Assembly: GCF_003334765.1 (NCBI RefSeq)
Contig: NZ_QOWT01000002.1
DNA length: 64,000 nt
Origin: Escherichia coli
Lineage (GTDB): Bacteria > Pseudomonadota > Gammaproteobacteria > Enterobacterales > Enterobacteriaceae
Reading direction: 5' to 3' (one strand)
Positions 1 through 64,000 of this stretch are shown here, one piece after another (position 1 is the first letter of the stretch; every line of letters starts with the position of its first letter). Both the position numbers and the translations under genes were made by a program. The notes below the pieces were generated by a model. The model was not told the origin of the DNA. It was given only the letters and a program-made list of their open reading frames with translations, and did not search any database.

Positions 1-337
1 TCCGGTAGAACTATTAATGAAAGTACAACTGGGCGGCGGAACCAATATCGCCAGTGCCGTGGAGTATGGTCGGCAACTTATTGAACAACCAGCAAAAAGC
101 GTCATTATCCTCGTGAGCGATTTTTATGAAGGGGGTTCATCATCATTGCTGACGCATCAGGTGAAAAAGTGTGTCCAGAGCGGCATCAAAGTGCTGGGAC
201 TGGCAGCGCTCGATAGCACAGCAACGCCTTGCTATGACCGCGATACGGCCCAGGCGCTGGTTAATGTCGGCGCACAAATAGCCGCCATGACGCCGGGCGA
301 GCTGGCATCATGGCTTGCAGAGAACCTTCAGTCATGA
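1..337 (+). CDS. yehP: VWA-domain protein YehP, C-terminal fragment (gene starts upstream of window)
   Basis: ORF open to the window edge, stop at 335-337; recognised C-terminal sequence. Confidence 0.8.
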   Translation, partial: PVELLMKVQLGGGTNIASAVEYGRQLIEQPAKSVIILVSDFYEGGSSSLLTHQVKKCVQSGIKVLGLAALDSTATPCYDRDTAQALVNVGAQIAAMTPGELASWLAENLQS

Positions 338-2337
338 ATTCACTACGTCCGGAATTATTAGAACTGACACCACAGGCACTGACGGCGTTAAGCAATGCCG
401 GTTTTGTTAAGCGCAGCCTTAAGGAACTGGAAAATGGCAACGTCCCGGAAATCAGCCATGAGAACGGCGCTTTAATCGCCACCTTCAGTGACGGTGTCCG
501 TACCCAGCTGGCGAACGGCCAGGCACTGAAAGAGGCTCAGTGCACCTGTGGGGCCAGCGGCATGTGCCGTCATCGCGTGATGCTGGTGTTAAGTTATCAA
601 CGACTTTGTGCTACCGCCCAGCCTGCGGAAAAAGAAGAAGAGTGGGATCCGGCAATCTGGCTGGAAGAACTGGCTACCCTGCCCGATGCCACCCGCAAAC
701 GCGCGCAGGCGCTGGTCGCTAAAGGCATCACCATTGAGTTGTTCTGTACGCCGGGCGAAATTCCCTCTGCCCGCTTACCGATGAGCGATGTGCGTTTTTA
801 TTCCCGCAGCAGCATTCGTTTCGCCCGTTGTGATTGTATTGAAGGCACTCTTTGCGAACATATCGTACTGGCGGTACAGGCCTTCGTCGAGGCCAAAGCG
901 CAGCAAGCAGAATTTAACCATTTAATCTGGCAGATGCGCAGCGAACACGTCACATCATCTGACGATCCGTTTGCCAGCGAAGAAGGCCAAACGTGTCGTC
1001 AATATGTTCAGCAATTAAGCCAGGCATTATGGCTTGGCGGCATCAGCCAGCCGCTTATTCACTACGAGGCCGCTTTCAGCCGCGCGCAGCAAGCGGCGGA
1101 ACGCTGCAACTGGCGATGGGTGAGTGAATCGCTACGGCAACTGCGCGCCAGCGTTGATGCCTTCCACGCCCGCGCAAGCCATTATCATGCCGGAGAATGC
1201 TTGTGTCAGCTTGCCGCATTAAACAGTCGATTAAATTGCGCACACGAAATGGCGCAGCGCGACAGTGTTGGTGAAATTCCTCCCATGCCGTGGCGCACGG
1301 TCGTTGGCGCAGGCATTGCCGGAGAAGCAAAGCTTGATCATCTGCGGCTGGTGTCTTTAGGTATGCGTTGCTGGCAGGATATTGAGCATTATGGTTTACG
1401 CATCTGGTTTACCGATCCCGACACCGGCAGTATTTTGCACCTTTCGCGCAGTTGGCCGCGAAGTGAACAGGAAAACTCACCGGCAGCTACGCGTCGGCTG
1501 TTTAGTTTTCAGGCTGGCGCACTGGCGGGCGGGCAAATTGTTTCACAAGCAGCAAAACGCAGTGCCGATGGCGAGCTGCTGTTAGCTACCCGCAACCGCT
1601 TAAGCAGCGTTGTGCCGCTGTCGCCTGATGCCTGGCAAATGTTGAGCGCGCCGTTACGCCAGCCGGGCATTGTGGCTTTGCGGGAATATTTACGCCAGCG
1701 TCCCCCCGCCTGCATACGGCCTCTTAATCAGGTCGATAACTTATTTATTCTGCCGGTCGCTGAGTGTATTTCGCTCGGTTGGGATAGCAGCCGCCAGACG
1801 CTGGATGCGCAGGTAATCAGCGGCGAAGGTGAAGATAATCTGCTGACGTTATCACTGCCAGCCTCAGCCAGCGCGCCTTATGCCGTTGAACGCATGGCGG
1901 CGCTTTTGCAACAAACAGACGACCCCGTGTATCTGGTTTCTGGCTTTGTCAGTTTTGTTGATGGGCAATTGACACTGGAACCACAGGTAATGATGACAAA
2001 GACTCGTGCCTGGGCGCTGGACGCAGAAACTGCGCCTGTGGTGGTATCACTACCTTCTACCAGCGTTCTGCCTGTGCCGTCTACTGCTCATCAGTTGCTG
2101 ATGCGCTGCCAGGCGTTACTTATTCAACTGCTCCATAACGGCTGGCGCTATCAGGAACAGAGCGCTATTAGTCAGGCAGAGTTGCTGGCGAATGACCTCA
2201 CCGCGGTGGGTTTTTATCGGCTGGCACATGTGTTGGCACAATTTCGTAATACAGAAAGCGAGGCACGGGTAGAAGCAATGAATAACGGTGTTTTGCTTTG
2301 CGAACAATTATTCCCCATGCTTCAGCAACAAGGATGA
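334..2337 (+). CDS. yehQ: SWIM zinc-finger protein YehQ, function unknown
   Basis: Long ORF; ATG at 334 overlaps yehP stop (ATGA); two CxC-Xn-CxH motifs. Start 310 vs 334 uncertain. Confidence 0.8.
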   Translation: MNSLRPELLELTPQALTALSNAGFVKRSLKELENGNVPEISHENGALIATFSDGVRTQLANGQALKEAQCTCGASGMCRHRVMLVLSYQRLCATAQPAEKEEEWDPAIWLEELATLPDATRKRAQALVAKGITIELFCTPGEIPSARLPMSDVRFYSRSSIRFARCDCIEGTLCEHIVLAVQAFVEAKAQQAEFNHLIWQMRSEHVTSSDDPFASEEGQTCRQYVQQLSQALWLGGISQPLIHYEAAFSRAQQAAERCNWRWVSESLRQLRASVDAFHARASHYHAGECLCQLAALNSRLNCAHEMAQRDSVGEIPPMPWRTVVGAGIAGEAKLDHLRLVSLGMRCWQDIEHYGLRIWFTDPDTGSILHLSRSWPRSEQENSPAATRRLFSFQAGALAGGQIVSQAAKRSADGELLLATRNRLSSVVPLSPDAWQMLSAPLRQPGIVALREYLRQRPPACIRPLNQVDNLFILPVAECISLGWDSSRQTLDAQVISGEGEDNLLTLSLPASASAPYAVERMAALLQQTDDPVYLVSGFVSFVDGQLTLEPQVMMTKTRAWALDAETAPVVVSLPSTSVLPVPSTAHQLLMRCQALLIQLLHNGWRYQEQSAISQAELLANDLTAVGFYRLAHVLAQFRNTESEARVEAMNNGVLLCEQLFPMLQQQG

Positions 2338-2415
2338 AATAGTGCTTTTTACTAAGAGTTCTACTCCAGTTCCGGACTGCTCACGCCACGGTATTAGGCA
2401 TATTCTATATAGCCC

Positions 2416-2438
2416 CTGGTGAGAGTCACCAGTTTCTT
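2416..2438 (+). terminator. Probable intrinsic terminator after yehQ
   Basis: CTGGTGA / TCACCAG stem followed by TTTCTTG. Confidence 0.5.
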
Positions 2439-2461
2439 GATTAAATAAAATGGAGTTTTAC

Positions 2462-2923
2462 ATGAAGGCTTTCAATAAGCTGTTTTCCCTCGTTGTTGCA
2501 TCTGTTCTGGTTTTCTCTCTTGCTGGCTGCGGTGACAAAGAAGAATCGAAGAAATTCAGCGCCAATCTGAACGGCACTGAAATTGCCATTACCTATGTCT
2601 ACAAAGGTGACAAGGTGCTTAAGCAATCTTCTGAAACCAAAATTCAATTTGCCTCCATTGGTGCAACCACCAAAGAAGATGCTGCCAGGGCACTTGAGCC
2701 GTTAAGCGCCAAATACAAAAACATCGCGGGTGTTGAAGAAAAATTAACCTATACCGATACCTACGCGCAGGAAAACGTGACTATCGATATGGAAAAAGTG
2801 GATTTTAAAGCCCTGCATGGTATTTCAGGAATCAACGTTTCTGCTGAAGATGCCAAAAAAGGTATCACTATGGCGCAAATGGAACTGGTGATGAAAGCCG
2901 CTGGTTTTAAAGAAGTGAAATAA
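2462..2923 (+). CDS. yehR: Lipoprotein YehR (DUF1307)
   Basis: Signal peptide with lipobox LAGC; start at second in-frame ATG. Confidence 0.85.
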   Translation: MKAFNKLFSLVVASVLVFSLAGCGDKEESKKFSANLNGTEIAITYVYKGDKVLKQSSETKIQFASIGATTKEDAARALEPLSAKYKNIAGVEEKLTYTDTYAQENVTIDMEKVDFKALHGISGINVSAEDAKKGITMAQMELVMKAAGFKEVK

Positions 2924-2929
2924 TCTGTC

Positions 2930-2954
2930 GGCGGCCATGTTTCGCATGGCCGCC
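2930..2954. terminator. Shared hairpin between convergent yehR and yehS
   Basis: 10-bp GC stem GGCGGCCATG / CATGGCCGCC with 5-nt loop; no clear U-tract on either strand. Confidence 0.45.
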
Positions 2955-2963
2955 ATACCCGTC

Positions 2964-3434
2964 TTAGCTTTTCTTCACATGCTGGCGCGCTGCCAGTCCA
3001 CGCAGAAAATAACGTAAAAATTGATCGCCGCATTCGCGGAAGTTTTTATGATCCGGTGCACGCATCATCGCCGTAATTTCCGGCATCGAAACGCGGAACT
3101 GCTGTTCGGTGAGGATCGCCAGAATGTCATCGGTTTTCAGCGAAAACGCGATGCGTAATTTTTTCAGCACGATGTTGTTATTAATGCGACGTTCCGGCTC
3201 CAGTGCCGGAGCAGACTCATCCTTGCCGCGTTTTTCATAAATCAGGCCATTGAGGAATGACGACAAAACAATGTCCGGACAACGCTGAAAACCCTCTTCG
3301 TCTTCTTTACGTAGCCAGACGGCGATCTGTTCCGCGGTGGCTTCGACATTACCCAGCGCCAGAATACGCACCAGGTCATTATTATTGGCTTTCAAAATGT
3401 AGCGCACGCTGCGCAGAATATCGTTACTTAGCAT
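2964..3434 (-). CDS. yehS: DUF1456 protein YehS
   Basis: ORF in track; start chosen at MLSNDILRS. Confidence 0.8.
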   Translation of the reverse strand: MLSNDILRSVRYILKANNNDLVRILALGNVEATAEQIAVWLRKEDEEGFQRCPDIVLSSFLNGLIYEKRGKDESAPALEPERRINNNIVLKKLRIAFSLKTDDILAILTEQQFRVSMPEITAMMRAPDHKNFRECGDQFLRYFLRGLAARQHVKKS

Positions 3435-3480
3435 GAGGCCTTCAGGTGTTGATGAGGCAAAAAGCCATTTTAGCAGTCTT

Positions 3481-4200
3481 TTACAGGCCAATCGCCTCTT
3501 TTAAGCTTTTCAGATAACGGCGGCTGACCGGCACGGTTAAGCCATTACGCAAAATCAACTCGGCCTGGCCGTTATCTTCCAGACGAATCTCCTGTAAATG
3601 CGCGAGGTTAACCAGATACTGACGATGGCAGCGCAGTAGTGGTGTACGACTTTCCAGGGTACGTAATGTCAATTCGGTAAAGCCCTCTTTCCCTTCGTGG
3701 CTGGTAACGTAGACACCGCTCATCCGACTGCTGACAAATGCCACATCTTTCATTTGCAGCAAATAAATCCGACTATGCCCAGTACAAGGGATAAATTTCA
3801 GCGCCTGTTGATTTTCTGGTAACAGCGAAACATCCTGCTTGCTGCGTTCCTGCCGCAAACGCGCCAGCGTTTTCTCCAGTCGCGCTTCATCAATTGGCTT
3901 CAGCAGATAATCAAAGGCGTGTTCTTCAAAGGCTTTAATGGCGTATTCGTCAAACGCGGTGAGAAAAACAATATACGGACGATGTTCCGGGTCGAGCATC
4001 CCCACCATTTCCAGACCACTGATGCGCGGCATCTGGATATCGAGAAACAGCACATCCGGGCGCAGTTTATGCACCGCGCCGATCCCTTCCACGGCGTTTG
4101 AACACTCACCAACGATTTCAATATCGCTCTGCTCCTGCAAAAATACGCGCAGGTTCTCCCGTGCTAACGGTTCATCATCGACAATTAAGACTTTAATCAT
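3481..4200 (-). CDS. btsR: LytTR-family response regulator BtsR (YehT)
   Basis: Receiver domain ([10 protein letters not shown]) plus LytTR C-terminus; start overlaps btsS stop. Confidence 0.9.
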
Positions 4201-5882
4201 GCCTCGTCCCTCCATGGTAGTCGTAACGTTATTCGGGTGTAACTATCAGGCTCACAGGCGACGCTTATCCCATAGTCATCGCCAAACCGTTCACGTAAAC
4301 GCTTATCCACCAGATTCATCCCCAGCCCACTGGCATTGGTTACCGGTTGATACAAACCGGCATTGTCTTCGATCTCCAGCATTAAATGTTGCCCCTCACG
4401 TCGGGCGCTGATTGCCACTCGCCCTGTATCCAGCAGTTGTGATGTCCCATGTTTAATGGCGTTTTCCACTATCGGTTGCAGGGTAAACGCGGGCAATTGC
4501 TGCTGGGATAATTCTTGCGGAATAGCAATGTTGACCTGCAACCGCGACTGGAAGCGCGCCTTTTCAATTTGCAGATAAGCATTCACATGTTCAATTTCGT
4601 CGGCGAGAGTAACAAACTCCGAAGGCCGCTTTAAGTTTTTGCGGAAAAAAGTGGAAAGATACTGCACCAGCTGGCTGGCCTGTTCGCTGTCGCGACGGAT
4701 CACCGCTTTAATGGTGTTAAGCGCATTAAACAAAAAATGGGGATTCACCTGGGCGTGAAGCAGTTTGATCTCTGACTGGGTGAGCATCGCTTTTTGCCGC
4801 TCATATTGCCCGGCAAGGATCTGCGCCGAAAGCAGTTGCGCAATCCCCTCGCCCAGCGTGCGGTTGATTGAACTGAATAAACGGTTTTTGGCTTCATACA
4901 ATTTGATGGTGCCCATCACCCGCTGATTTTCACCACGCAACGGAATTACCAGCGTCGACCCCAGTTTGCATTGCGGATGCAAAGAGCAACGGTAAGGTAC
5001 TTCGTTGCCATCAGCGTAGACCACTTCACCGGTTTCAATCGCTTTTAAGGTATAAGTCGAAGAAATCGGTTTGCCGGGTAAATGGTGGTCGTCACCAATT
5101 CCGGTAAAGGCTAGCAATTTCTCTCGATCGGTAATCGCGACTGCACCAATATCCAGCTCCTGATACAGCACCTGTGCCACTTTCATGCTGTTCACTTCGT
5201 TAAACCCCTGGCGCAAAATGCCTTCCGTCGAGGCCGCCACTTTCAGCGCAGTGGCAGAAAAAGCTGAAGTGTATTTTTCAAACATCGCGCGTTTATCGAG
5301 CAATATACGCATAAACAGCGCCGCGCCGACGGTATTGGTGACCATCATTGGCGCAGCAATATTACTCACCAGACGTACCGCATCTTCATAAGGTCGGGCG
5401 ATCGCCAGGATGATCAACATTTGCACCATTTCAGCGACGAACGTGACGGCACCGGCGGTAATGGGGTTAAAGACTTTATCAGTGCGCCCGCGACGGATCA
5501 GGATGCTGTGTACCAGGCCGCCGAGCAATCCTTCAACGATGGTTGAGATCATGCAACTTAGCGCGGTCATGCCCCCCATCGAATATCGATGTAAGCCGCC
5601 GGTCAGACCAACCAGCCCACCGACGACCGGACCGCCGAGTAAGCCGCCCATTACCGCGCCTATCGCACGGGTATTGGCAATAGAATCGTCAATGTGCAAC
5701 CCAAACCAGGTGCCCATGATGCAGAAGATGGAAAAGACGATGTAGCAGAGAAATTTATGCGGCAGACGAACCGTGACCTGCATTAACGGTATGAATAATG
5801 GCGTTTTACTCATTAACCACGCAATGACTAAAAAAACGCACATCTGCTGAAGCAGCAGCAACACCAGATTAAAATCGTACAT
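4197..5882 (-). CDS. btsS: LytS-type sensor histidine kinase BtsS (YehU)
   Basis: N-terminal multi-TM domain, GAF and His-kinase regions; start at MYDFNLV. Confidence 0.9.
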
Positions 5883-6103
5883 ACCCGCAAACCACACTTC
5901 CCTTTAAAACGCGTAACATACATTGCCTGCGTTTAACTTTCTTTGAACTCTTGCAGAAAAATGAGAATTCGTGAGTACGATCACTCAAAATCGCCTGGCA
6001 AAAATAAAATCACCCTATAGATGCACAAAAAACGGGCAAAACTACCTGGTTCGCAAAACTGCGTCTAAAGTTAAACCGGGACCTCGCGAGCAAGGGTGAG
6101 ACG

Positions 6104-6835
6104 ATGGCGCTTTACACAATTGGTGAAGTGGCGTTGCTTTGTGATATTAATCCTGTCACGTTACGCGCGTGGCAGAGGCGTTACGGATTGCTGAAACCGC
6201 AACGGACAGACGGCGGTCATCGGCTGTTCAACGATGCCGATATTGACCGGATCCGCGAGATCAAACGCTGGATCGACAACGGCGTGCAGGTCAGCAAAGT
6301 TAAAATGCTGCTCAGTAATGAAAATGTTGATGTGCAGAACGGCTGGCGCGATCAGCAAGAAACATTACTGACTTACCTGCAAAGCGGCAATCTACATAGC
6401 CTGCGAACGTGGATCAAAGAGCGCGGTCAGGATTACCCCGCCCAGACACTCACCACACATCTGTTTATTCCTCTGCGCCGACGGCTTCAGTGCCAACAAC
6501 CGACTCTCCAGGCGCTGCTGGCGATCCTCGACGGCGTACTGATCAACTACATCGCCATTTGTCTGGCTTCGGCACGTAAAAAACAGGGTAAAGATGCGCT
6601 GGTGGTTGGCTGGAATATTCAGGATACCACCCGTCTGTGGCTGGAGGGCTGGATTGCCAGTCAACAAGGATGGCGCATTGATGTCCTCGCCCACTCGCTC
6701 AATCAACTACGCCCTGAACTATTCGAAGGCCGTACATTGCTGGTGTGGTGCGGTGAAAATCGAACCTCCGCCCAACAGCAGCAACTCACCAGTTGGCAAG
6801 AACAAGGCCATGATATTTTCCCACTCGGCATTTAA
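6104..6835 (+). CDS. mlrA: MerR-family transcriptional regulator MlrA
   Basis: 243 aa ORF with N-terminal MerR HTH; recognised sequence. Confidence 0.9.
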   Translation: MALYTIGEVALLCDINPVTLRAWQRRYGLLKPQRTDGGHRLFNDADIDRIREIKRWIDNGVQVSKVKMLLSNENVDVQNGWRDQQETLLTYLQSGNLHSLRTWIKERGQDYPAQTLTTHLFIPLRRRLQCQQPTLQALLAILDGVLINYIAICLASARKKQGKDALVVGWNIQDTTRLWLEGWIASQQGWRIDVLAHSLNQLRPELFEGRTLLVWCGENRTSAQQQQLTSWQEQGHDIFPLGI

Positions 6836-6894
6836 TGATTCGTTAACAAATGCGCTTTACTGTACAATCCTTTCGTTAACATAAGGAGTGCATT

Positions 6895-7002
6895 ATGCGC
6901 ATAGCTAAAATTGGGGTCATCGCCCTGTTCCTGTTTATGGCGTTAGGCGGAATTGGTGGCGTCATGCTCGCAGGTTATACCTTTATTTTGCGTGCTGGCT
7001 AA
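6895..7002 (+). CDS. yohO: Small membrane protein YohO (35 aa)
   Basis: Not in ORF track; read by eye. AAGGAG 7 nt upstream of ATG; single hydrophobic helix; 3-prime end overlaps yehW antisense. Confidence 0.7.
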
Positions 7003-7714
7003 GCGCCTGCACCAGCCTTTCAAACAGGCGGTCTGCGATGATCGCCGCCAGTGCCACCAGTAACGCCCCCTGGATCACATACGCGGTATTAAATCCGCTA
7101 AGCCCGATGATGATGGGCGTACCCAGCGTGCTGGCCCCTACCGTTGAGGCGATCGTCGCCGTACCAATGTTGATAATCACCGAAGTTCGCACGCCCGCCA
7201 GAATCACCGGAGCCGCCAGCGGTAGCTCGACCTTACGCAGTCGCTGACCACGACTCATTCCCATACCTTTCGCAACTTCTGTCACGCTGGCATCAATCGC
7301 TCCCAGCCCGGCAAGTGTCGCCTGCAGGACGGGCAGCACACCGTAAAGGATCAAGGCGATAATCGCTGGTTGCAGACCAAAGCCGATCACCGGAACGGCG
7401 ATCGCCAGCACTGCGACGGGCGGAAAAGTCTGTCCAACGGCGGCAATAGTTTCCACCAGTGGGCGAAATTCCGCGCCCCACGGGCGAGTGACAGCAATTC
7501 CGGCACCAGTGCCAATGATCACCGCAAACAAACTCGAAATTCCCACCAGCCAGAAATGAGCCAGTGCCAGAGCTGCAAAACTTTCTTGCTGATAAACGGG
7601 TCGTGGCAGTTGTGGGAACAAGGCAGCAAACAGCGGCTGGCTGTAAGGCAGCCAGAAAATCAGCGCCACAAACAGAGCAATGAGCCAGAACAGCGGATCG
7701 CGCAACATCTTCAT
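6983..7714 (-). CDS. yehW: Osmoprotectant ABC transporter permease YehW
   Basis: 243 aa polytopic permease ORF in yehZYXW order. Confidence 0.9.
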
Positions 7715-7718
7715 ACGC

Positions 7719-8645
7719 TTACGCCTCCTCCAGCAGATCCTGAAAATGCAGCGTGCCGCAAGGCTGGCCCTGCGTGTTCATCACCGGCAGCACCTCGCAT
7801 CCCCGCGCGACAAACAGGGAGAGCGCATCGCGCAGCGTCATCTCTTCTGCCAGTGCCTCACCTTCTGCCCGTTCTTCGCGACGCACGTAATCCGCCACAC
7901 TACGTAACGAAAGCAGGCGCACCCCCAGTTCACTACGTCCAAAAAACTGGCGGACAAAATCATTCGCCGGACGAGTCAGCATCGTCAGCGGATTCCCCTG
8001 CTGCACCACTTCACCGTGATCCATCAATACCAGATGTTCTGCCAGCCTTAGCGCCTCATCAATATCATGAGTGACCAGCACAATAGTGCGCCCCAGCAAA
8101 CGGTGAATGCGCGTCATCTCTTGTTGCAACGCGCCGCGCGTTACCGGGTCCAGTGCGCCAAAAGGTTCATCCATCAGTAAGACTTGCGGATCGGCAGCCA
8201 GTGCGCGCGCCACTCCCACACGTTGCTGCTGACCACCGGAAAGCTGATGCGGATAACGCTCACGCAAATTTGACTCCAGCCCCAGTAGCGCCATTAATTC
8301 GTCGATACGATCGTCAATCCGTGCCCGCGACCATTTTTGTAATTGCGGCACGGTAGCGATGTTTTGCGCCACGCTCCAGTGGGGGAACAGGCCAATAGAT
8401 TGAATGGCATAGCCCATCCGGCGGCGCAACTCCAGTACTGGCAGCGAGCGAATTTCTTCTCCGGCAAAGCGGATCACGCCGCTGTCATGTTCCACCAGGC
8501 GGTTAATCATTTTCAGGGTGGTGGATTTGCCGGAGCCAGATGTGCCAATCAGCACCGAAAAACTCCCTTCCTGAAAATTGAGATTGAGATCGTTAACGGC
8601 TTTTTGTGCGCCGAACAGTTTGCTGACATGGCTAAATTCAATCAT
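7719..8645 (-). CDS. yehX: Osmoprotectant ABC transporter ATP-binding protein YehX
   Basis: Walker [13 protein letters not shown] signature LSGGQQQR. Confidence 0.9.
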
Positions 8646-9795
8646 TACGTTTCACCTTCAGCAGTGCGATAAGCAAATCGAACAGCGCGTCGGTAAGCAC
8701 CGCCAGAACAATTACCGGGATCACCCCCAGCAACACTAAATCAATGGCGCTGCTTAGCAGCCCCTGGAAAACCAGCGCACCAAAACCGCCTGCGCCGATT
8801 AACGCCGCAATCACCGCCATACCTACAGTTTGCACCATCACCACCCGCAGGCTGCGCAGAAATACCGGTAACGCCAGTGGTAACTGAACATGCAGGAATC
8901 GCTGCGCCCCGCTCATCCCCATCGCTCTGGCGCTCTCCAGCACATCGCGCGGGATCTGGTTCAAACCGACTACCACGCCGCGCACCAGCGGCAGCAAGGC
9001 ATAGAGCACCAGCGCAATCAGTGCGGGTGTCATTCCGGTTCCTGCTATGCCGAGCTTCCCCAGCCACGGAAAGGCCGTAACCAGCGCGGCAAGCGGCGCA
9101 ATCAACAGGCCAAAGAGCGCCACCGAAGGCACGGTCTGAATGACATTGAGCAGAGAAAAAATTGCCCCCTGCCGCGCAGTGGAAAAGTAGCACCAGATGC
9201 CCAACGGCACACCAATCACTAACGCAGGCAGCACCGCACCAAACAGCAACGTCAAATGCTGTGCCAGCGCGTCGTCAAACACATCCTGACGGTTGGCGTA
9301 TTCTTTCATTAGTGAGAGATCGTTAAGCGTGCCGGAGTACAGCAACCACAGCGGAATAATGGCAATCTGCATATGCAACAACCAGCGCCACAGCGGATGC
9401 GTGGAGATTCGGCGGATGGCATCGCTACAGGCCAGCAATGCCAGCGCCGCAGCCAGCCAGAAACCACTGCCGAGGCTGGTACGCGCCAGCGCACTGCCAT
9501 TTTGCGCCAGTTGGGTCGCCGCCTTTCCTGCTCCCCACACCAGCAATACGAAGACGAATTGCGCCAGAATGAGTGCAAAAATGCTGCCTTTTTTAGCGGG
9601 AATAAAACAGGCTGTCAGCCAGGCGCAACCAACGCCCACCAGCATCCAGATCGTTTGCGGCCACAGTTGCCAGAGATGACGCCCTTCACCCGAGACTAAA
9701 CGATTAGGCGCGTAACTGATAAACGGCAGCGCCGCTGCGATTGCCGTCAGCAACAGCAGCAGCGCCAGAACAGGATTAATACGTAGATAAGTCAC
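8638..9795 (-). CDS. yehY: Osmoprotectant ABC transporter permease YehY
   Basis: 385 aa polytopic permease; 8-nt overlap with yehX. Confidence 0.9.
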
Positions 9796-9801
9796 GGGAA
9801 A

Positions 9802-10719
9802 TTACTTCGTCCACCCTTTTTGTTTCAGGTAGTCGGCAGCCACTTTTTTGGCATCCAGTCCTTCCACTGCAATGCTGGCATTCAGTTGCTGCAATGTTTT
9901 TGCATCGAGGCTGGCGAAGACTGGCTGTAGCCACTGTGCCATTTGCGGATACTCTTTCAGCACCGACTCACGCACCACTGGTGCAGGCGCGTAGATAGGT
10001 TGCACGCCTTGCGGATCGCTTAAGGTTTGCAGCCCCAGCGCCGCGACCGGACCGTCAGTGCCGTAAGCCATTGCGGCATTAACGCCAGAAGTTTGCTGGG
10101 CAGCGGCTTTAATCGTTACCGCCGTGTCGCCGCCAGCCAGTGACAGTAACTGATCCTGATCGAGTTTAAAGTCGTAGGCTTTTTCAAACGCGGGTAACGC
10201 ATCGGCGCGTTCGATAAACTCTGCCGAGGCTGCCAGTTTGAAGGTGCCGCCCTCTTTCAGATAACGACTCAGGTCAGCAAGCGAAGTGAGTTTGTTTTTC
10301 TCTGCCACATCCTGACGCACGGCGATGGTCCAGGTGTTATTCGCTGGTGCGGGCGTCAGCCAGATTAACTTGTTTTGCTCTGCATCGAGTTTTTTGACTT
10401 TCTCGTAACCTTGCTGCGCGTTTTTCCATGCCGCATCGTTTTCATCTTTAAAGAAGAAAGCGCCATTGCCGGTATATTCCGGATAGATATCCAGTTCACC
10501 GGAAGTAATCGCCCCGCGCACCACAGGAGTCGTTCCAAGTTGCACTTTATTGACCGTTGGTACGCCGTGGCTTTCGAGTACTTGCAAAATGATATTGCCG
10601 AGCAGCGCGCCTTCGGTATCGATTTTTGAACCGACTTTAACGGGGGAAGCCGCGTGCAGCGGCAGGCTCACGGCTGCCAACAAAACCAGTGAACCTGCCC
10701 AGACCTTTGAGAGTGGCAT
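9802..10719 (-). CDS. osmF: Periplasmic glycine betaine-binding protein OsmF (YehZ)
   Basis: Signal peptide plus substrate-binding protein fold; first gene of yehZYXW. Confidence 0.9.
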   Translation of the reverse strand: MPLSKVWAGSLVLLAAVSLPLHAASPVKVGSKIDTEGALLGNIILQVLESHGVPTVNKVQLGTTPVVRGAITSGELDIYPEYTGNGAFFFKDENDAAWKNAQQGYEKVKKLDAEQNKLIWLTPAPANNTWTIAVRQDVAEKNKLTSLADLSRYLKEGGTFKLAASAEFIERADALPAFEKAYDFKLDQDQLLSLAGGDTAVTIKAAAQQTSGVNAAMAYGTDGPVAALGLQTLSDPQGVQPIYAPAPVVRESVLKEYPQMAQWLQPVFASLDAKTLQQLNASIAVEGLDAKKVAADYLKQKGWTK

Positions 10720-10862
10720 GATGCTTTCCTCATTCTTTTACTGTTGTTTTCAGCGAATTAAGAGAAAAGCATAGTTGATAATGACAGAGTTAGCCTGAGC
10801 GGAAGGATTCAGTTGCAGAATCAGATAAATACTTAAAGGGCATATTTTGCCCGGCGTTTCTT

Positions 10863-10899
<37 letters not shown>

Positions 10900-10970
10900 G
10901 GGCGAAAATTCAGCAAGTTAAGATATGAACATCAGGCAAAGGGCGCAAACGTCGCGCCCTTACTAAAGCA

Positions 10971-13268
10971 TTACAGCAACTCAAACTCGCCTTTCTTAAC
11001 GCGTGCGGAATCAGTGCCGATAAAGACATTGAACTTGCCAGGCTCGGCGTCATATTTCATCTGTTGATTCCAGAACTTCAGCGCCTCGATATCAATCGGG
11101 AAGCTAACGGTCTGAGTTTCGCCCGGTTTCAGGGTGATTTTCTCAAAGCCTTTCAGCTGTTTCACCGGACGACTCATGGAAGCCGTCACATCCTGCAAGT
11201 ACATCTGCACTACCGTGGCCCCTTCGCGTTTACCGGTGTTCGTCACCTGCACGCTGGCCGTCACTTTGCCGTCACGCTTCATGGTCGGCGCAGAAAGTTT
11301 CACATCAGAGACGGTGAAAGTGGTATAGCTCAGACCATAGCCGAACGGATAAAGCGCCCCGTTAGCTTCATCAAAATAACGCGAAGTGTATTTGTTCGGC
11401 TTGTCGGCATTATACGGACGACCGGTGTTCAGATGGCTGTAGTACACCGGGATCTGCCCGACAGAACGCGGGAAGGACATCGGCAGCTTGCCGGACGGGT
11501 TGTAATCGCCAAACAACACATCGGCAATTGCATTACCGCCTTCAGTCCCCGCAAACCAGGTTTCCAGAATCGCATCAGCCTGCTGATCTTCTTTCACCAG
11601 CGCCAGCGGACGCCCGTTCATCAGCACCAGCACCAGCGGTTTACCGGTGGCTTTCAGCGCCGCAATCAAGTCACGTTGGCTTTGCGGAATAGTAATATCG
11701 GTACGGCTGGAGGCCTCGTGCGCCATCCCCTGTGCTTCACCGACTACAGCCACCACCACATCAGATTGTTTCGCCGTCTGCACCGCTTCATCAATCATCT
11801 CTTGCGGCGAACGCGGATCGACTTTGACCGCTTCTTCATACTGATTCAGGAAATCGATAATGCCTTTGTCACTGGTAACGTTCGCCCCTTTGGCATACAG
11901 CACTTTACCGTTTTCACCGACGGCATTTTTAATCCCGGTCAGCACGGTCACGGATTGATCTGCAACACCTGCCGCCGACCAGCTTCCCATCACGTCACGC
12001 TTGCTGTCTGCCAGCGGGCCAACCACCGCAATGGTTGCGGATTTTTTCAGCGGTAACGTTTCGAGACGGTTTTTCAGCAACACCAGGCTTTCACGCGCCA
12101 CTTCACGCGCTTCTTTGCGGTGCAGGCGGCTTTCGGCATTGGTATCCACCGGGTCAGACTCTTTCGGACCGAGATGGCTGTATGGGTCGTTAAACAACCC
12201 CATATCATATTTAACGTTCAGTACATGGCGGGCAGCATCGTCCAGCTCTGCCATCGTCACTTTACCGGATTTAATCAACCCAGGCAGATACTTCGAGTAG
12301 TACTCGTCGCTCATACTCATGTTGATTCCGGATTTCAGCGCCACGCGCACCGCATCTTCCGGGTCTGCCGCCGTGCCATGTTTAATCAGCTCTTTGATTG
12401 CACCGTGATCGGAAACGGTGATGCCTTTAAAGCCCCACTGGTCGCGCAGAACATCTTTCAGCAGCCAGGAATCGGAGGTGGCTGGCGTGCCGTTCAGCGA
12501 GTTCAGCGCCACCATCACCGCGCCGCTGCCTGCGTCCAGCCCCGCTTTGTACGGCGGCATATAATCATTAAACAGGCGCTGCGGACTCATATCGACGGTG
12601 TTGTACTCTTTACCGCCTTCTACCGCACCGTATGCGGCAAAGTGTTTGACGCTGGTCATCACCGAGTAGCGATCTGCCGGGCTTTTACCCTGCATCGCTT
12701 CCACCATGGTTTTACCCATTATTGAGGTGAGATACGTATCTTCGCCAAAACCTTCGGAAGCACGTCCCCAGCGCGGATCGCGCGAGACATCGACCATCGG
12801 TGCCCAGGTCATATTCAGGCCATCATCTGCCGCTTCATAAGCAGAGACACGTCCGACCGTTTTCACTGCATCGAGGTTAAAAGACGAGGCCAGACCGAGG
12901 CTAATCGGGAACACCGTGCGCTGACCGTGCAGCACGTCGTAAGCAAAGAAAAGAGGAATTTTCAGGCGGCTTAATTCCATCACCTGATCCTGCATGGCGC
13001 GGATATCCTGACGGGTTACGGTGTTGAAAATCGCCCCAACCTGACCGTCTTTGATCATCTCGCGGATCGCCTCTTTCGGGTTATCCGGGCCGACGCTGAT
13101 TAAGCGCAGCTGACCAATTTTCTCATCAACTGTCATTTTCTTAAGCAGTTCGGTGACGAACGCATCCCGCGCTTCGGGCGTTAATGGATGGTTGCCGAAT
13201 AAATCATCCGCCAGTGCTGGCTGCAGGGCCAGACTCACCGCGATTCCTACTGAACATAGCCATTTCAT
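10971..13268 (-). CDS. bglX: Periplasmic beta-glucosidase BglX (GH3)
   Basis: GH3 family sequence; start at MKWLCSVG signal peptide, not the longest ORF. Confidence 0.9.
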   Translation of the reverse strand: MKWLCSVGIAVSLALQPALADDLFGNHPLTPEARDAFVTELLKKMTVDEKIGQLRLISVGPDNPKEAIREMIKDGQVGAIFNTVTRQDIRAMQDQVMELSRLKIPLFFAYDVLHGQRTVFPISLGLASSFNLDAVKTVGRVSAYEAADDGLNMTWAPMVDVSRDPRWGRASEGFGEDTYLTSIMGKTMVEAMQGKSPADRYSVMTSVKHFAAYGAVEGGKEYNTVDMSPQRLFNDYMPPYKAGLDAGSGAVMVALNSLNGTPATSDSWLLKDVLRDQWGFKGITVSDHGAIKELIKHGTAADPEDAVRVALKSGINMSMSDEYYSKYLPGLIKSGKVTMAELDDAARHVLNVKYDMGLFNDPYSHLGPKESDPVDTNAESRLHRKEAREVARESLVLLKNRLETLPLKKSATIAVVGPLADSKRDVMGSWSAAGVADQSVTVLTGIKNAVGENGKVLYAKGANVTSDKGIIDFLNQYEEAVKVDPRSPQEMIDEAVQTAKQSDVVVAVVGEAQGMAHEASSRTDITIPQSQRDLIAALKATGKPLVLVLMNGRPLALVKEDQQADAILETWFAGTEGGNAIADVLFGDYNPSGKLPMSFPRSVGQIPVYYSHLNTGRPYNADKPNKYTSRYFDEANGALYPFGYGLSYTTFTVSDVKLSAPTMKRDGKVTASVQVTNTGKREGATVVQMYLQDVTASMSRPVKQLKGFEKITLKPGETQTVSFPIDIEALKFWNQQMKYDAEPGKFNVFIGTDSARVKKGEFELL

Positions 13269-13463
13269 ATGGATTTTTCTTCCTTTGTTGCCCGACGTGG
13301 CAGCGAAAATGGTGCAAAAACCGTAGTTTGCCATAAGCATGATGGAGAGAGAAAAAGAATGCTCAGTTTATTGTCTGAATTTTCAAAATATTCACTCGCT
13401 GAATTGTTATACAAGGCGCTATTCTAGTTTGTGATATTTTTTCGCCACCACAAGGAGTGGAAA

Positions 13464-15179
13464 ATGTCTTCCATGACAACAACTGATAATAAAGCCTTTT
13501 TGAATGAACTTGCTCGTCTGGTGGGTTCTTCACACCTGCTCACCGATCCCGCAAAAACGGCCCGCTATCGCAAGGGCTTCCGTTCTGGTCAGGGCGACGC
13601 GCTGGCTGTAGTTTTCCCTGGCTCACTACTGGAATTGTGGCGGGTGCTGAAAGCCTGCGTCACCGCCGACAAAATTATTCTGATGCAGGCCGCCAATACA
13701 GGCCTGACCGAAGGATCGACGCCAAACGGTAACGATTATGATCGCGATGTCGTTATCATCAGCACCCTGCGTCTCGACAAGCTGCACGTTCTTGGCAAGG
13801 GCGAACAGGTGCTGGCCTATCCGGGCACCACGCTCTATTCGCTGGAAAAAGCCCTCAAACCGCTGGGACGCGAACCGCACTCAGTGATTGGATCATCGTG
13901 TATAGGCGCATCGGTCATCGGCGGTATTTGTAACAACTCCGGCGGCTCGCTGGTGCAACGTGGCCCGGCGTATACCGAAATGTCGTTATTCGCGCGTATA
14001 AATGAAGACGGCAAACTGACGCTGGTGAACCATCTGGGGATTGATCTGGGCGAAACGCCGGAGCAGATCCTTAGCAAGCTGGATGATGATCGCATCAAAG
14101 ATGACGATGTGCGTCACGATGGTCGTCACGCCCACGATTATGACTATGTCCACCGCGTTCGTGATATTGAAGCCGACACGCCCGCACGTTATAACGCCGA
14201 TCCTGATCGGTTATTTGAATCTTCTGGTTGCGCCGGGAAGCTGGCGGTCTTTGCAGTACGTCTTGATACCTTCGAAGCGGAAAAAAATCAGCAGGTGTTT
14301 TATATCGGCACCAACCAGCCGGAAGTGCTGACCGAAATCCGCCGTCATATTCTGGCTAACTTCGAAAATCTGCCGGTTGCCGGGGAATATATGCACCGGG
14401 ATATCTACGATATTGCGGAAAAATACGGCAAAGACACCTTCCTGATGATTGATAAGTTAGGCACCGACAAGATGCCGTTCTTCTTTAATCTCAAGGGACG
14501 CACCGATGCGATGCTGGAGAAAGTGAAATTCTTCCGTCCGCATTTTACTGACCGTGCGATGCAAAAATTCGGTCACCTGTTCCCCAGCCATTTACCGCCG
14601 CGCATGAAAAACTGGCGCGATAAATACGAGCATCATCTGCTGTTAAAAATGGCGGGCGATGGCGTGGGCGAAGCCAAATCGTGGCTGGTGGATTATTTCA
14701 AACAGGCCGAAGGCGATTTCTTTGTCTGTACGCCGGAGGAAGGCAGCAAAGCGTTTTTACACCGTTTCGCCGCTGCGGGCGCAGCAATTCGTTATCAGGC
14801 GGTGCATTCCGATGAAGTCGAAGACATTCTGGCGTTGGATATCGCTCTGCGGCGTAACGACACCGAGTGGTATGAGCATTTACCGCCGGAGATCGACAGC
14901 CAGCTGGTGCACAAGCTCTATTACGGCCATTTTATGTGCTATGTCTTCCATCAGGATTACATAGTGAAAAAAGGCGTGGATGTGCATGCGTTAAAAGAAC
15001 AGATGCTGGAACTGCTACAGCAGCGCGGCGCGCAGTACCCTGCCGAGCATAACGTCGGTCATTTGTATAAAGCACCGGAGACGTTGCAGAAGTTCTATCG
15101 CGAGAACGATCCGACCAACAGCATGAATCCGGGGATCGGTAAAACCAGTAAACGGAAAAACTGGCAGGAAGTGGAGTAA
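13464..15179 (+). CDS. dld: FAD-dependent D-lactate dehydrogenase Dld
   Basis: Recognised sequence; start at MSSMTTTDNK with GGAG upstream. Confidence 0.9.
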   Translation: MSSMTTTDNKAFLNELARLVGSSHLLTDPAKTARYRKGFRSGQGDALAVVFPGSLLELWRVLKACVTADKIILMQAANTGLTEGSTPNGNDYDRDVVIISTLRLDKLHVLGKGEQVLAYPGTTLYSLEKALKPLGREPHSVIGSSCIGASVIGGICNNSGGSLVQRGPAYTEMSLFARINEDGKLTLVNHLGIDLGETPEQILSKLDDDRIKDDDVRHDGRHAHDYDYVHRVRDIEADTPARYNADPDRLFESSGCAGKLAVFAVRLDTFEAEKNQQVFYIGTNQPEVLTEIRRHILANFENLPVAGEYMHRDIYDIAEKYGKDTFLMIDKLGTDKMPFFFNLKGRTDAMLEKVKFFRPHFTDRAMQKFGHLFPSHLPPRMKNWRDKYEHHLLLKMAGDGVGEAKSWLVDYFKQAEGDFFVCTPEEGSKAFLHRFAAAGAAIRYQAVHSDEVEDILALDIALRRNDTEWYEHLPPEIDSQLVHKLYYGHFMCYVFHQDYIVKKGVDVHALKEQMLELLQQRGAQYPAEHNVGHLYKAPETLQKFYRENDPTNSMNPGIGKTSKRKNWQEVE

Positions 15180-15185
15180 AAATTA

Positions 15186-15209
15186 CGGATGGCAGAGTAT
15201 CGCCATCCG
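15186..15209. terminator. Hairpin between convergent dld and pbpG
   Basis: CGGATGGC / GCCATCCG stem; T-run on the minus-strand side. Confidence 0.55.
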
Positions 15210-15216
15210 AATTCAC

Positions 15217-16149
15217 TTAATCGTTCTGTGCCGTCTGCCCCGCCGCCGCCATTTGGGCGGCTTTTTGTTTTTTATAGCTCAACGCTGCTGCCGGCACAGG
15301 CATCACTTTACCGGTTTCAATCCAGGTACGCAGGCGGCTGGCATCGGCAAAATGGGTATATTTGCCAAACGCGTCCATCACTACCAGCGCCACCGGTTTA
15401 TTATTGATAACCGTACGCATCACCAGACAATGGCCCGCCGCATTGGTAAAGCCGGTTTTGGTTAACTGAATATTCCAGTTATCGCGATACACCAGATGAT
15501 TAGTATTGCGGAACGGCAGCGTATACGTCGGATTAGAGAAGGTTGCCATATCTTCCCGGGTAGTACTTAACTGCCCGATCAACGGATATTGTTTGCTGGC
15601 AATGAGCAGTTTGGTTAAGTCACGGGCAGTTGAAACGTTATGCACCGACAATCCGGTAGGTTCAACAAAGCGCGTGTTGTTCATTCCGAGCGATTTCGCT
15701 TTCGCATTCATTGCCTTAATAAAGGCTTTGTAACCACCGGGATAATGGTGCGCAAGGCTTGCCGCCGCGCGGTTTTCTGAAGACATCAGCGCCAGCAACA
15801 GCATATCTTTACGGCTGATTTCGCTATTCAGTCGTACGCGCGAATAGACCCCTTTCATCTCCGGCGTCTGGCTGATATCCACTTTTAGTTTTTCATCCAG
15901 CGGCAGTCGTGCATCCAGCACAACCATCGCGGTCATTAATTTGCTGATAGACGCAATCGGACGCACCAGATCCGGGTGGTTCGAATAGATCACTTTGTTG
16001 GTATTCAGATCAACAATCATCGCGCTACCGGAGGCAATTTCCGGTTGTGAAGCGGTGGTAGCGGCTGCCGTTTTCGCAACGGCCTGCGGTGCAAAAGGCA
16101 CAGCCAGCATCAGGGCCAGGCTAAATAAAGAAACTCGAAATTTCGGCAT
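15217..16149 (-). CDS. pbpG: D-alanyl-D-alanine endopeptidase PBP7
   Basis: Signal peptide, SxxK motif (SISK); start at MPKFRVS. Confidence 0.9.
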
Positions 16150-16322
16150 GATGAGCATTCAGATAGTGGTTCACGCGCACGGGTTGCGCACCGCCGGAGT
16201 AAGGATTTACTGAGGCTAGCGACGCCATCATAACGAGCAAAAAGTGCGATCGTCAAAGGAGAATCGTGAGGAAATGCTGCATTGCTGACATTTACGCCAG
16301 CAATGCAACGTCAAAGAACTTT

Positions 16323-16910
16323 CTAGAACAAACGATAACCGTAGCCCCATAGTATAACGGTTAGGGCGAGCAGCACTTCCAGTACCAGCACGCCAATCGC
16401 CAGCGTCGAACTAGAGAAGCTAAGGCCTTCCTCTTTGTTGATATTCAGGAAGCTCGGAATACCAAGGTAAAGCAGGTAGCCGGTGTAAAACAGCGCCACC
16501 GTGCCGACCAGCGCACACAACCAGACCAGTGGATAAAGCGCCACCAGACCGCTTAAAAACAGCGGAGTTGCAACGTAGCCCGCGAAGACCATGCAGTGCG
16601 CAAGTGACGGACGCTGCGGATAATTACGCGCCATCCACCAGATGACCCGCCCCATCACCGCGACCCCAGCCAGCATAACGCCGTAAAACAAGACAGCCAG
16701 CGCCAGTCCGGTAAACCAGGATAACTTCAGGATAGTGCCATCGCCAAAATTCCAGCCAATCTGTGTAGTGCCAATGAAGGCGCAAATCACCGGAATCGCC
16801 GCCATCAGCAAAACGTGGTGGGTGTAATGGTGAGAAATCGTTTCGTTTTCGCGATTAATCACCTGCATTTCACGATCGGGATGGGAAAACAGTCCCCAGA
16901 CATGGCTCAT
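16323..16910 (-). CDS. yohC: Yip1-family inner membrane protein YohC
   Basis: Polytopic membrane ORF; start at MSHVWGL. Confidence 0.8.
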   Translation of the reverse strand: MSHVWGLFSHPDREMQVINRENETISHHYTHHVLLMAAIPVICAFIGTTQIGWNFGDGTILKLSWFTGLALAVLFYGVMLAGVAVMGRVIWWMARNYPQRPSLAHCMVFAGYVATPLFLSGLVALYPLVWLCALVGTVALFYTGYLLYLGIPSFLNINKEEGLSFSSSTLAIGVLVLEVLLALTVILWGYGYRLF

Positions 16911-17079
16911 ACCGCCCCCTTGTTGTGAGTTCATGAACCTGACAGTTCAAGTATAAGTCAGCTTGTGATTATTTTTTGTTCGCCCATGTAATTTTCACTG
17001 TCTGATGAACGTCCTTTTTCAGCGTGAATGATTCACAGGGTGTATGCTTACTGGCAACCAAAGGGAGACAGACTGGCCT

Positions 17080-17658
17080 ATGGATCTCAATACACTTATC
17101 TCACAATATGGTTATGCCGCGCTGGTGATCGGTAGCCTGGCGGAAGGTGAAACCGTGACTTTGCTGGGAGGCGTTGCGGCGCATCAGGGGCTATTAAAGT
17201 TCCCGCTGGTGGTACTTTCTGTGGCGCTTGGCGGCATGATTGGCGACCAGGTGCTCTATCTGTGCGGGCGGCGGTTTGGCGGCAAGCTGTTACGCCGTTT
17301 CTCGAAACATCAGGATAAAATTGAGCGGGCGCAGAAACTTATCCAACGCCATCCGTATCTGTTTGTCATTGGTACGCGCTTTATGTATGGCTTTCGGGTG
17401 ATTGGCCCGACGCTGATTGGTGCCAGCCAGCTGCCGCCGAAAATCTTTCTGCCGCTGAATATTCTCGGCGCATTTGCCTGGGCGTTGATTTTTACCACTA
17501 TTGGTTACGCTGGTGGTCAGGTGATTGCGCCGTGGTTGCACAATCTCGACCAGCATTTGAAGCACTGGGTCTGGTTGATTCTGGTCGTGGTTCTGGTGGT
17601 GGGCGTGCGCTGGTGGCTGAAACGACGCGGGAAGAAAAAGCCGGATCATCAGGCGTAA
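17080..17658 (+). CDS. yohD: DedA-family inner membrane protein YohD
   Basis: DedA-like ORF; start at MDLNTLISQYGY. Confidence 0.85.
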   Translation: MDLNTLISQYGYAALVIGSLAEGETVTLLGGVAAHQGLLKFPLVVLSVALGGMIGDQVLYLCGRRFGGKLLRRFSKHQDKIERAQKLIQRHPYLFVIGTRFMYGFRVIGPTLIGASQLPPKIFLPLNILGAFAWALIFTTIGYAGGQVIAPWLHNLDQHLKHWVWLILVVVLVVGVRWWLKRRGKKKPDHQA

Positions 17659-17664
17659 AACCAT

Positions 17665-17702
17665 TGCCCTGGATAAGGCGTTCGCGCCGCATCCGACATC
17701 CG
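17665..17702. repeat. REP-like element
   Basis: GGATAAGGCGTTCGCGCCGCATCCG after yohD. Confidence 0.7.
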
Positions 17703-17787
17703 GAGTACCATGCCTGATACGACGCTTGTGCGTCTTTTCATGCCGACCAAAATATTACCCAATGAAATATCCACGCACCTCACTGCG

Positions 17788-18549
17788 CTATTCTGGGTTG
17801 AACTGTGGATTCGCCAACATAAAGCCGCCATCCACTATCAACGACTGCCCGGTGGTGTAATTTGCGCCCTCCGAACAAAGCCACACCACCAGGCTGGCAA
17901 TCTCATGCGTTGCGCCAAAACGCCGCAAGGGAATCGAAGGCTCCGCGTCGGGCTTCACGTCGCTGTCATCCATGCCATTCATTGGCGTGGCGATCGCCCC
18001 AGGCGCGACTGCGTTCACCAAAATCTTATGCCTGACCAGCTCCAGCGCCATCGCTTTGGTTAACCCACCGAGCGCATGTTTAGCGGCTGTGTAGGCGCTG
18101 GCATCCGGCAGCGGCGTATGTTCATGTACCGACGTAATGTTGATGATGCGACCGCCCTGCCCTTGTTTCACCATCTGACGAGCCGCAATTTGCGAGCATA
18201 AGAATGCACCATCGACATCAACGGTAAAAATCTTGCGCCACTCATCAAAAGCCATATCAAGAAACGGCGCTTTGGTCATTGCACCCGCATTATTCACCAG
18301 CACATCAATGCGCCCCAGCCGTTGAATGAGTTTCTCCAGCGCCAGTGCCCCTTCTGGTAGATTGCCGAGATCCAGCTGCACGATCTCCGCACGTACGCCG
18401 TGGCTAACTACCTCACGCGCGGTATCTTTTGCCCCTTCTTCATCTGAGTGCCAGGTAATACCAATATCAAACCCCTGCTGCGCCAGTAATAACGCGCACT
18501 CTTTGCCGATCCCCGAATCGGAGGCGGTAATAATCGCAACCTGTGCCAT
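17788..18549 (-). CDS. yohF: Short-chain dehydrogenase/reductase YohF
   Basis: TASDSGIGK NAD(P)-binding motif; start at MAQVAII. Confidence 0.85.
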   Translation of the reverse strand: MAQVAIITASDSGIGKECALLLAQQGFDIGITWHSDEEGAKDTAREVVSHGVRAEIVQLDLGNLPEGALALEKLIQRLGRIDVLVNNAGAMTKAPFLDMAFDEWRKIFTVDVDGAFLCSQIAARQMVKQGQGGRIINITSVHEHTPLPDASAYTAAKHALGGLTKAMALELVRHKILVNAVAPGAIATPMNGMDDSDVKPDAEPSIPLRRFGATHEIASLVVWLCSEGANYTTGQSLIVDGGFMLANPQFNPE

Positions 18550-18601
18550 CGAGTTCTCCACTTAACGCTGAATAAACGTTAAGTATAGAAGGCGCATATC
18601 A

Positions 18602-20038
18602 TCAGCGTTTGTAACCCCCGCCCAACGCACCAGTGAGTTGAATGGAGGCATCCAGCCACTGCCCTTGCAATAACAGGCCATTGGCCCGCTCACGCAGCGC
18701 GGGGATTCTGGCTTCGCTGACGCGGGAACCAGCAATGATGCCCGCGTTAAAGCGCGCCTGCGCAAGACCTACCACACGCAAGGCATCGCGCTCAATTTGC
18801 GCCTGATGCTGGTTTTTCTCCGCCAGTGTCTGAACCTGACTGGCTGCCCGCGCCACGTCATTCACCGCTTCAACCACCGCTTTGTTGTAGCTGGCGATAG
18901 ACAAGTTGCTTTCGGCTTTTGCGATATCGAGATTGGCGTTAAGACGACCACTATCGAAAATGGGTAGCGTCAGGCCTGCCGTAACGCCCATTTGCTGCGC
19001 GGAATGACGGAACAGATCGCTTAAGTGCAACGCATCCTGTTGCAGGAAGGCCATCAGGTTGATGTCAGGATAAAATGCCGCTTTTGCCGCATCAATGGTG
19101 CTTAGCGATGACTCAACGTACCAGTGCGCCGCCTGCAAATCTGCCCGCCGGGCCAGTAAGGAGTACCCCAGTTCATCAGGAAGCTGGCTTGCCACTTTCG
19201 GCAACGCGACCGGTTTAAGCTTCAATGACTTTGTCTGGTTATTTGTAAGTGCGCTTAACCGTGCCTCAATAATTTTCATTTTCCCCGCGACATCGTTGAG
19301 CTGCTGCCGGGTTTTGCTGGCATTAATATCGGTTTCCACACCTTCAACTGAAGAAGTAATCCCGTTCTGATATAGCTGGCGATCGGTCGCGATAATGGTG
19401 TTCTGCTCTTTTTCTATTTGCTGCAAGACCGTGTTTAACGCCGCCTGGGTTTGCCACTCCCAGTACAGGCGGGCTACGCTGCCAGCCAGCAATTGGCGGG
19501 TTTGCTCGCGTTCCGCCGCCCGTGCTTTAACCGTACCCAGGCGGGCAGTAACCTCCGCCCGATTCTTTCCCCAGATATCGAGATGCCAGCCCGCCGTTAA
19601 GCCAAAAGTACCGTTGGTGTACCACGGGCCGGTCGTACCTGCGGCCGGATCGTTCAGAGCAAACGGCCCCATTAAGCCTTCTGCCGACATTTTTTGCCGC
19701 TCCATATCCGCCGAAAAGTCGATCTGCGGACCATCCTGAGTGGCAACTGCCTTCGCCTGGGCTTCAGCTAGCTGAATGCGCTGTTCAGCCACCTGCATAT
19801 CCGGTGCGTTCTGTAGTGCATTGTTAATTAAGGAAGTGAGTTGATTATCGTGATACTCCAGCCACCATTGGCTGTCTGGCCAACCATTTTTCAGCGCCGT
19901 GGGTAATGCGGTGTCAACTTGTGCAGCGGGCGTTTGCTGGCTTAACGCCTGGCGGGTTTCATGCATAGGCGCACACCCGGCCAGCATCAGTAACAGCGGA
20001 AAACAGGCGATGGCTGGATAAAAGGAATCACGATTCAT
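18602..20038 (-). CDS. mdtQ: Outer membrane efflux lipoprotein MdtQ (OMF family), apparently intact here
   Basis: Continuous ORF with signal peptide and lipobox LLMLAGC; start at MNRDSFYP. Confidence 0.8.
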   Translation of the reverse strand: MNRDSFYPAIACFPLLLMLAGCAPMHETRQALSQQTPAAQVDTALPTALKNGWPDSQWWLEYHDNQLTSLINNALQNAPDMQVAEQRIQLAEAQAKAVATQDGPQIDFSADMERQKMSAEGLMGPFALNDPAAGTTGPWYTNGTFGLTAGWHLDIWGKNRAEVTARLGTVKARAAEREQTRQLLAGSVARLYWEWQTQAALNTVLQQIEKEQNTIIATDRQLYQNGITSSVEGVETDINASKTRQQLNDVAGKMKIIEARLSALTNNQTKSLKLKPVALPKVASQLPDELGYSLLARRADLQAAHWYVESSLSTIDAAKAAFYPDINLMAFLQQDALHLSDLFRHSAQQMGVTAGLTLPIFDSGRLNANLDIAKAESNLSIASYNKAVVEAVNDVARAASQVQTLAEKNQHQAQIERDALRVVGLAQARFNAGIIAGSRVSEARIPALRERANGLLLQGQWLDASIQLTGALGGGYKR

Positions 20039-20261
20039 GGGGGAATAATCAGGTAAGAAAAGGTGCGCGGAGATTACCGTGTGTTGCGATATATTTTTTA
20101 GTTTCGCGTGGCAATACATCAGTGGCAATAAAACGACATATCCAGAAAAATATACACTAAGTGAATGATATCTTCCGATTTATCTTAATCGTTTATGGAT
20201 AACGGCAAAGGGCTTCGTTTTTTCCTATACTTATTCAGCACTCACAAATAAAGGAACGCCA

Positions 20262-20345
20262 ATGAAAATTATACTCTGGGCTGTATTGATTATTTTCCTG
20301 ATTGGGCTACTGGTGGTGACTGGCGTATTTAAGATGATATTTTAA
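20262..20345 (+). CDS. yohP: Small membrane protein YohP (27 aa)
   Basis: Not in ORF track; read by eye. AAGGA upstream of ATG; single hydrophobic helix. Confidence 0.65.
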   Translation: MKIILWAVLIIFLIGLLVVTGVFKMIF

Positions 20346-20439
20346 AATTAATTAATGTCATCAGGTCCGAAAATAACGAGAATATTTCAGTCTCTCATCC
20401 TGTTGCGCTCCTGTCATGTGCATTGCTTCATATAATCAC

Positions 20440-20640
20440 TGGCGCAAGGAGCGCGCAGGGGGCGGCCAATCGCCGCCGCCCCCTGCACCCCCGGGCTCTG
20501 GCGAACAAAATCGCCGCTGCGCGGTGCCCTCGACTTATCCCTTACGGCTACCGGGTCGGGCGCGAGGTAACATCCCTGTAAAACGCGCCCTCAGCCCACA
20601 TCCATGTGGGCTGCCCCGGCCTTCAGGGAACGCCTCGGCA
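20440..20640. repeat. GC-rich structured intergenic element with strong hairpins; not a canonical REP
   Basis: 12-bp GC stem near 20455-20486 and palindrome near 20593-20614, in AT-rich flanks between yohP and dusC. Confidence 0.45.
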
Positions 20641-20717
20641 ATTTTGACGCCACCAAACAACCGTGCGGCCTATTGATAAAGAGCTAACACATTGTCAAAA
20701 AACATCACTATGGTTTT

Positions 20718-21665
20718 TTAGAGTTTCTCGATATCAATTGCCTGAATAGCCCTTGCAATATCAGGGGAATTATTCAACACCCGAACATGCTGAAATAATT
20801 CCGTTGCTTCATCGTATTCTTTACGCAAATAACTCAACCACTGTTTAATCCGCGCAACGTGATATAACCCGGTATCGCCCTGCTTTTCCAGACGGGTATA
20901 TTTTTGCAGCAAAGCAACCACCTCCGGCCACGGCATTCGCGGTTCGTTATATTTTACCACCCGGCTCAGGTTGGGAATATTGAGCGCCCCGCGACCAATC
21001 ATCACTGCGTCGCAGCCGCTGATCGCCATGCATTGTTGCGCGCTCTGCCAGTCCCAGATTTCACCGTTGGCAATCACCGGAATATTCAGCCGCTGGCGAA
21101 TATCGCCAATCGCCTGCCAGTCAATATGCTCCGCGCGGTAACCCTGCTCTTTCGTCCGCCCATGCACCACCAGCTCCGTAGCGCCAGCCTGTTGAACCGC
21201 ATCGGCGATTTCAAATTTCTTCTCACCGCTGTCCCAGCCCAGACGCACTTTCACGCTGACGGGCAAATGCGCCGGTACAGCTTCACGCATCGCTTTTGCA
21301 CCCTGGTAGATGAGTTCAGGATCTTTGAGTAACGTCGCCCCGCCGCCGCTACCGTTAACCGTTTTCGACGGGCAGCCGCAATTGAGATCCACGCCCCAGG
21401 AACCTAACTCCACCGCACGGGCGGCGTTCTCTGCCAGCCATTGTGGGAACTGACCTAACAACTGCACGCGCACCAGCGTACCAGATGGTGTCCGGCTGGC
21501 GTTTTGTAGCTCAGGGCAAATGCGATGAAAGACTTTTACCGGCAGCAGTTGATCCACCACGCGGACAAACTCGGTGATGCACAGATCGTAGTCGTTAACT
21601 TCGGTCAGCAATTCACGCACCAGAGAGTCAAGCACTCCCTCCATCGGTGCCAGTAACACACGCAT
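20718..21665 (-). CDS. dusC: tRNA-dihydrouridine synthase C
   Basis: Dus-family TIM-barrel sequence; start at [11 protein letters not shown]. Confidence 0.9.
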
Positions 21666-21867
21666 ATCATCACCCGCAAAAAAATGAGGCGCTATGTTAG
21701 CGCCTATGGTCAGCGGATTAAAGGTCTGCAAAGAGGGATTGCTGCAAACTGCAATCCCTCTCTATGCTTGATGTATGCCTGAGTTCGCTGCGCATTGCGT
21801 AATGCCGGGGAGCGAAAAAATAAGCGCTGATTTCTTAATGTGATCGGTAGCACGTTTTACGAATTAA

Positions 21868-22994
<1,127 letters not shown>

Positions 22995-22996
22995 AA

Positions 22997-23064
22997 TTTG
23001 CGATGCGTCGCGCATTTTTGATGTATGTTTCACGCGTTGCATAATTAATGAGATTCAGATCACA
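22997..23064 (+). promoter_or_regulatory. cdd promoter region with two CRP sites (about 22997-23018 and 23049-23064)
   Basis: TGCGA-N6-CGCGCA and TGAGA-N6-TCACA half-site pairs about 50 bp apart upstream of cdd; matches the classical CRP/CytR-regulated cdd promoter. Confidence 0.75.
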
Positions 23065-23123
23065 TATAAAGCCACAACGGGTTCGTAAACTGTTATCCCA
23101 TTACATGATTATGAGGCAACGCC

Positions 23124-25119
<1,996 letters not shown>

Positions 25120-25203
25120 TATTCCCCTCTCCAGTTAATTATTGAGAATAATTATTACTTCACCTGATAAGCTGCGGATATCACATTCCTAACCGCAGCT
25201 ATT

Positions 25204-25219
25204 TGTGAATCTTTTCACA
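25204..25219 (+). promoter_or_regulatory. Perfect CRP consensus palindrome upstream of preT
   Basis: TGTGA-N6-TCACA about 95 nt upstream of preT start. Confidence 0.6.
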
Positions 25220-25312
25220 GTTTAAATTCCCCCGCACGCTTAGCCTTAATATCAGTACATTATTATTTACTAAACGCTCGCCTTAATTACCTATAGCATT
25301 AAGGAAGATCAC

Positions 25313-26551
25313 ATGCCGCAACAAAATTATCTGGATGAACTCACTCCGGCTTTTACGTCTTTACTGGCGATTAAAGAAGCCTCTCGCTGTTTATTATGTC
25401 ACGACGCTCCCTGTAGTCAGGCTTGCCCGGCACAGACCGATCCGGGGAAATTTATTCGCTCAATCTACTTTCGTAATTTTAAAGGCGCTGCCGAGACAAT
25501 TCGCGAAAATAATGCCCTCGGTGCCGTTTGTGCCAGAGTGTGCCCGACGGAGAAATTATGCCAAAGCGGTTGTACCCGTGCCGGTGTTGATGCTCCCATT
25601 GATATCGGCCGCTTACAGCGTTTTGTTACTGATTTTGAACAACAAACCGGAATGGAAATTTATCAGCCCGGTACTAAAACGCTCGGCAAAGTCGCGATTA
25701 TTGGCGCAGGTCCTGCCGGATTGCAGGCCAGTGTGACACTGACAAACCAGGGTTATGACGTCACGATTTATGAGAAAGAAGCGCACCCCGGTGGCTGGTT
25801 GCGTAACGGTATTCCGCAATTCCGGTTACCGCAATCAGTGCTGGATGCAGAGATCGCCCGTATTGAAAAAATGGGCGTGACCATTAAGTGCAACAACGAA
25901 GTCGGTAACACACTCACCCTTGAGCAGCTGAAAGCAGAAAACCGCGCGGTACTGGTCACCGTGGGGTTATCAAGCGGTTCCGGGCTACCGCTGTTTGAGC
26001 ATAGTGACGTTGAGATTGCCGTCGACTTCTTGCAACGTGCACGACAGGCGCAAGGCGATATCAGCATTCCACAAAGCGCATTAATTATCGGCGGCGGTGA
26101 TGTCGCGATGGACGTAGCCAGCACGCTGAAAGTTCTCGGCTGTCAGGCGGTAACTTGCGTAGCGCGTGAAGAGTTAGATGAGTTTCCGGCAAGCGAAAAA
26201 GAGTTTACCAGCGCCCGGGAGCTGGGCGTTTCGATCATCGATGGATTCACGCCAGTAGCCGTGGAAGGCAATAAAGTCACGTTTAAGCATGTACGGTTAT
26301 CGGGCGAACTGACGATGGCGGCAGATAAAATTATTCTCGCCGTCGGTCAGCATGCCAGACTAGATGCCTTTGCGGAGTTAGAGCCGCAGCGTAACACCAT
26401 CAAAACACAAAATTACCAGACCCGCGACCCGCAAGTCTTTGCTGCTGGCGATATTGTTGAGGGTGACAAAACCGTGGTCTATGCCGTGAAAACCGGGAAA
26501 GAAGCCGCCGAGGCGATTCATCACTATTTAGAGGGAGCTTGCTCATGTTAA
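25313..26551 (+). CDS. preT: NAD-dependent dihydropyrimidine dehydrogenase subunit PreT
   Basis: Fe-S cysteine clusters and GAGPAG FAD/NAD fold. Confidence 0.9.
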
Positions 26552-27780
26552 CGAAAGATCTTTCGATTACTTTTTGCGGCGTGAAGTTTCCCAACCCGTT
26601 CTGCCTCTCTTCTTCGCCGGTAGGCAACTGCTATGAGATGTGTGCCAAAGCCTACGACACAGGTTGGGGCGGTGTGGTGTTTAAAACGATCGGCTTTTTT
26701 ATCGCCAACGAAGTCTCGCCGCGTTTTGATCATCTGGTGAAAGAAGATACCGGTTTTATCGGCTTCAAAAATATGGAGCAGATTGCTGAACATCCGTTGG
26801 AAGAGAATCTGGCCGCCCTGCGTCGGCTGAAGGAAGATTACCCGGACAAAGTATTGATCGCTTCGATCATGGGGGAAAATGAGCAGCAATGGGAGGAGCT
26901 GGCGCGCCTGGTGCAAGAAGCTGGCGCGGATATGATCGAGTGTAACTTCTCCTGTCCGCAAATGACTTCTCATGCGATGGGTAGCGATGTCGGGCAAAGC
27001 CCGGAGCTGGTAGAAAAATATTGTCGGGCAGTGAAACGGGGTTCCACGCTGCCAATGCTGGCGAAGATGACGCCGAATATCGGTGATATGTGCGAAGTGG
27101 CGCTGGCGGCGAAGCGCGGCGGCGCAGATGGCATTGCGGCGATTAACACCGTTAAATCCATCACCAATATCGATCTTAATCAGAAAATCGGTATGCCGAT
27201 CGTTAACGGAAAATCGAGTATTTCCGGATATTCCGGTAAAGCGGTAAAACCGATCGCCCTGCGCTTCATTCAGCAAATGCGCACCCATCCAGAACTGCGC
27301 GATTTCCCAATCAGCGGTATCGGCGGCATTGAAACCTGGGAGGATGCGGCTGAGTTTTTATTGCTCGGCGCAGCAACGTTACAGGTGACCACCGGCATCA
27401 TGCAGTACGGGTATCGGATAGTGGAAGATATGGCAAGCGGGTTGTCGCATTATCTCGCCGATCAGGGATTTGATTCGCTGCAGGAGATGGTAGGTCTGGC
27501 GAATAACAATATTGTCCCGGCGGAAGATTTAGACCGCAGTTATATTGTCTATCCCCGTATCAATCTTGATAAATGTGTTGGCTGTGGACGCTGTTATATT
27601 TCCTGTTACGACGGCGGTCACCAGGCGATGGAATGGAGCGAGAAAACCCGCACACCGCATTGTAATACCGAGAAATGTGTGGGTTGTCTGCTTTGTGGTC
27701 ACGTCTGCCCGGTGGGTTGTATTGAGCTCGGGGAAGTGAAGTTTAAGAAAGGCGAGAAAGAACACCCGGTAACGTTGTAA
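26545..27780 (+). CDS. preA: NAD-dependent dihydropyrimidine dehydrogenase subunit PreA
   Basis: Dihydroorotate-DH-like domain plus C-terminal 4Fe-4S motifs; overlaps preT end. Confidence 0.9.
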
Positions 27781-27789
27781 AACCAGAGA

Positions 27790-27975
27790 CGCATCCGGCA
27801 TTTGGTTCCTGTCGCCGGATGCGGCTTGAACGCCTTATCCGGCCTACAAAACCATACAAATCAGTATGTTGAGCTTATTGTAGGCCGGATAAAACGCGCC
27901 AGCGTTGCATCCGGCATTTGGCTCCTGTTGCCGGATGCGGCGTGAACGCCTTATCCGGCCTACAAAACCACACAG
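27790..27975. repeat. BIME: cluster of REP copies
   Basis: Two near-identical direct REP units (GCCGGATGCGGC..CGCCTTATCCGGCCTAC) and an inverted partial copy between preA and mglC. Confidence 0.85.
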
Positions 27976-28022
27976 ATCATGATGTTATGTGCGTTTATGA
28001 CCGAATGCGGACCACATTCACA

Positions 28023-29033
28023 TCATTTCTTACGCGCGTATTTCAGTGAATCCAGCGCTACGGCGAAGATAATAATCGCCCCTTTGATGATGTACTGCCA
28101 GTATGGGTTTACGCCGATATACGTCAGGCCATAGTTGATGACGGTAAAAATAATTACCCCGGTCACCACGCCAATCACCGTCCCCACACCGCCGCTGAAC
28201 GATACACCGCCTACCACGCACGCCGCGATAGCATCCAGCTCATACATAAAGCCGAGGTTGTTGGTGGCAGAGCCGATACGTCCGGCTTCTAACATCCCGC
28301 CAAAGGCATAGAACACGCCAGACAACGCGTAGATCATCAGCAGGTTCAGGCCGACGTTGACACCAGATACTTTTGCCGCTTCCGGGTTACCGCCAATGGC
28401 AAAAATGTTCTTACCGAAGCGGGTTTTGTTCCACAACACCCAGACGAACGCCACCGCAATCAACGCGTAGAAGGTGATGTAAGAGAGACGGAAACTCCCC
28501 AGCGCGACAAAGCCCTGAGCAAAGGTAGAGAAGCCACTGTCAAAACCAGAAATTGGCGACGCCCCGACAAAGTCGTAATAGAGCGAGTTGATGCCATAGA
28601 CGATGATCATCGTGCCGAGCGTGGTAATGAACGGCGTCACGTTGAGATAAGCGATAATCAGACCGTTGATCAAACCGATCACCGCACCAATGGCACAGAC
28701 AATCAGAATAACCAGCGCAATCGGCATCGTCGCCATTTCCGGGAACACTTTGTTGGCGTTATCCATGGACTGCAATAATGTCGCAGCCACCACTGCCGCC
28801 AGCCCTACCTGACGACCAGCAGAAAGATCGGTCCCCTGGGTGACAATTAACCCTGCCACACCGAGCGCGATAATAATACGCACCGATGACTGGGTGAGAA
28901 TATTACTTAAGTTCAACAGACTTAAAAATGTTGGGTCCTGGAAAATAATAATCGCCAGCAAAACTAAAAGAACGACGTAAATACCGCCCTCTTTCAGGTA
29001 AGTAAGAAAACTTTTCTTATTTAACGCACTCAT
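28023..29033 (-). CDS. mglC: Galactose/methyl-galactoside ABC transporter permease MglC
   Basis: 336 aa polytopic permease; recognised sequence. Confidence 0.95.
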   Translation of the reverse strand: MSALNKKSFLTYLKEGGIYVVLLVLLAIIIFQDPTFLSLLNLSNILTQSSVRIIIALGVAGLIVTQGTDLSAGRQVGLAAVVAATLLQSMDNANKVFPEMATMPIALVILIVCAIGAVIGLINGLIIAYLNVTPFITTLGTMIIVYGINSLYYDFVGASPISGFDSGFSTFAQGFVALGSFRLSYITFYALIAVAFVWVLWNKTRFGKNIFAIGGNPEAAKVSGVNVGLNLLMIYALSGVFYAFGGMLEAGRIGSATNNLGFMYELDAIAACVVGGVSFSGGVGTVIGVVTGVIIFTVINYGLTYIGVNPYWQYIIKGAIIIFAVALDSLKYARKK

Positions 29034-29048
29034 GGGAAGCCCCTAATC

Positions 29049-30569
29049 TTAAAGGTGCAAAGACGCAAGACGCAGAATTTCGTTTTGCGTTGTTGTTTTT
29101 GTATCGACAATTCCGGAAACGAGACCATTGCTCATGACCAGAATACGGTCTGTTATCCCTAACAACTCAGGCATTTCAGAGGAGATAATAATAATCCCCT
29201 TGCCTTTCTTCGCCAGTTCGGCAATTAACTGATAAATTTCAAACTTCGCCCCGACATCAATACCGCGCGTCGGTTCATCGAGCATTAATATTTCTGGTTG
29301 CGTTAGTAGCCAGCGACCAATAATCACCTTTTGCTGATTACCACCGGAGAGCGAACCAATTTGCGTCCGATGACCCGGCGTTTTTACCCGCATCGAATCA
29401 ATCACCCACTGGGTATCGCTTTTCATCCGCGAGTTATCCAGTAAACCAACTTTATTTTTGTAGTTGCGAATATTGGAAATTAACGAGTTAAAACCAATAT
29501 CCAGATAGGCATAAATTCCCGTTGAGCGGCGCTCCTCAGTTACCAGTGCAAATCCATGGTTTATGGCTTCGTTGGCATTATGGTTATTGATCTGTTTGCC
29601 GTGCAACGTTATGGTGCCAGCCGATTTCTCGCGAATACCAAATAACGTCTCAACAATATCGGTACGTTTCGCCCCCACCAGACCGGCAATACCGAGGATC
29701 TCCCCTTTATGCAGATCAAACGAGACATCGCGAATCGACGGCTGGCGCAGTGACGTCAGGTTACGTACCTCGAGGATGACTTCGCCCGGTTTGTTTTCTT
29801 TGTCAGGGAAACGCTGGTTAAGAGAACGCCCAACCATCATGGCGATGATCTTGTCCATCGTCAGTCCTGCCAGCGGTTCGGTGGCGATCCACTGACCGTC
29901 GCGCAATACGGTAACTTCATCACATAACTGGAAGATTTCTTCCATTTTATGCGAGATATAAACAATACCGCAGCCGCGCTCTTTTAATTTACGAATAATA
30001 GTGAACAGATGATTGACCTCTTTTTCGGTTAACGAAGAAGTCGGTTCATCCATAATCACAATTTTCGCGTTATAGGAAAACGCTTTGGCGATTTCGATCA
30101 TCTGCATTTGCGAAACGGATAATGTGCCGACGCGCGCACGCGGATCGATATCAATATCCAGTTCGTCAAAAATCGCTTTGGTTTCGCGGTACATTTTGTC
30201 CTGATCGACAAACATGCCTTTGGTGGGATATCGCCCCAGCCACATGTTATCCATCACCGAACGTTGTAATACCAGGTTTAACTCCTGGTGTACCATCGAA
30301 ATACCATTTTCCAGGGCTTCTTTTGCAGAATGGAAATCGATCTCTTTACCCTGGAATAAAATGGTGCCGGAGTCTTTTTGATAAATACCAAACAGGCATT
30401 TTAATAATGTCGATTTTCCTGCACCGTTTTCCCCCATTAATGCATGGATAGAATGTGGCCGGACTTTTAAATTAACGTTATCAAGTGCCTTAACACCAGG
30501 AAAGGACTTGTTGATACCGCTCATTTCCAACAAGTATTCCCCGGAGGACGGAGTCGTTGAGCTGACCAT
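29049..30569 (-). CDS. mglA: Galactose/methyl-galactoside ABC transporter ATP-binding protein MglA
   Basis: 506 aa with duplicated ABC cassettes. Confidence 0.95.
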
Positions 30570-30629
30570 ATAATTTTACCTTGTTGGCCATACAATAAGG
30601 GCGCAGTAATAGACTGCGCCCAATCAGTC

Positions 30630-31628
30630 TTATTTCTTGCTGAATTCAGCCAGGTTGTCTTTATCTACGCCAACATAAGGTACGCGGACCACTTTGTTGT
30701 CGATTTTCCAGTTGGTGCCATCAGCCGCACCTTTACCATCGGCCAGGTTTTTCGCCAGATCAAAGGTCGCTTTCGCCTGGTTGTTAGCATCGTTCAGTAC
30801 GGTGCCCGCCAGTGCACCGGATTTCACCAGCGCCAGCGCTTCTGGCAGCGCATCGACGCCAAACACCGGAATGCTGGACTTGTTGTGTGCTTTCAGCGCT
30901 TCAACCGCGCCCATTGCCATCGCATCGTTGTTGGCGATAACCACTTCGATTTTGTTGGCGTTCGGGCCAGACAGCCAGGCGTCCATCTTATCTTTCGCCT
31001 GAGCGGTGTCCCACATTGCGGTATCTAACTGTAACTGTTCAGTTTTGATGCCTTTATCGTTCAATTCTTTAATCACGTAAGTGGTACGTGCTTCTGCATC
31101 CGGATGGCCCGGTTCACCTTTCAGCAGTACGAACTGAATCTGACCGTCTTTGTTCAGATCCCAACCCTGATTCGCCGCCCAGTGTTTAGCAATCAAATCG
31201 CCTTGAATAATGCCGGACTCTTTGGAGTCAGTGCCAACGTAGTAGGCTTTGTCGTAGCTATCCAGCGCCTTACGAGACGGTTCTTTGTTGAAGAAAACCA
31301 CCGGCACGTTTTGCCCACGCGCTTTCTCAATCACCGTACCCGCAGCTGCCGGGTCAACCAGGTTGATTGCCAGTGCCTTCACCCCTTTCGCCAGCAATAC
31401 GTCGATCTGATCGTTCTGCTTGGACTGGTCATTCTGAGAATCATTCATCAGCAGCTGAACATCTGGCGCGGCTTTCGCATCTTGCTCAATAGCCTTGCGC
31501 ACTACAGACATAAAGTTATCGTCGTACTTATAGATTGTTACACCAATGCGAGTATCAGCAGCGTGTGCAGCGGCACCGAATAACATGCTGGCCATCACAG
31601 CAGACAGGGTTAACACCTTCTTATTCAT
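30630..31628 (-). CDS. mglB: Periplasmic D-galactose/D-glucose-binding protein MglB
   Basis: 332 aa with signal peptide; recognised sequence. Confidence 0.95.
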
Positions 31629-31879
31629 GGTATCTCCGGTTTTTCTTATGCAGGGTAGTGCTTGAGATAAATGCTCGGCGGGGCAGTAGAGTTAATGAAG
31701 TGTTACTGAACGCCGAAGCTCACTTTTTAAAATTCGTTCTTCCATGCCCGGTAACGCTCCAGAAAACGGCTTTAATTGTTGTTATGACGCTGTTACCTCG
31801 GCAAAAGTGATTATTCACTGTTACATACGGGTTACAACGTTAAAACGGTGCAATCATAGCTATCACATTGTTAAGATAC

Positions 31880-31895
31880 TGTGAAATCACTCACA
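31880..31895 (-). promoter_or_regulatory. CRP site in mgl control region
   Basis: Perfect TGTGA-N6-TCACA between galS and mglB. Confidence 0.7.
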
Positions 31896-31899
31896 GATT

Positions 31900-31914
31900 G
31901 AAAGCGGTTACATC
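31900..31914 (-). promoter_or_regulatory. GalR/GalS-type operator half-match
   Basis: GCGGTTACAT matches the gal internal operator; overlaps galS stop codon. Confidence 0.5.
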
Positions 31915-32948
31915 GCCTGATTTGTTGAGTTAGTGATCGCCGCCGCATTCTGGCGTGTTGCGACAGAATGGCGACGCACTAACGTCGGCATAAAACAGTG
32001 GCTGGCACGAGGATCAATATTGCCTGCTGCCCCCTGCAAGGCCAGTTCGGTGGCTAATTTCGCCATTGAAGCAATGGGATAACGCACGGTCGTTAATTGC
32101 GGGTCGGTGTAACGGGCGATGGGAATATCATCGAAACCGATGATTGAGAGATGTAACGGAATCGCAATGCCATTATCTTTTAATGCTGTCAGTGCGCCAG
32201 CGGCCATATTGTCGTTATAAGCAAATACAGCGGTAAGTTGTAGATTGCGCCCCAGCAGTTCAACCATCGCCGCCTCACCGCCCGGCATGTCCGGCGTACC
32301 AGCGCCAATCCAGCTTTCCGGCGGAATAATATCCTGCTCTTTCAACGCACTCATCCAGCCTGCTTTACGCATGGCGTCATCTTCAATGCCGTGGCTGGAA
32401 GAAAGATAACCAATACGTTGATGACCGTTATTCAGCAACATGCGCGTCGCCATTCGGGCACCGCTGAGATTATCCAGGCAAACGCAACGATGGGCGTACC
32501 CCGGCACAACGCGGTTGATTAACACCATACCGGGAATGTTATCCATAAATTGCGCCAGTTCATCGTCACTCAATGCTTTTGAGTGAACAATCAACGCATT
32601 ACAACGCTGGCGAATTAACACCTCAATGGCGTGACGCTCTTTTTCCGCTTCATGATAGCTATTGCCGATTAGCACGTATTTCTGATGCTGCTGAGCGACC
32701 AGATCCACCGCTTTTACCAGCGCGCCGAAAAACGCATCAGAAACGTCCATCACCACCACGCCAATGGTGTCGCTAACCTGAGTTGCCAGCGCCTGGGCAT
32801 TGGCGTTTGGCCGATAATCCAGCTCACTCACGGCTTTCATTACTGCTTCACGCGTGTCGGCACTGACCAGCGTGCTGTTATTGAGCACCCGGGAAACCGT
32901 TGCCACAGAGACGCCAGCCTGACGCGCTACATCACGAATGGTGATCAT
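31908..32948 (-). CDS. galS: LacI-family galactose isorepressor GalS
   Basis: N-terminal LacI HTH ([23 protein letters not shown]). Confidence 0.9.
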
Positions 32949-33089
32949 ATTCACTACCTGTTATGAGATTGCAGTAAATGACTGCTTGCTGGCGGCTATT
33001 TTGTCAGCACTGAATACAGGACTTCGTGAATCGAGTCACAGCAATGGAAACGGTTACAGCCGTTTTGTTAACGAATGTGATCCAGATCG

Positions 33090-34247
33090 TTATCTTGATG
33101 TTTTAGATATTGCCGGTCCGGCAGCACGCAAAGTTAACTGACGCCAGAGCCATTCCACCGGCCCCTGGCGGAAGTAACGCAGCCAGATAACAGAGAAGAG
33201 GATATTCGCCAGCCATACCGGAATAACAAACGCCAGCAGCTCCAGGCGGTCAAAATGCATAAACAAACCGAGGTGGTAAAAAAGCGTGGTACAAATCAGC
33301 GTTTGCAATAGATAGTTGGTCAGCGCCATCCGTCCGACGCAGGCGATCGCAAGCACCAGCTTAAAGCGGCTCAATTGCGGCCAGAAGCCATAAAACAGCG
33401 ACGCATAGCCAATCGCCTGAAACGGCGCACTCAGTTCCCGCGGCATTTGAAGTAAGAAGGCACACCAGCGATACGCCCAGTCCAGCTGCCATTGCAGGGC
33501 GATGGCAGGAAGGTTAATGGTCACCCCAATCGCCACCAGCACAAAACCAGTACGACGATAGTGACGTAAGCTGAACTGCCCTTTCAGCCAGCCGCTGCGC
33601 ATCAGCGCCGCACCAATGAGCATCATCCCTGCCAGTTGCCAGCCATACTGTGCGCCCAGTGCCAGTAAACTGTTGCCAACACCATCGGCACGATAACTGA
33701 TCGCTTCAACGCCGCCGTGAAGCTTCCAGTATTTTTCATACAAAATAGCCGATGCATCCGGCGTCCAGGCGCGGCTGGTCTGGCTGTCGGAAATCAGCCC
33801 CAATAACAGCAAAACGCCAAGCCCCACCAGATAAAGCATGACGCCTGTATTAAACAGGCTTTTTACCGATGGCGCATCGCGCACCAGCCGCCAGCAGATT
33901 AAGCCCACCAGCCCGTAAGCCAGCAAAATATCGCCGTCCCAGAACAATAAACCGTGAATAAAGCCCAACAAGACTAACAGCGTTAACCGCGACTGGATCC
34001 AGCGTCTGCCACGGGGCAGCAACATTTGCAGGCCCGCACCAAACAGTAGCGCAAAAAGCGTGAGGAATTTCACCTGGCCGATGAGATCAAGAAATGCCCA
34101 AGTCCATGCATCCCGCGGCGTAATAGCACCGTACCAGGCGGGATTGAGATAAGCCGCCTTTGGTAGCCCAAAGGCGCTGATGTTTAATAGCAGGATCCCC
34201 AGAATGGCGACGCCGCGAACAAAATCGAGCGTGACGTTGCGCTCCAT
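33090..34247 (-). CDS. yeiB: DUF418 inner membrane protein YeiB
   Basis: 385 aa polytopic membrane ORF. Confidence 0.8.
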   Translation of the reverse strand: MERNVTLDFVRGVAILGILLLNISAFGLPKAAYLNPAWYGAITPRDAWTWAFLDLIGQVKFLTLFALLFGAGLQMLLPRGRRWIQSRLTLLVLLGFIHGLLFWDGDILLAYGLVGLICWRLVRDAPSVKSLFNTGVMLYLVGLGVLLLLGLISDSQTSRAWTPDASAILYEKYWKLHGGVEAISYRADGVGNSLLALGAQYGWQLAGMMLIGAALMRSGWLKGQFSLRHYRRTGFVLVAIGVTINLPAIALQWQLDWAYRWCAFLLQMPRELSAPFQAIGYASLFYGFWPQLSRFKLVLAIACVGRMALTNYLLQTLICTTLFYHLGLFMHFDRLELLAFVIPVWLANILFSVIWLRYFRQGPVEWLWRQLTLRAAGPAISKTSR

Positions 34248-34263
34248 GGTTCCTGCCTTTTAA

Positions 34264-34932
34264 TCAGTTGTGATGACGCACAGCGCGCAGAAACTCGTGG
34301 CGCGTATTCTGACTGGATTTGAACAATCCACCAAGAGAGGTCGTTGTCGTGGCACTGGTTGCATCGCGGATGCCACGCGCCTTCACGCAGTAATGCACCG
34401 CGTCGATCGAGACAGCCACGTTATTGGTGCCCAGCAGCGTTTGTAGCGCAATAAGAATTTGCTGCGTCAGACGTTCCTGCACCTGCGGACGCTGGGCAAA
34501 GAACTGCACAATGCGGTTAATTTTTGACAGACCGATCACCGAATCTTTCGGGATATAGGCCACCGTCGCTTTGCCATCGATGGTAACAAAATGGTGTTCA
34601 CAGGTGCTGGTCAGAGTGATATCGCGCACGGTGACCATTTCATCGACCTTCATTTTGTTTTCAATGAGGGTGATTTTCGGGAAATTGGCGTAATCCAGAC
34701 CGGAGAAAATTTCATCGACATACATTTTAGCGATGCGATGCGGCGTTTCCATCAAACTGTCATCAGCCAGGTCGAGATTCAGCAGCTGCATGATTTCGGT
34801 CATATGACCAGCAATAAGGCTTTTGCGCGTTTCGTTATCCATTTCATGCACGGGCGGGCGCAGCGGTGTTTCCAGTCCTCGCGCAACTAACGCTTCATGA
34901 ACCAGGGCCGCTTCTTTACTGAGTGATGGCAT
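34264..34932 (-). CDS. folE: GTP cyclohydrolase I
   Basis: 222 aa; recognised sequence. Confidence 0.95.
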
Positions 34933-35156
34933 TTATGATTTCTCCTGCAGGTGTGACGCCTCCGCCCTGCGTGGGGGCAAAGTTATTAAGCTGATTTACA
35001 GCCTGATTATTGTGCGTGAGGCGGCGCACATAATCCAGTATTCACAGCGATAATTATTGTAATTGCCGCTGCCTTTCATCAGCAGATGTTAAAACATCGT
35101 TATGCAAATACGGAAGTGAAAGTTACTCACAGCACATTGAATAAACGGTATGATGA

Positions 35157-36026
<870 letters not shown>

Positions 36027-36057
36027 AAGTCCGCCCGGTTCGCCGGGCATCTTCTCA

Positions 36058-38049
36058 TCAGAAGCGATAATCCACTGCCATAAAGTAACGACGTCCGTCT
36101 TCGTTATAGCTGTAGTCGTCACGACTGAGATCCTTGTCGCCAAGGTTCAGCACGCCTGCGCGCAGTTTGACGTCTTTAGTCACCTGCCAGGCCGCGCCGG
36201 TATTCCAGATGGTATAACCGCCCGGTGTTTTAGCCGTCGCGCTGTCGGCGCGTTTCTGCCCGGTATAGTGCCCAGAAACATAGAATGACCAGTCTTCCAG
36301 CGCCAGCGGTTTCCAGTCCAGCGTACCGTTAGCAGTATGGAACGGCAGATCGGATAGCGGTTTGTTTTCGCCGTTGCTGACATCACGACCATCGTTGTAG
36401 GTGTAGTTGATCGACAGTTTCCATTCATCGTTGAACGGAATTTTCAGTTCGGTTTCCACGCCCTGAATACGAGCTTTGTTAACGTTGTAGTAGCTAAATA
36501 CCGGTATGCGCCGTCCGTTAGCGCCCGTCTCAAAACCAACAAAGTTTTGGTAGCCCGGTGCAGCGTTGACGTCAGACGTACGGCTGATGCTGATACGATC
36601 TTTCACATCGTTACGGAAAACGGTAACGCTGGATTCAACCCCTTCCAGCCAGCCTTCTTCACCCATGTAGTAAAGCCCCAGCTCCCAACTTTCGCTGGTT
36701 TCTGGTTTCAGATCCGGGCTACCCACAATCTTACATGCGCCACGGCAGGAATTGCTCGTCCAGTCAGGGCTAAGTTGCAACAGAGAAGGTGCTTTAAATG
36801 CCGTCGCCCAGCCCCCTTTCACCGTTACGGTGTCGGTGGCGTTATAAACCAGGTAGGCACGCGGACTCCAGTGTTCACCGTAGGTTTCGTGATCGTCCAT
36901 ACGCACGCCGGTCGTCAGCGCCAGCGGCTCGAAGATCCGCCATTCATCTTCCACAAACAGCGCGTACTGGCTGGCAGACGTTTTGGAGCTGGTTCCCCCG
37001 GTCAGGTTCACCGCATCGCTAAGTTTGTCGTGACGCCATTCACCGCCAACCGTGAGAAACTGATTAATCGCCGTCAGCGGCAACGTGTATTTGCCGTCGA
37101 CCGTATTGCTTTCGGAAGTTATCGGGCTGCTGTTGCCAGGGTTTTTGTTCTCGACTTTCTCACCGTAGTATTTCAGTTCGCTGGTGCCGTAATCCCAACG
37201 CCCATTATGGCTGACGGAGTAGTTCTGGCGTTCCAGGCGGTTTTTGTCCAGCGAGTCGGAATCACGATCCTGACGGTCGAAACCGTATCCGGCAGTAAAA
37301 TCGTGATTTTGATTCGGTGTCCAGGCAAATTCGACATTGCCGTCGCGGCTGGAGAATCCTTCAATACGCGGCGTTTCTCCGGTATCGGTGGTCGTTGAGT
37401 TTTGCGGGTCATCCTTTTCACGTTTTGCCAGGCTGCCGTAAGCTTTCATTCCCAGCACACCATCAATTAATGGTCCACTGGTAAAGAACTGACCGTTATA
37501 GGTGTCACCGCGATCGCGATGTTCCTGAATGGTGGTATCGACGGTAACGGTACCCGACCATTTCTGACCGATTTTTTTGGTGATGATATTCACTACACCG
37601 CCGAGCGCATCGGAACCGTACAGCGACGACATCGGGCCACGGACCACTTCAATACGTTCGATGGAATCGACCGGGATCCAGTTCAGATCGAAATCATTGT
37701 GGCGGAAGACGGCATTGCGGGAGTTCACGCGTTTACCGTCGACGAGAATCAGGGTATAGCTGCTGTCCAGACCACGAATACTAACGCCCTTACGGTTATC
37801 CCCTTCGTTCGTCAGTTGTACGCCAGGCACTTCTTTGAGGACATCCTTCAGATTCTGTACCGGTTTTCGCTGCAGGTCTTCCTGGGTAATGACGCTGATA
37901 CTGGCAGGTGCATCTTTAAGATTTTGTTCCACGGAAGATGCAGTGACAACCATCGTTTCGCCATCATCATCGACCGCTAACACAGGCCATGCACAAGAAA
38001 TAGCGGACAAACACAGCCCGACCCGTACGAAAGGGTTCAACCTAAACAT
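36058..38049 (-). CDS. cirA: TonB-dependent catecholate siderophore / colicin I receptor CirA
   Basis: 663 aa; signal peptide, plug, C-terminal F residue typical of TBDTs. Confidence 0.9.
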
Positions 38050-38220
38050 TCCATATCTCCATGAGGTAACTACGAAAATAAAATGGGTTATCGCTCACAT
38101 CTTCTTCACGTCCCCTTGCGTACGGCAGCATCGCGGTGGACTTATTTTTTATGCAGGTGATCATCCCAGAAAGCCGGAACAGCCTCTGATTTGTCAGCCT
38201 TTTTTGATTGCGGCGTAACG

Positions 38221-38246
38221 ATAATGCAAACGATAACAATTATCAA
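38221..38246 (-). promoter_or_regulatory. Fur box in cirA promoter
   Basis: GATAAT / GATAAC / AATTATC hexamer array about 170 nt upstream of cirA. Confidence 0.75.
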
Positions 38247-38295
38247 TCCAAATGTTAAATTTTATATCCGCATGATTTGTCAGGGAAATGGAATT

Positions 38296-38326
38296 GAAAA
38301 AGCCCTCTCGGTTGAGAGGGCTTAGC
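38296..38326 (-). terminator. Intrinsic terminator downstream of lysP
   Basis: 10-bp GC-rich stem (AAGCCCTCTC / GAGAGGGCTT) followed by a U-run on the minus strand. Confidence 0.7.
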
Positions 38327-38342
38327 AAGGAAGGGAGGAAAC

Positions 38343-39812
38343 TTATTTCTTATCGTTCTGCGGGAACTTCATTTCGCTGTAGCGTACGAAGTGAGTTCCT
38401 TTAATCAGCTTGTAGCCGAACCAAATAATCAGGAACAGCGGGATACCAATATACGTTGCCGCTACGCCGCCCCAGTCAATAGTATCTTTCAGGAACGCTT
38501 CGTAGTTCTGGCCCAAAGTGATAATCAGACACAGAATGAATGCGAAGATCGGCCCCAGTGGGAAGAAACCTGAACGGTACGGCAGATCGTTAATGTCGTG
38601 TCCCTGCAATACGTAACCGCGACGGAAGCGATAGTGGCTAATGGCAATCCCCAGCCAGGCGATAAAACCCGTCATCCCGGAGGTGTTCAGCAGCCACAGG
38701 TATACCGTCTGGTTGCCAAACATGGAGGTCAGGAAGCACAGACCGGCAATCACCGTCGTCGCATACAGCGCATTACGCGGCACGCCACCACGCGACAGTT
38801 TAGCGAAAATGCGCGGCGCTTTACCGTCACACGCCAGGGTGTACAGCATACGAGTAGACGCATACATACCGGAGTTACCCGCTGACAGCACCGCCGTCAG
38901 AATAACTGCGTTCATCACCGCCGCCGCAGAGAGCAGACCCGCGTGCTGGAACACCAGGGTGAACGGACTAACGCTGATGTCTTTAACATCGTTACGCAGC
39001 AGGCTCGGATCGGTGTACGGAATAATCAGGCTGATAATCAGGATCGCGAACACATAGAACAACAGGATTCGCCAGAACACCTGACGTACCGCGCGTGGAA
39101 TGTTTTTCGCCGGATCTTCGGACTCGCCTGCAGCAATACCGATCAGCTCGGTTCCCTGGAAAGAGAAGCCGACAATCATAGCTACGCCGATCATCGCCGC
39201 AAAACCACCAGCAAACGGCGCTTCGCCGATTGTCCAGTTGCTCCAGCCCGCAGGCTGCGCGCCTTTGAAGATACCGATAATCATCAGCACGCCAACGATG
39301 ATAAAGACAATAACTGTCGTGACTTTGATCAGTGAGAACCAGTATTCCGCTTCACCAAAGCCACGAACTGAGATGTAGTTCAGCAGGAAGATAACGCCGA
39401 GGAACAACGCACTCCAGATCCAGCCCGGTGTATCCGGGAACCACCAGCTCATGACCAGCTGAGCTGCAACCAGGTCAACGGCGATAGTCACCGCCCAGTT
39501 GTACCAGTAGTTCCAGCCCAGCGCGAAGCCAAAGCCTTCTTCAACATAGTTCTGACCGTAAGTGGCAAACGAACCGGAAACCGGCATATATGCAGCCAGT
39601 TCACCGAGACTGGTCATCAGGAAGTAAACCATCAGGCCAATCAGCATATACGAGAGCAATGCCCCGCCCGGACCTGCCTGAGAAATCGTTGCGCCAGAGG
39701 CAACAAAAAGACCTGTACCGATGGAACCGCCAATGGCAATCATCGTCAGGTGACGCGCCTTTAATTCACGGCGTAAGCCCGGCGCTTCTGTGGTTTTAGT
39801 TTCGGAAACCAT
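38343..39812 (-). CDS. lysP: Lysine-specific permease LysP (APC family)
   Basis: 489 aa, 12-TM amino acid permease; recognised sequence. Confidence 0.9.
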   Translation of the reverse strand: MVSETKTTEAPGLRRELKARHLTMIAIGGSIGTGLFVASGATISQAGPGGALLSYMLIGLMVYFLMTSLGELAAYMPVSGSFATYGQNYVEEGFGFALGWNYWYNWAVTIAVDLVAAQLVMSWWFPDTPGWIWSALFLGVIFLLNYISVRGFGEAEYWFSLIKVTTVIVFIIVGVLMIIGIFKGAQPAGWSNWTIGEAPFAGGFAAMIGVAMIVGFSFQGTELIGIAAGESEDPAKNIPRAVRQVFWRILLFYVFAILIISLIIPYTDPSLLRNDVKDISVSPFTLVFQHAGLLSAAAVMNAVILTAVLSAGNSGMYASTRMLYTLACDGKAPRIFAKLSRGGVPRNALYATTVIAGLCFLTSMFGNQTVYLWLLNTSGMTGFIAWLGIAISHYRFRRGYVLQGHDINDLPYRSGFFPLGPIFAFILCLIITLGQNYEAFLKDTIDWGGVAATYIGIPLFLIIWFGYKLIKGTHFVRYSEMKFPQNDKK

Positions 39813-40016
39813 ACAAAAATGCTATCCATCTTAAAAATGAGGCGCGATTGTAGCAGACGATTGGCAATCCTTCCGGCAGAAATTCACGGTTATAAGACAC
39901 CTTCATGATCGCCCAGGGATTATAAGTAAAGCAGCCAATCTCTTTTCTGGCGAATGCATGCTGAAGGCGCTGCGTCACGAAATCGACACAGCACCAGCAT
40001 GTTCTTGTACAGCAAC

Positions 40017-40898
40017 TTAACGCGGCACATTTGCGGGATCGCAATAGTCCAGAAAGCGCCGTAGCGCGTTGGAAAGGTGTTTTTGCCGATGATGTATACG
40101 CCACAACGTACGCATCAGGCGCGGCAGAGGGACCGCAACTTCACTTAATGTGCCTGCCTGCAATTGATCTTCAATCACACGTCGCGACAGGCAACTAATT
40201 CCCAACCCATGACGCACCGCATGTTTGATTGCCTCGGAGTTACCTAATTCCATCGCCATCTCAAACTTCGGTAAATGTGACAGCAACAGATAATCGACAA
40301 TCTCCCGCGTGCCGGAACCGCGTTCACGCAGGATCCACGGCGCAGCGGCCAGCTGTTCTAAGGTGACCGGACCACGGGCCAACGGCGAAGTCGGCGCGGC
40401 GAAAACCACCAGCTCGTCTTCCAGCCACGGTTCAGAAATGATTTCAGTGCTGTGGCACGGTCCTTCAATAAAGCCAATATCAACGCGGAAATCCAGCACC
40501 GCTTGCATCACGTCCTGGCTATTCCCAACGCTAAGTTCAATCGGCAACTGCGGATAATCATGGCGATAACGGGCGATAACTGCAGGCAGAATGTAGTTAC
40601 CGATGGTACTACTGGCATAGATACGAATCGCGCCGTTGTCTTCGCGAAACAGTTGTTCGATTTCAACCGCCTGTTCAAGCAATGCCAACGCACGCGGATA
40701 GAGCAGCCGCCCGTGTTCATTAACAACCAGTCTTTTCCCCACGCGATCAAACAGTTGCACGCCAAGCTGCCCTTCCAGGTCGGTCAAGGCTGCGCTCACT
40801 GCTGATTGCGACAACGCCAGCATCACCGACGCCTGGGTGGTTGATCCACTTTTCAATACTTCTGCAAAAACTTCCAACTGCCGGAGGGTGATGTGCAT
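40017..40898 (-). CDS. yeiE: LysR-family transcriptional regulator YeiE
   Basis: N-terminal LTTR HTH; divergent from yeiH. Confidence 0.85.
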
Positions 40899-40996
40899 AG
40901 TCGCTTACCACTTATAAAGATTAATTATAAATATATAATCAATTTTATTTTTAAACCAGTTAGTCGTAACCTTATGCCCGGTTAAAGGAGAGGGTT

Positions 40997-42046
40997 ATGA
41001 CGAATATCACCTTACAGAAACAACATCGTACACTGTGGCATTTTATTCCGGGGTTAGCCCTGAGTGCAGTTATCACCGGGGTCGCCCTGTGGGGTGGTTC
41101 CATTCCCGCGGTTGCGGGTGCCGGGTTTAGTGCCCTCACCCTCGCAATCTTGTTGGGGATGGTTTTAGGCAACACCATCTATCCGCACATCTGGAAAAGC
41201 TGTGACGGTGGTGTGCTGTTTGCCAAGCAATATTTATTACGTCTGGGTATCATTCTTTATGGCTTCCGTCTGACGTTCTCGCAAATTGCCGATGTCGGTA
41301 TCAGTGGGATCATCATTGACGTGTTGACGCTGTCCAGTACCTTCCTGCTGGCTTGCTTCCTGGGGCAGAAAGTGTTTGGTCTGGATAAGCACACCAGCTG
41401 GTTGATCGGTGCCGGTAGCAGTATCTGTGGTGCTGCCGCGGTACTGGCGACTGAGCCGGTAGTGAAAGCGGAAGCCAGTAAAGTAACCGTGGCTGTTGCA
41501 ACCGTTGTTATCTTCGGGACCGTCGCGATTTTCCTCTACCCGGCGATATATCCGCTGATGTCTCAATGGTTTAGTCCGGAAACTTTCGGTATCTACATTG
41601 GTTCTACTGTGCACGAAGTGGCGCAGGTGGTGGCGGCAGGTCATGCCATCAGCCCGGATGCGGAAAACGCAGCAGTTATTTCCAAAATGCTGCGCGTGAT
41701 GATGCTGGCTCCGTTCCTCATCCTGCTGGCGGCGCGTGTTAAACAGCTGTCTGGGGCGAACAGCGGCGAGAAAAGCAAAATCACTATTCCGTGGTTTGCC
41801 ATCTTGTTCATCGTAGTTGCCATCTTTAACTCGTTCCACCTGTTACCGCAGAGCGTGGTGAACATGCTGGTAACGCTGGATACCTTCCTGCTGGCAATGG
41901 CGATGGCGGCGCTGGGTCTGACCACTCACGTCAGCGCGCTGAAAAAAGCTGGGGCGAAACCTCTGCTGATGGCACTGGTACTGTTTGCCTGGCTGATTGT
42001 TGGTGGTGGTGCGATTAACTATGTGATTCAAAGCGTCATCGCATAA
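40997..42046 (+). CDS. yeiH: UPF0324 inner membrane protein YeiH
   Basis: 349 aa polytopic membrane ORF. Confidence 0.85.
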
Positions 42047-42119
42047 ACCACTACATCTTGCTCCTGTTAACCCGCTATCATTACCGTTTTCCTCCAGCGG
42101 GTTTAACAGGAGTCCTCGC

Positions 42120-42977
42120 ATGAAATACATTGGAGCGCACGTTAGTGCTGCTGGCGGTCTGGCAAATGCCGCAATTCGCGCCGCCGAAATCGACGCAACC
42201 GCGTTTGCCTTGTTCACCAAAAACCAACGTCAGTGGCGTGCCGCACCGCTCACGACGCAAACCATCGATGAATTCAAAGCCGCCTGTGAAAAATATCACT
42301 ACACATCGGCGCAAATTCTTCCCCACGACAGTTATCTGATTAACCTCGGACATCCGGTCACTGAAGCTCTGGAAAAATCGCGCGATGCCTTTATAGATGA
42401 AATGCAGCGTTGCGAACAGCTGGGGCTTTCTTTGCTCAACTTCCACCCTGGCAGCCATCTGATGCAGATTTCAGAAGAGGATTGCCTTGCGCGTATTGCC
42501 GAATCCATCAACATTGCGCTGGATAAAACTCAAGGTGTGACAGCGGTGATAGAAAACACCGCCGGTCAGGGCAGTAACTTAGGGTTTAAATTCGAACATC
42601 TCGCGGCGATTATCGACGGCGTGGAAGATAAATCCCGCGTCGGCGTCTGCATTGATACCTGCCATGCTTTCGCTGCCGGGTATGATTTGCGTACTCCAGC
42701 CGAATGCGAGAAAACATTCGCGGATTTTGCCCGTACTGTCGGCTTTAAGTATCTGCGCGGGATGCACCTTAACGATGCGAAAAGCACCTTTGGCAGCCGC
42801 GTTGACCGCCATCATAGCCTCGGTGAAGGCAATATCGGTCATGATGCGTTCCGCTGGATCATGCAGGACGACCGTTTCGACGGCATTCCGCTGATCCTCG
42901 AAACCATCAACCCGGATATCTGGGCAGAAGAGATCGCCTGGCTGAAAGCGCAACAAACTGAAAAAGCGGTAGCCTGA
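42120..42977 (+). CDS. nfo: Endonuclease IV (AP endonuclease)
   Basis: 285 aa; recognised sequence. Confidence 0.95.
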
Positions 42978-42979
42978 AG

Positions 42980-44068
42980 ATGAATAACCGGGAAAAGGAG
43001 ATCCTTGCAATTTTACGGCGTAACCCGCTGATTCAGCAGAACGAAATTGCGGACATGCTGCAAATCAGCCGTTCGCGCGTTGCGGCGCATATTATGGATT
43101 TAATGCGCAAAGGCCGGATTAAAGGCAAAGGTTACATTCTCACCGAGCAGGAATACTGCGTAGTGGTGGGGACAATCAATATGGATATTCGCGGGATGGC
43201 GGATATCCGTTACCCGCAATCGGCTTCTCATCCCGGTACAATTCATTGCTCAGCGGGCGGCGTGGGACGCAACATCGCCCACAATCTGGCGCTGTTAGGC
43301 CGTGACGTCCATTTGCTTTCAGTGATTGGCGATGACTTTTATGGCGAAATGCTCCTGGAAGAAACGCGCCGTGCCGGCGTGAATGTCTCCGGCTGCGTTC
43401 GTTTGCATGGTCAAAGCACATCGACGTATCTGGCAATTGCCAATCGAGACGATCAAACCGTGCTGGCGATTAACGATACCCATCTGCTGGAACAGTTGAC
43501 ACCGCAACTACTGAACGGGTCGCGCGATTTACTTCGTCATGCGGGCGTGGTACTGGCTGATTGCAACCTGACAGCCGAGGCGCTGGAATGGGTCTTTACC
43601 CTCGCTGATGAAATCCCGGTGTTTGTCGATACCGTTTCAGAATTCAAAGCGGGCAAAATCAAACACTGGCTGGTGCATATTCACACCCTGAAACCCACTT
43701 TACCGGAGCTGGAAATTTTATGGGGACAGGCGATCACCAGCGATGCTGACCGTAATACCGCAGTGAATGCATTGCATCAGCAAGGTGTTCAGCAACTGTT
43801 TGTTTATTTGCCCGATGAGTCAGTTTATTGCAGCGAAAAGGATGGAGAACAATTTTTGCTGACCGCGCCAGCGCATACGACAGTAGACAGTTTTGGTGCT
43901 GACGATGGTTTTATGGCGGGCCTGGTATATAGCTTTCTTGAAGGATACAGTTTCCGCGACAGCGCCCGTTTTGCGGTAGCCTGCGCGGCAATTTCGCGCG
44001 CCAGCGGCAGCTTAAACAACCCTACCCTGTCTGCCGATAACGCGCTTTCATTAGTGCCAATGGTGTAA
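42980..44068 (+). CDS. yeiI: PfkB-family sugar/nucleoside kinase with N-terminal HTH, YeiI
   Basis: HTH N-terminus plus ribokinase-like domain (GGVGRNIA, GADD); starts 2 nt after nfo stop. Confidence 0.85.
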   Translation: MNNREKEILAILRRNPLIQQNEIADMLQISRSRVAAHIMDLMRKGRIKGKGYILTEQEYCVVVGTINMDIRGMADIRYPQSASHPGTIHCSAGGVGRNIAHNLALLGRDVHLLSVIGDDFYGEMLLEETRRAGVNVSGCVRLHGQSTSTYLAIANRDDQTVLAINDTHLLEQLTPQLLNGSRDLLRHAGVVLADCNLTAEALEWVFTLADEIPVFVDTVSEFKAGKIKHWLVHIHTLKPTLPELEILWGQAITSDADRNTAVNALHQQGVQQLFVYLPDESVYCSEKDGEQFLLTAPAHTTVDSFGADDGFMAGLVYSFLEGYSFRDSARFAVACAAISRASGSLNNPTLSADNALSLVPMV

Positions 44069-44072
44069 CAAT

Positions 44073-44168
44073 GTTGCCGGATGCGACGCTTAACGCGTCT
44101 TATCCGGCCTACAAATCAGGCAATTTCAGCAAGTAAATGTAGGCCTGATAAGCTTGCGCATCAGGCAA
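44073..44168. repeat. REP pair (convergent)
   Basis: GCCGGATGCGACGC..TATCCGGCCTAC and an inverted partial copy between yeiI and nupX. Confidence 0.8.
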
Positions 44169-44174
44169 TGACAC

Positions 44175-45425
44175 TCAAGCTAAACCAATAAAGAACCCGG
44201 CAATGGTCGCACTCATCAAGTTGGAAAGCGTCGCCGCCGCCAGCGCCCGTAAACCAAGCTGGGCGATTTCCGGCGCACGGTGTGGCGCAACCGCAGAAAA
44301 CGCCCCCACCACCACCCCGATAGAACCAAAGTTAGCGAAACCGCACAACGCGAAGGAAATAATCGCCACAGTTTTAGCATCGAGAGTGCCAGCCGTTTGC
44401 AGATAGGGTGAGAAATTGAGATAAGCGACAAATTCATTTATTGCCAGTTTCTGTCCAATCAAACTCCCGGCAAGATTCGCATCACTCCAGTCCACACCCA
44501 TCACCCACGCCAGTGGAGCCAGCAGGTAACCTAAAATGGACTCCAGCGAGGCATGTTCAAAACCAAACCAGCCACCAACGCCGCCGATAATACCGTTAAT
44601 CAACGCAATTATTGCAACAAATGCCATCACCACTGTTGCCACACCTGCGGCGATTTTCAGCCCGGTCATTGCCCCTGTCGCAGCGGCTTCAATAATGCTT
44701 TTTGGCGGTGTTTCGGTGAAAGAGAGGTTATTAAAGGAAACCTGCGAAGATTCCGTTGCCGGGCTTAACAGGCGGGCAAACAAGATCCCGCCAGGGATCG
44801 CCATTAATGATGCCGCCAGCAGATATTCCACAGGCACGCCCAGTGCGGCGTAACCAATCATTGTCGAACCAGCAATCGAGGCCATGCCACTACAAATCGC
44901 TGTAAATAATTCATTGCGATTCAGACGATCGATAAAGGGTTTGACGATTGCCGGAATTTCGTTTTGCCCGAGGAAAATGGTGGTGACCGCGACGAATGAC
45001 TCGATCTTGCTGATATTTAATGCTTTCTGGAAGATACCGCCGAGAATTCGAATTAAAATCCCCATCACACCGATGTAGTAGAGAATACTCACCAGCGCGG
45101 TGACGAAGATAATTGCCGGTAACACCCTGAAACCAAAGATAAATCCTGCACCATCAAATAAGGTATCCATTTTCGGTCCGACCAGAGAACCGAAGATAAA
45201 TGCGCTACCCGCGTCGCTGTACGCCATCACTTTATGCACGCCAAAAGCGACTTTTTCAGCGACCCAACGCCCTGGCGGTAACCAAAGCATAATGCCGCCA
45301 ATCACGACCTGTAACACTAACGCCGCGCCAACGGTACGCAGGCTGATCTTCTTCTTGTTTACTGACAGTAAAAACGCAATCGTCAGCAATACCACCATTC
45401 CCAGAACACTTCTCATGACATCCAT
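44175..45425 (-). CDS. nupX: NupC-family nucleoside permease NupX
   Basis: 416 aa polytopic transporter; close paralogue of psuT in this window. Confidence 0.85.
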   Translation of the reverse strand: MDVMRSVLGMVVLLTIAFLLSVNKKKISLRTVGAALVLQVVIGGIMLWLPPGRWVAEKVAFGVHKVMAYSDAGSAFIFGSLVGPKMDTLFDGAGFIFGFRVLPAIIFVTALVSILYYIGVMGILIRILGGIFQKALNISKIESFVAVTTIFLGQNEIPAIVKPFIDRLNRNELFTAICSGMASIAGSTMIGYAALGVPVEYLLAASLMAIPGGILFARLLSPATESSQVSFNNLSFTETPPKSIIEAAATGAMTGLKIAAGVATVVMAFVAIIALINGIIGGVGGWFGFEHASLESILGYLLAPLAWVMGVDWSDANLAGSLIGQKLAINEFVAYLNFSPYLQTAGTLDAKTVAIISFALCGFANFGSIGVVVGAFSAVAPHRAPEIAQLGLRALAAATLSNLMSATIAGFFIGLA

Positions 45426-45524
45426 AGTGATTATCTCTTCATGTCATATTGGGCGACGGCTTTCTGCCCATCAGAAATAGCCAGGCCTGCATCTTGCGAT
45501 ACCGGCCCGGCTTGTTATCAACAC

Positions 45525-46466
45525 TTAATGGGTTTTGATGTAGCCGCGCACGCACTCTTCGACTAATCCCCAGAACCAGTCTGTATCAATAGTGATGCCG
45601 ACTTTGGTATTGGCGGGCTTGCCAAGAACGCCCAGCTCGTCGCAGACGGTACGCCCATAGCAAGGGCCACTGTTGACGTCCACTTCGACGTACATCTCCT
45701 GGGTTTTAATGCCATCAGGGTTAATCAGATAACCGATGCAGGTGGCGTCGTGCACCGGGCCGCCAGCAAGGCCGTAGTTTTCGAACTGCGTTTTGAGAGT
45801 GAAGTTCATGATGTCGCTGAACAGCTCTCCGGCGGGGCCGCCTGCCCTTTCCATCCGAGCAATCACGTCCGGGGTGCAAACGGTCTGGTTGGTGAGATCG
45901 AGGCCCATCATCACTAATGGAACGCCGGAGGTGAACACTACGCGTGCGGCTTCCGGGTCGGCAAAGATGTTGAACTCGGCAGATGGCGTGAAGTTGCCTG
46001 TACCGTAAGCGCCGCCCATTAGCACAATTTCACGGATTTTGGGCAGGATCGCGGGTTGCATACGCATTGCCACCGCGATATTTGAAAGCGGACCAACCGG
46101 CACCAGAGTGATATCGCCATCGCTTGCCATCAGGGTATCAATGATATATTTCACCGCATGAGTGCTTTCTGCCTGGCGGGTCAGCGGCTCGAATACCGGG
46201 CCATCCAGTCCGGTTTCACCGTGAATATTATCGGCAACGATTTGTTGACGCATAATGGGCTGCGGCATCCCCGCATAAACCGGAACATTAATCTCCAGTT
46301 TCTGGCAAACATTCAGGCCATTAATTAATGTTTTATCAAGCGTCTGATTACCCGCTACAATAGTGATGCCTAATAAATCTATTGCCGGATGTTTCGCCGC
46401 CATCATTATAGCAATAGCATCATCATGACCCGGATCACAATCCAGAATAATTTTTCTCTTTTCCAT
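45525..46466 (-). CDS. rihB: Pyrimidine-specific ribonucleoside hydrolase RihB
   Basis: N-terminal DxDxxxDD calcium/ribose motif (DCDPGHDDA). Confidence 0.9.
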
Positions 46467-46634
46467 TGTTTATTTCCTCTGTTTCCAGTTGCGTTATTTT
46501 TCCTACAGCAAAGAAAATTCGACCGGGCCGATGATTGAATCTTAACAACAGCGTACGTATGCTAAATATGAGAAATCTCATAGCGGATAAACATCGTGAA
46601 AGAAATCCACAATAATGATCTTAAGCAGCAATTG

Positions 46635-47294
46635 ATGAGTGAATCCGCGTTTAAGGATTGCTTTTTAACGGATGTTTCAGCCGATACGCGGCTGTTTCAT
46701 TTTTTAGCGCGTGACTACATTGTGCAGGAAGGGCAACAGCCGTCCTGGCTGTTTTACCTGACGCGAGGCCGCGCCAGGCTTTACGCCACGCTAGCTAATG
46801 GTCGCGTGTCGCTGATCGATTTCTTTGCCGCCCCCTGTTTTATTGGCGAGATTGAGTTAATCGATAAAGACCATGAACCGCGTGCGGTGCAGGCTATTGA
46901 AGAGTGTTGGTGCCTTGCGCTCCCTATGAAACATTACCGTCCGCTGTTATTAAACGACACGCTATTTTTACGAAAACTCTGCGTCACCTTAAGTCATAAA
47001 AATTATCGTAATATTGTTTCTTTAACTCAGAATCAATCATTTCCGTTAGTGAATCGCCTGGCAGCATTTATATTACTCTCGCAGGAAGGTGATCTTTATC
47101 ACGAAAAGCATACGCAAGCGGCAGAGTATTTAGGCGTTTCTTATCGACATCTTTTATATGTTCTCGCGCAGTTCATTCACGACGGTTTATTAATTAAAAG
47201 CAAGAAAGGGTATCTCATTAAAAACAGAAAGCAGTTGTCAGGACTGGCGCTGGAGATGGACCCGGAGAATAAATTCTCCGGGATGATGCAGTAA
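46635..47294 (+). CDS. yeiL: CRP/FNR-family transcriptional regulator YeiL
   Basis: cNMP-binding-like domain plus C-terminal HTH; alternative GTG start at 46596. Confidence 0.8.
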
Positions 47295-47314
47295 AAATTA
47301 TTTTCAATAGCGCG

Positions 47315-47357
47315 ATTGCCGGATGCAACGCTTAATACGTTTTATCCGGTCTACAAA
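47315..47357. repeat. REP element
   Basis: TTGCCGGATGCAACGC..TTTATCCGGTCTAC between yeiL and psuT. Confidence 0.8.
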
Positions 47358-47364
47358 TCGAGCA

Positions 47365-48615
47365 TTACGCCAGACCAATAAAGAACCCGGCAATAGTCGC
47401 ACTCATCAGGTTGGAAAGCGTTGCTGCTGCCAGCGCCCGTAAACCAAGCTGGGCGATTTCCGGCGCGCGTTTTGGCGAAATAGCCGAAAATGCGCCAACG
47501 ACAACACCGATAGAACCAAAGTTAGCAAAACCACAAAGCGCAAAGGAGATAATCGCAATGGTTTTCACTTCCAGCGTGCCGCCCGTTTGCAGGTATGGGG
47601 AGAAACTCAGGTAAGCGACGAATTCGTTAATCGCCAGTTTCTGCCCAATCAGGCTACCCGCAAGATTGGCATCACTCCAGTCCACACCCATGATCCACGC
47701 CAGCGGTGCCAGCACATAGCCAAAAATACTTTCCAGAGAGGCATTGGCGAAACCAAACCAGCCGCCAATTCCGCCGATAATGCCGTTGATCAGCGCAATA
47801 ATTGCGACAAACGCCATTACCACCGTCGCCACACCAGCGGCGATTTTTAGCCCGGTCATCGCACCGCTCGCCGCCGCTTCGATAAAGCTTTTTGGCGGCG
47901 TTTCGCTGAACGACAGATTTTCAAATGTGACCTGCGAAGGCTCGGTTGCCGGGCTAAGAATACGTGCAAACAAAATCCCGCCAGGGATCGCCATCAGCGA
48001 TGCCGCTAACAGGTAGTCAATTGGTACGCCCATTCCGGCATAACCAATCATCATCGAACCAGCAATGGACGCCATCCCGCTACAAATTGCGGTAAACAAC
48101 TCGTTGCGATTCATGCGATCGATAAACGGTTTAACGATCGCCGGGATCTCATTTTGCCCGAGGAAAATAGTAGTAACCGCAACAAAAGATTCGATTTTGC
48201 TGATGTTGAGGGCTTTCTGGAAAATGCTGCCAAGGATGCGAATCAGCAGCCCCATCACGCCAATGTAGTACAGCAGACTGATGAGCGCAGTAACGAAAAT
48301 AATCGCCGGAAGTACGCGAAAGGCGAAGATAAAACCCGCACCGTCAAACAGGACATCCATTTTCGGCCCAACCAGCGAACCAAAAATGAAGGCGCTACCG
48401 GCATCACTGTAAGACATCACTTTATGAACGCCTAATGCCGCCTGTTCTACTGCCCATTTTCCCGGTGGGAAGTAGAGCATGATGCCACCAATAGCGATTT
48501 GCAGCAGCAGTGCGGCTCCAACCGTGCGCAAACTGATGCTCTTTTTATTCACTGACAACAGAAATGCTATTGCCAGTAACACCACCATCCCCACAACACT
48601 TCTCATTATATCCAT
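47365..48615 (-). CDS. psuT: NupC-family pseudouridine/nucleoside transporter PsuT (YeiM)
   Basis: 416 aa; close paralogue of nupX (by-eye estimate near 85-90 percent aa identity). Confidence 0.85.
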   Translation of the reverse strand: MDIMRSVVGMVVLLAIAFLLSVNKKSISLRTVGAALLLQIAIGGIMLYFPPGKWAVEQAALGVHKVMSYSDAGSAFIFGSLVGPKMDVLFDGAGFIFAFRVLPAIIFVTALISLLYYIGVMGLLIRILGSIFQKALNISKIESFVAVTTIFLGQNEIPAIVKPFIDRMNRNELFTAICSGMASIAGSMMIGYAGMGVPIDYLLAASLMAIPGGILFARILSPATEPSQVTFENLSFSETPPKSFIEAAASGAMTGLKIAAGVATVVMAFVAIIALINGIIGGIGGWFGFANASLESIFGYVLAPLAWIMGVDWSDANLAGSLIGQKLAINEFVAYLSFSPYLQTGGTLEVKTIAIISFALCGFANFGSIGVVVGAFSAISPKRAPEIAQLGLRALAAATLSNLMSATIAGFFIGLA

Positions 48616-48708
48616 AATGATTTTCCCTTCATGCCGGTAAATCCGGCGTCAGCGCCAGGTTTTGGTATGCTTGATGAGTACGGGCGACGGCTTTCTGCCC
48701 GTCAGAAA

Positions 48709-49647
48709 TTAACCCGCGAGACGCTGATATTCTTTGGCAATTTCGCTCGCCAGAATGGCGTTGTTGAACACCAGCTGGATGTTGGATTTCAGGCTGTCAC
48801 CGCCGGTCAGTTCAGCAACGCGCGCCAGCAGGAATGGCGTACTTTCTTTACCAATGACTCCCTGAGCTTCAGCTTCAGCTACCGCCTGATCGATCGCCGC
48901 ATTGATAGTGTGTTCCGGCATAGCAAACTGTTCCGGGATCGGGTTCGCTACCACGAGGCCACCGTTCAGACCGCTTTGCCATTTCACCGCCATTGCACGG
49001 GCAATTTCGCTGGCGCTGTCGAGACGAATGCTGACGTCAAACGGGCTGGTGCGGCAGAAAAACGCAGGCAGCGCTTTAGTCTGATAGCCAATTAACGGCA
49101 CACCGAAGGTTTCTAAATACTCAGTGGTTAATCCTAAATCGAGAATAGATTTCGCCCCGGCACAAACAACGGTGACATTAGTATTTGCCAGTTCTTGCAA
49201 ATCGGCAGAAATATCGAAGGTATGTTCCGCCCCGCGATGCACACCACCAATTCCCCCGGTGGCAAATACTTTAATTCCGGCAAGCGCCGCAATAATCATC
49301 GTTGAAGCCACAGTGGTTGCGCCATTTTTTCCGGCGGCAACAACAAAAGGTAAATCGCGACGACTAACTTTGGTCACGTTATGCCCTTCACGACCCAGTA
49401 ATTCAATTTCTTCTTTGCTTAACCCCACTTTCATCACGCCGCCAATAATGGCGATCGTGGCAGGTACAGCGCCCTGTTTACGAATAGTTTCTTCAACTTC
49501 AATTGCGGTCTGGGCATTTTGTGGGAACGGCATCCCGTGAGAAATAATGGTCGATTCCAGCGCCACAACCGGTTTTTTGTTTTTTAAAGCGTCCTGCACT
49601 TCCGGGGAAATTTGTAATAATTCAGGGGAAATTTTTAATTCAGACAT
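48709..49647 (-). CDS. psuG: Pseudouridine-5-phosphate glycosidase PsuG (YeiN)
   Basis: Indigoidine-synthase-A-like fold; recognised sequence. Confidence 0.9.
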   Translation of the reverse strand: MSELKISPELLQISPEVQDALKNKKPVVALESTIISHGMPFPQNAQTAIEVEETIRKQGAVPATIAIIGGVMKVGLSKEEIELLGREGHNVTKVSRRDLPFVVAAGKNGATTVASTMIIAALAGIKVFATGGIGGVHRGAEHTFDISADLQELANTNVTVVCAGAKSILDLGLTTEYLETFGVPLIGYQTKALPAFFCRTSPFDVSIRLDSASEIARAMAVKWQSGLNGGLVVANPIPEQFAMPEHTINAAIDQAVAEAEAQGVIGKESTPFLLARVAELTGGDSLKSNIQLVFNNAILASEIAKEYQRLAG

Positions 49648-50576
49648 TCTGCGTTCTCCACTAACGATATAACGTTGGCAATCGATAAATCGGGGTTATT
49701 GGTGTATTCACAGGAGAGCGCCATTGACGAACATCCCTGTGCGAAACGAACAGATTCGGCAAACGGCATTCCGTCTACCCAACACGAAGCAAGTCCCGCC
49801 ATCATGGCATCGCCCGCTCCGGTAACATTAATAACATTGGTTTTGATCGGCGCAGACCAGCCACTTTCACCGCTGATATCGCTGTAATAAACGCCGTCGC
49901 CGCCCATGCTCAATACCAGTCGGTTCAGGCCATGTTGATGGAACCAGGCAGCAACTTTTGCCACATCTTCACGCCCTGACAGCGCAATCCCACTCAGGGT
50001 TTCCGCTTCAAGGCGGTTTGGCTTGAGAGTGTGGATCTGATTTAGACGGTCGCGCACTTTGACACATTTCCATGCCGAAACCGGATCGACAAATACGGGT
50101 ACGTTGGCGGCATTATCCAGAATCCATGCCAGTGCCTCTTCACTGATATTACAGTCCGCGACAATGACCTTTGCCCTCTGAATAAATTCACCGTGCTGTG
50201 CGAGATATTCAGCTGTAATAGCGTTGCTAATATTCATGTCATTTATAGCAACCAGCATTTCACCGGTATTATCGAGTAATGATAAATAACTCGACGTATT
50301 TTCTCCCGGCACAATCAGGCATTTATCGACATAAACGCCAGATTGATTGGTTTGCGTTAGCAGCGATTGACCATAAAAATCACTGCCTACGGCGCTCAGT
50401 AGCCAGGCTTTGTTACCCAGCAACGCCAGGTTTTGTGCAATATTGCGCCCTACTCCACCAGGCGTAAATTTTATTTTACCTGGATTTGAATCCGCATAAT
50501 TTAATGATTCATGTGAATATCCGGCGACATCAATATTCGCCGAACCTATAATTACGACATAATCCTTTTCGCGCAT
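49635..50576 (-). CDS. psuK: Pseudouridine kinase PsuK (YeiC)
   Basis: PfkB family (GGVGRNIA, TGAGDAMMAG); 13-nt overlap with psuG. Confidence 0.9.
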   Translation of the reverse strand: MREKDYVVIIGSANIDVAGYSHESLNYADSNPGKIKFTPGGVGRNIAQNLALLGNKAWLLSAVGSDFYGQSLLTQTNQSGVYVDKCLIVPGENTSSYLSLLDNTGEMLVAINDMNISNAITAEYLAQHGEFIQRAKVIVADCNISEEALAWILDNAANVPVFVDPVSAWKCVKVRDRLNQIHTLKPNRLEAETLSGIALSGREDVAKVAAWFHQHGLNRLVLSMGGDGVYYSDISGESGWSAPIKTNVINVTGAGDAMMAGLASCWVDGMPFAESVRFAQGCSSMALSCEYTNNPDLSIANVISLVENAECLN

Positions 50577-50814
50577 AGCACGTCCTCTGGTAAAAAATTA
50601 CCAACCCTGTCAATCCACAAGAATATAGATACTGCAAAGACGGTTTAAACATGTGTTCATATTTAAACATGTGCTCATAGTATGCATGTTTTACGTAAAG
50701 TAAATTACCGCCAGAGAGGCAAAATGGGCAGATTTGAGCAGGCTCACAAAATGCGATTAAATGCCTGAATTACAAAAGCGAGGAATTTGTGACGGGATGC
50801 ACAGAACAGAACAA

Positions 50815-50843
50815 TAAAAAAGGGCAGAAAATAATCTGCCCTT
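50815..50843 (-). terminator. Intrinsic terminator, probable end of fruBKA transcript
   Basis: AGGGCAG / CTGCCCT stem with 8-nt loop followed by a U-run on the minus strand, about 155 nt past fruA stop. Confidence 0.55.
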
Positions 50844-50998
50844 GAGGAAATAACCTGAGTGTTTGATGAACGTTTGAAGTTTCTACTGAAAGATAAAACC
50901 ATTTAAATTCATAAAATTACATTCACAAACCGGTCATTCTCTTTGCGCTCATCAAATGTTACAGGACAGGAAATTTCTGCCCTGTAACACACCTTTTA

Positions 50999-52690
50999 TT
51001 ACGCTGCTTTCGCTACTGCGTCCACTTCCGGACGTTTCAGGAAGGCATAGGCCAAACCCGCCACCAGCGTACCGGCAATAATTGCTACCAGGTAACCCAA
51101 TACCGGCGTAATAGCGCCAGGGATCAGCAGAACAAACAGACCACCGTGCGGTGCCATCAGTTTCGCACCAATCGCCATTGAGATTGCGCCAGTCAGCGCC
51201 CCACCCACGATACAGCACGGCAGCACACGCATCGGATCACGAGCAGCAAACGGAATTGCACCTTCCGAAATGAAGCACAGTCCCAATACCAGAGCGGCTT
51301 TGCCACCTTCCTGCTGCGCTTTGTCGAATTTGCGACGCGCCACCATTGTTGCCAGACCCATTGCCAGCGGTGGCACCATACCTGCCGCCATAATCGCCGC
51401 CATCGGGCCATAGGTTTGAGTACTCAGCAGACCCACACCGAATGCGTACGCTGCTTTGTTTACCGGACCGCCCATGTCAGTACACATCATGCCACCGAGG
51501 ATCGCCCCCAGCAGAACCGCATTCGCAGTCCCCATGGTCTGCAGCCAGTGAGTCAGCCCTTCGAGAATGCCAGCAACTGGTTTACCGATCAGGTAGATCA
51601 TCGCCAGACCGACCACCAGACTGGAAATTAGCGGAATGATCAGGATCGGTTTCAGCGCCTCCATACTCTGTGGCAGTTTCAATTGCGTACTGATTAACTT
51701 CGCAATGTAACCAGCCAGGAAGCCCGCAATAATACCACCAATGAAGCCAGAACCGGTGCTGACCGCCAGCATACCGCCAATCAGACCCGGAGTGAGGCCC
51801 GGACGATCGGCAATGGAAAAGGCAATATAACCTGCCAGTACCGGCACCATCAGCGCAAAGGCTGAACCACCACCAATCTGCATCAGCGCCGCAGCCAACG
51901 TACCCGGCTCTTTAAACGCTTCGATACCAAAAGCAAAAGAAAGCGCGATACACAGACCACCTGCAACGACCATCGGCAGCATGTAAGAAACGCCCGTCAG
52001 CAAGTGACGGTATGCGCCTGCACTCTCTTTCTTACTTTCAGTGGTCGCCGTTTGAGCTTTGCCCGCCGGTTCATACGGCGTTGCTTCAGCAACCGCTTTA
52101 TCCAGTTCCTGCGCGGTTTTCTTCAGCGCCAGACCGGTAGAGGTACGATACATCGGTTTACCAGCAAATTTCGCCAGATCCACTTCGATATCTGCCGCCA
52201 CAATCACCAGATCCGCTGCTGCGACTTCTTCGGGAGTGATTGCATTACCCGCGCCAACAGAACCACGGGTTTCAACTTTCACCCACCAGCCACGTTTTTT
52301 CGCTTCGGTTTCAATGGCTTCAGCCGCCATAAAGGTGTGTGCTACGCCAGTCGGGCAAGCAGTCACCGCAACTACGCGTTTCGGACCGCTGGCGGCAACT
52401 GGTGCTGTCGCAGCGACCGGCGCAGTGTAAGGTTTCGCATGGCCTTTGGCTTCACTCAGGAACAGCTCAGGGTGCGCAACTGCCCGGGAAATATCGCCCA
52501 GCCAGACATTTTTACCGTTCAGCGCGCTGTCGTTCGGGATGGAATCACCGAGAACAATCGCCATTTCAGCGTCGTTCGGATTGTCGATGATTTCCAGTTT
52601 TGCTTTTCGCGCCGCCGCGCCCAGCAGGGTCTTCGCCATATAGGCGCGTGCCTGACCGAGATTAGCGTCAATAATCAGCAGCGTTTTCAT
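50999..52690 (-). CDS. fruA: Fructose PTS enzyme IIB'BC
   Basis: 563 aa; recognised sequence. Confidence 0.95.
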   Translation of the reverse strand: MKTLLIIDANLGQARAYMAKTLLGAAARKAKLEIIDNPNDAEMAIVLGDSIPNDSALNGKNVWLGDISRAVAHPELFLSEAKGHAKPYTAPVAATAPVAASGPKRVVAVTACPTGVAHTFMAAEAIETEAKKRGWWVKVETRGSVGAGNAITPEEVAAADLVIVAADIEVDLAKFAGKPMYRTSTGLALKKTAQELDKAVAEATPYEPAGKAQTATTESKKESAGAYRHLLTGVSYMLPMVVAGGLCIALSFAFGIEAFKEPGTLAAALMQIGGGSAFALMVPVLAGYIAFSIADRPGLTPGLIGGMLAVSTGSGFIGGIIAGFLAGYIAKLISTQLKLPQSMEALKPILIIPLISSLVVGLAMIYLIGKPVAGILEGLTHWLQTMGTANAVLLGAILGGMMCTDMGGPVNKAAYAFGVGLLSTQTYGPMAAIMAAGMVPPLAMGLATMVARRKFDKAQQEGGKAALVLGLCFISEGAIPFAARDPMRVLPCCIVGGALTGAISMAIGAKLMAPHGGLFVLLIPGAITPVLGYLVAIIAGTLVAGLAYAFLKRPEVDAVAKAA

Positions 52691-52706
52691 TATGCCTCTC
52701 CTGCTG

Positions 52707-53645
52707 TCAGTTAAAAGGTTGTAAGTCGACGCGCGCCATCATTGCGGCCAACTGCGGACGATCGGTAATACCCACATTGCTTTGACTTACCGCCAGGGCT
52801 GCAACAGCTGTCGCCAGACGCAGTGTGTGTTCACTGGATTCACGCATCAGCAAGCCATAAATCAGGCCACCAACCATAGAATCCCCTGCGCCAACGGTGC
52901 TTACGACATCGACTGACGGTGGTTTGGCGATCCATTCGCCGGAGGCATTAACCCAAAGCGCGCCTTCGGCACCCAGTGAAATAACAACATGCGCGATGCC
53001 TTGTTCACGTAGCGCATGTGCAGCTTCAATCACATCTTTCATTTCAGGCAGTTTACGGCCTGCCCAGATTTCCAGCTCGCGGCGGTTAGGTTTCACCAGC
53101 CACGGTGCCGCTTTCAAACCTGCTACTAACGCTTCACGGCTACTATCAAAGATAATGCAAGGACACTGACTACGCAGGCGAGTCATCCAGTCGGTGAACG
53201 CTTCCGGGCTGACGCCTGACGGTAAGCTTCCGCTGACACAGACCATATCGAACTGACCGAGCCAGCTCAGAGAATCAGTCACAAAGCGTTCCCAGTCGGC
53301 GGGGGTGACTTCAAAACCCGAGAAGTTGAAGTCGGTCACTTCGCCGTCTTTTTCCGTCAGCTTAACGTTAATTCGGGTGCGCCCCTGTACAACCTGGAAA
53401 CGGTTGGCAATGCCCAGCTCGCTGAACAGTTGCTGAAAACCATCCTGATTGTCTTTACCCAGGAAGCCGCCAACGGTGACATCAATTCCCAGGTCTTTTA
53501 ATACTTTGGCCACGTTGATGCCTTTACCCGCCGCATGCAGACCGGTGGTTTTCACCAGGTTCACTTCGCCGCGTTCAATTTCCGGGCAGAAACCAACAAG
53601 GTCATAAGCCGGATTAAGGGTGATAGTAGCAACACGTCTGCTCAT
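52707..53645 (-). CDS. fruK: 1-phosphofructokinase
   Basis: PfkB family, 312 aa; recognised sequence. Confidence 0.95.
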   Translation of the reverse strand: MSRRVATITLNPAYDLVGFCPEIERGEVNLVKTTGLHAAGKGINVAKVLKDLGIDVTVGGFLGKDNQDGFQQLFSELGIANRFQVVQGRTRINVKLTEKDGEVTDFNFSGFEVTPADWERFVTDSLSWLGQFDMVCVSGSLPSGVSPEAFTDWMTRLRSQCPCIIFDSSREALVAGLKAAPWLVKPNRRELEIWAGRKLPEMKDVIEAAHALREQGIAHVVISLGAEGALWVNASGEWIAKPPSVDVVSTVGAGDSMVGGLIYGLLMRESSEHTLRLATAVAALAVSQSNVGITDRPQLAAMMARVDLQPFN

Positions 53646-54775
53646 TATGCGCCCTCCCCAAGACCAGCAGCGATAGCGTCGCCGATTGCTTTCAGCGCCT
53701 GTTCAGCATCTGCACCCTGGGCGGTAAAGCGTAGGCGATGACCTTTCTTAACGCCAAGTGCCACAACTTTCATCAGACTACGTCCGTTTGCCGGTTTGCC
53801 GGTACCATCAAGGTTTGTCACGGTAATATCACTGTTAAATTGTTTAATGGTATTGACCAGCATGGTACCTGGACGAGCATGCAGGCCGTGTTCATTGCGC
53901 ACCACAAACTCCGCGCTTAACACGTCGTCGGTCGGCGCATCATCGCTGGTCAGCAGCGCCAGCAACGTTGCCGCATCCGCTTTCAGCAAGCGGTCAGCTT
54001 TATTGTCGAGCAATAAATCAGCGAGACGCTTAAGAACCGCGATGGGCTGATCGTCATTCATCGCCACACTCACCAGCATGGCTGCCGTTTCGCCGTCCAC
54101 ATCAAAAGCATTTGCCGCACGGCTTACCGCAATCGCGCTACGCAGATTGCCTTCGGCGCTATCGCTCAGCCAGATACCCTGTCCGAGATTCAGCGGTTGT
54201 TCATTGATGGCTTTGGTGACGAAAGTGGCGTCAACTGCCCCCGCCTCTTTCAGACGCGCAGCGTTCAGCGCCTGAAGAGTCAGCAGATCGCTGGCGACGA
54301 TATCCAGTGTCAGCATTTCGTTGTCGAGCTTCAGCTGCTCACTCTGCTTTTCGCCCATCAGTAATGCGCGAAGTTCTTCTGCTGTTGTTGCTGACTTCAG
54401 TTGTTCAGCAACGGAATCATCGCTCAGTACGTGGGTCAGCTGGCGTAGCAGGCCCAGATGTTCATCCGAGCTGGCAGCAATACCGATTGCCACGTACGCT
54501 ACCTGACCGTCACCCCAGGTGACGCCTTCCGGGAACTGAAATACCTGAACGCCGGTTTTCAGCACCTGATCGCGGGTGTCGGTAGTGCCGTGTGGAATAG
54601 CAATACCATTGCCGAGGAACGTTGAGGTTTGCTGTTCGCGCGCCAGCATGCCATTGACGTAGCCTTCTGCTACATTACCGGCCTGCACCAGCGCCGCAGC
54701 GACCTGGCGAATCGCCTCTTCTTTGTCTCCGGCCTTTTCGCCCGGATGGATGTCCTGTACGGATAACTGGAACAT
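53645..54775 (-). CDS. fruB: Fructose PTS IIA/FPr diphosphoryl transfer protein
   Basis: 376 aa; recognised sequence. Confidence 0.95.
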
Positions 54776-54789
54776 AGTTCTCCTCTCTT

Positions 54790-54810
54790 GCTGAATTGAA
54801 ACGATTCAGC
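54790..54810 (-). promoter_or_regulatory. Cra (FruR) operator, proximal
   Basis: 21-bp perfect palindrome GCTGAAT-TGAAACG-ATTCAGC just upstream of the fruB ribosome-binding site. Confidence 0.8.
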
Positions 54811-54861
54811 CTCTATGAGAAAAAAAGCGCCAACCTGGCTTAGGGTTAAAGACAAGATCGC

Positions 54862-54877
54862 GCTGAAACGTTTCAAG
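54862..54877 (-). promoter_or_regulatory. Cra (FruR) operator, distal
   Basis: GCTGAAACGTTTCAAG matches the Cra consensus core. Confidence 0.8.
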
Positions 54878-55142
54878 AAAGCATAATACTTCTGTTTCAG
54901 CACGCAAGGAAAGCCGTAAAGTTATGAGCAAAAGTTTGATGTGCTGCACAATTTTTTGCCATTTTTCCTAATTGCTGATGGGAAAATCCGTTATCAGCAA
55001 TTTCATTTCAGCAGCGTCAGCAGCCAATCAGCAACAGTGAAATGGCATTTTGACTATTCGTGGCGCTTTTGATTTCGCTGTCTGTTTATTTTCTGACAAG
55101 CAGCGTAAACTCCGCGTCTTCCTCTTCCAGTGATCGACCAGC

Positions 55143-56324
55143 ATGCATAACTCCCCCGCAGTCTCCAGCGCGAAATCGTTTGACCTGACCTCGACGGCGT
55201 TTTTAATCGTTGCCTTTCTCACCGGTATTGCGGGCGCTCTGCAAACCCCGACACTCAGTATTTTTCTTACCGATGAAGTACATGCCCGTCCGGCGATGGT
55301 GGGATTCTTCTTTACCGGCAGCGCTGTCATTGGGATTCTGGTAAGTCAGTTTCTCGCCGGGCGCTCTGATAAGCGCGGCGATCGCAAATCGCTGATTGTC
55401 TTTTGCTGCCTGTTAGGCGTGCTGGCCTGCACCCTTTTTGCCTGGAATCGCAACTACTTTGTTTTGCTATTCGTTGGCGTCTTTCTTAGCAGCTTTGGCT
55501 CGACCGCTAACCCGCAAATGTTTGCCCTTGCCCGTGAACATGCCGACAAAACCGGACGTGAGGCGGTGATGTTCAGCTCTTTTTTACGCGCTCAGGTTTC
55601 ACTGGCATGGGTCATTGGCCCACCGCTGGCTTATGCCTTAGCGATGGGTTTCAGCTTTACGGTAATGTATCTGAGCGCAGCGGTAGCGTTTATTGTTTGC
55701 GGTGTGATGGTGTGGCTGTTTTTACCGTCGATGCAAAAAGAGCTTCCGCTGGCGACCGGCACGATCGAAGCGCCGCGCCGTAACCGTCGCGATACGCTGC
55801 TGCTGTTTGTCATTTGTACATTGATGTGGGGCTCGAACAGCCTGTACATCATCAACATGCCGCTATTTATTATCAACGAACTGCATCTTCCCGAGAAACT
55901 GGCCGGTGTGATGATGGGGACCGCCGCCGGGCTGGAAATCCCGACGATGTTGATTGCCGGATATTTCGCCAAACGTCTGGGTAAGCGTTTCTTAATGCGC
56001 GTTGCTGCCGTGGGTGGCGTCTGTTTTTACGCAGGAATGCTGATGGCGCATTCACCTGTCATTCTGTTGGGCTTGCAGCTGCTAAATGCTATTTTTATTG
56101 GCATTCTGGGCGGCATCGGGATGCTCTATTTTCAGGATCTGATGCCCGGTCAGGCGGGTTCAGCCACCACGCTCTATACCAACACTTCGCGCGTGGGCTG
56201 GATCATCGCAGGATCAGTGGCGGGCATCGTCGCCGAGATCTGGAATTATCACGCTGTGTTCTGGTTTGCGATGGTGATGATTATCGCCACTCTGTTTTGC
56301 TTACTGCGGATTAAAGATGTTTAA
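55143..56324 (+). CDS. setB: MFS sugar efflux transporter SetB
   Basis: 393 aa, 12-TM MFS protein. Confidence 0.9.
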
Positions 56325-56575
56325 GGCGCGGTCAGCATTTCCAGATCGATAAGCCAGGTCATGGCCTGCTGACGCGAGTTACCGCACATTTCAGCGCTGG
56401 CTTGTAAGCCTGCACAGACTTTCGGTCGCAGTGGCGAGGTGAAAATTTTACAGCGTTGCTGTTCATCAAGCTGAATGCAGGGCGTATTGGCGGGCTTGCC
56501 ATCTGGCATACCGGGAATAGGGCTGGAAATTGAAGGGGCAGTGCAACACGCCCCGCAACCCGGACGGCATTCCAT
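56321..56575 (-). CDS. yeiW: Cysteine-rich UPF0153 protein YeiW
   Basis: 84 aa with 8 Cys; start at [11 protein letters not shown]; convergent 4-nt overlap with setB. Confidence 0.7.
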
Positions 56576-56729
56576 ACGTTGTTCTCTTAAGGTTAACCAC
56601 CGGATTGATGAGCGCGCACAGTACCACCTTTTTTGCACCAGCAAAAGTGCGAATACCACTTGCCCGAAAGGCCCGTCGCGAGTACTTTGTCGCGATATTT
56701 TTGACATTTTCGACTACAGGAATTTTTCG

Positions 56730-57302
56730 ATGCCAAGAGCGAACGAAATTAAAAAAGGTATGGTACTGAATTACAACGGCAAACTGCTGCTGGTTAAGGA
56801 TATTGATATTCAGTCGCCCACTGCCCGCGGTGCCGCTACGCTGTACAAAATGCGTTTTTCTGATGTCCGTACCGGGCTGAAAGTAGAAGAGCGTTTCAAA
56901 GGTGATGATATCGTTGACACCGTGACGCTGACCCGCCGTTACGTTGACTTCTCCTATGTCGATGGCAACGAATATGTCTTTATGGATAAAGAAGACTATA
57001 CCCCGTATACCTTCACCAAAGATCAGATTGAAGAAGAGTTGCTGTTTATGCCAGAGGGCGGCATGCCGGACATGCAGGTGCTGACCTGGGACGGTCAACT
57101 GCTGGCGCTTGAGCTGCCGCAGACCGTTGATCTGGAAATCGTTGAAACCGCACCAGGCATCAAAGGGGCATCTGCCAGCGCCCGTAACAAACCGGCGACA
57201 TTGAGCACTGGTCTGGTGATTCAGGTACCAGAATACTTAAGCCCGGGCGAAAAAATTCGTATCCATATCGAAGAACGCCGTTATATGGGGCGTGCTGACT
57301 AA
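56730..57302 (+). CDS. yeiP: Elongation factor P-like protein YeiP (EfpL)
   Basis: 190 aa EF-P paralogue; start at [10 protein letters not shown]. Confidence 0.9.
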
Positions 57303-57321
57303 CTTCAGCCGCATGCAGAAA

Positions 57322-57348
57322 AGGGATAGCTCAGGCTGTCCCTTTTTT
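57322..57348 (+). terminator. Intrinsic terminator after yeiP
   Basis: Imperfect stem AGGGATAG / CTGTCCCT followed by TTTTTT. Confidence 0.7.
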
Positions 57349-57524
57349 AATTTATTATACCAATCTTCTATTTTGCGCTTCCTGAACACCTTACGCCCTC
57401 AATTTTCACTCGTTGATTGATCGCCCTCACACTTCATCGCATTAACAATCCAGACCAATTTCAATTGCTGTCATATAACTTTACACTGTCGTTGTTAATT
57501 AATCGTTACTAAGACGTGACTCCT

Positions 57525-58991
57525 ATGAATACAATCGCCTCCGTTACGCTCCCGCATCATGTACACGCTCCACGCTATGATCGCCAGCAGTTGCAATCAC
57601 GTATCGTTCATTTTGGCTTTGGAGCCTTTCACCGCGCTCATCAGGCGTTACTGACCGATCGTGTGCTGAATGCCCAGGGCGGCGACTGGGGGATCTGTGA
57701 AATCAGCTTGTTCAGCGGTGATCAACTGATGAGCCAGCTCCGCGCACAGAACCATTTATATACCGTGCTGGAGAAAGGTGCGGACGGCAATCAGGTGATA
57801 ATTGTCGGTGCCGTTCACGAATGCCTTAATGCAAAACTGGATTCCTTAGCGGCAATTATTGAGAAATTTTGCGAGCCACAGGTGGCAATTGTTTCCCTGA
57901 CGATTACCGAAAAAGGCTATTGTATTGACCCGGCCACCGGTGCACTCGACACCAGTAATCCGCGGATTATTCACGATCTACAAACCCCTGAAGAACCTCA
58001 CTCCGCACCGGGTATTCTCGTCGAAGCACTGAAACGCCGCCGTGAGCGCGGCCTTACACCGTTTACCGTGCTCTCCTGCGACAATATTCCCGACAATGGT
58101 CATGTGGTGAAAAACGCGGTGCTGGGAATGGCAGAAAAACGTTCGCCAGAACTCGCCGGGTGGATAAAAGAGCACGTCAGTTTTCCGGGAACCATGGTCG
58201 ACCGCATTGTTCCGGCTGCAACCGACGAATCACTGGTGGAAATCAGCCAGCATCTGGGGGTGAATGATCCCTGCGCGATTAGCTGCGAACCGTTTATCCA
58301 GTGGGTGGTGGAAGATAACTTCGTCGCTGGGCGTCCTGCCTGGGAAGTCGCAGGTGTACAAATGGTGAATGATGTCCTGCCATGGGAAGAGATGAAACTG
58401 CGGATGCTTAATGGCAGCCACTCTTTTCTCGCTTATCTGGGTTACCTCTCAGGATTCGCCCATATCAGTGATTGCATGCAGGATCGCGCATTTCGCCATG
58501 CCGCCAGAACATTAATGCTGGATGAGCAAGCGCCGACACTGCAAATTAAAGATGTCGATTTAACACAATATGCGGATAAGTTAATTGCACGTTTTGCTAA
58601 TCCGGCGCTGAAACATAAGACCTGGCAAATCGCGATGGATGGCAGCCAGAAATTACCGCAACGCATGCTGGCAGGTATTCGCATACATCAGGGGCGCGAA
58701 ACGGACTGGTCGTTGCTGGCATTAGGCGTTGCAGGCTGGATGCGTTACGTCAGCGGCGTTGATGATGCCGGAAATGCCATTGATGTTCGCGATCCGCTTA
58801 GCGATAAAATTCGCGAACTTGTTGCGGGCAGCAGCAGTGAACAACGCGTAACCGCCCTGCTTTCCCTGCGTGAAGTTTTCGGTGATGATCTGCCAGATAA
58901 CCCGCATTTTGTGCAGGCCATCGAACAAGCCTGGCAACAAATCGTACAATTCGGCGCACATCAGGCGCTATTAAACACCCTCAAAATTTAA
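57525..58991 (+). CDS. yeiQ: Mannitol-dehydrogenase-family oxidoreductase YeiQ
   Basis: Long-chain mannitol DH family N- and C-terminal domains. Confidence 0.85.
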   Translation: MNTIASVTLPHHVHAPRYDRQQLQSRIVHFGFGAFHRAHQALLTDRVLNAQGGDWGICEISLFSGDQLMSQLRAQNHLYTVLEKGADGNQVIIVGAVHECLNAKLDSLAAIIEKFCEPQVAIVSLTITEKGYCIDPATGALDTSNPRIIHDLQTPEEPHSAPGILVEALKRRRERGLTPFTVLSCDNIPDNGHVVKNAVLGMAEKRSPELAGWIKEHVSFPGTMVDRIVPAATDESLVEISQHLGVNDPCAISCEPFIQWVVEDNFVAGRPAWEVAGVQMVNDVLPWEEMKLRMLNGSHSFLAYLGYLSGFAHISDCMQDRAFRHAARTLMLDEQAPTLQIKDVDLTQYADKLIARFANPALKHKTWQIAMDGSQKLPQRMLAGIRIHQGRETDWSLLALGVAGWMRYVSGVDDAGNAIDVRDPLSDKIRELVAGSSSEQRVTALLSLREVFGDDLPDNPHFVQAIEQAWQQIVQFGAHQALLNTLKI

Positions 58992-59108
58992 CGATTTCTG
59001 CGGTTAAAGCGGATGAAGCTCACCTTCGTCCGCTCTCCCCTTCTCTTTTCTGCCTTTTTTAGCCAGGATTAACGCTCAGTTAACTTACCAGAGTATTGCG
59101 GAGCCGTT

Positions 59109-60095
59109 GTGACCAGGACCAACCTCATCACCGGTTTTCTCGGCAGCGGGAAAACCACGTCGATTCTTCATCTGTTAGCCCATAAAGATCCCAACGAAAA
59201 ATGGGCGGTACTGGTTAATGAATTTGGGGAAGTCGGAATTGATGGTGCTTTGCTCGCCGATAGCGGCGCATTGCTGAAAGAGATCCCCGGCGGCTGCATG
59301 TGCTGCGTTAATGGTTTACCCATGCAGGTAGGGTTGAATACCTTACTGCGTCAGGGAAAACCAGACCGCTTGTTGATAGAGCCGACCGGGCTGGGCCATC
59401 CGAAACAGATCCTCGATCTGTTAACCGCACCAGTCTATGAACCGTGGATAGATCTGCGCGCCACCTTGTGCATTCTCGATCCGCGCTTGCTGCTGGACGA
59501 AAAAAGCGCCAGCAATGAAAACTTCCGTGACCAGCTGGCTGCCGCAGACATCATTGTCGCCAATAAATCCGACCGTACGACGCCCGAAAGTGAGCAAGCG
59601 CTACAGCGTTGGTGGCAGCAAAATGGTGGCGATCGACAATTAATTCACAGTGAGCATGGGAAAGTTGACGGTCATCTTCTGGATTTGCCGCGTCGCAATT
59701 TAGCCGAGTTGCCCGCCAGCGCCGCGCATTCTCATCAGCATGTCGTGAAAAAAGGGTTAGCAGCGTTAAGCCTGCCAGAGCATCAACGCTGGCGTCGCAG
59801 TCTGAACAGCGGGCAAGGATATCAGGCCTGCGGCTGGATATTCGACGCTGATACGGTATTCGACACCATTGGCATTCTGGAATGGGCGCGACTTGCACCG
59901 GTGGAACGCGTCAAAGGCGTGCTGCGTATTCCCGAAGGGCTGGTGCGAATCAACCGTCAGGGCGATGACCTGCACATTGAAACGCAAAACGTTGCGCCAC
60001 CGGACAGCCGTATTGAGCTGATTTCCAGCAGCGAAGCTGACTGGAATGCCTTGCAGAGCGCGCTGTTGAAGCTTCGTTTAGCGACTACCGCGTAA
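59109..60095 (+). CDS. yeiR: COG0523 (CobW-like) zinc-associated GTPase YeiR
   Basis: GTG start; P-loop GFLGSGKTT and CxCC motif. Confidence 0.85.
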   Translation: MTRTNLITGFLGSGKTTSILHLLAHKDPNEKWAVLVNEFGEVGIDGALLADSGALLKEIPGGCMCCVNGLPMQVGLNTLLRQGKPDRLLIEPTGLGHPKQILDLLTAPVYEPWIDLRATLCILDPRLLLDEKSASNENFRDQLAAADIIVANKSDRTTPESEQALQRWWQQNGGDRQLIHSEHGKVDGHLLDLPRRNLAELPASAAHSHQHVVKKGLAALSLPEHQRWRRSLNSGQGYQACGWIFDADTVFDTIGILEWARLAPVERVKGVLRIPEGLVRINRQGDDLHIETQNVAPPDSRIELISSSEADWNALQSALLKLRLATTA

Positions 60096-60133
60096 GGTTG
60101 CCTGCGTTTTTCAGTAAGATAATTAGAGAAAAT

Positions 60134-60847
60134 ATGATTAAAAATTTGCCGCAAATAGTGTTGTTGAATATTGTCGGCCTCGCGCTGTTTCTTTCCTGGT
60201 ATATCCCCGTTAATCATGGATTCTGGTTGCCGATTGATGCGGATATTTTTTATTTCTTTAATCAGAAACTGGTCGAAAGTAAGGCCTTTTTGTGGCTGGT
60301 TGCATTGACCAACAATCGCGCCTTCGACGGTTGTTCACTGCTGGCGATGGGTATGTTGATGCTGAGTTTCTGGCTGAAAGAAAACGCCCCTGGCAGACGA
60401 CGTATCGTGATTATTGGTCTGGTCATGCTATTAACTGCAGTGGTATTAAACCAGCTGGGTCAGGCATTAATTCCTGTAAAACGGGCCAGCCCAACATTGA
60501 CTTTTACCGATATTAACCGCGTCAGCGAACTGCTCTCTGTTCCCACGAAAGATGCCTCACGAGATAGCTTTCCCGGCGATCACGGCATGATGCTGCTTAT
60601 TTTTTCGGCATTCATGTGGCGTTATTTCGGCAAAGTTGCAGGCCTTATCGCCCTTATTATTTTTGTGGTTTTTGCATTTCCCAGAGTAATGATTGGCGCA
60701 CACTGGTTTACTGACATCATTGTCGGTTCGATGACCGTGATATTGATCGGTTTGCCCTGGGTGTTGCTGACGCCATTAAGTGATCGATTAATCACCTTTT
60801 TTGACAAATCACTACCAGGAAAAAACAAACATTTCCAAAACAAATAA
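60134..60847 (+). CDS. lpxT: Lipid A 1-diphosphate synthase LpxT (PAP2 family)
   Basis: PAP2 membrane phosphatase-like ORF; start at MIKNLPQIV. Confidence 0.85.
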   Translation: MIKNLPQIVLLNIVGLALFLSWYIPVNHGFWLPIDADIFYFFNQKLVESKAFLWLVALTNNRAFDGCSLLAMGMLMLSFWLKENAPGRRRIVIIGLVMLLTAVVLNQLGQALIPVKRASPTLTFTDINRVSELLSVPTKDASRDSFPGDHGMMLLIFSAFMWRYFGKVAGLIALIIFVVFAFPRVMIGAHWFTDIIVGSMTVILIGLPWVLLTPLSDRLITFFDKSLPGKNKHFQNK

Positions 60848-61258
60848 CTCACAGTAATTAACATCATCAGGGTTATTTTTATAGTGAGGATAATCCTGAT
60901 GATGCGCACCGTGCTTTCATCTATCGAACGCAAAAATCATTCTCTAAGTAAATGAATGGATTGCATGCGTTTCACTCAATTGTACTTTAATTGACCAACC
61001 CCACTTATTAACTTTCTGTATCACTTTTTCTTATAAAAAATCATGTAAAACCGCTCGCCAAGACCGCACCAATCGGGTAATCTCGAACTCGTTTTGCCTC
61101 GGCGGTAGATTATCCTCACAGCATATAATTTTGTGCGTTAGTCCACAGATTTGGCCTTAAGGAATTGTTTCAACATGCCCAGGTAATTAGTCTCGTGTCG
61201 CTTGGCATTTTTTTATAACGATATTTGTCGTTAAGGACTTCAAGGGAAAACAAACAAC

Positions 61259-61825
61259 ATGGTCAAATCTCAACCGATTTTGAGATATATCTTGCGCGGG
61301 ATTCCCGCGATTGCAGTAGCGGTTCTGCTTTCTGCATGTAGTGCAAATAACACCGCAAAGAATATGCATCCTGAGACACGTGCAGTGGGTAGTGAAACAT
61401 CATCACTGCAAGCTTCTCAGGATGAATTTGAAAACCTGGTTCGTAATGTCGACGTAAAATCGCGAATTATGGATCAGTATGCTGACTGGAAAGGCGTACG
61501 TTATCGTCTGGGCGGCAGCACTAAAAAAGGTATCGATTGTTCTGGTTTCGTACAGCGTACATTCCGTGAGCAATTTGGCTTAGAACTTCCGCGTTCGACT
61601 TACGAACAGCAGGAAATGGGTAAATCTGTTTCCCGCAGTAATTTGCGTACGGGTGATTTAGTTCTGTTCCGTGCCGGTTCAACGGGACGCCATGTCGGTA
61701 TTTATATCGGCAACAATCAGTTTGTCCATGCTTCCACCAGCAGTGGTGTTATTATTTCCAGCATGAATGAACCGTACTGGAAGAAGCGTTACAACGAAGC
61801 ACGCCGGGTTCTCAGCCGCAGCTAA
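61259..61825 (+). CDS. mepS: Murein DD-endopeptidase MepS (Spr), NlpC/P60 lipoprotein
   Basis: 188 aa; lipobox LSAC and catalytic Cys (DCSGF). Confidence 0.95.
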
Positions 61826-61873
61826 TAAACCGTTTGGATGCAATCCCTTGGCTATCCTGACGAGTTAACTGAA

Positions 61874-61898
61874 AGCACTGCTTAGGCAGTGCTTTTTT
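61874..61898 (+). terminator. Intrinsic terminator after mepS
   Basis: AGCACTGC / GCAGTGCT stem with 4-nt loop followed by TTTTTT. Confidence 0.85.
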
Positions 61899-62005
61899 GT
61901 TTTCATTCATCAGAGAAAATGATGTTTCCGCGTCTTGATCCAGGCTATAGTCCGGTCATTGTTATCTTTTAAATGTTGTCGTAATTTCAGGAAATTAACG
62001 GAATC

Positions 62006-63562
62006 ATGTTCATACGCGCTCCCAATTTTGGACGTAAGCTCCTGCTTACCTGCATTGTTGCAGGCGTAATGATTGCGATACTGGTGAGTTGCCTTCAGTT
62101 TTTAGTGGCCTGGCATAAGCACGAAGTCAAATACGACACACTGATTACCGACGTACAAAAGTATCTCGATACCTATTTTGCCGACCTGAAATCCACTACT
62201 GACCGGCTCCAGCCGCTGACCTTAGATACCTGCCAGCAAGCTAACCCCGAACTGACCGCCCGCGCAGCGTTTAGCATGAATGTCCGAACGTTTGTGCTGG
62301 TGAAAGATAAAAAAACATTCTGTTCATCTGCGACCGGTGAGATGGACATTCCACTCAATGAATTGATTCCGGCGCTCGACATTAATAAAAACGTCGATAT
62401 GGCGATCTTACCCGGCACGCCGATGGTGCCGAACAAACCCGCAATCGTCATCTGGTATCGCAACCCTTTGCTGAAAAATAGCGGCGTCTTTGCCGCTCTG
62501 AATCTCAACCTGACGCCTTCACTCTTTTATAGTTCACGGCAGGAAGATTACGATGGCGTCGCCCTCATTATTGGCAATACTGCGCTATCTACCTTTTCTT
62601 CACGTTTGATGAACGTTAACGAATTAACCGACATGCCAGTCCGTGAAACTAAAATTGCGGGCATTCCTCTGACCGTTCGGCTTTATGCAGATGACTGGAC
62701 ATGGAACGATGTGTGGTACGCATTTTTACTGGGCGGCATGAGTGGAACTGTCGTTGGCCTGCTCTGCTATTACCTGATGAGCGTACGTATGCGCCCCGGC
62801 AGAGAAATCATGACCGCCATCAAGCGCGAACAATTTTACGTGGCGTATCAACCGGTGGTGGATACACAAGCTTTGCGAGTAACGGGCCTGGAAGTACTGC
62901 TACGCTGGCGGCATCCTGTCGCGGGAGAAATTCCCCCGGATGCCTTCATTAACTTTGCCGAATCGCAAAAGATGATTGTGCCGCTGACTCAGCACCTGTT
63001 TGAGTTAATTGCCCGCGATGCCGCAGAATTAGAAAAAGTGCTGCCGGTAGGCGTCAAATTTGGTATTAACATTGCGCCGGACCATCTGCACAGCGAAAGC
63101 TTTAAAGCAGATATCCAGAAACTGCTCACTTCCCTGCCCGCACACCATTTCCAGATTGTGCTGGAAATTACCGAGCGCGATATGTTGAAAGAGCAAGAAG
63201 CCACACAACTCTTCGCCTGGCTGCACTCGGTCGGCGTAGAAATTGCTATTGATGACTTCGGCACCGGGCACAGCGCGCTTATCTATCTTGAGCGTTTTAC
63301 GCTCGATTATCTGAAAATTGACCGTGGATTTATCAACGCCATCGGTACGGAAACGATCACTTCCCCCGTACTTGACGCGGTGCTGACGCTGGCGAAACGC
63401 CTCAATATGCTGACGGTTGCTGAAGGGGTCGAAACGCCGGAACAGGCGCGATGGCTAAGCGAACGCGGCGTTAATTTCATGCAAGGCTACTGGATTAGCC
63501 GCCCGTTACCGCTGGACGATTTTGTTCGCTGGCTAAAGAAACCGTATACGCCGCAGTGGTAA
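62006..63562 (+). CDS. rtn: EAL-domain membrane protein Rtn (PdeN), c-di-GMP phosphodiesterase family
   Basis: N-terminal TM and periplasmic region plus C-terminal EAL domain. Confidence 0.85.
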   Translation: MFIRAPNFGRKLLLTCIVAGVMIAILVSCLQFLVAWHKHEVKYDTLITDVQKYLDTYFADLKSTTDRLQPLTLDTCQQANPELTARAAFSMNVRTFVLVKDKKTFCSSATGEMDIPLNELIPALDINKNVDMAILPGTPMVPNKPAIVIWYRNPLLKNSGVFAALNLNLTPSLFYSSRQEDYDGVALIIGNTALSTFSSRLMNVNELTDMPVRETKIAGIPLTVRLYADDWTWNDVWYAFLLGGMSGTVVGLLCYYLMSVRMRPGREIMTAIKREQFYVAYQPVVDTQALRVTGLEVLLRWRHPVAGEIPPDAFINFAESQKMIVPLTQHLFELIARDAAELEKVLPVGVKFGINIAPDHLHSESFKADIQKLLTSLPAHHFQIVLEITERDMLKEQEATQLFAWLHSVGVEIAIDDFGTGHSALIYLERFTLDYLKIDRGFINAIGTETITSPVLDAVLTLAKRLNMLTVAEGVETPEQARWLSERGVNFMQGYWISRPLPLDDFVRWLKKPYTPQW

Positions 63563-63643
63563 GGTGTGCTTACGTCCCTTATTATTCATAGTGAAAGCAT
63601 GCCGGATTGCGGCTAATGATGAGTAAAAGGAAATCCGTTGCAG

Positions 63644-64000
63644 ATGATTGTGCGCATACTGCTGCTGTTTATCGCTCTGTTCACCTTTGGTGTGCAGGCG
63701 CAGGCTATCAAGGAAAGCTATGCCTTTGCCGTGCTGGGCGAACCCCGGTACGCGTTTAATTTCAACCATTTTGATTATGTGAACCCCGCCGCGCCAAAAG
63801 GTGGGCAGATAACGTTGTCAGCCCTCGGCACCTTCGATAATTTCAACCGCTATGCACTGCGCGGCAACCCGGGCGCACGCACCGAGCAGCTGTACGACAC
63901 GCTATTTACGACTTCCGATGACGAACCAGGCAGTTATTACCCGCTGATTGCTGAAAGCGCACGCTATGCTGACGATTATTCCTGGGTGGAGGTCGCTATT
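63644..64000 (+). CDS. yejA: Periplasmic ABC substrate-binding protein YejA, N-terminal fragment
   Basis: Signal peptide MIVRILLLFIALFTFGVQAQA; ORF open to the window end. Confidence 0.75.
   Translation, partial: MIVRILLLFIALFTFGVQAQAIKESYAFAVLGEPRYAFNFNHFDYVNPAAPKGGQITLSALGTFDNFNRYALRGNPGARTEQLYDTLFTTSDDEPGSYYPLIAESARYADDYSWVEVAI

Follow-up and report, generated by a model that had tools for sequence, protein, structure and literature searches.

The window analysed here, 64,000 nucleotides of Escherichia coli DNA, contains the yeiR-lpxT-mepS-pdeN region of E. coli K-12, and its coordinates are converted to those of MG1655 by adding 2,208,720. The positions of all features are collected in Table 1. 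A spacer of 411 nt separates lpxT from mepS, and no gene is annotated in this spacer, nor is the mini-ORF within it, in MG1655 or in PGAP-annotated genomes. An earlier description made from the letters alone, the sequence-only reading, had given a 411-bp non-coding spacer upstream of mepS, and in this it was right as to both the size and the absence of an annotated gene. Between 60780 and 61300 the window differs from MG1655 in a single nucleotide, A for G at 61003, outside the hairpin and the ORF. G is found at this position in MG1655 and in both further E. coli strains whose bases were read individually, and no genome 100% identical over 60780-61300 was present among the matches listed; the A looks like a private variant of the source strain. 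A literature search returned no paper on the lpxT-mepS intergenic region, and for lpxT in combination with sRNA or terminator only its repression by MicA was found, which appears unrelated to the 3' hairpin.

Two mepS promoters from genome-wide studies are cited by an OxyS study of mepS (PMC10798246), in which the OxyS site has the numbers 146-156 on the long mepS mRNA and 37-47 on the short one. From this numbering we infer that transcription starts near 61090 for the distal promoter P2 and near 61199 for P1. Both inferred starts thereby follow the hairpin at a distance of 185 nt or more, and the ORF, ending at 60955, is outside the mepS 5' leader.

A palindrome follows the lpxT stop codon at a distance of 14 nt. 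A repeat finder reported two arms of 15 nt (60862-60876 and 60890-60904) that are 93% complementary and 13 nt apart, the single non-Watson-Crick position being a G-U pair in the + strand RNA. With RNAfold the stem was lengthened to 20 contiguous pairs, 60862-60881 with 60885-60904. The isolated hairpin has a folding energy of -23.7 kcal/mol, and its 131-nt context one of -37.9 kcal/mol (z = -5.25), which none of 200 shuffles equalled. Four G-U pairs make the K-12 hairpin more stable as + strand RNA than as - strand RNA, by 9.5 kcal/mol. No U-tract is found after the stem, the tail being CGCACCGU with one U in 8 nt. The earlier description of a 15-bp imperfect inverted repeat lacking a U-tract was accurate on both counts, and the repeat extends to the 20-bp stem. 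Its placing of the hairpin after lpxT holds as well, apart from the distance, which it gave as 15 nt. The GAGGA motif that it assigned to the 3' arm is in that arm in the extended stem only, as in the 15-bp repeat GAGGA belongs to the loop.

Table 1. Features in and around the lpxT-mepS spacer. Positions are those of the window unless preceded by a locus number.
Feature	Position	Strand	Remarks
lpxT coding sequence	60134..60847	+	matches MG1655 b2174; stop TAA 60845-60847
sigma-70-like match	-35 TTAACA 60858-60863, -10 TATAGT 60880-60885	+	16-nt spacer
hairpin 5' arm	60862..60881	+	outer 15 nt CATCATCAGGGTTAT = inverted repeat; inner 5 nt pair via A-U, G-U
apical loop of extended stem	60882..60884	+	UAG; RNAfold
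hairpin 3' arm	60885..60904	+	holds GAGGA (60886-60890) and ATGATG (60899-60904)
18-codon ORF	60899..60955	+	MMRTVLSSIERKNHSLSK; judged incidental, not a gene
in-vivo RNA 3' end	60907 (MG1655 2269627)	+	3 nt after last base pair; listed flank is hairpin sequence
C-rich, G-poor tract	60905..61065	+	possible Rho-loading region
Pho-box-like repeat	loci L010-L081, e.g. L011:3287-3304, L044:3286-3303	+	homologous to approximately window 60905-60958
IS1 insertion, strain 20A24	L092:685-1500 (approximately window 60893)		inside hairpin 3' arm; target duplication GGATAATC
IS1 insertion, strain MIN12	L003:3274-4050 (approximately window 61053)		about 35 nt upstream of inferred mepS P2 start
mepS	61259-61825		downstream of lpxT

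Among nine sampled E. coli alleles the 43-nt hairpin has one variable position, 60872, which is an internal G-U site. Substitutions form a hot spot at 60908-60929, where these alleles have 7 variable sites in 22 nt, and identity to K-12 over 60840-60965 reaches 99% in no more than about 35% of the 5,407 E. coli genomes compared. The hairpin sequence itself is found at a median of one place per genome in these 5,407 genomes. An Rfam scan of 59000-63000 at E <= 1 gave no family at the hairpin and two sub-threshold chance matches elsewhere. Since it is single-copy and without an Rfam family, the hairpin is not a repeat of the REP/BIME type.

The conservation of the hairpin was investigated in 80 lpxT loci gathered from across the Enterobacteriaceae, one genome per species, the hairpin statistics being based on 82 loci. 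mepS is the next gene after lpxT in every locus with enough DNA, and the spacer is mostly 411-427 nt long. A stable hairpin is found 0-32 nt after the lpxT stop in nearly every locus, with a sequence that depends on the clade. When the most stable hairpin within 70 nt of the stop is taken for each locus, the median dG is -17.5 kcal/mol (82 loci), relative to -5.5 kcal/mol for other windows of the same spacers and -6.4 kcal/mol for dinucleotide shuffles. A dG of -12 or lower was reached in 84% of the loci, in 5% of the other windows and in 1% of the shuffles; the loci are phylogenetically related and p-values overstate their independence, while the contrast with the controls is large. In an alignment of 64 distinct sequences (A2), 13 of the 15 pairs have substitutions on both sides. 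Pairing is seen in 83.5% of cells, and sliding the partner by 1-3 columns lowers this to 24-43%. For covariation the alignment scores 0.308, at most 0.095 after sliding, and none of 500 shuffles did as well. The core stem was recovered independently by RNAalifold.

Escherichia and Citrobacter share a hairpin of the form CAUCAUCAGGG..., the outer 5' arm of which is kept as (A)CATCATCAGG in these and other genera. In Salmonella a 16-bp stem of wholly different sequence, AUUACCUUCAGCGAUG, is found at the same place. The hairpin of Enterobacter, Lelliottia and Kosakonia is AUCAGGGAUCG-UUUU-CGAUCCCUGAU, that of Klebsiella and Raoultella is AAGGGAUCG...GGUCCCUU followed by UUUUUAU, and that of Atlantibacter is AAACCGCC...GGCGGUUUUUUAUUG. 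Klebsiella oxytoca, Atlantibacter hermannii and Pseudenterobacter timonensis each have at the homologous site a stem with T-run that was called by a terminator scan, and the same scan did not call the E. coli hairpin. Of the 78 stable hairpins, 12 are followed by 8 nt of which five or more are T, and the U-tract of intrinsic terminators is present in the orthologues of loci L044, L053, L078 and others. The intrinsic-terminator form, a GC-rich stem with a T-run after lpxT, occurs in Klebsiella, Raoultella, Atlantibacter, Pseudenterobacter and some Enterobacter or Lelliottia loci, and the E. coli hairpin is the positional homologue of these. It has in common with intrinsic terminators the stable stem-loop shortly after a stop codon, but these have a U-tract of approximately 7-8 nt and an RNA end 7-9 nt after the stem, as opposed to one U in 8 and an end at +3 in E. 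coli. In a few loci (L033, L037, L041, L056 and L075) the lpxT stop has moved so that the frame is 18-96 nt longer and runs through or past the hairpin position, and in these species the terminator hairpin either shares sequence with the 3' end of the gene or has been shifted.

The family as a whole shows no preference for one strand. With the hairpin optimised independently on each strand, the + strand was the more stable in 44 loci and the - strand in 34 (p = 0.24), and G-U and A-C cells in the alignment are equally frequent (31 versus 32). An earlier comparison favouring the + strand was discarded as biased, the hairpin boundaries having been chosen on that strand. What assigns the structure to the + strand RNA is its mapped 3' end together with the T-runs, the fact that it reads in the direction of lpxT, and the G-U pairs in Escherichia.

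The mapped 3' end is the Term-seq position MG1655 2269627 (+) in Supplementary file 1 of Adams et al. 2021 (eLife, PMC7815308). The peak is weak, with a score of 1323, and appears once in the three-condition table (PMC7815308). It was classed there as 'orphan' because it is 60 nt from the stop codon and the limit for 'primary' ends is 50 nt; the hairpin gives this published orphan a cause, namely the end of the lpxT mRNA. In Rho-dependent E. coli transcripts, precise steady-state ends are found immediately after stable stem-loops without U-tracts, which protect against PNPase and RNase II (Dar & Sorek 2018, PMC6061677). The E. coli lpxT hairpin is likewise stable, U-tract-less and located after a stop codon, its RNA end is likewise immediately 3' of the stem (+3 nt, by a weak signal listed once), and C exceeds G downstream. 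It differs from this class in a stem that is unusually long (20 bp), with an apical half rich in A-U and G-U pairs, and in that Rho dependence and trimming by PNPase and RNase II are presumed for this locus. The C/G ratio is 2.06 over 60905-61054 and reaches 3.5-3.6 in 78-nt windows at 60968-61065, a bias of the kind that Rho loading would call for. Supplementary file 2 of Adams et al. 2021 (PMC7815308) has no Rho termination region at 22695xx-22699xx, where low expression may hide one.

Taken with the conservation, the mapped end points to the hairpin being the conserved 3'-terminal stem-loop of the lpxT transcript, to which we assign a probability of about 0.8. Of the readings offered from the letters alone, that of an lpxT 3' stabiliser is therefore the one supported, by a conserved structure with covariation in 82 loci and by an RNA 3' end 3 nt after the stem. 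The hairpin probably descends from the transcription terminator of lpxT, and some genera have kept it as such. Escherichia, Citrobacter and Salmonella have no U-tract, and in them the stem most likely blocks 3'-to-5' exonucleases. Transcription would then end further downstream, by Rho or otherwise, before the RNA is trimmed back to the stem; this model of downstream termination followed by trimming is held with somewhat better than even confidence, and in E. coli both the exonuclease barrier and the involvement of Rho are presumed parts of it. The outcome would be a defined and stable lpxT mRNA end 3 nt past the stem, with lpxT insulated from mepS. An evolutionary switch of terminator type via U content was proposed as possible by Dar & Sorek 2018 (PMC6061677), and the lpxT hairpin family is a clean comparative example of it, one terminator position drifting across the Enterobacteriaceae between U-tract (intrinsic) and U-less (protective, probably factor-dependent) forms.

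The ORF that opens in the 3' arm is of a different nature. Its length is not unusual, as the chance of 18 open codons, (61/64)^17 = 0.44, means that about four in ten ATGs in random sequence would open such a frame; extended to a GTG at 60884 it has 23 codons. Within Escherichia the peptide of 18 codons in the K-12 window (MMRTVLSSIERKNHSLSK) corresponds to MMRLLLSSIERKNHSLSK in locus L002 (18 codons), to MMRAVAFIHQTQKSFPK in L058 (17 codons, frameshifted by a +1 insertion), to MMRGVADTHRLK in E. albertii (12 codons), to MMCDFVLVH in L004 and to MMCDFALAH in E. whittamii (both 9 codons), and the stem is kept in all six of these loci despite the differing ORFs. GAGGA is not conserved even within Escherichia. 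In other genera an ATG or ATGATG in the 3' arm opens arbitrary and unrelated frames of 3-20 codons, such as MMR*, MMLNNNSSF* and MMT*, and the Enterobacter and Klebsiella types have no such ORF. The ATG codons are common in 3' arms because they are complementary to CATCAT in the 5' arm, a motif conserved far outside Escherichia. The mini-ORF would accordingly be a by-product, with ATGATG supplied by the complement of CATCAT, a body in poorly constrained sequence, and a Shine-Dalgarno-like GAGGA arising from an Escherichia-specific apical extension of the stem. It is most likely incidental, and it is probably not translated.

That the mini-ORF instead encodes a real small protein or leader peptide, with the hairpin gating its translation and so regulating mepS or lpxT, is quite improbable. 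Sequestered start sites are a known regulatory design, GAGGA is well spaced at 8 nt upstream of the first ATG, and the frame of 18 codons is open in all nine sampled E. coli alleles. Among these alleles, however, amino-acid changes (4 codons: T4L, V5L, E10A and R11S) outnumber the synonymous ones (2), and the length and frame of the ORF are unstable within Escherichia and unrelated or absent in other genera, with the stem retained throughout. The entire initiation region is buried in the -23.7 kcal/mol stem, which a ribosome stopping at the lpxT stop 14 nt upstream should, judged from its footprint size, not reach. The dominant mapped transcript ends 8 nt into the ORF, the ORF is at least 185 nt upstream of both inferred mepS starts, it is missing from the MG1655 annotation, and its peptide was not found in the accessible part of the supplements to an Enterobacteriaceae microproteome survey. 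The proposal of a regulatory leader peptide put forward in the sequence-only reading is thereby left unsupported, as the ORF is cut short or frameshifted in E. albertii, E. whittamii, L004 and L058 while the stem is kept, and as it is outside both known mepS mRNAs. The comparison that reading had suggested, of ORF against stem conservation, gave the result it had named as refuting, an ORF disrupted in close relatives next to a retained stem. A conditional version, in which the hairpin is a gate and not a passive cap, and transcripts from lpxT read-through or from the promoter-like TTAACA/TATAGT allow translation of a young E. coli-specific peptide of 18 residues, born de novo on the relic of a Pho-box-like element that other genera retain, is even harder to credit; were it true, a micro-gene would have been born here where a terminator and a promoter decay. 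Like the leader-peptide or uORF attenuators trpL, pheL, speFL and the topAI leader, the locus has a very short intergenic ORF beside a strong RNA structure, but here the ORF is unconserved and outside the known transcripts of the downstream gene, and the structure precedes and covers the start instead of following the ORF. No alternative antiterminator pairing was seen at the mini-ORF hairpin. With the type I toxin mRNAs (Ibs, Ldr and Hok-like) it shares an ORF of 18-19 codons starting MMR... and an initiation region within a hairpin. The peptide is hydrophilic (SSIERKNHSLSK) and not a transmembrane helix, the locus is single-copy and the ORF unconserved, and on these three grounds, composition, copy number and lack of conservation, a type I toxin was ruled out; a promoter scan found no antisense promoter at the mini-ORF.

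The remaining explanations concern the palindrome itself. A promoter hidden in it, TTAACA/TATAGT firing near 60892 to give a nearly leaderless mini-ORF mRNA or a very long mepS leader, is as doubtful as the small protein. The match agrees with sigma-70 at 10 of 12 positions and is the only one of its kind in 60000-62000, yet shuffled versions of the region average 3.7 such matches, so that a single match is no enrichment. ATTAACA is kept across genera; the -10 hexamer, in contrast, is degraded to CATAGA in L004 and is found neither in E. albertii nor in any other genus. The sampled E. coli alleles show no variation in either hexamer, which the stem explains equally well, and a start at 60892 cannot yield a 3' end at 60907. 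No start reported at this place was found in the sources covered. Unlikely, too, if slightly less so, is that the repeat is bound as DNA by a dimeric protein regulating lpxT or mepS, or that it is a 20-bp duplex processed by RNase III. The core TCAGGGATCG-N4-CGATCCCTGA is conserved across many genera in sequence and not in structure alone, the absence of family-wide strand asymmetry agrees with such a site, and the 20 contiguous pairs of the K-12 stem are approximately a minimal RNase III substrate. In Salmonella, Atlantibacter, C. amalonaticus (L007) and others, however, the sequence has been replaced and the hairpin kept in place with compensatory changes, and because of this replacement a structure is favoured over an operator recognised by its sequence. 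In 12 loci the stem has a T-run after it on the + strand, the stable RNA end is just 3' of an intact stem and not within it, and no Rfam family matches. A functionless chance palindrome, finally, is scarcely credible. Short palindromes are common in AT-rich spacers, but the folding energy (z = -5.25, 0 of 200 shuffles), the placement in 82 loci relative to matched controls, the covariation and the mapped RNA end all speak against it, and positional conservation and covariation already contradict it. Chance had been the third reading offered from the letters, and it stands for the mini-ORF and fails for the hairpin.

The lpxT 3'-terminal stem-loop, new and unannotated, belongs to a well-known kind of element, and as a feature it is ordinary. 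The understanding of lpxT or mepS regulation is left unchanged by it. A candidate small-protein or leader-peptide gene is dropped, which means fewer false positives in lists of E. coli small ORFs.

In most loci of Citrobacter, Enterobacter, Lelliottia, Kosakonia, Klebsiella and Phytobacter, a + strand direct repeat is found 68-93 nt after the lpxT stop. It agrees with CTGTCAT-N4-CTGTCAT at 12-14 of 14 positions, the best match on the - strand of the spacer being at most 10, and a TAAAAT-like hexamer follows 11-12 nt after it, oriented toward mepS. The repeat corresponds to the Pho-box consensus, which is quoted in PMC3465305 as CTGTCAT-A(AT)A(TA)-CTGT(CA)A(CT). At the same measure Escherichia scores 7-9 of 14 and Salmonella 10 of 14. 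From its sequence the repeat may belong to a distal promoter of mepS that depends on PhoB and that Escherichia has lost, and the body of the E. coli mini-ORF, which is at the Pho-box-like position and at the substitution hot spot, could then be a decaying relic of it. The main text of PMC3465305, in which the E. coli PhoB sites of that study are tabulated, names neither yeiU nor the gene spr. A conserved AAATGAAnnnnTTGC block at 60949-60968, directly after the mini-ORF stop, may be bound by a protein or may contain the -10 and start of the putative Pho promoter. The block includes a conserved ATG within AAATGAA (60952), but the frame that this ATG opens was rejected as a conserved small ORF, its length across genera being 2-53 codons and often 7 (MNxLxxF).

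Independent IS1 insertions in the lpxT-mepS spacer were found in two strains (Table 1). The hairpin is dispensable for viability, since one of these natural strains carries IS1 within its 3' arm.

The promoter-proximal 240 nt of the spacer, 61015-61258, are very highly conserved in all genera sampled. They cover both mepS promoters and the leader, and the conservation exceeds what the promoters alone would need. A hairpin with a run of seven T in the mepS leader (61175-61213) was rejected as a terminator, its fold being no better than shuffles (z = -0.40). Published Term-seq 3' ends are also found at 61253-61255 (MG1655 2269973/2269975) in two conditions, 4-6 nt before the mepS start codon, and within mepS at 61416 (MG1655 2270136). 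Their positions suggest that the mepS RNA is processed, or its transcription ended early, at the ribosome-binding site with which OxyS pairs.
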